Assembly: GCF_006345805.1 (NCBI RefSeq)
Contig: NC_043002.1
Coordinates: 55,490,001 to 55,554,000 of the forward strand
Length of the DNA stretch: 64,000 bases
Direction of reading: 5' to 3'
From: Octopus sinensis
Taxonomy: Eukaryota
The translations under genes were made by a program, and so were the position numbers. This document shows positions 1-64,000 of the stretch, one piece after another (the first letter of the stretch is position 1; every line of letters starts with the position of its first letter). Below the pieces are notes generated by a model, which did no database searches, had not been told where the DNA came from, and saw nothing but the letters and a program-made list of their open reading frames with translations.

Positions 1-13204: not shown

Positions 13205-14095
13205 CTTCTGGATAATGAATATCATGAAATCACAAATATTGATGACGAACATGGCTGGATAATGAACATTGTGCGATAGTAAACAGAGTACGATGGTGAG
13301 CTCTGTTAGATGATGTACACTATCTGATAATGAGACTGACTGATAGGTAACACTATTGGATTGTGAACACTGCAGGACAATGAGCATTGTAGCAAAGTAG
13401 ACACTGTTAGATAACGAGCAACGTAGGATGGTTAACATTGTTGTATAATGTACGTTGTTGGATTGTGAGAAATGTTAGATAATGAATGCTTTAGGATTGT
13501 AAATAACGTTAGATAATGGGCATTGGTTTGTGGTGAACACTGATTCATGATGAACGTAGCTTGTTAGGAAACATGATAATGAACACTGGCGGATAATGAA
13601 CGTCGCAGGTTAGTGGACTGAGTTTGTCAGTGAACACAGATATGCAGCGGAGACTCTTGGAGAATGTACGTATTTAAATATTGAATAACATGAATAGACA
13701 TTCTTGGAAAATGATCCCTGTTGGATAGTGGTCTGTCTTGAACATTGAATGCTGTTCGTTAGTAAACAGTGTTGGGTAATAAACACTGTAGAATAGTGAA
13801 CATTGTTGGGTCGTGAACAGCATTAGATGAGGATCTCTATTAGATGTTAGAAAATAAATACTGTTGCTTAATAGAAACTGTTGGATAATGAACAGTATTC
13901 AGTTATATACACTGTAAAATAGTAAGATTCTTAGATTGTGAACGCAGATGAACGGTAAATTCTTGGGGCTATGAACAATGTTGGATAATGAACGCTGTTG
14001 GATAGTAATCATTACTGAATTGTGATTCGTATGAACACAACATAGTGAACACTGCTGGATAATGAACACTACTGGGTCATCAACATTGCTGGGTG
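13205..14095. repeat. Degenerate ~18-22 bp minisatellite (TGAACACTGTTGGATAA-like); paralogue at ~38900-39790
   Basis: Dozens of variants of GATAATGAAC/GTGAACACTG, with no unique spacers. The whole block 12950-14500 is paralogous to 38790-40165. Confidence 0.65.
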
Positions 14096-16110
14096 GCTAA
14101 GCATTTTGTCCAAAGTGCTTCTGATTCTGTCACCTTACCGGCTCCGTGTCTACATTCTGATAATTCTTGGGCATTCATCTAAGAAGAAGTGGGAGAGCTG
14201 AGAGAATCCTTGCTCTAACCAACATTTTACTAAAAGGTAGACGCTCCAGATTATTTATGCTTCAGAATATATCGGTGCACAAATATTAATGACCTCATAG
14301 TAATATACGGTATCTGGATGAAACTACATAGGCATTATAAGCGATTTGTAGGCACGTTATGCATAACGAAATAACACGGGCCTACACAATTCATTAATAT
14401 TTGCATTCCAGCCCCAGAAATGCGTTTAATATGTAAATTGGTATATACAAAAACTTAACACCAGTGTATGCTGGTGGTGATGATGATGGTGATGACGATG
14501 ACGGCGACATCGATGACAAAGCACAACGGGAACAAGAAGGATAAGCATGATGAAAAGGATATTTATGATGGGCTCCAGCGAAATATTTCCGTGCCTGACT
14601 CCAGTACGCATGCATTTGCGTGTCAATCGTATTCTTCCATATATATATATGCAGGAATCCCGCAACTATTGTGGGTTTTACGTTCTAAAACCCTACGCTA
14701 TAGGTGAAAATCTGCGTAGTAGAAACAATACCGTACTGTATACTATTTTTCTACTGATCTTATAATTTGTACATATTTATTTTATATACATGCAAAACAA
14801 ACATCACAGGGGATTCATCGTAAGCTTAATAATAACCCGATAGGCGGACCGCGATATGGCGAGAGAATACATCCACATTTCGAAGCACGAAGAGAAAGGA
14901 CCTGGTCCTCAAAAGCATCAACCTAAGGCTCTCAAGAGATACCTAACAAGGCTGAAAGTCACTCCTGATTTGTTTTCTTTATTTTTTTCTGCAAAAGCTT
15001 GTTGAGATAGCTGATGTGGAATATGATGTGGAATATGAAGGAGAGAAAATTACATCCACGTACAAAAAGGCCCCGTGATAAAATGAAAAAGCAAGCGATT
15101 TTTATGATGTACATGGTGTCTATGTAGGGGTGTGGATATACGGGTGCAGGCGTGGACATGGTCAGGGGATATATAATCACACATACACACACACACACAC
15201 TCAAACACACACTCACACATAGACATAGACATACACACACACATACACACACACACACAAACACAAACTCACACATACATACAATTCTCCTACTAATATG
15301 TGTATAATGAAAAAACGAGTAGCAGAACTAGAAAGAAATCGTTGAGAGTAGAAGTGAAAATGTCAAAATCCCGTTTCACCAAACCTTCAAAAAAAAAAGC
15401 AATAAAAAGAAAAGGTAAGCATGGAAGAGAAACGGAAAGTTTTTCAGTTTAGAGTCGTTTTCAGCTCTTAAGAAATATTTCGAGACCGAGGTAAAAAAAT
15501 AAATATTTTCTCTTTTGTTCATTATTGTTTTTTAAAGCAAAGTTAATTTTGGAGAACTTACTTTTATAAAATGCTCCTCAATTTTTCAAAAATATATTGG
15601 ATTGTCTTTTAAGTGAAGAATAATGTGTGTGTGTGTTCTCTCTTTCACCCAAGGAGATTCCGTTTAACCAATGTAGTATTTCTAAAGACTAGGCCAGATT
15701 ATGTAACATATGAGATTTCTTGTTTCACAATTAATATCCGACTTTATCTCTCGGATATTTCTAAGAGGTTGTAACTTGGCCTAATTCATATTCTGCAACA
15801 GCTATCTCTACAGGTTTTTACGGAAAATTCGGATAGGTGATGGATAAGTGAGTTTATCCTTTCTAAATATTTCTTGAGGATTTTTGGTTGACGCATGGTG
15901 TTGATGGTTGAACTTTTGAAGACCAAGTCCTTTACGTTTGTGCTTCAAAGAAAGGATTGAGAGAGTCTCATTGGTGAATGTCTATATATTTGCCATTCTT
16001 GAGTCATAACTGATGAGTTGTACCTGCAATTCAGAAGAGGTCAGCCTTATCACATTCTTTAAATTACTGAATCTCCTTCACAGTTACGTTTAATTTACAC
16101 GTGTCTGTGA

Positions 16111-16324
16111 CGGATTCGGTCAGCGGAGCAGAAACGTCAGATGCGTAAAGCTAGAGCCGCCTGCACCAGTAGCACGGCCCCTACCCACTTCTGCCCCACC
16201 TGTGGGAGGGGCTTCCTTGCCCGGATTGGCCTCACCAGCCACCTCAGGTCTCATGGCGTCAGTTCCATCAGATGATGTCAGTTGGTCATCTTCGAACCGA
16301 AGGACGAACATTATTATTATTATT
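16111..16324 (+). mobile_element. 5'-truncated RTE-clade LINE (3' end)
   Basis: Encodes AEQKRQMRKARAACTSSTAPTHFCPTCGRGFLARIGLTSHLRSHGVSSIR* (RTE/BovB-type C-terminal CxxC...HxxxH), then a short 3'UTR and (ATT)n tail. Absent from the paralogous site at ~27360-27410, where ~20 bp of host sequence is present instead. Confidence 0.85.
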
Positions 16325-16811
16325 AATTCCATAAACAGTCTGTTAGGTTGATTCTCGTCGTCATAACTATCATCTAGTCGTAGGTTTCTGTTCTTGCCAT
16401 ATTCTTATATTGATGCTGTTTCTTCTGTTTCTTTCTCCCCTTCTTCCTCCTCCTAAGCACCTTTCTCCATTTGTGACTGACGGTATTGTTAGTTGTAAAT
16501 TATTTTCAATAGATTATGTATTCGTTTTTTGGGATGTTAGACCCTTGATTTCTGAATGTATGTGAGTTGTGAGTGAGGGAGTTATACGATGTTTGAGTGA
16601 TTAGTTTCTTTATGGTAGTGGTAGTGGTGGTGGTGGTGGTGGTGGTGAAGATGATGGTGTTGGTGTGGTGGTGGTGGTGGTGATGGTGGTGGTGGAGGTG
16701 ATGGTGGTGGTGGTGGTGGTGGTGGTGGTGGTGGTAGTGATGGTGGTGGTGGAGGTGATGGTGGTGGTGGTGGTGGTGGTGGTGGGTGGTAGTGATGGTG
16801 GTGGTGGAGGT

Positions 16812-16842
<31 letters not shown>

Positions 16843-17114
16843 CTGCTGCTGCTGCTTATGCTGCTGCTGCTGTTGTTGGTGGTGGTGGTCGTCGTGGGGG
16901 TGAAGATGATGATGGAGATGATACACATGATGATGATAATGATAATGACGACGAAGACGTTGGCGACGGCGATAGTAACAACGATTTGTAACATGAAACT
17001 GTAACTCACTATTTCCCGCTCGGTTATTTCCCGATAAGCGAAAGTAACCTACTAGCAATTGGACTGTGACCTATATACTGTGATAAAAATAGTTCATTCA
17101 TAAAAGCTTTCCTC

Positions 17115-17312
17115 TTCCCGTAAACCTAAATCTGTCACACTGAAAGTAAAATATTAGCACAAGCTTCAACTTCCGCCAGAAATGAAAACGAGCAATTTTC
17201 GTAAACTAAATTTATATAATAGATAAAGGAAGATGATATCTTCCAGCTTCATGAAGGCCATCACATAGAATGGGATTTTTCAAACCTATCACTGCTAAAA
17301 CCACTATATAAG
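17115..17312 (+). promoter_or_regulatory. Promoter of a seventh cytokine copy, truncated by assembly gap
   Basis: TTCCCGTAA 17115-17123, kB variant GGGATTTTTC 17272-17281, TATATAAG 17305-17312. Ns start 3 nt later. Confidence 0.6.
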
Positions 17313-17315
17313 CCG

Positions 17316-17415
17316 NNNNNNNNNNNNNNNNNNNNNNNNNNNNNNNNNNNNNNNNNNNNNNNNNNNNNNNNNNNNNNNNNNNNNNNNNNNNNNNNNNNNN
17401 NNNNNNNNNNNNNNN
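17316..17415. other. Assembly gap (100 N)
   Basis: Run of N. Confidence 0.99.
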
Positions 17416-17601
17416 CGCCGTGGTCCAGTTTGTCTTTCATCCTTTCGAGGTCGATAGATGAAGTAGAACCTGCGTGCACTGATCGATCTAATCGACAAGC
17501 TCCCTCACCCAAAAGTCCGATCCTTGTGCCTGGAGTAGAAAAGAACATATATTATATTCTAATGCATTAGTCCTGTAAAACTTTCATGTATACACACACA
17601 C

Positions 17602-17648
<47 letters not shown>

Positions 17649-18889
17649 TACGCCAAAATCATTTCTATTATTTATTATATAATTGAGAATATATATTTTT
17701 GTATGGAAACAATAAAGTGTTAATATTTTATTTTATATTCAGTTGTTTGTGTTTTTGATTTTGTTCTATGGATGGATTAAAACGTCCTTACAAACATCCA
17801 TATTATATCACTATTTGTTCCGTTATTTCTTGACGTGAAAAGATTTGATATATTTTATAAATGAGTCATAAATATTGCTTCCTCACCTTTTACTTGGCAG
17901 CCGGCCTCAGCTGACGGATTATCCAGTAACGCGGTAAAAACATGCAGAAAATTAGAATATTAACCTTGTCTCTTGGAATGCGCGCGCTCTCCATGAAAAC
18001 TACTCAGTAATAGAAAGAGAAAGAGAACTGATTGCCCTTCCAGTAAATGTGTACAACATTGACAATGCCGCATTCAGTGATTCACCACAGTTAGAAGAAT
18101 GGAAAAATGGACACGCATGTTTCTGTTCTGAAGAAATGAGAACGAGACACGCCACTCTGGCGTTTGTTTCACCATCGTGACAGAAATAGCCAAACCACTT
18201 CTATCTATACCCAAAGGTATTTCTGATCGCATAATGACTATAATGTCACGGTTTCATTACAACACTTGCGCTATGCTTGTTAGGTGCTACGCTCCAAACA
18301 TGGTCACCTCTGAGCAGGAAAAGGACGACATTTCCAACTAACTCTGTGACGTCCAGAAGGAAGCATTTTCCTATGGTATATATGAGATTTTCCTAAAAGA
18401 TTACTCAACAGAGGTGTAGCCATATAACTGAGATCAATGTTAAAAATATCAATTGTGATATTTTGCTAAGCTTCCTTAGGGATTCACGAGTCCCGGAACA
18501 TTTCGTCCTGCTGCATTTTCTCTAGTGAGGGCAGTATGACATAATCACGTCATAAAATTGGAAGGACGAAAAAGAGAAGAAAGGTTTTTCTAGGTTTGCA
18601 ACATCTACGTATTTTCCTCTCAGTTGCTTTAATCGTTCTCTTCAAAAGAGGAAATGATTCTATCTGGCACAGGTTGGATGAATGTATTCATAGCTTCCAA
18701 CTTTTGTTCAAGGCCAGCAATTTCGCTGGAGGGGTAAGTGAATTTATTCGAACCCATTATATTACTGGTGCTTGTTCTATCAACACGGAAAGAATAAATG
18801 TCCTATTGGGGAGATACATTGTAATATAATGTATATAAAATATACATTAAAGATAAAGAAATGACTGTAACATGAAATATAAATAGAAA

Positions 18890-20460
18890 TCTCTCTATAT
18901 ATAAAACTGAGAATGTGTGTTTGTCTGTCTGTCTGTGTGTGTCCCTAAAATTTCATTCAAAATTTACACTTGCCTTACCATGTAGTTTCATGGGCAAAAA
19001 AATGTTCAACTTCTTGCCTAGGGCGAGTCCATAGCAATATCATATCTTCTCCACTATTTCAGCATTACGTGTTAAAAATGAAACAAAAACATTTCTCTAC
19101 TTTATGTCAGATACATTCACTTTAACAATAAAAATTAGAGATAATAATAACAATTGAATGATATGTAGTAAGTAATAATTAAAATCAAACTAAAGTATAA
19201 TATAATAATTAAATCCTAACATAACAATTAAAAGTAAAAATATCAATTGGTATAAAATTGCATCAATGACTTGAACAAGAATAAGTGGTTTTACATGAAT
19301 GGAAATAAATTAAAAATAAAATTAGTGTGCAGAAATGGAATAATCCAGATGGAGCTGTGCACATACGCTTTACCACGGCTTTTACATTAAATTAATTGCT
19401 AATTACCTTGCATTAAGTATCTATATGAAGTTTGGCTGTATGTAATGTCTGTTTTCTCGAACAGCCACTTCTACTGAGTACTGCTGTTGGTTTATTTCTT
19501 ATACATAAAGGACTATAGCTTCAACTGTGTACTGCTTTTCGATTCACCGTAAGGTTTGTTGTTATTATTATTACTGTTTAACTATTGTTATCACGGTTGT
19601 TGGTTCCTCGTAAGAGGAACGTTGTTATGTTGCATTTGTTAAATAATTGTAAACCGTAACTCTCTCCCTTTGGGAGAAGGAGCTTTGGTTATTGTTTAAA
19701 AATTGAATTGTGTCACTGTTTGGGGAAACTGACAATATTTTCACCGTTTATACGGAAGCATTTTTGTTAAAATGCCTTCGATAGAAGAAGGACCAAAAAT
19801 GAATTTCGCTGCAGCCGTCGGCGGGCGCGAGCTCATTAAAATTAAAATGGAAGAAATACAAACCTATTTCGGATTGATCACCGACAAAGACGGTGAATCT
19901 AGGATAACACAACCAAACGAAATAAGAAATTAAATTAAAGAAAAGACTATTGTCTATAATGTATAGATTTGAACACCTGGAGGAAAGCACCATCGAAAAG
20001 TGTCTTGGTGCGACTATGAAAGATATCAAGTATCTAGCCAGAGGCCGTAAATTCGCCACAATAGAAGCAAGGTTCAAGTCAACGGAGAGTGCAAGGGAGT
20101 ATTCGACTCGAACCTTGCAAAGTGGAAATATTTTATTTTTACCTTCATATCTTGGACGTAGGACGTCCAGAATAAAAATTTAAAATGTTCCCCCAGAAGT
20201 AGAAGTAGGCTGGATTGTAACCACACAAGAGGGAGGACAAGATACAATTGATCGCAATTGCAAGAGACGAGCCTACAATTCCAGTCTGTTATATACTTTG
20301 AGTATTGTTATCACTAGCGATATCAAGATATAAATTTGTATTTTGTATTTTATATGTAGATGTATATATATATAGATATACATGAAATATGTACACATAT
20401 ATATACACATATATACATCCACTAACACTATGACCCGGCAACGCCGGGTCATAATGCTAG
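18890..20460 (+). mobile_element. Non-autonomous Helitron (1571 bp)
   Basis: A|TC 5' end (TCTCTCTATATATAAAA...GTCTGTCTGTC); 3' hairpin TATGACCCGG-CAACG-CCGGGTCATA (20429-20453), then CTAG|T; no TSD. The empty site AAAAAGAAA|TTATTTAT is visible at 44762/44763. Confidence 0.88.
19772..20230 (+). pseudogene. Disrupted non-LTR retrotransposon ORF1-like 5' fragment (Tx1/L1-like) inside the Helitron
   Basis: MPSIEEGPKMNFAAAVGG...(stop, frameshift)...YRFEHLEESTIEKCL...ILFLPSYLGRRTSRIKI*NVPPEVEVGWI. The xAAAV N-terminus and RIxIxNVPP RRM-like motif are recalled from Tx1/L1 ORF1 proteins. Confidence 0.45.
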
Positions 20461-20881
20461 TTATTTATAAAATAAATCACATCTTTTCATGTCAAGAAAT
20501 AACGGAACAAATAGTGAATATAATATGGATGTTTGTAATGAAGATGTAATCCACCCATAGATCAAAATCAAAACCACAAACAATTGAATATAAAATAAAA
20601 TATTAAGACTTTAATGTTTCCATACAAAAATATAAATTTTCAATTATATAATAAATAATAGAAATGATATTGGCGTATATGAGTGGGTGTGTATGTGTGT
20701 GTGTGTGTATGTGTGTGTGTGTGAGTGTGCGTGTTTAGTAGGCAGAGAAGTCTTATTAGTATAATGCATAGGAATATAATGTATATATTATAATAAAGAT
20801 TAAAAAATAGGAAATGGAATCGAAAAAGGAATAATTTATGCAATGAATTAAATAACGTAGGTATAGGCATGTATATATGAA

Positions 20882-21020
<139 letters not shown>

Positions 21021-21033
21021 TTATATATATATA

Positions 21034-22047
21034 CAGTTGCGGCCCAAATTTTCAGAACGGCATTGTTTTTGTCAGAAAAGTAAATATAAGTTTTTATTAA
21101 ACTTGTTATATATTCTATAATTTTCACAAACAATAAATACGATATTAATTGGTATTGTCTGAGATTTTGGTATAATTTGAGTGGATAATACAAAAGTTAT
21201 GGATGATATAGTGATTTACTGCAAAACCCATGGTGGCCAAAATGATCAGAACGGTTGAAAAAATAACAAAATAATCAAAAAGTGACAGAGAATGCTGGAA
21301 TTATTTCATATTTCGTGTGAAGCCCTTTAGCTTCAATCAAAGTTTGACATTTTTGACTGCATGGGGAAATTAAATTTTCAATTTCTTGCTGGGTGATCTT
21401 ATTCCATTCTTCCTGAAGGGCATTCCATAATTGCTCGGTTGTTTTAGGATTTCTGGTTTTCAAACGTTCTCCTAGAATATTCCACACATTTTCAATAGGA
21501 TTGAAGTCTGGGCGTTGAGCAGGCCAATCCATAACAATAACCTTTTTAGCCTTGAGGAATTTCATGACCATCTTAGCCTTGTAACATGGGGCATTGTCCT
21601 GCATGAATATGGGTGGTCGCTTAGTTGAATTTCTCAGCACAGGCAAGACATGATCTTTTACAAGTTGTTTATAACCTTCTGCATTTACCTTTCCATGTAA
21701 TCGCAGCAAAGGGCCAACAACATCTCCAGATATCATCCCCCAAACCATGACGCTTCCTCTACCGAATTTAACACTAGTCTTAAGGCATTTAGGTGACAAT
21801 TTTTCACCTGCTTTTCGACGAACGTACCTTTTCCCACCTGAGCCAAATAACATAGACTTAGATTCATCACTGAAAGGCACCGTTTGCCATTTTTCTTGAG
21901 ACCACAACACATGTTCGGTTGCAAAGGTAAGACGACACTTTTTATTCTTGAAGCTGATCAGTGGCTTCACTGCAGGTGCTCTTGCTTGTAAGTCATGTTC
22001 AACTAAAGGACGAGACACAGTTTTTCGAGATAGAGTTTTCTTCAGTA
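21034..22047 (-). mobile_element. Truncated Tc1 (DD34E) transposon
   Basis: ORF 21275-22159 contains FSDESK, VMVWG, QDNAPC and WPAQRPDFNPIENVW, with 34 residues between D and E. TA|CAGTTGCGGCCC terminus at 21034. The N-terminus and other TIR are lost; the ORF start is microsatellite read-through. Confidence 0.9.
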
Positions 22048-22062
22048 CAGTGTGTGTGTGTG

Positions 22063-22108
<46 letters not shown>

Positions 22109-22308
22109 CATATAAATATAGGTATGTCTATATAAGATATATATAGATTGATACGTCACAGTCCCAATGGTGTAATACCAATAACATTGATGTAACGCGA
22201 TATTAAATAGAAATATTTATTTCATAAAGGAGAAATATATACATTGTTTACGATTATAAACGTGATAAGAAAATATAAGATCAAAACTGATGGAAATATT
22301 GGTATTTA

Positions 22309-22325
22309 ACGATTAATATAATCGT
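22309..22325 (-). promoter_or_regulatory. 3'UTR triloop hairpin (CDE-like), copy 2
   Basis: ACGATTA-TAT-TAATCGT on the transcribed strand. Confidence 0.5.
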
Positions 22326-22532
22326 CGATATGATTATTAAGTGGTGAAGCTAAAACACTTCTACATAATTGAAACGATACACTTGTATCTGATTTTTCTC
22401 TAACTGAGATTGGTTCCAGAAGTATTATAACGGGAATCAATTACATAAAGGATTCTAGAGTATTTTGAATGTGGTTTGAGAATTAATTACATAAAGGATT
22501 GTAGAGTATTTTGAATGTCGTTTGAGAATTAA

Positions 22533-24738
22533 TTACATAAAGGATTCTAGAGTATTTTGAATGTGGTTTATATTTTCATGAAGTGTATGAAGTGTAATTA
22601 TGGTAAACCATCGCTGCTTGGTTATTGGCACATCGTCCGGTAGCAAAAGACTGTCATCCACTTCGACATTTTGTTTGATGTTTGAAAATATCTGAAATAT
22701 ATGAAAAGAACATTTTAAATTAGGGATAAACATTAATAGATATTAATACACAGACACACACGAAGACTCACACACACACATGTAATGAAACCTAATAACA
22801 TGGAGGAATCTAAACATGGTCAATGTAGCTATTTCCCCCTACATTCAATACTATAGAGACATGTATACGCACATATTATATATCACATTTACTAATACTA
22901 ACAATATACACACACATTTTATATATGAATTTACTACTAATAATAAAATAGGCACATATGCACACACAATTATATTACGTATGGCATTTGGATAGACTAA
23001 GTTATATTATTAAATTAGAACGGTTCAAAATTATTCTAATTGTAGTAATTCTTTCAACTAATTAGACGTTCTACGCTGATTGCAATTCTACGCATTGTTG
23101 TCTACATCATATAAATGAGGAAAGTGTGCATAACGTCAGCTGATTATCGTCTGCACGTAGTATTTTACGACAGAAATCTTAGAAACCCTGAAGAGATGTA
23201 ATTTGTAATCTTTTGGTAATCATGAAACACAAGAATACTTTGAAAGAATGCTTCGAAATGAGTATATATTACTCCGAGGGAGTCTAAAGAATAGATCTTT
23301 GACAACAGTTTCTGTATATAAACTGACCATATCTTCCCGGATCAATTCTATGATATATATATTTAATATATTCCGATAAACATGAGGATATTTTGGTGCT
23401 GTTTTATTGACCAGGGAATTTATCTACATTAATTTTACGTGAGGAAATAAAAGAGAAATCGCGTGATTCTTCATCTAGGAAAATATATTACGATAATAAT
23501 ACTTACCGGTGAATCCAGGAAAAATATCGTATCAACCAGGTAAGAAAGTGTTTGTTTTAAGTAACAATAAAATATGGCATCAGATGTGGGAGTGAGTTTA
23601 GAACAGGCAGCGGGATAATAACACTCTGTCTGTATACGTTTGGCAGGGGCACACAGCTGGTCATATTCTTTTTCCGTCTGATTCTTCAACACAGTAACAT
23701 ATTGACTGAGGGTTGCAGACATATTGGATAGAGCAATCTGTAATAAAGAATTGTGAGAAGCTTGAATTTTATTCGACACTGATTGAGATTTCTTATAAAA
23801 TATAGAATCGAGTTTAGATAGAAGTGTATAAATATTTCAAGAAAATATGTTTGATAATATGTCCATACCTTGACTAAATCTGTCTGCGCGATGGTGATAT
23901 TGTCTTGAATGTTGAGCTGAGGGAATGTAAGTTCCGTCTGGTTGAGTAGCATATGAATAAAGTGAGGACAGCTTACTGCAGATGCCAATGGAATGTTGAG
24001 GCACTGAAAAAAAATGCGTGACATATTATGATTCTGAGGTTTGGACAGATAGGATTAGAAAGCAATGGAGTAGAATGAAGTCCGTTTACACTGAATATTG
24101 ATCATTACGAGAAATTTCTTAGTTATGATGTGGGGAGTATGCTAAGTAATATATTATTGGAGTGGTATAAGAAATAGTAATAATAATGATGATGATGATG
24201 ATGATGATCATAACAATATAAAAAATAACAATAATAATAAAAATAATATATGAACAAATACATGTAAACTTACAAAAGAGTGCAAAGTAGTGTTCACTGC
24301 TATTGAGGCCCTGCGAGCCGTATCCAGTTGAGCTTTTATGTGGGTCATTGGTATCGCTGTGGGTTTTATCGATGCTCCCTGGATGAATGAAGTCCAGACT
24401 GAGAGACATAGGACCAATATATATTGCCAGTCTACGGGAAAATGGAAAAAAATACCATTAAGGAACATTTGGAAAGAAAGGGACACATTGAAGAAATTGT
24501 TATTATTAAAAAGAAATAACTCGATAAGTCGCTGTTAGTTTATATACAGGTAACTTAACTGTTCGGTAAAAAGTTACCAACGTGGCTTTAGAAATAAATC
24601 CTCGGGTTGGTAAATTCGACCTAAACAGTTTTCAAGGTTGTGTCGCAGCATGGCCGTAAACTAGCGGACTAAAACAAGTAAAACACAGTAGATATATATA
24701 TATATATATATGTTAGTATGTATGTATGTATGTATATA

Positions 24739-24774
<36 letters not shown>

Positions 24775-24832
24775 TGTATGTATGTATGTATGTATGTATG
24801 TATGTATGCATGTATATCTATATATATGTATG

Positions 24833-24870
<38 letters not shown>

Positions 24871-24887
24871 CGTGTGGGTATGTATAT

Positions 24888-24931
<44 letters not shown>

Positions 24932-25509
24932 TATATGTATATACACATACAGGTGGAAAGATTCGATTCTCGTATGCGTTAACAATTACTTCCTCATGAC
25001 AATATAACCTTTAATCTATTCAAGATATCCTTCGACTGAATATTACCCGGCCGTATACACCTCATTTGGATTTACTACTTTCGAGGTTTCACACGCCATG
25101 AAACACATGTAGCCCGAATTATTCTTTTCCATTCTGTAACTCTTATATTCTTTTCCGCAAACTCGACAAATCTTGTCGCCTACCGTAGAATATAAAAAAG
25201 CTTTTTTCTTCGTATCATTTTTCGATAAAAAAAAGTTAATTAATCCCCAATCTTCCGCCTCAATACACCGAAATTTGTTCCGAAAGTTGTTTATTTCTTA
25301 ATATTTACTACGAATTGCTTGAAATTAACTGTCTTCTTACACCTCGATCTCTGGATCTTACATTTGTGTATGTGTGTGTATTCCTATGAATGCATGTGCT
25401 TATGTATGTATGTATGTATGTATGTATGTATGTATGTATGTATGTATGTATGTATGTATGTATGTATGTATGTATGTATATAATGCCGACCTCATACTTA
25501 GTTATTCAT
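22533..25509 (-). pseudogene. Cytokine copy 2, probable pseudogene (exon-1 donor destroyed)
   Basis: E2 24431-24274, E3 24003-23869, E4 23737-23507 and E5 22691-22533 are intact. Exon 1 reads ATGAATAAC-TAAGTATG: a 2-nt deletion removes the GT donor and creates TAA. The 1-nt deletion at ~23822 lies in intron 3. Confidence 0.68.
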
Positions 25510-25602
25510 TTTGTGTGATTTTTCGTTATGAAAAAAGTTTTGAGAGTTGTAGTTCCTTTGCATGTTACGAATTATTGTGGTTAAGTGACGATGGAATATC
25601 GA

Positions 25603-25801
25603 CTTATATAGTGGTTTTAGCAGTGATAGGTTTGGAAAATCCCATTCTATATGATGGCCTTCATGAAGCTGGAAGATATCCTTTTCTTTATCTATTGTTT
25701 AAATTTAGTTTGCGAAAATTGCTTGATTTCATTTCTGGCGGAAGTTGAAGCTTGTGCAAATATTTTACTTTCAGTGAGACAGAGATTTAGGTTTACGGGA
25801 A
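25603..25801 (-). promoter_or_regulatory. Promoter of copy 2
   Basis: TATATAAG 25610-25603, GGGATTTTCC 25643-25634, TTCCCGTAA 25801-25793 (minus strand). Confidence 0.6.
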
Positions 25802-28025
25802 GAGGAAAGCTTTTATGAATGAACTATTTTTATCACAGTATATAGGTCACAGCCAATTGCTAGTAGGTTACTTTCGCTTAACGGGAAAAAACCGAGCGGG
25901 GAATAGTGAGTTACAGTTTCAAATTACAAATCGTTGTTACTATCGCCGAAGCGAACGTCGTCGTCTTCATTATCATTATCATCATCATGTGTATCATCTC
26001 CATCATCATCTTCACTACAGCCAACACCATCACAACCGCCGCTACTACCAACACAACCACCACCACCATCACCATCCACAACATCATCATCACCACCACC
26101 ACCACTACCACCAACGCCACCATCACCATTATCTCCACCGCCAGAGTGAGATAACGAAACCGATCACTCAAACATCGTATAACTCCCTTAATGACAGCTC
26201 ACATACGTTCAGAAATCAAGGTTCTAATATCCCAAAAAGGAATACACAATCTATTGGAAATAATTTACAACCAACAATACCGTCAGTCACATATGGAGAA
26301 CTGTGCTTAGGAGGAGGGGAAGGAGGAGGAGGAAGGGGGTACGAAACAGAAGAAACATCATCAATATAAGAATATGGCAAGAATAGAAACCTACGGCTAG
26401 ATAATAGAAATCCTTAGATCTACATACATACAAACACACATACATACACACATATACACACCACAATTCCCATACTAATATGTGTAGAATTAATAAACGA
26501 GTAGCAAAACTAGAAACAATTCATTGAGAGATAGACGTGAAAATGTCAAAATAGCGTTTCACATAATTTTCAATTAAAAAATAAGAAAAAGAGAAAGTAA
26601 TAAAAAAATATGGAAGAGAAGCGGAAAGTTTTTCAGTTTAGAGTTGTTTTCATCTCTCCTTAAGAAATATTTCGAGACGGAGGAAAAAGAAAATATTTTC
26701 TTTTGTTCATTATTGTTTTTTTAAGCAAAGTTAATTTTGGAGAATTTATTTTTTAAAAATACTTCTCAATTTTTAAAAAATATTTTGGATTTTCTCTTAA
26801 GCAAAGACAAACAGGAAAAAAATAAACTTGTTATCGCAAATTAGTTAATTTTCACTAAGTGGGATTTCGCTTTGCTCAGGATAAAGTGTGTGTATGTTCA
26901 CTCTTTCACCCAGGGAGATTCCGGTTTAACCAATGTCGTTTTCCTTACGACTAGGCCAGATTATATAACATAAGAGATTTCTTGTTTCGCAATTAATATC
27001 CGTCTTTATACCTCGGATATTTCTAACTGGTTGTAACTTTGCCTAATTCAGATTCCGCATCAGCAATCTGCACAGGTTTTTACAGAAAATTCGGGGTTGG
27101 GGTGGGTACGTGAATTTATCCTTGCTAGATAATTCTTGAGGATTTTTGGTTGACGCATGGTGTTGATAGTTGGGCTTTTGAAGACCAAGTCCTTTACGTT
27201 TGTGCTTCGAAGAAGGGATTGAGAGAGTCACATTGGTGTATGTCACTAAGTTTGCCATTCCTGAGTCATAACTGTTGAGTTGTACCTGAATTTCAAAAGG
27301 GGTCAGCCTTATCACATTCTTTATCATGCTGAATCTCCTTCAGAATTACGTTAAGTGTACACGTGTCTGTGGTGTACTCAGCCGCTTGCACGTTAATTTC
27401 ATGAACAGTCTGTTAATTTGATTGTATCATCTGGAACACTCGTCATCATAACCGACGGAGAACAAGGCCGCTTGCAATAAGGATTTCTATTATCTAGTCG
27501 AAGATTTCTGTTCGTGCCATATTCTTATATTGATGCTGTTTCTTCTGTTTCGTACCCCCTTCCTCCTCTTCTTTCTCCTCCCCCTTCCCCTCCTTCTAAG
27601 CACATTTCTCCATTTGTGACTGTCGGTATTGCTGGTTGTAAATTATTTTCAATAGTTTCTGTATTCGTTCTTTGGGATATTAGACCCTTGATTTCTGAAT
27701 GTATGTGAGTTGTGATTGAGGGAGTTATACGATGTTTGGGTGATTGGTTTCTTTATATCGTTCTGGTGGTGGTGATGGTTGGGATGGTGGTGGTGGTAGT
27801 GGTGGTGATGATGGTGAAGATGATGGAGATGATACACATGATGGTTATAATAATAATGACGACGACGACGTTGGCGACGGCGATAGTAACAACGATTTGT
27901 AACATGAAACTGTAACTCACTATTTCCCGCTCGGTTATTTCCCGATAAGCGAAAGTAACCTACTAGCAATTGGCCTGTGACTTATATACTGTGATAAAAA
28001 TAGTTCATTCATAAAAGCTTTCCTC

Positions 28026-28225
28026 TTTCCGTAAACCTAAATCTCTGACACATTGAAAGTAAAATATTAGCACAAGCTTCAACATCCGCCAGAAATGAAA
28101 GCAGGCAATTTTCGTAAAGTAAATTTAAACAATAGATAAAGGAAGACGATATCTTCCAGCTTCATGAAGACCATCACATAGAATGGGATTTTCCAAACCT
28201 ATCACTGCTAAAACAACTATAAAAG
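28026..28225 (+). promoter_or_regulatory. Promoter of copy 3
   Basis: TTTCCGTAA 28026-28034, GGGATTTTCC 28185-28194, TATAAAAG 28218-28225. Confidence 0.65.
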
Positions 28226-28327
28226 CCGATATCCCACCGTCACTTAACCACAATAATTCGTAACAAGCAAAGGAACTACAACATGACCTTCTATCCAAAA
28301 CATTTTCATAACGAAAAATCACACAAA

Positions 28328-29064
28328 ATGAATTACTGTAAGTATGAGGTCGGCATTATATAAATACATACATACATACATACATACATACATACGTACA
28401 TATATACATACATACATAAGCGTATACTTACATACTTACGTAAGCACATACATACATAAGCACATACATTCATAGGAATACACACACATACACAAATGTA
28501 AGATCCAGGGATCGAGGGGTAAGTAGACAGTTAATTTCAAGCAATTCGTAGAAGATATTAAGTAAAATCAACTTTCGGAACAAATTTCGGTGTATTCAGG
28601 CGGAAGATTGGGGATTATTTAATTTTTTTTTTCGAAAAATGATACGAAGAAAAAAGTTCTTCTATATTCTACGGTAGGCGACAAGGTTTGTCGAGTTTGC
28701 GAAAAAGAATATAAGAGTTACAGAACGGAAAAGAATAATTCGGGCTACATGTGTTTCATTGCGAGTGAAACCTCAAAAGTGGTAAATCCAAATGAGATGT
28801 ATATGGCAGGGTAATATTCAGGTGAAGGATATCTTGAATAGATTAAAGGTTATATTGTCATGAGGAAGTAATTGTTAACACATACAAAAATCGAATCTTT
28901 CCACCTGTATATTTATATATATATATATACATACAAGCATATATATATACATATATATACATACATACATTTTATATCTACATACATACATACATACATA
29001 CATACATACATACATACATACACATACATACATACATACATATATACATACATACATACATACA

Positions 29065-29100
<36 letters not shown>

Positions 29101-29451
29101 CTGTGTTTTACATGTTTGAATCTGCAGGTTTGCGGCCATGCCGTGACACAACCTTGAAAACTGTTAAGGTGGAATTCACCAACCCGAGGACTTATTTCTA
29201 AAGCCATGTACTTATTCTTTTGGTAATTTTTTACCGAACAGTTACGTTTCCTGTATATAAACACACAAGCATTGGTCGTCAAGCGGTACTCAAGAGAGTG
29301 CGACAATGACACACACTCCACACACATATACACACATATACACGCGCACAGACATATGTAAATATATGTATGTCCCTGTCTATGTATGCATTTATCTCTC
29401 TCTCTCTCTCCCTATATATATATATATATCTATCCAATTCTTTCTATCTAG

Positions 29452-29516
<65 letters not shown>

Positions 29517-31869
29517 AATGTAAGTGGCTTTAATATAAGTGGTTGTAAACGCACATATTATATATCACATTAACTAATACTAACAATATACACACACATC
29601 TTATATATGAATTTACTACTATTAATTATATAGACACATTAACACACAACACAAAAAATTGTGGTTTATATTTAGTGGAACTATGTTAAATATTTGTGAA
29701 TATCGTTTATTGAGTTCCAAAATGTTCAGCTCATTGTTTACTACACGTGAAAAACTAACAGCGACTTATCGAGTTATTTCATTTTAATAATAACAATTCC
29801 TTCAATGTCTCCCTTTTCTTCTAAATGTTCCTTAATGGTTATTTTTTTCTATTTTCCCGTAGACTGGCAATATATATTGGTCCTGTGTATCTCAGTCTGG
29901 ACTTCATTCATCCAGGGAGCATCGATAAAACCTACAGCGATACCAATAAATAACATAAAAGCACAACTGGATACGGCTCGCAGGGCCTCAATAGCTGTGA
30001 ACACTACTTTGCACTCTTTTGTAAGTTTACATATATTCATTCATATATTATTGTTATTATTATTGTTATACTTGATATTGTTATCATCATCATCATCATC
30101 ATCAACATCATCATCATCATCATCATCATCATCATTATTATTACAACTTCTTATACCACTCCAATGATATATTGCTTAACATACTACCCACATAATATTT
30201 AATAAAGTTCTCATAACGATCAATATTTGTAACTACTAGTTCAGTGTAAACGGACTTCTACTCCGTTATTTTCTAATCCTATCTGTCCAAATCTCATAAT
30301 ATGTTACGTGTTTTTCTACAGTGCCACAACACTCCATTGGCATCTGCGGTATCCTGTCCTCACTTTATTCATACGCTACTCAACCAGACGGAACTTACAT
30401 TCCCTCAGCTCTACATTCAAGACAATATCACCATCGCGCAGACAGATTTAGTCAAGGTATGGACATATTATCAAACATATTTTCTTGAAATATTTATATA
30501 CTTTCTATCTAAACTCGATTCTATATTTTATAAGAAATCTCAATCAGTGTTGAATAAAATTCAAACTTCTCGCAATTCTTTATTACAGATTGCTCTATCC
30601 AATATGTCTGCAACCCTCAGTCAATATGTTACTGTGTTGAAGAACCAGGCGGAAAAAGAATATGACCAGCTGTGTGCCCCTGCCAAACGTATACAGACAG
30701 AGTGTTATTATCCCGCTGCCTGTTCTAAACTCACTCCCACATCTGATGCCATATTTTATTGTTATTTAAAACAAACACTTTCTTACCTGGTTGATACGAT
30801 ACTTTTTCTGGAATCACCGGCAAGTATTATTATCGGAATATATTTTCCTAGATGAAGATTCACGCGATTTCTCTTTCATTTCCTTACGTAAAATTTATGT
30901 AGATAAATTCCCTGTTGAAGAAAACAGCACCAAAATATCCTCATGTTTATCGGAATATATTAAATATATAACTCATAGAATTGATCCGGGAAGATATGGT
31001 CAGTTTATTTACAGAAATTGTTGACAAAGATCAATGGTGCTATTCTTTAGATTCCCTCGGAGTAATATATAGTCATTTCGAAGCATTCTTTCAAAGTATT
31101 CTTGTGATTCATGACTACCAAAAGATTACAAATTACATCTCTTTAGGTTTTCTAAGATTTCTGTCGTAAAATACTTCGTGCAGACGATAATCAGCTTACG
31201 TTATGCACACTTTCCTCATTTATATGATGTAGACAACAATGCGTAGAATTGTAACCAGCGTAGAATGTCTAATTATTTGACGGAATTACTACAATTATAA
31301 TAATTTTGAACCGTTCTAATTTAATAATATAACTTACTCTATCAAAATGTTATACGTAATATATACGTGTGTTTGCATCTATGTCTATATTATTATTAAT
31401 AGTAAATTCATATATAAGATGTGTGTATATTTTTAGTATTAGTAAATGTGATATATAATGTGTGCGTATAAAAGTCGCTATAGTATTGAATTTAGGGGGA
31501 AATAGCTACATTGACCAGGTTCAGATCTCCTCCAAGTAGGGTTTCTTCTGGATAAATATATATATAAAGCTTTATAATGTGTGGACTGTGAGCTCCGTTA
31601 TTCGGTTTCATTACACGTGTGTGTGTGTGAGTGCGTCTTCGTGTGTGTCTGTGTATTAATATCAATTAATGTTAATCCCTAATTTACAATGTTCTTTTCA
31701 TATATTTCAGATATTTTCAAACATCAAACAAAATGTCGAAGTGGATGACAGTCTTTTGCTACCGGATGATGTGCCAATAACCAAGCAGCGATGGTTTACC
31801 ATAATTACACTCCATACACTTCATGAAAATATAAACCACATTCAAAATACTCTAGAATCCTTTATGTAA
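28328..31869 (+). CDS. Putative IL-6/G-CSF-like secreted cytokine, copy 3 (complete, 230 aa)
   Basis: E1 28328-28337, E2 29863-30020, E3 30322-30456, E4 30589-30819 (GC donor), E5 31711-31869. Protein: [56 protein letters not shown]|[45 protein letters not shown]|[77 protein letters not shown]|[52 protein letters not shown]. Confidence 0.8.
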
Positions 31870-31983
31870 TTAATTCCGTTATAATAATTCTGGAACCAAT
31901 CTCAGTTAGAGAAAAATCAGATACAAGTGTATCGTTTCAATTATGTAGAAGTGTTTTAGCTTCACCACTTAATAATCATATCG

Positions 31984-32000
31984 ACGATTATATTAATCGT
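31984..32000 (+). promoter_or_regulatory. 3'UTR triloop hairpin (CDE-like), copy 3
   Basis: ACGATTA-TAT-TAATCGT, ~115 nt after the stop. Confidence 0.5.
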
Positions 32001-33484
32001 TAAATACCAATATTTCCATAAATTTTTATCTTATATTTTCTTATCAGGTTTATAATCGTAAACAATATATATTTCTCCTTTTTGAACTAAATATTTCTAT
32101 TTAATATCGTGTTACATCGATGTTATTGGTATTACACCAATGGGACTATGACGTATCAATCTATATATATTTTTCATATATACATACCTATATTTATCTA
32201 TATATATCTTCATATATACATAACTATACCTACGTTATTTAATTCATTTTTTATTTTTTATTTTCCGATTCCATTTCCTATTTTTTTAATCTTCATTATA
32301 ATATATACACCATATTCCTATGCATTATACTAGGAAGACTTCCCTGCATACTCACACACACACACACACACACACATATACGCAGACATCATTTCTATTA
32401 TTTATTATATAAATGAGAATTATATTTTTGTATGGAAAAATTAAAGTGTTAATATTTTATTTTATATTCTGTTGTTTGTGTTTTTGATTTTGTTCAATGA
32501 GTGGATTACAACTTCGTTACAGTCATCCATATTATATTTACTACTTGTTCCATTATTTCTGATATGAATAGATGTGATTTATTTTATGAATAATTTCTTT
32601 TTATATTTCATGTTACTGTCATTTCTTTATCTTTATTATATATTTTATATACATTATATTACAATGTATTTCACCAGTAGGACATTTTTTTCTTCCCGTC
32701 TTCATAAAATAAGTACCATTTACGTAATGGGGTCGTCGAAATCCATTACACCTACCCCGAAATTGCTGGCCCATAGCCAAAGTTGGAAACTATCAATTCT
32801 TGTATCGAACCTGGGCCAGAGGGAATCGTTTCCTCTTTTGAATAAAACAACTGAGAGGAAAATACGAAGATGATACAAACCTAGAAACAGCTTTCTTCTC
32901 TTTTTCGTTCTTCCAATGTTATGACGAGATTATGTCCTACGGCCCTCACTAGAGAAAATGCAGCAGGAGAAAATATCCCGGGACTCGTGCATTCCTCATC
33001 GAAGCTCATCGAAATACCACAATATTTTTGTCAATATTAGATCAATAATGATCACTGTTATTGAATAATCTTTTAGGAGAATCTCATATTTTCTATAAGA
33101 AAATGTCTCCTTCAAGACATCAGAAAGTTAGTTGGAAAAGTCGTTCTTTTTCTGCTCAGTGGTGGCCATGGTTAGAGCGTAGTGCCTGTGAACCATAGCG
33201 TTCCAATCAAGCCGTGACATAATAGTCTTGATGCAATCAGAAATACGAGAGCTGCGTGTCTCGTTCTCATTTCTTGCTGTGGTGTTTCACTCAGTGCAGC
33301 CATGTCAGAGACGCACAGCTTTACTCGTATCTATGTATATTATTATTCAGTCTATTTCAAGATTTCTTGCCAATATAGAAAGAACAAGTTTCTAACCTAG
33401 CTACACACACAAACACACACACACACACTCACACACACACACACACACACACTCTTGTATGTTTGTATGTATGTATGTATATAT

Positions 33485-33605
33485 AGGCTCTGGCCTGACT
33501 GTGGTAAGAAGATTTCTTCCGATCTACACGCTTGCAGGTTCCGTCCCACTGTGTGGCTCCCGTGTGAGTGGATTTGGTAGATGGAAATTGAAAGAAACAC
33601 GTCGT
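33485..33605 (+). mobile_element. Degenerate tRNA-derived SINE (paralogue at ~43495-43615, minus)
   Basis: CTGTGGTAAGAAG...GGTTCCGTCCCACTGTGTGG...GTGGATTTGGTAGATGGAAATTGAAAGAA, same family as 9965-10120. Confidence 0.6.
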
Positions 33606-33732
33606 ATATATATATATATATAAATATATATATATATAGATATACAAAGAGTGAGAGAGAAGGAGAGAGAGAAAGAGAGAGAGAGAGAAAGAGAGAGAGA
33701 GAAAGAGAGAGAGACAAACAGAGATGTATGTA

Positions 33733-34158
33733 CAATGGCGAAAATTAATTTAAGACCGATGATAAAAGTTCTATTTCTTACAAAATATTTTGTTACTAAC
33801 ACCATACAAATCATTTTCATCTGTTACACCTTATGCAGAATGTATTTCTCTTTCGAATGATGCAGGCAATAACTATTTTTATACAACTTGAAGAATTCTA
33901 ATGCTAAATTCAGAGAATCGTTTCAAATTTACCGGCAAAATTAGTTTAAGACCACGTAATATGTATGCAAACTTTTTTGCCAAAATGGGTGGTCACACAA
34001 TTAGCCTAACTGGACGATATAGTGTTATAAATTAACGTTATTATACAATTGATTAATAAGGGGGGAAACAACGTCACCTCAGTCCAGTCACGAGAGCAAA
34101 AATCGTAGTACTTCACCAGCAAAAAGTTTCCTTTTCGAACACCAGCAAGCAACTAAAG
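33733..34158 (+). mobile_element. 5' terminal fragment of the long-TIR Tc1 (paralogous to 42950-43375)
   Basis: TA|CAATGGCGAAAA start. Reverse complement of 43375-~42950 with the same flank; ends at the junction with copy 4. Confidence 0.8.
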
Positions 34159-34296
34159 TTCAGCTCATTGTTTACTACACGTGAAAAACTAAGAGCGACT
34201 TATCGAGTTATTTCTTTTTAATAATAACAATTCCTTTAATGTCTCCCTGTCCTTCTAAATGTTCCTTAATGGTATTTTTTTTCTATTTTCCCGTAG

Positions 34297-34516
34297 ACTG
34301 GCAATATATATTGGTCCTATGTATCTCAGTTTGGACTTCATTCATCCATGGAGCATCGATAAAACCTACAGCGATACCAATAAATAACATAAAAACTCAG
34401 CTGGACGTGGCTCGCAGGGCCTCAATAGCCGTGAACACTACTTTGCATTCTTTTGTAAGTTTACATTTATTTCTTCATATATTATTTTTATTATTATTGT
34501 TATTCTTGATATTGTT

Positions 34517-34551
<35 letters not shown>

Positions 34552-34552
34552 T

Positions 34553-34614
<62 letters not shown>

Positions 34615-36269
34615 TATTACAACTTAAAACACTCCAATAATATATTACTTAAATTACTACCCACATAATAATTAATAAAGTTCTCATAAAGATCAATATT
34701 TATAAATATTCAGTGTAAACGGACTTCTACTCCGTTGTTTTCTAATCCTATCTGTCCAAATCTCAGACTCATAATATGTCACGTGTTTTTCTACAGTGCC
34801 ACAACACTCCAATGGCTTCTGCGGTATCCTGTCCTCACTTTATTCATATGCTACTCAACCAGACGGAACTTACATTCCCTCAGCTCTACATTCAACACAG
34901 TATCACCCTCGCGCAGACAGACTTAGTCAAGGTATGGACATATTATCAAACACCTTTTCTTGAAATATTTATACACTTTCTATCTAAACTCGATTCTATA
35001 TTTTATAAGAAATCTCAATCAGTGTCGAATCAAATTCAAGCTCCTCACAATTCTTTATTACAGATTGCTCTATCCAATATGTCTGCAACCCTCAGTCAAT
35101 ATGTTACTGTGTTGAAGAATCAGACGGAAAAAGAATATGACCAGCTGTGTGCCCCTGCCAAACGTATACAGACAGAGTGTTATTATCCGGCAGCCTGTTC
35201 TAAACTCACTCCCACATCTGATGCCATATTTTATTGTTACTTAAAACAAACACTTTCTTACCTGGTTGATACGATACTTTTTCTGGAATCACCAGTAAGT
35301 ATTATTCTCGTAATATATTTTCCTAGATGAAGATTCACGCGATTTCTCTTTTATTTCCTCACGAAAAATTAATGTAGATGAATAAACCGGTCAATTAAAC
35401 AGCACCAAAATATCCTCATGTTTATCGGAATATATTAAATATATATATCATAGAATTGATCCGGGAAGATATGGTCAGTTTATTTACAGAAACTGTTGTC
35501 AAAGATCAGAAGTGCTATTCTTTAGATTCCCTCGGAGTAATATATACTCATTTCGAAGCATTCTTTCAAAGTGTTTCATGACTACTAAAAGATTACAAAT
35601 TACATCTCTTCAGGGTTTCTAAGATTTCTGTCGTAAACTACTTCGTGCAGACGATAATCAGCTTACGTTCTGCACACTTTCCTCATTTTTATGATGTAGA
35701 CAACAATGCATAGAATTGTAATCTGCGTAGAATGTCTAATTATTTGACGGAATTACTACAATTAGAATAATTTTGAACCGTTCTAATTTAATAATATTAC
35801 TAACATGTGTGCGTATATTGTTAGTATCAGTAAATGTGATATATAATATGTGTGTATAAATGTCTCTATAGTATTGAATGTAGAGAGAAATAGCTACATT
35901 GACCATGTTTAGATCTCCTACACGTTGGGTTTCCTATGGATAAATAAATATGTATATATATATATATAGCTTTATAAGGTGTGGACTGTGAGCCCCAGTA
36001 ATTTCATTACATGTGTATGTGTGTGTGTGTGTGTGTGTTTGTATTTGTGTGTGTATTAATATCAATTATTGTGTATCTCTTATTTACAATGTTCTTTTCA
36101 TATATTTCAGATATTTTCAAACATCAAACAAAATGTCGAAGTGGATAACAGTCTTTTTCTACCGGACGATGTGCCAATAACCAAGCAGCGATGGTTTACC
36201 ATAATTACACTCCATACACTTCATGAAAATATAAACCACATTCAAAATACACTAGAATCCTTTATGTAA
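34297..36269 (+). CDS. Cytokine copy 4: exons 2-5 intact, no own exon 1 or promoter
   Basis: E2 34297-34454, E3 34797-34931, E4 35064-35294, E5 36111-36269, canonical GT-AG and in frame. Intron-1 sequence begins abruptly at ~34158, fused to the Tc1 fragment. Confidence 0.65.
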
Positions 36270-36384
36270 TTAATTCCTGTTATAATACTTCTGGAACCAA
36301 TCTCAGTTAGAGAAAAATCAGATACAAGTGTATCGTTTCAATTATGTAGAAGTGTTTTAGCTTCACCACTTAATAATCATATCG

Positions 36385-36401
36385 ACGATTATATTAATCG
36401 T
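36385..36401 (+). promoter_or_regulatory. 3'UTR triloop hairpin (CDE-like), copy 4
   Basis: ACGATTA-TAT-TAATCGT. Confidence 0.5.
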
Positions 36402-37308
36402 TAAATACCAATATTTCCATTAATTTTTATCTTATATTTTCTTATCACGTTTATAATCGTAAACTATATATTTCTCCTTTATAAGATAAATATTTCTATT
36501 TAATATCGTGTTACATCGATGTTGTTGGGATTAAACCAATGGAACTGTGACGGATCAATCTATATATATTTTTCATATATACATACCTATATTTATCTAT
36601 ATATATATATTCATATATACATAACTATACCTACGTTATTTAATTCATTTTTTATTTTTTATTTTCCGATTCCATTTCCTATTTTTTTAATATTCATTAT
36701 AATATATACATTATATTCCTATGCATTATACTAGGAAGACTTCCCTGCATACTCTCACACACACACACACATATACGCTAACATTATTTCTATTTTTTTT
36801 ATATAGGAATTATATTTTTGTATGGAATTACAGTGTTAATATTTATTTTATATTCAAGTTGTTTGTGTTTTTGGATTTTGTTCAATTAGTGGATTAAACT
36901 CGTTACAGACATCCATATCTTATTTCATTTTTTTATATATTTTAATGGATATGATAATAGTTTTATGTATTTTATAGTTTATTGATAGATATAACCATCA
37001 TGTATATCTGATTTCGATTACCATTAATATTCATATTTATTACTATTATGAAATTCCTGATGATTATAATACTGATTTAGAAATGAATAAGGTGATACTA
37101 TAATTTTATTATAACATAGCGGTTTTATTTTATAGATTATAATCGAATTTTTAGTTAAATTTGTATAATCCATGCTCAGTATATGTAATCCAAGGGGGTT
37201 TACTGTATAATATTTGTATAGATAGAGATTTCAACATTATTTAGTTATATTATCCCATATTTATAACTAGATTTCTTGATATGAAAAGATGTGATTATTT
37301 GTAAATAA

Positions 37309-37701
37309 CTAGCAGTATCGCCCGCCGTTCCTCGGGTTTGTAAGGGAAATAACTATATAAGCATTTTTAGAGATGTAAAGTATAATAGCCATCTCAATAT
37401 GGCTAACCACAAAGGGGGTGTTACTGTAGCTTTTTAAGTTCTGAGATTTATTAATACATTTTTAGAGAGTTACTTCCCATATATAATAGCAAAAAGATGC
37501 ATTAAAAAGGGGGGAAAATGATGGTAATTTTTTTAAAAATCGTAGACTCATCGTAGACGCGCGCTAATAACCAGAATGTCTTGATACGTAGCACGACTAT
37601 AAGATACCCGCTTTTGGTTACACTGCACCGCAAAATGTGGGAGTAGTTAGGAATCTAAATCGTGGGAGACAGACACACAACTTGACTTTTATATATAAAG
37701 A
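37309..37701 (-). mobile_element. Short non-autonomous Helitron (393 bp), different family
   Basis: Minus strand A|TCTTTATATATAAAAGTCAAGTTGTGTGTCTGTC...CCCGAGGAACGGCGGGCGATACTGCTAG|T; no TSD. The empty site ATAA|TTTCTTTTTAT is at ~32593. Confidence 0.8.
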
Positions 37702-38717
37702 TTTCTTTTTATACTTCATGTTACAGTCATTTCTTTCACTTCAATATATATTTTATATATATTATATTACAATGTATCTCACCAGTAGGACATTTTTTTC
37801 TTCCCGTCATTATAAAATTAGTTCCATTTACGTAATGGGGTCGACGAAATCCATTACACCTACCCCGAAATTGCTGACCTGGAGCTAAAGTTGGAAACTA
37901 TCAATTCTTGCATCGAACCTGTACCAGAGGGAATCTTTTCCTCTTTTGAATAGAACAACTGAGAGGAAAATACGAAGATGATGCACACTCAGAAACACCT
38001 TGCTTCTCTTTTTCGTTCTTCCAATGTTATGACGAGATTATGTCCTACGGCCCTCACTGGAGAAAATACAGCAGGAGAAAATATCCCGGGACTCGTGCAT
38101 TCCTCATCGAAGCTCATCGAAATACCACAATATTTTTGTTGATATTACATCAATAATGATCACTGTTATATCGCCACACTTGTATTGAGTAATCTTCTAG
38201 AAGAATCTCATATTTCCTATAAGAAAATGTCTCCTTCAAACATCAGAAATTTAGTTGGAAAAGTCGTTCTTTTCTGCTCAGAGGTGGCCATGTTTAGAGC
38301 GTAGTACCTGTCAAACATAGCGTGTTCCAATCAAGCCGTGACATAATAGTCATGATGCGATCAGAAATACGAGAGCTGCGTATCTCGTTCTCATATGTTG
38401 CAGAAACAAGCGTGTCCAGCATCTTAAGTGTCCAGCTTTCCATTCGTCTAACTGTGGTGATTCACTGGGTGCAGCCATGTCAGAGTCGCACAGCTTTACT
38501 CGCAGCTGTGTATGTATGTATGTTGTTATTCAGTCTATTTCAAGATTTCTTGCCAATAGAGAAAGAACAGATCTAACCTAGATCTATGTATGTATGTACG
38601 TATGTATGTATGTATGTATGTATGTATGTATGTATGTATGTATGTATGTATGTACGTATGTATGTATGTATGTATGTATGGATGGATGTATCGATGGATG
38701 GATGTATGTATGTGTGT

Positions 38718-38781
<64 letters not shown>

Positions 38782-40170
38782 TGTATGAATAACTAATTAG
38801 AAATACGAGGGAGATTGAGAGATTGTGCTGTGATATGTAAGTATGGGAACTTGATAAAGAATATATGAGAAGGATGTTCACATCCAGTATACAATGAATA
38901 CTTCTGGATAATGAATATCATGAGATCATAAACATTGATGAGGAACATTGCCGGATAATGAACATTCTACGATAGTAAACAGAGTATGATGGTATGCTCT
39001 GTTAGATAATGTACACTATCTGATAGTGAGACTGATATGTAACAGTATTGGATTGTGGACACTGTTGGTTGGTGAACATTGTTCGACAATGAGCGTGGTA
39101 GCAAAGTAAACACTGTTAGATAACGAGTAATGTAAGATGGTTAATATTGCTGTATAATGAAAGTTGTTCGATAGTAAGAAGTGTCAGATAATGAATGCTT
39201 TAGGATTGTAAATAACGTTAGATGATGGGCATGGGTTTGTTGTGAACACTGCTGGACAATGAACATGGCTTGTTAGGAAACAAGATAGTGAACACTGTCG
39301 CAGAATGAACGTCGCAGGCTGGTGGACAGAGTTTGTTAGTGAACATTAATATACAGCAGAGACTCTTGGATAACGTACGCTGTTAAATATTGAACAACAT
39401 GAATAACATTCTTGGAAAATTATCACTGTTGGGTAATGGTCTCTTTTGGACAATGAATGCTGTTCGTTAGTAAACAGTGTTGGGTAATAAACACTGTAGA
39501 ATAGTGAACATTGTTGGGTAGTAGTAGATGGGGATCTCTATTAGACGTTTAGAAAATAAATACATTTCCTTAATAGAAACTGTTAGATATTGAACAGTGT
39601 TCAGTTATGTACACTGTAAAATGGTAAGATTCTTAGATGGTGAAAACAGATAAACGGTAAATTCTTTGGTGCTATGAACACTGTTGGAGAACGAACGCTT
39701 TTGGATAGTAATCATTACTGAATTGTGATTCGCATGAACACAACACAGTGAACACTGCTGGATAATGAACACTACTGGGTCATCAACATTGCTGGTTGGC
39801 TAAGCATTTTGTCCAAATTGCTTGATTCTGTCAGCTTACCTGTTCCGTGTCTACAGTCTGATAATTCTTGGGCATTCATCTAAGAAGTGGTAGAGCTGAG
39901 AGAATCCTTGCTCTAACCAATATTTTACTAAAATGTAGATGCTCCAGATTATTTATGCCTCAGAATATATCGGTGCAGAAATATTAAGGACTTCATAGAT
40001 ATATACGGTATCTGGGTGATACTACATAGACACTATTAGCGACTTTTAGGCACGTTATGCACGACGAAATCGCACGTGCCTACACAACTCATTAATATTT
40101 ACATTGCAGCCCCAGGGAAATCGTGTAATATGTAACACCACTGTATGCTGGTGGTGATGATGATGGTAGT

Positions 40171-40730
40171 GGCGACAGTAACAACGATTTTTAACATGAA
40201 ACTGTAACGCACTTTCCCCGCTCGGTAATTTCCCGTTAAGCGAATGTAACCTACTAGCAATTGGCCTGTGACCTATATGCTGTTATGAAAATGCTTTCCC
40301 AAATCTTTAACATAGTTCCACTAAATATGAACCGTATTATCGTGAGGAAGTACTTCTTAACACATGCAAGATTCGAATCGTCTTTCCACCTGTATATACA
40401 TACATACATACATACATACATACATACATAATATATATTATATATATAATATATATATATAATATAATATATATATATATATATATTATATATTATATAT
40501 ATATATATACATAAATATATATACATATACACATATATATCTTCTTTTACTTGTGTTAGTCCACTAGTTTCCGGGCATGCTGTTGATCGACATTGAAGAA
40601 TTTTTAGTCGAATGTACCGACCCAAGGACTTATTTCAGAAAGCTATGTACTGATTCCCTTGGTCACTTTTTGCCGAACAGGTAAGTAACGTGTATATAAA
40701 CACACAACCATTGGTCGTCACGCGCTACTC
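40171..40730 (+). pseudogene. Relic copy: distal promoter fragment joined to an intron-1 fragment
   Basis: 40171-40292 matches the upstream TTCCCGTTAAGCG block; ~40345-40730 matches intron 1. Core promoter, exon 1 and all later exons are missing. Confidence 0.55.
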
Positions 40731-41743
40731 CAGAAAGATTAGAAATCGATGAGTGTAGGTCAGATAATTGCTATGAAATATAAAAGTGAAAGTTTATCAT
40801 TAATTTTCATTTAGAAAATTAACAAAATCTTTTACTTAGAGATTTGTATCTCTTAAAAAGAAATAATTTCTCGTGAATTCAGTCCGGCCATTGTAAAATC
40901 TGGCAAAAGGATGGCACAAAAAATGTAAAGTGAATGAAAAGAAGGTTGACAACCACGACTGTTCGGATAGGATAAATGGATGGATAGTGAGGCTTCTTGT
41001 CAATCATACATTCGCGCAAGATGAGTGTTCAAAAGAAATACAAGTCTAAGTCATTAAATATCGAGTTTGGGCCAAAATTTTAAAAAATGCCCTAATTAAT
41101 TGATAAATACACATATATTTCTAGGAATGAATTCGCTAAGCTGAGCTATGGAAGTCTTCTAAAGAACAAAATTAGTATGGAATCGTCGTATTGAGAAAGT
41201 TGTTTATTTCCTCTCGCTGTTTTGACAACGCGCGGGGAGCGACGTCCGAAGTTTACCGAGCAGATATTCTCTGACATGTAAAAATTGTTTGTCTTTGAGA
41301 AATATTGGTGAAATGGCACCAAAGATTACCATGTTATATTATTAAAACCCGACGTGATGGGTTATCCCCATCGTAAATTCAGTCGCATTATTTTTCGTAT
41401 GTTATACATTTTCAGAAGTAAGGCCGATTCGTTTCCCATTTGTTTTCTTTCTTCTCTCTTTCTCACTGCTACTAACGAGTTCGCTGTTAAAAAATATTTC
41501 TATTTTAATATTGTACATTTCTCTTAGTAAATGTTTTCTCTCTCTCACACACACACAGACACATGCACACACACAAACAGATTAATATAATATTTTTTTT
41601 CTTTTTTGTCTCTTAATTATTTCTCTCATTATTTCGCCATTAGCAGAACAAATCGACCCCAAGCCTTATTCTTTACAGGGATGAAACCACACCAGCATCG
41701 GCTCTCAAGCAATGCTGGGGGGACACAAAAATTCATACATACA

Positions 41744-43375
41744 CACTGGCGAAAATAAATGCAAGACCGATGTTAAAATTTCTATTTCTTACAAAATATT
41801 TTGTTACTAACACCATTCAAATTATCTTTATCGTTTACACCATATGCAGAACTTATTTCTCTTTCGAATGATGCAGACAATAACTATTTTTATACAACTT
41901 GAAGAATTCTAATGCTAAATTAATATAAACGTTTCAAATTTACCGGTAAAATTAGTTTAAAACTATATCATAACAATTTTATTTAAGGCTTAAGATTGTA
42001 GCAAAAATGAGCAACAAGAACGAAATACAGATTAGTACTTTGTGCCGTAGCCTTTATTCTTAATAACGGCTGAACAACGTCTCGGCATTGAATTCGCTAA
42101 GTGATTACAAAATTCTATGGGAATATTTTGCCATGTTTCAATGATATAATCGAATAATTGTTTTAGATTAGATGGTTTATTAGCATAGACATTTGGGAAA
42201 CATAATTCCACAGGTTGTCGATCGGATTGCGGTCCGGGCTCTGGGGAGGCCATTCGATTACGTCATTATTATGGTGATCAAAAAATTCCATAACTTCTGG
42301 GCCTTGTGCACAGGACTATTGTCCTGCTGATAAATAGCCCCCGAAGGCATTTGGTGAGTCAAATATGGCACATCATTATCCTTTAGTAGATTCATATAAC
42401 CTACACTATTTAGCTTTCCAGCAACTTTAACTAGAGGGCCAACATCAAAGCTACGAAATGCCGCCCGCACCATAACACCCACACACACCGCTTGCGCCGT
42501 TTTTTTTTCAGGCATTTGGGTTGGAATTCCTCGGTTGGACGATGTTTGACGTATGTTTTACCATCTGATCCAAATATACAGAAGCGTGACTCGTCACTCC
42601 AAAGGACCCTGCACCAATCTACGGCAGTTCATTGAGCATGGCTTTTTGCGAAATTAAGGCGTTTGAATCGATTTCTTTCGGATGTTATTGGCTTTTTTCC
42701 TAGCGATTCGTCCATGTAGTCCTAATTCTCTCAAAAGGTTGCGGACGGTTTGTGGTGTAAAACTAACACCATTCTCGTCGGACAATTGCTTACAACTGTC
42801 AACGGCGGTCCGTTGCCTTCCGAAAGTCGGTGGATTCGACGTTCCAACTGTGCCGTTGTTTTTTCTTGGGGCACCAGTCCTTTGCCGATCTTTATATTGA
42901 CCAGTCTCCGAGTATATCTTCCACGCTTGCACGCAAGCCGTTTTACTGCACTTTAGGTGCTTGCTGATGTTTGAAAAGGAAACTTTTTGCTGGTGGAGTA
43001 ATACGATGTTTGCTCTCGTGACTGGACTGAGGTTGCGTTGTTTTCCCCTTATTAATCAATTGTATAATAACGTTAAATTATAACACTATGTAGTGCAGTT
43101 AGGCTAGTTGTGTGACCACCAATTTTGGCAAAAAGTTTGCATACATATTACTTGGTCTTAAACTAATCTTGCCAGTAAATTCGAAAAGTTTCTATGAATT
43201 TAGCATTAGAATTCTTCAAGTTGTATAAAAAATAGTTATTGTCTGCATCATTCGAAAGAGAAATAAATTCCGCATAAGGTGTAAAAGATAAAAATAATTT
43301 GTATAGTGTTAGTAACAAAATATTTTGTAAGAAATAGAACTTTTATCATCGGTCTTAAATTAATTTTCGCCATTG
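41744..43375 (-). mobile_element. Decayed full-length Tc1 with long (~220 bp) TIRs
   Basis: TIRs CACTGGCGAAAA... / ...TTTTCGCCATTG|TA. Frameshifted transposase on minus: RTGAPRK...TVRNLLRELGLHGRIARKK, VLWSDESRF (~42580-42607), VMVRAAF...GPL, QQDNSPVHKA and degenerate SPDLNPIE. Confidence 0.88.
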
Positions 43376-43433
43376 TACATACATCTCTGTTTGTCTCTCT
43401 CTCAATCCTTCTCTCTCTCCCTCTCACTCTCTG

Positions 43434-43481
<48 letters not shown>

Positions 43482-43659
43482 CAAACATGTACATATATAC
43501 GACTGATTTCTTTCAGTTTCCTTCTACCAAAATCCACTCACACGAGAGCCACACAGTGGAACGGAACCTGCTAGCGTGTAGATCGAAAGGAATCTTCTTA
43601 CCACAGCCAGGCCACCGCCTATATATATACATACATACATATATACATACATACATACA

Positions 43660-43690
<31 letters not shown>

Positions 43691-45346
43691 CCAGAAGATT
43701 ATCATTTAAATATATACGTGCATATCAAGATATGCAACTATCTGCATGAGAATACATACATAAAACATACAAATCTGCACATATCTATATACATACATAC
43801 AGGCATGCATACATGCATACAGACATACATACAAAATTACCCTCTTTTTTAAGTTGAAATTCCAACTTAGGAACCTTAGATCTAGGTAAGATCTGTTCTT
43901 TCTCTATTGGCAAGGAATCTTGAAATAGACTGAATAACAACATACATACATACACAGCTGCGAGTAAAGCTGTGCGACTCTGACATGGCTGCACTCAGTG
44001 AATCATCACAGTAAGACGAATGGAAAGCTGGACACTTAAGATTCTGGACACGCTTGTTTCTGCAAGAAATGAGAACGAGACACGCAGCTCTCGTATTTCT
44101 GATCGCATCATGACTATTATGTCATATCCTGATTGGAACACGCTATGTTTGACAGGTACTACGCTCTAAACATGGCCACCTCTGAGCAGAAAAAGGACGA
44201 CTTTTCCAACTAACTTTCCGATGTATAAAGGAGACATTTTCTTATAGAAAATATGAGATTCTTCTAAAAGATTAGTCAATACAAGTGTGGCGATATAACA
44301 GTGACCATTATTGATGTAATATCGACAAAAATATTGTGGTATTTCGATGAGCTTCGATGAGGAATGCACGAGTCCCGGGATATTTTCGCCTGCTGCATTT
44401 TCTCCAGTGAGGGCCGTAGGACATAATCTCGTCATAACATTGGAAGAACGAAAAAGAGAAGAAAGACTTTTCTAGGTTTGCATCATCTTCGTATTTTCCT
44501 CTCAGTTGTTTCATTCAAAAGAGGAAACGATTCCTTCTGGCACAGGTTCGATGCAAGAATTGATAGTTTCCAACTTTGACTCAAGGCCAGCAATTTCAGG
44601 GTAGGTGTAATGGATTTCGTCGACTCCATTACGTAAATGGTACTAATTTTATGATGACGGGAAGAAAAAAATGTCCTACTGGTGAGATACATTGTAATAT
44701 AATATATATAAAATATATATTGAAGATAAAGAAATAACTGTAACGTGAAATATAAAAAGAAATTATTTATAAAATAAATCACATCTTTTCATATCATGAA
44801 ATAATGGAACAAGTAGTAAATATAATATGGATGTCCGTAACGATGTTGTAATCCACTCATTGAACAAAATCAAAAACACAAACAACTGAATATAAAATAA
44901 AATATTAACACTTTAATGTTTCCATAGAAAAATATAATTCTCATTTATATAATAAATAATAGAAATGATGTTGGCGTATATGTGTGTGTGTGTGAGTGTG
45001 CAGGGAAGCCTTCCTAGTATAATGCATAGGAATATGGTGTATATATTATAATGAAGATTAAAAAAATAGGAAATGTAATCGGAAAATAAAAAAATTTAAA
45101 ATAAATTAATTAAGGTAGGTATAGGTATGTTTATATGAATATATATAGATAAATATAGGTACGTATATAGGAAAAATATATAGAGATTGATACGTCACAG
45201 TCCCATTGGTGTAATACCAATAACATCGATGTAACACGATATTAAATAGAAATATTTATTTCATAAAGGAGAAATATATATTGTTTACAATTATAAACGT
45301 GATAAGAAAAATATAAGGTAAATATTTATGGAAATATTGGTATTTA

Positions 45347-45363
45347 ACGATTAATATAATCGT
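45347..45363 (-). promoter_or_regulatory. 3'UTR triloop hairpin (CDE-like), copy 5
   Basis: ACGATTA-TAT-TAATCGT on the transcribed strand. Confidence 0.5.
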
Positions 45364-45507
45364 CGATATGATTATTAAGTGGTGAAGCTAAAACACTTCT
45401 ACATAATTAAAACGATACACTTGTATCTAATTTTTCTCTAACTGAGATTGGTTCCAGAAATATTATAAGAGGAATTATGGTTCCAGAAATATTATAACAT
45501 GGATTAA

Positions 45508-48383
<2,876 letters not shown>

Positions 48384-48485
48384 TTTGTGTGATTTTTCGT
48401 TGTGAAAAAGGTTTTGAGAGAACGTCATGTTGTATTTCCTTTGCTTGTTACAATTTATTGTGTTTAAGTGACGATGGAATATCGG

Positions 48486-48685
48486 CTTATATAGTTGTTT
48501 TAGCAGTGATAAGTTTGGAAAATCCCGTGCTATGTGATGGCCTTCATGAAGCTGGAAGATTTACTCTTCCTTTCTCTATTGTTTAAATTTAGTTTACGAA
48601 AATTGCTTGCTTTCATTTCTGGCGGAAGTTGAAGCTTGTGCTAATATTTTACTTTCAGTGTGACAGAGATTTAGGTTTACGGGAA
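48486..48685 (-). promoter_or_regulatory. Promoter of copy 5
   Basis: TATATAAG 48493-48486, GGGATTTTCC 48526-48517, TTCCCGTAA 48685-48677 (minus strand). Confidence 0.65.
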
Positions 48686-49322
48686 GAGGAAAGCTTTTAT
48701 GAATGAACTATTTTTATCACAGTATATAGGTCACAGTCCAATTGCTAGTAGGTTACTTTCGCTTAACGGGAATGGCCCGAGCGGGGAATAGTGCGTTACA
48801 GTTACATGTTATAAATCGTTGGTACTATCGCCGTCGCCAACGTCGTCGTCGTCATTATCATTGTCATCATCATGTGTATCAGCTCAGTCATCTTCACCAC
48901 CACCACCACCACCACCACCACTACAACCACTACCACCACCATCACCACCATCACCACCACCAGAACGAGATAAAGAAACCCATAACTCAAATATCGTATA
49001 ACTCCCTCAATGACAACTCACATACATTCAGAAATCAAGGGTCTAATATCCCCAAAAACGAATACATAAACTATTGAAAATAATTTACAACCAACAATAC
49101 AAACAGTCACAAATGGAAAAATGTGTTTAGAAGGAGGGGATGGAGAAGGAGGAAGGGGTACGAAGCAGAAGAAACAGCATCAATATATGGCAAGAACAGA
49201 AACCTACGGCTAGATCATAGAAATCCTTAGATCTACATACATACAAACATACATACATACATACATAAATACATAAACACATAAATACATACTTTCATAC
49301 GTATATAAATACATGCATAGGA

Positions 49323-49361
<39 letters not shown>

Positions 49362-51542
49362 AGTGTAAGATCCAGGGATGGAGATTTAGTAAGACAGCTT
49401 CAAGCAATTCTACGGTAGGTGACTAAGTTTGGCGAATTTGCAAAAAGAATACAAAATGTAGAAGGAAAATCCGGGATACATGTGTTTCATGGCGAGGGAA
49501 ATTTCAGAAGTGGTAAAATCCAAGTGAGGTGTATACTGCCACCTAATCATCAGGCCAAGGATATCTTCATTAGATTAAATGTTATAATTGTCTTGGATTG
49601 TCTCTGAAGCAAAGACAAACAGGAAAGAAAATTAAACTTCTTAACGCAAATTAGCTAATTTTCACAACGTAGGATTTCTCTTTGCTCGGGAAAATGTGTG
49701 TGTATGTGGCCCCGTTCTTGCTCTCATGCAATACCTAACAAAGGTGAAATTCATTTGAAAACACATCTGGATTTGTTTCTGCAAATGCTTGTGGAGATAG
49801 CTGATATGGAATATGAAGGAGAGAAAATAACAACCACATACAAACAGGCCCCGTAATAAAATGAAAAAGAAGCGATTCTTTAAGATATACATGGCGTTTG
49901 TGTGCAGGCGTGTACATGGATCGGTGATATATAAATACATACATACACACACAAACACACATACACACACAATTCCCATACTAATATGTAGAATTAATAA
50001 ACGAGTAGCAAAACTAGAAACAATTCATTGAGAGATAGAAGTGAAAATGTCAAAATTCCGTTTCACCTAATTTTCAATAAAATAATATGAAGAAGAGAAT
50101 GTAATAAAAAAAAATATGGAAGTGAGGCGGAAAATTTTTCATTTTATTGTCGTTTTCATCTCTCCTTAAGACGTTTTTAGCGACGGAGGTAAAAAAAATA
50201 TTGTCTTTTGTTCAGTATTGTCTTTTAAAGCAAAGTTAATTTTGGAGAATTTATTTTTAAAAAATACTTCTCAATTTTTAAAAAATATTTTGGATTGTCT
50301 GTTAAGCAAAGACAAACAGGAAAAAAATAAACTTGTCATCGAAACTTAGTTAATTTTCACTAAGTGGGATTTCCCTTTGGTCGGGATAAAGTGTGTGTAT
50401 TTTCTCTCTATCACCCAAGGAGATTCCGGTTTAACCAATATAGTTTTCCTTACGACTAGGCCAGATTATGTAAAACAAGAGATTTCTTGTTTCCCAATTA
50501 ATATCCGTCTTTATCCCTCGGATATTTCTAAATGGTTGTAACTTTGCCTAATTCAGATTCCGCGTCAGCTATCTCAACAAGTTTTTACAGAAAATTCGGG
50601 GTTGGGGTGGGTAAGTGAATTTATCCTAGATATTTCTTGAGGGTTTTTGATTGACGCATGGTGTTGATGGTTGGGCTTTTGAAGACCAAGTCCTTTACGT
50701 TCGTGTTTCGAAGACAGGATTGAGAGAGTCACATTGGTGTATGTCTCTATGTTTGCCATTCCTGAGTCATAACTGGTGAGCTGTACCTGTAATTCAGAAT
50801 GTGTCAGCCTTATCACATTCTTTATCATACTGAATCTCCTTCAGAATTACGTTAAGTGTACACGTGTCTGTGGTGTACTGAGCCGCTTGCACGTTAATTT
50901 CATGAAAACTCTGTTCGTTTCATCATATCATCTGGAACACACGTCGTCATAACCGACGGAGAACCAGGTCGCTTGCAACAAGGATTTCTATTATCTAGTC
51001 GAAGATATCTGTACTTGCCATATTTTTATATTGATGCTGTTTCTTCTGTTTCGTACCCCCTTCCTCCTCTTCTTTCTCCTCCCCCTTCCCCTCCTTCTAA
51101 ACACATTCCTCCATTTGTGACTGTCGATATTGTTGGTTGTAAATTATTTTCAATAGTTTCTGTATTCGTTTTTTGGGATATTAGACCCTTGATTTCTGAA
51201 TGTATGTGAGTTTGTGATTGAGGGAGTTATACGATGTTTGAGTGAATGGTTTCTTTATTTCGTTCTGGTATTCGTGATGGTGAGGATGGGTATGGTGGCG
51301 GTAGTGGTGGTGTTCGTGGTGGTCGTGGTCTTGAAGATGATGAAGTTGATACACATGATGATGATAATGATAATGACGAGGAAGACGTTGTCGACGGCGA
51401 TAGTAACAACGATTTGTAACCTGAAACTGTAACTCACTATTTCCCGCGCGGTTACATCCCGTTAAGCGAAAGTAACCTACTAGCAATTGGACTGTGACCT
51501 ATATACTATGATAAAAATAGTTCATTCATAAAAGCTTTCCTC

Positions 51543-51742
51543 TTTCCGTAAACCTAAATCTCTGACACATTGAAAGAAAAATATTAGCACAAGCTTCAAC
51601 TTCCGCCAGAAATGAAAGCGAGCAATTTTCGTAAACTAAATTTAAACAACAGATAAAGGAAGATGATATCTTCCAGCTTCATGAAGGCCATCACATAGAA
51701 CGGGATTTTCCAATCCTATCACTGCTAAAACCACTATATAAA
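51543..51742 (+). promoter_or_regulatory. Promoter of copy 6
   Basis: TTTCCGTAA 51543-51551, GGGATTTTCC 51702-51711, TATATAAA 51735-51742. Confidence 0.65.
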
Positions 51743-51844
51743 CCGATATTCCATCGTCACTTAAAAACAATAATTCGTAACAAGCAAAGGAACTACAACT
51801 TGACGTTCTCTTAAAACATTTTTCATAACGAAAAATCAAACAGA

Positions 51845-55431
<3,587 letters not shown>

Positions 55432-55546
55432 TTAATTCCCGTTATAATACTTCTGGAACCAATCTCAGTTAGAGAAAAATCAGATACAAGTGTATCGTTT
55501 CAATTATGTAGAAGTGTTTTAGCTTCACCACTTAATAATCATATCG

Positions 55547-55563
55547 ACGATTATATTAATCGT
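55547..55563 (+). promoter_or_regulatory. 3'UTR triloop hairpin (CDE-like), copy 6
   Basis: ACGATTA-TAT-TAATCGT. Confidence 0.5.
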
Positions 55564-55918
55564 TAAATACCAATATTTCCATAAATTTTTTTCTTATATT
55601 TTCTTATCACGTTTATAATCGTCAACAATATATATTTCTCCTTTATGAAATAAATATTTCTATTTAATATCGTGTTACATCGATGTTATTGGTATTAAAA
55701 CAATGGAACTGTGACGGATCAATCTATATATATTTTTCATATATACATAGCTATATTTATATATATATATATATTCATATATACATAACTATACCTACGT
55801 TATTTAATTCATTTTTAATTTTTTTATTTTCCGATTCCATTTCCTATTTTTTTAATCTTCGTTATAATATATACACCATATTCCTATGCATTATACTAGG
55901 AAGACTTCCCTGCATACT

Positions 55919-55949
<31 letters not shown>

Positions 55950-56136
55950 GCCAACATCATTTCTATTATTTATTATATAATTGAGAATTATATTTTTGTA
56001 TGGAAACATTAAAGTGTTAATATTTTATTTTATATTCTGTTGTTTGTGTTTTTGATTTTGTTCAATGACTGGATTACAACTTCGTTACAGACATCCATAT
56101 TATATTTACTGCTTGTTCCATTATTTCTTGATATGA

Positions 56137-56809
56137 GCCAGCAATTTCGGGGGTGGTGTAATGGATTTCGACGACCCCATTACGGAAATGGTACTTATTT
56201 TATGATGACAGGAAGACTGAATATCCTACAGGTGAGATACATTGTAATATAATGTATATAAAATATATATTAAAGATAAAGAAATGACTGTAACATAAAA
56301 TATAAAAAGAAATTATAAAATAAATCACAACAATAGTGTGACTGTATTCAGAATGGGCAAAGCCCATCACGTCGGGCTTTACAACATGATCATCTTTGGA
56401 GCCATTTCACAAATATTTCTTGAAGACAAACAATTGTTACATGTCAGAGAATATCTGCTCTGTAAACTTCGGATGTTGCTCTCCACGCGTTGTCAAGAGA
56501 GCGAGAGGAAATAAACAACTTTATCGATACGACGATTCCATACAAATTTCGCTCTTTAGACTTCTATAGCTCATCTTAGCGAATTCATCCTAGAAATATA
56601 TGTGTACAACTATTGTTGTGATTTATTTTATAATTTCATTTTATATTTAATGTTACAGTCATTTCTTTATCTTTAATATATATTTTATATACATTATATT
56701 ACAATGTATCTCACCTGTAGGATACTCAGTCTTCCTGTCATCATAAAATAAGTACCATTTACGTAATGGGGTCGTCGAAATCCATTACACCTCCCCCGAA
56801 ATTGCTGGC
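56137..56809. repeat. 200-bp inverted duplication enclosing a 273-bp foreign segment
   Basis: 56137-56336 is the reverse complement of 56610-56809. The spacer matches the block at ~12370-12640. Confidence 0.8.
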
Positions 56810-57347
56810 CCATATCCAAAGTTGGAAACTATCAATTCTTGCATCCAACTTGTGCCAGAGGGAATCGTTTTGTCTTTTGAATAAAGCAACTGAGAGGAAA
56901 ATACAAAGATGATGCAAACCTAGAAAAGCCTTTCTTCTCTTGTTTGTTCTTCCAATGTTATGACGAGATTATGTCCTACGGCCCTCACTAGAGAAAATGC
57001 AGCAGGAGAAAATATCCCGGGACTCGAGCATTTTTACTCGAAGCTCATAGAAATACCACAAAATTTTTGTCAATATTAGATCAATTATGATCATTGTTAT
57101 ATCGCCACACTTGCATTGAATAATCTTTTAGAAGAATCTTATATTTTCTATAAGAAAATGTCTCCTTCAATACATCGGATAGTTAGCTGGAAAAGTTGTC
57201 CTTTATTTGCTCAGAGGTGGCCATGGTTAGAGAGTAGTGCCTGTCAAACATAGCGTGTCAAACATAGCATTTCTTGCCAATAGAGAAAAGAACAGGTTTC
57301 TAACCTAGATGTATGTATGTATGTATGTGTGTGTGTGTGTGTGTGTT

Positions 57348-57386
<39 letters not shown>

Positions 57387-57631
57387 TGTGGTGTGTGTGT
57401 GTTGTGTGTGTGTGTGTGTTGTGTATGAATAACTGATTAGAAATACGAGGGAGTTTGAGAGAACGTGCTGTGATATGTAAGTGTGGGAATTTGATGTCGA
57501 ATATATGATGTCGAATATACAATGAATACTTCTAGATAATGAATAGCATGATATCATAAACATTGATGTGGAACATTGCCGGATAATGAACATTGTACGA
57601 TACTAAACAGAGTATCGTACAATCACAATCA

Positions 57632-58380
57632 CATTCTATGTGATGGCCTTCATGAAGCTGGAAGAAATCATCTTCCTTTATCTATAGTTTCAATTTAGTT
57701 TGCGAAAATTGCTCGCTTTCAATTCTGGCGGAAGTTGAAGCTTGTGCTAATATTTTACCTTCAATGTGTCAGGAGATTTAGGTTTACGGGAAGAGGAAAG
57801 CTTTTATGAATGAACTATTTTTATCACAGTATATAGGTCACAGTCCAATTGCTAGTAGGTTACTTTCGCTTAACGGGAAAGAACTGAGCGGGGAATAGTG
57901 AGTTACAGTTTCATGTTACAAATCGTTGTTACTATCGCCGTCGCCAAAGTCGTCGTCATTATCATTGTAACCATCATATATATCATCTCCATCATCATCT
58001 TCACTACAACCAACACCATCACAACCGCCGCAACTACCAACACCACCACCACCACCACCACCACCAGAACGAAATAAAGAAACCAATCATTCAAACATCG
58101 TATAACTCCCTCCATCACAACTCACATACGTTCAGAAATCAAGTGTCTAATATCCCAAAGAACGAATACAGAAACTATTGAAATTAATTTACAACCAACA
58201 ATACCGACAGTCACAAATGGAGAAAGGTACTTAGGCGGAGGAGGAGGAGGAGGAGGAGGAGGAAGGGGAGGAGGTTGTGGTGGTGGTGGAGGAGAAAAAG
58301 GAGGAAGAGGTAGAAGAGGAGGGAGGGGAGGCGAAACAGAAGAAACAGCATCAATATAAGAATATGGCACGGACAGAAAC
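57632..58380 (-). promoter_or_regulatory. Orphan distal promoter half (duplicated at ~60755-61500)
   Basis: Keeps TTCCCGTAA (57792-57784) and the C/EBP-like site but breaks just before the kB site. No TATA, exon 1 or gene follows. Confidence 0.5.

Positions 58381-64000: not shown

What the first reader, a model, noticed from the sequence alone, without database searches (positions are those of the whole stretch)
31984..32000. Invariant 3'UTR stem-loop resembling a Roquin/Regnase-1 constitutive decay element
Seen: ACGATTA-TAT-TAATCGT (7-bp stem, extendable by G-U, UAU triloop) lies ~115 nt after the stop and upstream of the AATAAA seen in copies 2, 5 and 6. It is identical in all five visible 3'UTRs (22309, 31984, 36385, 45347, 55547), while flanks carry substitutions. 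Established: Roquin and Regnase-1 recognise short stems with a Py-Pu-Py triloop in cytokine mRNAs such as TNF and IL-6. Inference: post-transcriptional cytokine control shared with vertebrates.
Basis: partly seen in the sequence, partly recalled or inferred. Interest (0 to 1): 0.72.

Follow-up and report, generated by a model that had tools for sequence, protein, structure and literature searches.

The report
CDE-like hairpin in octopus cytokine-like 3'UTR
A small RNA hairpin that fits the vertebrate rules for a Roquin decay signal really does follow each copy of an octopus cytokine-like gene, but its sameness between copies only reflects a generally conserved 100-base stretch, and nothing shows that the hairpin itself is under selection.

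Summary
The 17-nt hairpin ACGAUUA-UAU-UAAUCGU is present, identical and in gene sense in all five visible 3'UTRs of a six-copy gene array (Octopus sinensis chr CM016864.1). The gene is a cephalopod-only secreted protein. Its predicted fold matches G-CSF/LIF/IL-6-type helical cytokines, so "cytokine-like" has support. The hairpin fits the relaxed Roquin CDE consensus (6-8 bp, YRU loop, A-U closing pair as in UCP3/CSF3) and folds with about 0.83 probability.

The "invariance" argument fails:
- The hairpin sits in an 81-nt fully invariant run, and 34% of 17-nt windows in the last exon plus UTR are equally invariant.
- Across 16 O. sinensis and O. vulgaris copies it is the most variable part of a ~100-nt constrained island (31919-32019).
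- Its three changes all break the stem or the loop, none is compensated, and the affected genes keep intact coding exons.
- In O. bimaculoides the stem grows to 10 bp.
- In Argonauta the hairpin is absent, while the neighbouring block 31919-31964 is kept.
- Four other subfamily 3'UTRs lack any such hairpin.

Verdict: a real, plausible but unproven CDE-type candidate. The better-supported feature is the conserved island just upstream of it.

The parts
31984..32000 (+). Flagged hairpin, copy C: ACGAUUA-UAU-UAAUCGU (SL3, CDE-like)
36385..36401 (+). Same hairpin, copy D
55547..55563 (+). Same hairpin, copy F (RefSeq LOC118763924)
22309..22325 (-). Same hairpin, copy B (about 208 nt after the stop because of a 2 x 47-nt tandem duplication at the stop)
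45347..45363 (-). Same hairpin, copy E (about 145 nt after the stop)
31919..32019 (+). About 100-nt low-substitution island of the 3'UTR (copy C coordinates). It shows 0.10 changes/site, against 0.19 in the last-exon CDS and 0.73 in the intron
31919..31964 (+). Deeply conserved block, 87% identical to the Argonauta hians 3'UTR. It is the only non-coding match between the two genes
31920..31933 (+). SL1: GAUAC-AAGU-GUAUC, identical in Argonauta. It lies within a 24-nt tract that is deleted in two O. vulgaris copies
31948..31963 (+). SL2: GAAGU-GUUUUA-GCUUC. The hexaloop is ADE-like, on a 5-bp stem with a U.G closing pair. In Argonauta it is GAAGC-GUUUUCU-GCUUC
31711..31869 (+). Last coding exon of copy C (stop TAA at 31867-31869)
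32086..32091 (+). Likely poly(A) signal position. Copy C has ACTAAA; AATAAA is at 55649-55654 (F), 22216-22221 (B, minus strand) and 45255-45260 (E, minus strand); copy D has GATAAA at 36485-36490
29805..31869 (+). Copy C coding exons 29805-30020, 30322-30456, 30589-30819 and 31711-31869. RefSeq models add a short upstream exon encoding MNNY

Best explanation
The hairpin is a real, thermodynamically plausible stem-loop in the proximal 3'UTR of a tandemly amplified, cephalopod-specific gene for a secreted protein with a helical-cytokine-like fold.

Its identity across the five copies follows from its position. It lies inside a ~100-nt island (31919-32019) that evolves 5-10 times more slowly than nearby intron and downstream DNA. 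There is no sign of selection on the hairpin itself.

Shown: the island is constrained, and its 5' half (two small hairpins, SL1 and SL2) is retained in Argonauta.

Inferred: the island is a cis-regulatory 3'UTR module read by RNA-binding proteins or small RNAs that set mRNA stability or translation.

Inferred: the flagged hairpin is a younger addition, seen only in the genus Octopus. By vertebrate rules it would be a competent Roquin site, but it is dispensable, because several otherwise intact paralogues have lost it.
For: - Island: Fitch changes per site over 16 copies are 0.087 (31919-31964), 0.05 (31965-31983), 0.18 (hairpin) and 0.105 (32001-32019). The comparison values are 0.19 (last-exon CDS), 0.73 (intron) and 0.6-1.0 (downstream).
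- Orthologous O. sinensis/O. vulgaris pairs cluster together, so the paralogues predate that species split.
- Argonauta keeps 31919-31964 at 87% identity, while the encoded proteins are about 40% identical and the last-exon CDS no longer aligns at the DNA level.
- No ORF of 30 aa or more crosses the island, and there is no Rfam match.
- Hairpin not specially constrained: 34% of 17-nt windows are equally invariant.
- Three of 11 O. vulgaris copies carry U14>A, A12>U or loop A9>U. The first drops dG to -1.3, the second opens the triloop, and the third removes the loop purine.
- Covariation is zero.
- Those three copies have intact coding exons.
Against: - The hairpin still changes about four times more slowly than the intron, so some constraint on these bases, structural or not, cannot be excluded.
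- It meets the best-binding class of the Roquin CDE consensus and sits 20 nt from an ADE-like GUUUUA hairpin, a pairing expected in only 0.025% of shuffled UTRs.
- Local gene conversion could mimic constraint within the genus.
- No transcript data were available to confirm that the island lies in the mature mRNA.
Confidence: 0.5

Rival explanations
1. The hairpin is a functional constitutive-decay element. Octopus Roquin (ROQ domain), possibly with a Regnase-1 homologue, binds the UAU triloop hairpin, perhaps together with the upstream GUUUUA hairpin as in the Ox40 ADE-CDE tandem. It then recruits deadenylation or cleavage to keep these cytokine-like mRNAs short-lived.
For: - The hairpin fits the relaxed CDE consensus: 7 WC bp, a YRU loop and an A-U closing pair as in UCP3/CSF3 (PMC6294493; PMC11609897).
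- Folding probability is about 0.83 in the 246-nt UTR.
- Chance of an equally good motif is 0.8% per UTR, and 0.025% together with an ADE-like hairpin.
- GUUUUA is the high-affinity HOMEZ ADE loop.
- The host protein is predicted to fold like G-CSF, LIF and IL-6, and the G-CSF mRNA carries a YAU/A-U CDE.
- Stem-loop recognition by Roquin and its cooperation with Regnase exist in a protostome, C. elegans RLE-1/REGE-1 (PMC9371910).
Against: - There is no hairpin-specific conservation and no covariation.
- The hairpin is broken without compensation in 3 of 11 O. vulgaris paralogues that keep intact ORFs.
- It has a 10-bp stem in O. bimaculoides, and 9 bp was reported non-functional for the TNF CDE.
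- It is absent from Argonauta and from four other subfamily UTRs.
- SL2 fails the stem criterion of at least 6 bp and has a wobble closing pair.
- The relaxed consensus is permissive: about 2600 human genes match and only about 1 in 8 is conserved.
- The hairpin fails the strict TNF-type consensus.
Confidence: 0.2
2. No function at all. The hairpin is a chance AT-rich inverted repeat. Its identity, and that of the whole island, reflects young duplicates plus local gene conversion of the last exon.
For: - One such hairpin per 64 kb is expected by chance.
- All copies descend from a single origin.
- The last exon and proximal UTR are homogenised as a block.
- A second unrelated YRY-triloop hairpin family also exists in the window.
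Against: - Paralogues predate the O. sinensis/O. vulgaris split and differ by about 10% in introns, yet by about 1% in the island.
- The island's 5' half is retained in Argonauta, which gene conversion cannot explain.
Confidence: 0.2
3. A DNA-level element. The near-palindrome CGATTA-TAT-TAATCG acts as a protein-binding site, such as a dimeric transcription-factor or insulator site, or as a recombination hotspot, rather than as RNA.
For: - The arms are a perfect inverted repeat.
- The element lies in a segmentally duplicated, partly inverted array.
Against: - It always has the same orientation relative to the gene and lies within the transcribed last exon's conserved tail.
- It does not coincide with any duplication breakpoint: homology among the copies continues past it on both sides.
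- No binding-site family was tested or matched here.
Confidence: 0.05

Closest known systems
Roquin constitutive decay elements of the UCP3 / CSF3 (G-CSF) type
   Same: A 6-8 bp Watson-Crick stem, a UAU (YAU) triloop, an A-U (R-Y) closing pair, an AU-rich stem, a 3'UTR location and a cytokine-type host gene (PMC6294493; PMC11609897).
   Different: No evidence of Roquin binding or decay. The hairpin is not conserved beyond the genus, has a 10-bp stem in O. bimaculoides, and is a single element rather than the tandem CDEs of UCP3.
TNF CDE (strict Leppek-type consensus)
   Same: A triloop hairpin with a Py-Pu-Py loop in a cytokine 3'UTR.
   Different: It lacks the three Y-R pairs and 3' purine stack of the upper stem, and it has an A-U rather than a C-G closing pair.
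[quoted passage not shown]
   Same: A hexaloop hairpin with a GUUUUA loop lies 20 nt upstream of a triloop hairpin.
   Different: The octopus hexaloop stem is only 5 bp with a U.G closing pair. The Argonauta counterpart has a 7-nt loop (GUUUUCU).
C. elegans ets-4 3'UTR ADE-type stem-loop bound by RLE-1/Roquin with REGE-1/Regnase
   Same: An invertebrate 3'UTR stem-loop module, which shows that the trans-factors and this mode of recognition exist outside vertebrates (PMC9371910).
   Different: That element is experimentally validated and conserved among nematodes. The octopus one is neither.

Membership tests
Roquin CDE (relaxed consensus, Braun et al. 2018) | Trinucleotide loop YRN, preferably YRU | tested here: met
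   The loop is UAU in all 5 window copies. One O. vulgaris copy has UUU.
Roquin CDE (relaxed consensus, Braun et al. 2018) | 6-8 bp stem of Watson-Crick pairs | tested here: met
   7 WC pairs plus a basal G.U in O. sinensis and O. vulgaris. In O. bimaculoides the stem is 10 bp, outside the range.
Roquin CDE (relaxed consensus, Braun et al. 2018) | Appreciable folding probability in the UTR context (>5%) | tested here: met
   Pair probabilities are 0.65-0.85 in the 246-nt UTR.
Roquin CDE (relaxed consensus, Braun et al. 2018) | Conserved across species, either identical or with structure-preserving changes | tested here: not met
   The hairpin is identical in O. bimaculoides but absent from the Argonauta relative. 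Three of 11 O. vulgaris paralogues carry disruptive, uncompensated changes, and there is no covariation.
Roquin CDE (relaxed consensus, Braun et al. 2018) | Located in the 3'UTR of the mature mRNA | tested here: inconclusive
   It lies 115 nt after the stop and 85 nt before the AATAAA/ACTAAA position. No transcript contigs were on record.
Roquin CDE (relaxed consensus, Braun et al. 2018) | Bound by the ROQ domain, with Roquin-dependent mRNA decay | not testable with these tools
   This needs EMSA/ITC and reporter half-life assays. The presence of an octopus Roquin was not checked here. Published work reports a single rc3h1 in invertebrates (PMC11172303).
TNF-type CDE (strict consensus) | Three Y-R pairs in the upper stem forming a 3' purine stack, with a C-G closing pair | tested here: not met
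   The upper stem is A-U, U-A, U-A, and the 3' arm is UAAUCGU.
Roquin ADE (for neighbouring SL2) | GUUYUA hexaloop | tested here: met
   The loop is GUUUUA at 31953-31958. In Argonauta it is GUUUUCU.
Roquin ADE (for neighbouring SL2) | Stem of at least 6 bp | tested here: not met
   The stem is 5 bp including a U.G closing pair, and pairing probability is 0.01 in the full UTR fold.
Regnase-1 target stem-loop | Py-Pu-Py loop stem-loop cleaved by Regnase-1 in translating mRNA | not testable with these tools
   Only the loop motif could be checked (met). Cleavage requires experiment.
Long-chain class-I helical cytokines (host protein) | Four-helix bundle fold | tested here: met
   The AF2 model has pLDDT 83.4 and pTM 0.79. 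Top PDB matches are G-CSF, LIF, prolactin, IL-27p28, CNTF, IL-11 and IL-6, with TM up to 0.79 when normalised to the target. Helix connectivity was not checked separately.
Long-chain class-I helical cytokines (host protein) | Sequence-family membership (e.g. the Pfam IL6/G-CSF family) | tested here: not met
   There is no Pfam hit above threshold. All homologues are cephalopod 'uncharacterized' proteins. Foldseek E-values are 0.014 or higher.

The most novel reading that the evidence does not exclude
The conserved 3'UTR island is a Roquin/Regnase recognition module, with an ADE-like GUUUUA hairpin and a UAU-triloop CDE. It would control a cephalopod-specific family of G-CSF/IL-6-fold cytokines. 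Stem-loop-mediated decay of helical-cytokine mRNAs would then be either ancestral to Bilateria or convergently re-invented in a lophotrochozoan.
Probability: 0.15. Interest if true: 0.75.

Novelty: new member of a known kind. Interest (0 to 1): 0.4.

Why it matters
If the hairpin, or the island, were shown to recruit octopus Roquin, the Roquin/Regnase decay logic for cytokine mRNAs would extend to Lophotrochozoa. It would also give a first regulatory handle on an uncharacterised cephalopod family of helical-cytokine-like genes.

As it stands, the practical result is a correction. Identity among young paralogues is not evidence of selection. The element worth testing first is the 100-nt island, especially 31919-31964, and not the 17-mer alone.

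Tried and rejected
- Rfam scan of 31700-32300 at E up to 10 gave only noise.
- Transcript evidence was not obtainable. No Logan or ENA contigs carry these proteins, the P0003 lookup was empty, and gene ranges are CDS-only, so the poly(A) site could not be verified.
- A second Argonauta paralogue (L008) turned out to be a degraded copy with no recognisable last exon or UTR.
- The first AF2 run on 6 sequences was poor (pLDDT 52). It was replaced by a 15-sequence alignment.
- The ADE-like reading of SL2 was considered and kept only as a lead. It fails the 6-bp stem rule, and similar relaxed hits are expected 1.2 times per 64 kb.
- ARAGORN found no tRNA gene in the tRNA-like insertion in the Argonauta UTR.
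- Literature searches for octopus plus Roquin, or for helical cytokines in octopus, returned nothing relevant.
- An octopus Roquin orthologue was not searched for. That would have required a query sequence recalled from memory, and an expensive search unlikely to list the octopus protein.

Full report
**Where we are.** The window is Octopus sinensis assembly GCA_006345805.1, chromosome CM016864.1, about 55,490,001-55,554,000. Locus L003 is 100% identical to window 48845-58431. The window holds six paralogous copies of one gene in mixed orientation:

| Copy | Strand | Window coordinates |
|---|---|---|
| A | - | 343-2911 (3' end off the window) |
| B | - | 22100-24541 |
| C | + | 29639-33200 |
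| D | + | 34155-38322 |
| E | - | 44141-47871 |
| F | + | 52497-57255 |

All copies keep open reading frames over the exons visible in the window (for copy A, the last exon lies off the window). In copy C the exons are 29805-30020, 30322-30456, 30589-30819 and 31711-31869. RefSeq models add a short upstream exon.

**The observation.**
- The 17-mer ACGATTATATTAATCGT occurs exactly five times, always in the sense of its gene.
- It folds as a 7-bp Watson-Crick stem, plus one basal G.U, with a UAU loop. dG is -3.9 / -6.0 kcal/mol.
- In the 246-nt UTR its pairs have probabilities of 0.65-0.85. The UTR as a whole is not unusually structured (z = -1.2).
- It starts 115 nt after the stop in copies C, D and F. 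In B it starts at about nt 208 and in E at about nt 145, because the stop region is tandemly duplicated there.
- About 85 nt downstream lies AATAAA (B, E, F), ACTAAA (C) or GATAAA (D), followed by a GU-rich tract.

So the description is right. The stated contrast with the flanks is not:
- The hairpin lies in an 81-nt run (31939-32019) that is invariant in all five copies.
- 34% of all 17-nt windows in the last exon plus UTR are just as invariant.

**Chance.**
- Dinucleotide shuffles of the window give 1.8 +/- 1.2 hairpins with at least 7 WC pairs and a YRY triloop per 64 kb, both strands.
- Apart from TA microsatellites, the real window has two such families: this one and ATTTTCT-TAT-AGAAAAT.
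- For one 246-nt UTR of this composition, the relaxed CDE consensus appears in 5.4% of shuffles. A motif as good as this one appears in 0.8%.

**More copies and more species.** I fetched 11 further copies from O. vulgaris (L004, L005), one from O. bimaculoides (L001/L006) and the closest Argonauta hians gene (L002).

Eight O. vulgaris copies have the exact hairpin. Three differ:

| Change | Effect |
|---|---|
| U14>A | A.A mismatch; dG falls to -1.3 kcal/mol |
| A12>U | the triloop opens to a 7-nt loop |
| loop A9>U | UUU loop, no longer Py-Pu-Py |

- None of these changes is compensated. A formal pair count shows zero covariation: 6 of 8 pairs never vary and 2 depart only by broken pairs.
- The three variant genes have intact coding exons.
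- In O. bimaculoides the 17-mer is identical. A downstream A>G extends the helix to 10 bp (-9.8 kcal/mol), outside the 6-8 bp range reported for active CDEs.

**What is really conserved.** Parsimony changes per site on a tree of the 16 O. sinensis and O. vulgaris copies:

| Region | Changes per site |
|---|---|
| Intron (last 60 nt) | 0.73 |
| Last-exon CDS | 0.19 |
| UTR 31870-31918 | 0.45 |
| 31919-31964 | 0.087 |
| 31965-31983 | 0.05 |
| Hairpin 31984-32000 | 0.18 |
| 32001-32019 | 0.105 |
| 32020-32100 | 0.35 |
| Further downstream | 0.6-1.0 |

- There is therefore a ~100-nt constrained island (31919-32019). The hairpin lies inside it but is its most variable part.
- Orthologous O. sinensis/O. 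vulgaris pairs cluster together, so the paralogues are older than that species split.
- Between Octopus and Argonauta the proteins are about 40% identical. Argonauta P0008 scores best against this array's subfamily.
- Only two DNA segments still align between the two genes: coding exon 3 (75% over 220 nt) and UTR block 31919-31964 (87% over 47 nt, E = 2e-9).
- That block holds two small hairpins. SL1 is GAUAC-AAGU-GUAUC and is identical in Argonauta. SL2 is GAAGU-GUUUUA-GCUUC, and in Argonauta it is GAAGC-GUUUUCU-GCUUC, a one-sided U.G to C-G change.
- The flagged hairpin has no counterpart in Argonauta, even allowing 3 mismatches.
- No ORF of 30 aa or more crosses the island, and there is no Rfam match.

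**The host gene.**
- There is no Pfam domain.
- Homologues are only 'uncharacterized' proteins of Octopus, Argonauta and a cuttlefish.
- With a 15-sequence alignment, AlphaFold2 gives a confident model (pLDDT 83.4, pTM 0.79) with four long helices.
- Its best PDB matches are almost exclusively long-chain helical cytokines: G-CSF (TM 0.76-0.79 normalised to the target), LIF, prolactin, IL-27p28, CLCF1, CNTF, IL-11 and IL-6. E-values are weak, at 0.014 or higher.

**Comparison with the known elements.**
- Published work defines active CDEs as 6-8 bp stems without G.U, capped by YRN (best YRU).
- UAU with an A-U closing pair is the UCP3/CSF3 type. About 2600 human genes match this consensus, and only about one in eight matches is conserved (PMC6294493; PMC11609897).
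- The octopus hairpin meets the relaxed consensus. It fails the strict TNF-type rule of three Y-R pairs with a purine stack.
- SL2 carries the high-affinity ADE loop GUUUUA. However, its stem is only 5 bp with a wobble closing pair, and its pairing probability in the full UTR is 0.01.
- A CDE-like and an ADE-like hairpin together occur in 0.025% of shuffled UTRs. I relaxed the ADE stem criterion after seeing SL2, so this figure is suggestive only.
- Stem-loop recognition by Roquin works in a protostome: C. elegans RLE-1 with REGE-1 (PMC9371910).
- Four other subfamily genes have no CDE- or ADE-like hairpin in their proximal 3'UTRs and no similarity to the island. They are LOC115213514, LOC115212847 and LOC118763732 in O. 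sinensis, and LOC106873702 in O. bimaculoides.

**Verdict.**
- The sequence observation stands, but the inference from invariance does not.
- The most likely account (about 0.5) has three parts. The hairpin is a passenger, or a young dispensable addition, in a constrained 3'UTR island. The island's old core is 31919-31964. The island acts as a cis-regulatory module for mRNA stability or translation.
- A functional Roquin/Regnase CDE remains possible (about 0.2). So does no function at all, with gene conversion explaining the similarity within the genus (about 0.2). A DNA-level role is unlikely (about 0.05).
- Transcript ends and protein binding could not be tested with these tools.

Noticed in passing
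window 343-57255 (six gene copies); model from P0004 = copy F: The array encodes a cephalopod-restricted secreted protein of about 230 aa. Its AlphaFold2 model (pLDDT 83, pTM 0.79) matches G-CSF, LIF, IL-6 and prolactin-type long-chain helical cytokines. It has no Pfam family, and no paper on it was found in the library.
   Followed up: partly
window 31919-31964 (also 36320-36365, 55482-55527 and the minus-strand copies); L002 15627-15673: This 46-nt 3'UTR block is 87% identical between Octopus and Argonauta, although the proteins are only about 40% identical. It contains two small hairpins, one with the ADE-type loop GUUUUA.
   Followed up: partly
L005 copies whose last exons start at 3145(-) and 11408(+): Two O. 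vulgaris paralogues have a clean 24-nt deletion that removes AATCAGATACAAGTGTATCGTTTC, which includes SL1 of the conserved block.
   Followed up: no
window about 22400-22535 (copy B, minus strand) and about 45470-45510 (copy E); L004 49603-50194: The 47-nt segment spanning the stop codon is present three times in tandem in copy B and in its O. vulgaris orthologue. A shorter duplication of about 30 nt is present in copy E. These lengthen the UTR upstream of the island.
   Followed up: no
window 30457-30588 (intron 2 of copy C) and its equivalents: This 132-nt intron is in frame, free of stops and highly conserved among copies. Some O. vulgaris gene models (P0002, P0006) translate through it. 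A retained-intron isoform is possible.
   Followed up: no
window 29835-29850 (copy C) and its equivalents: A 1-nt length difference in a T-run changes which ATG is in frame in this exon (copies C and D versus A, B, E and F). RefSeq avoids the issue by splicing from an upstream MNNY exon into CCCGTAG|ACTGG.
   Followed up: partly
window 30820 (copy C): Copy C has a GC (GCAAGT) splice donor at intron 3, where the other copies have GTAAGT.
   Followed up: no
window 33088-33104(-), 44236-44252(+), 57143-57159(-), 60267-60283(-): A second YRY-triloop hairpin family, AUUUUCU-UAU-AGAAAAU. Its 5' arm is pyrimidine-rich and its 3' arm purine-rich, like the TNF CDE. At the two sites checked against a gene copy (33088, copy C; 44236, copy E) it lies about 1.2 kb downstream of the stop, on the strand antisense to that copy.
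   Followed up: no
L002 about 15700-15850: A tRNA-like or SINE-like insertion, flanked by a direct repeat (TTATTTATGTTTAAAGTT), interrupts the Argonauta 3'UTR just after the conserved block. ARAGORN calls no tRNA there.
   Followed up: partly
window 17316-17415 and 59906-60005; 56882-57181 versus 60006-60305: There are two 100-N assembly gaps. The second abuts a 100%-identical 3.1-kb direct repeat, which may be an assembly artefact.
   Followed up: no
window about 1700-2450 (copy A intron 1): Copy A carries an insertion of about 0.6 kb flanked by long trinucleotide microsatellites in intron 1. The other copies lack it.
   Followed up: no
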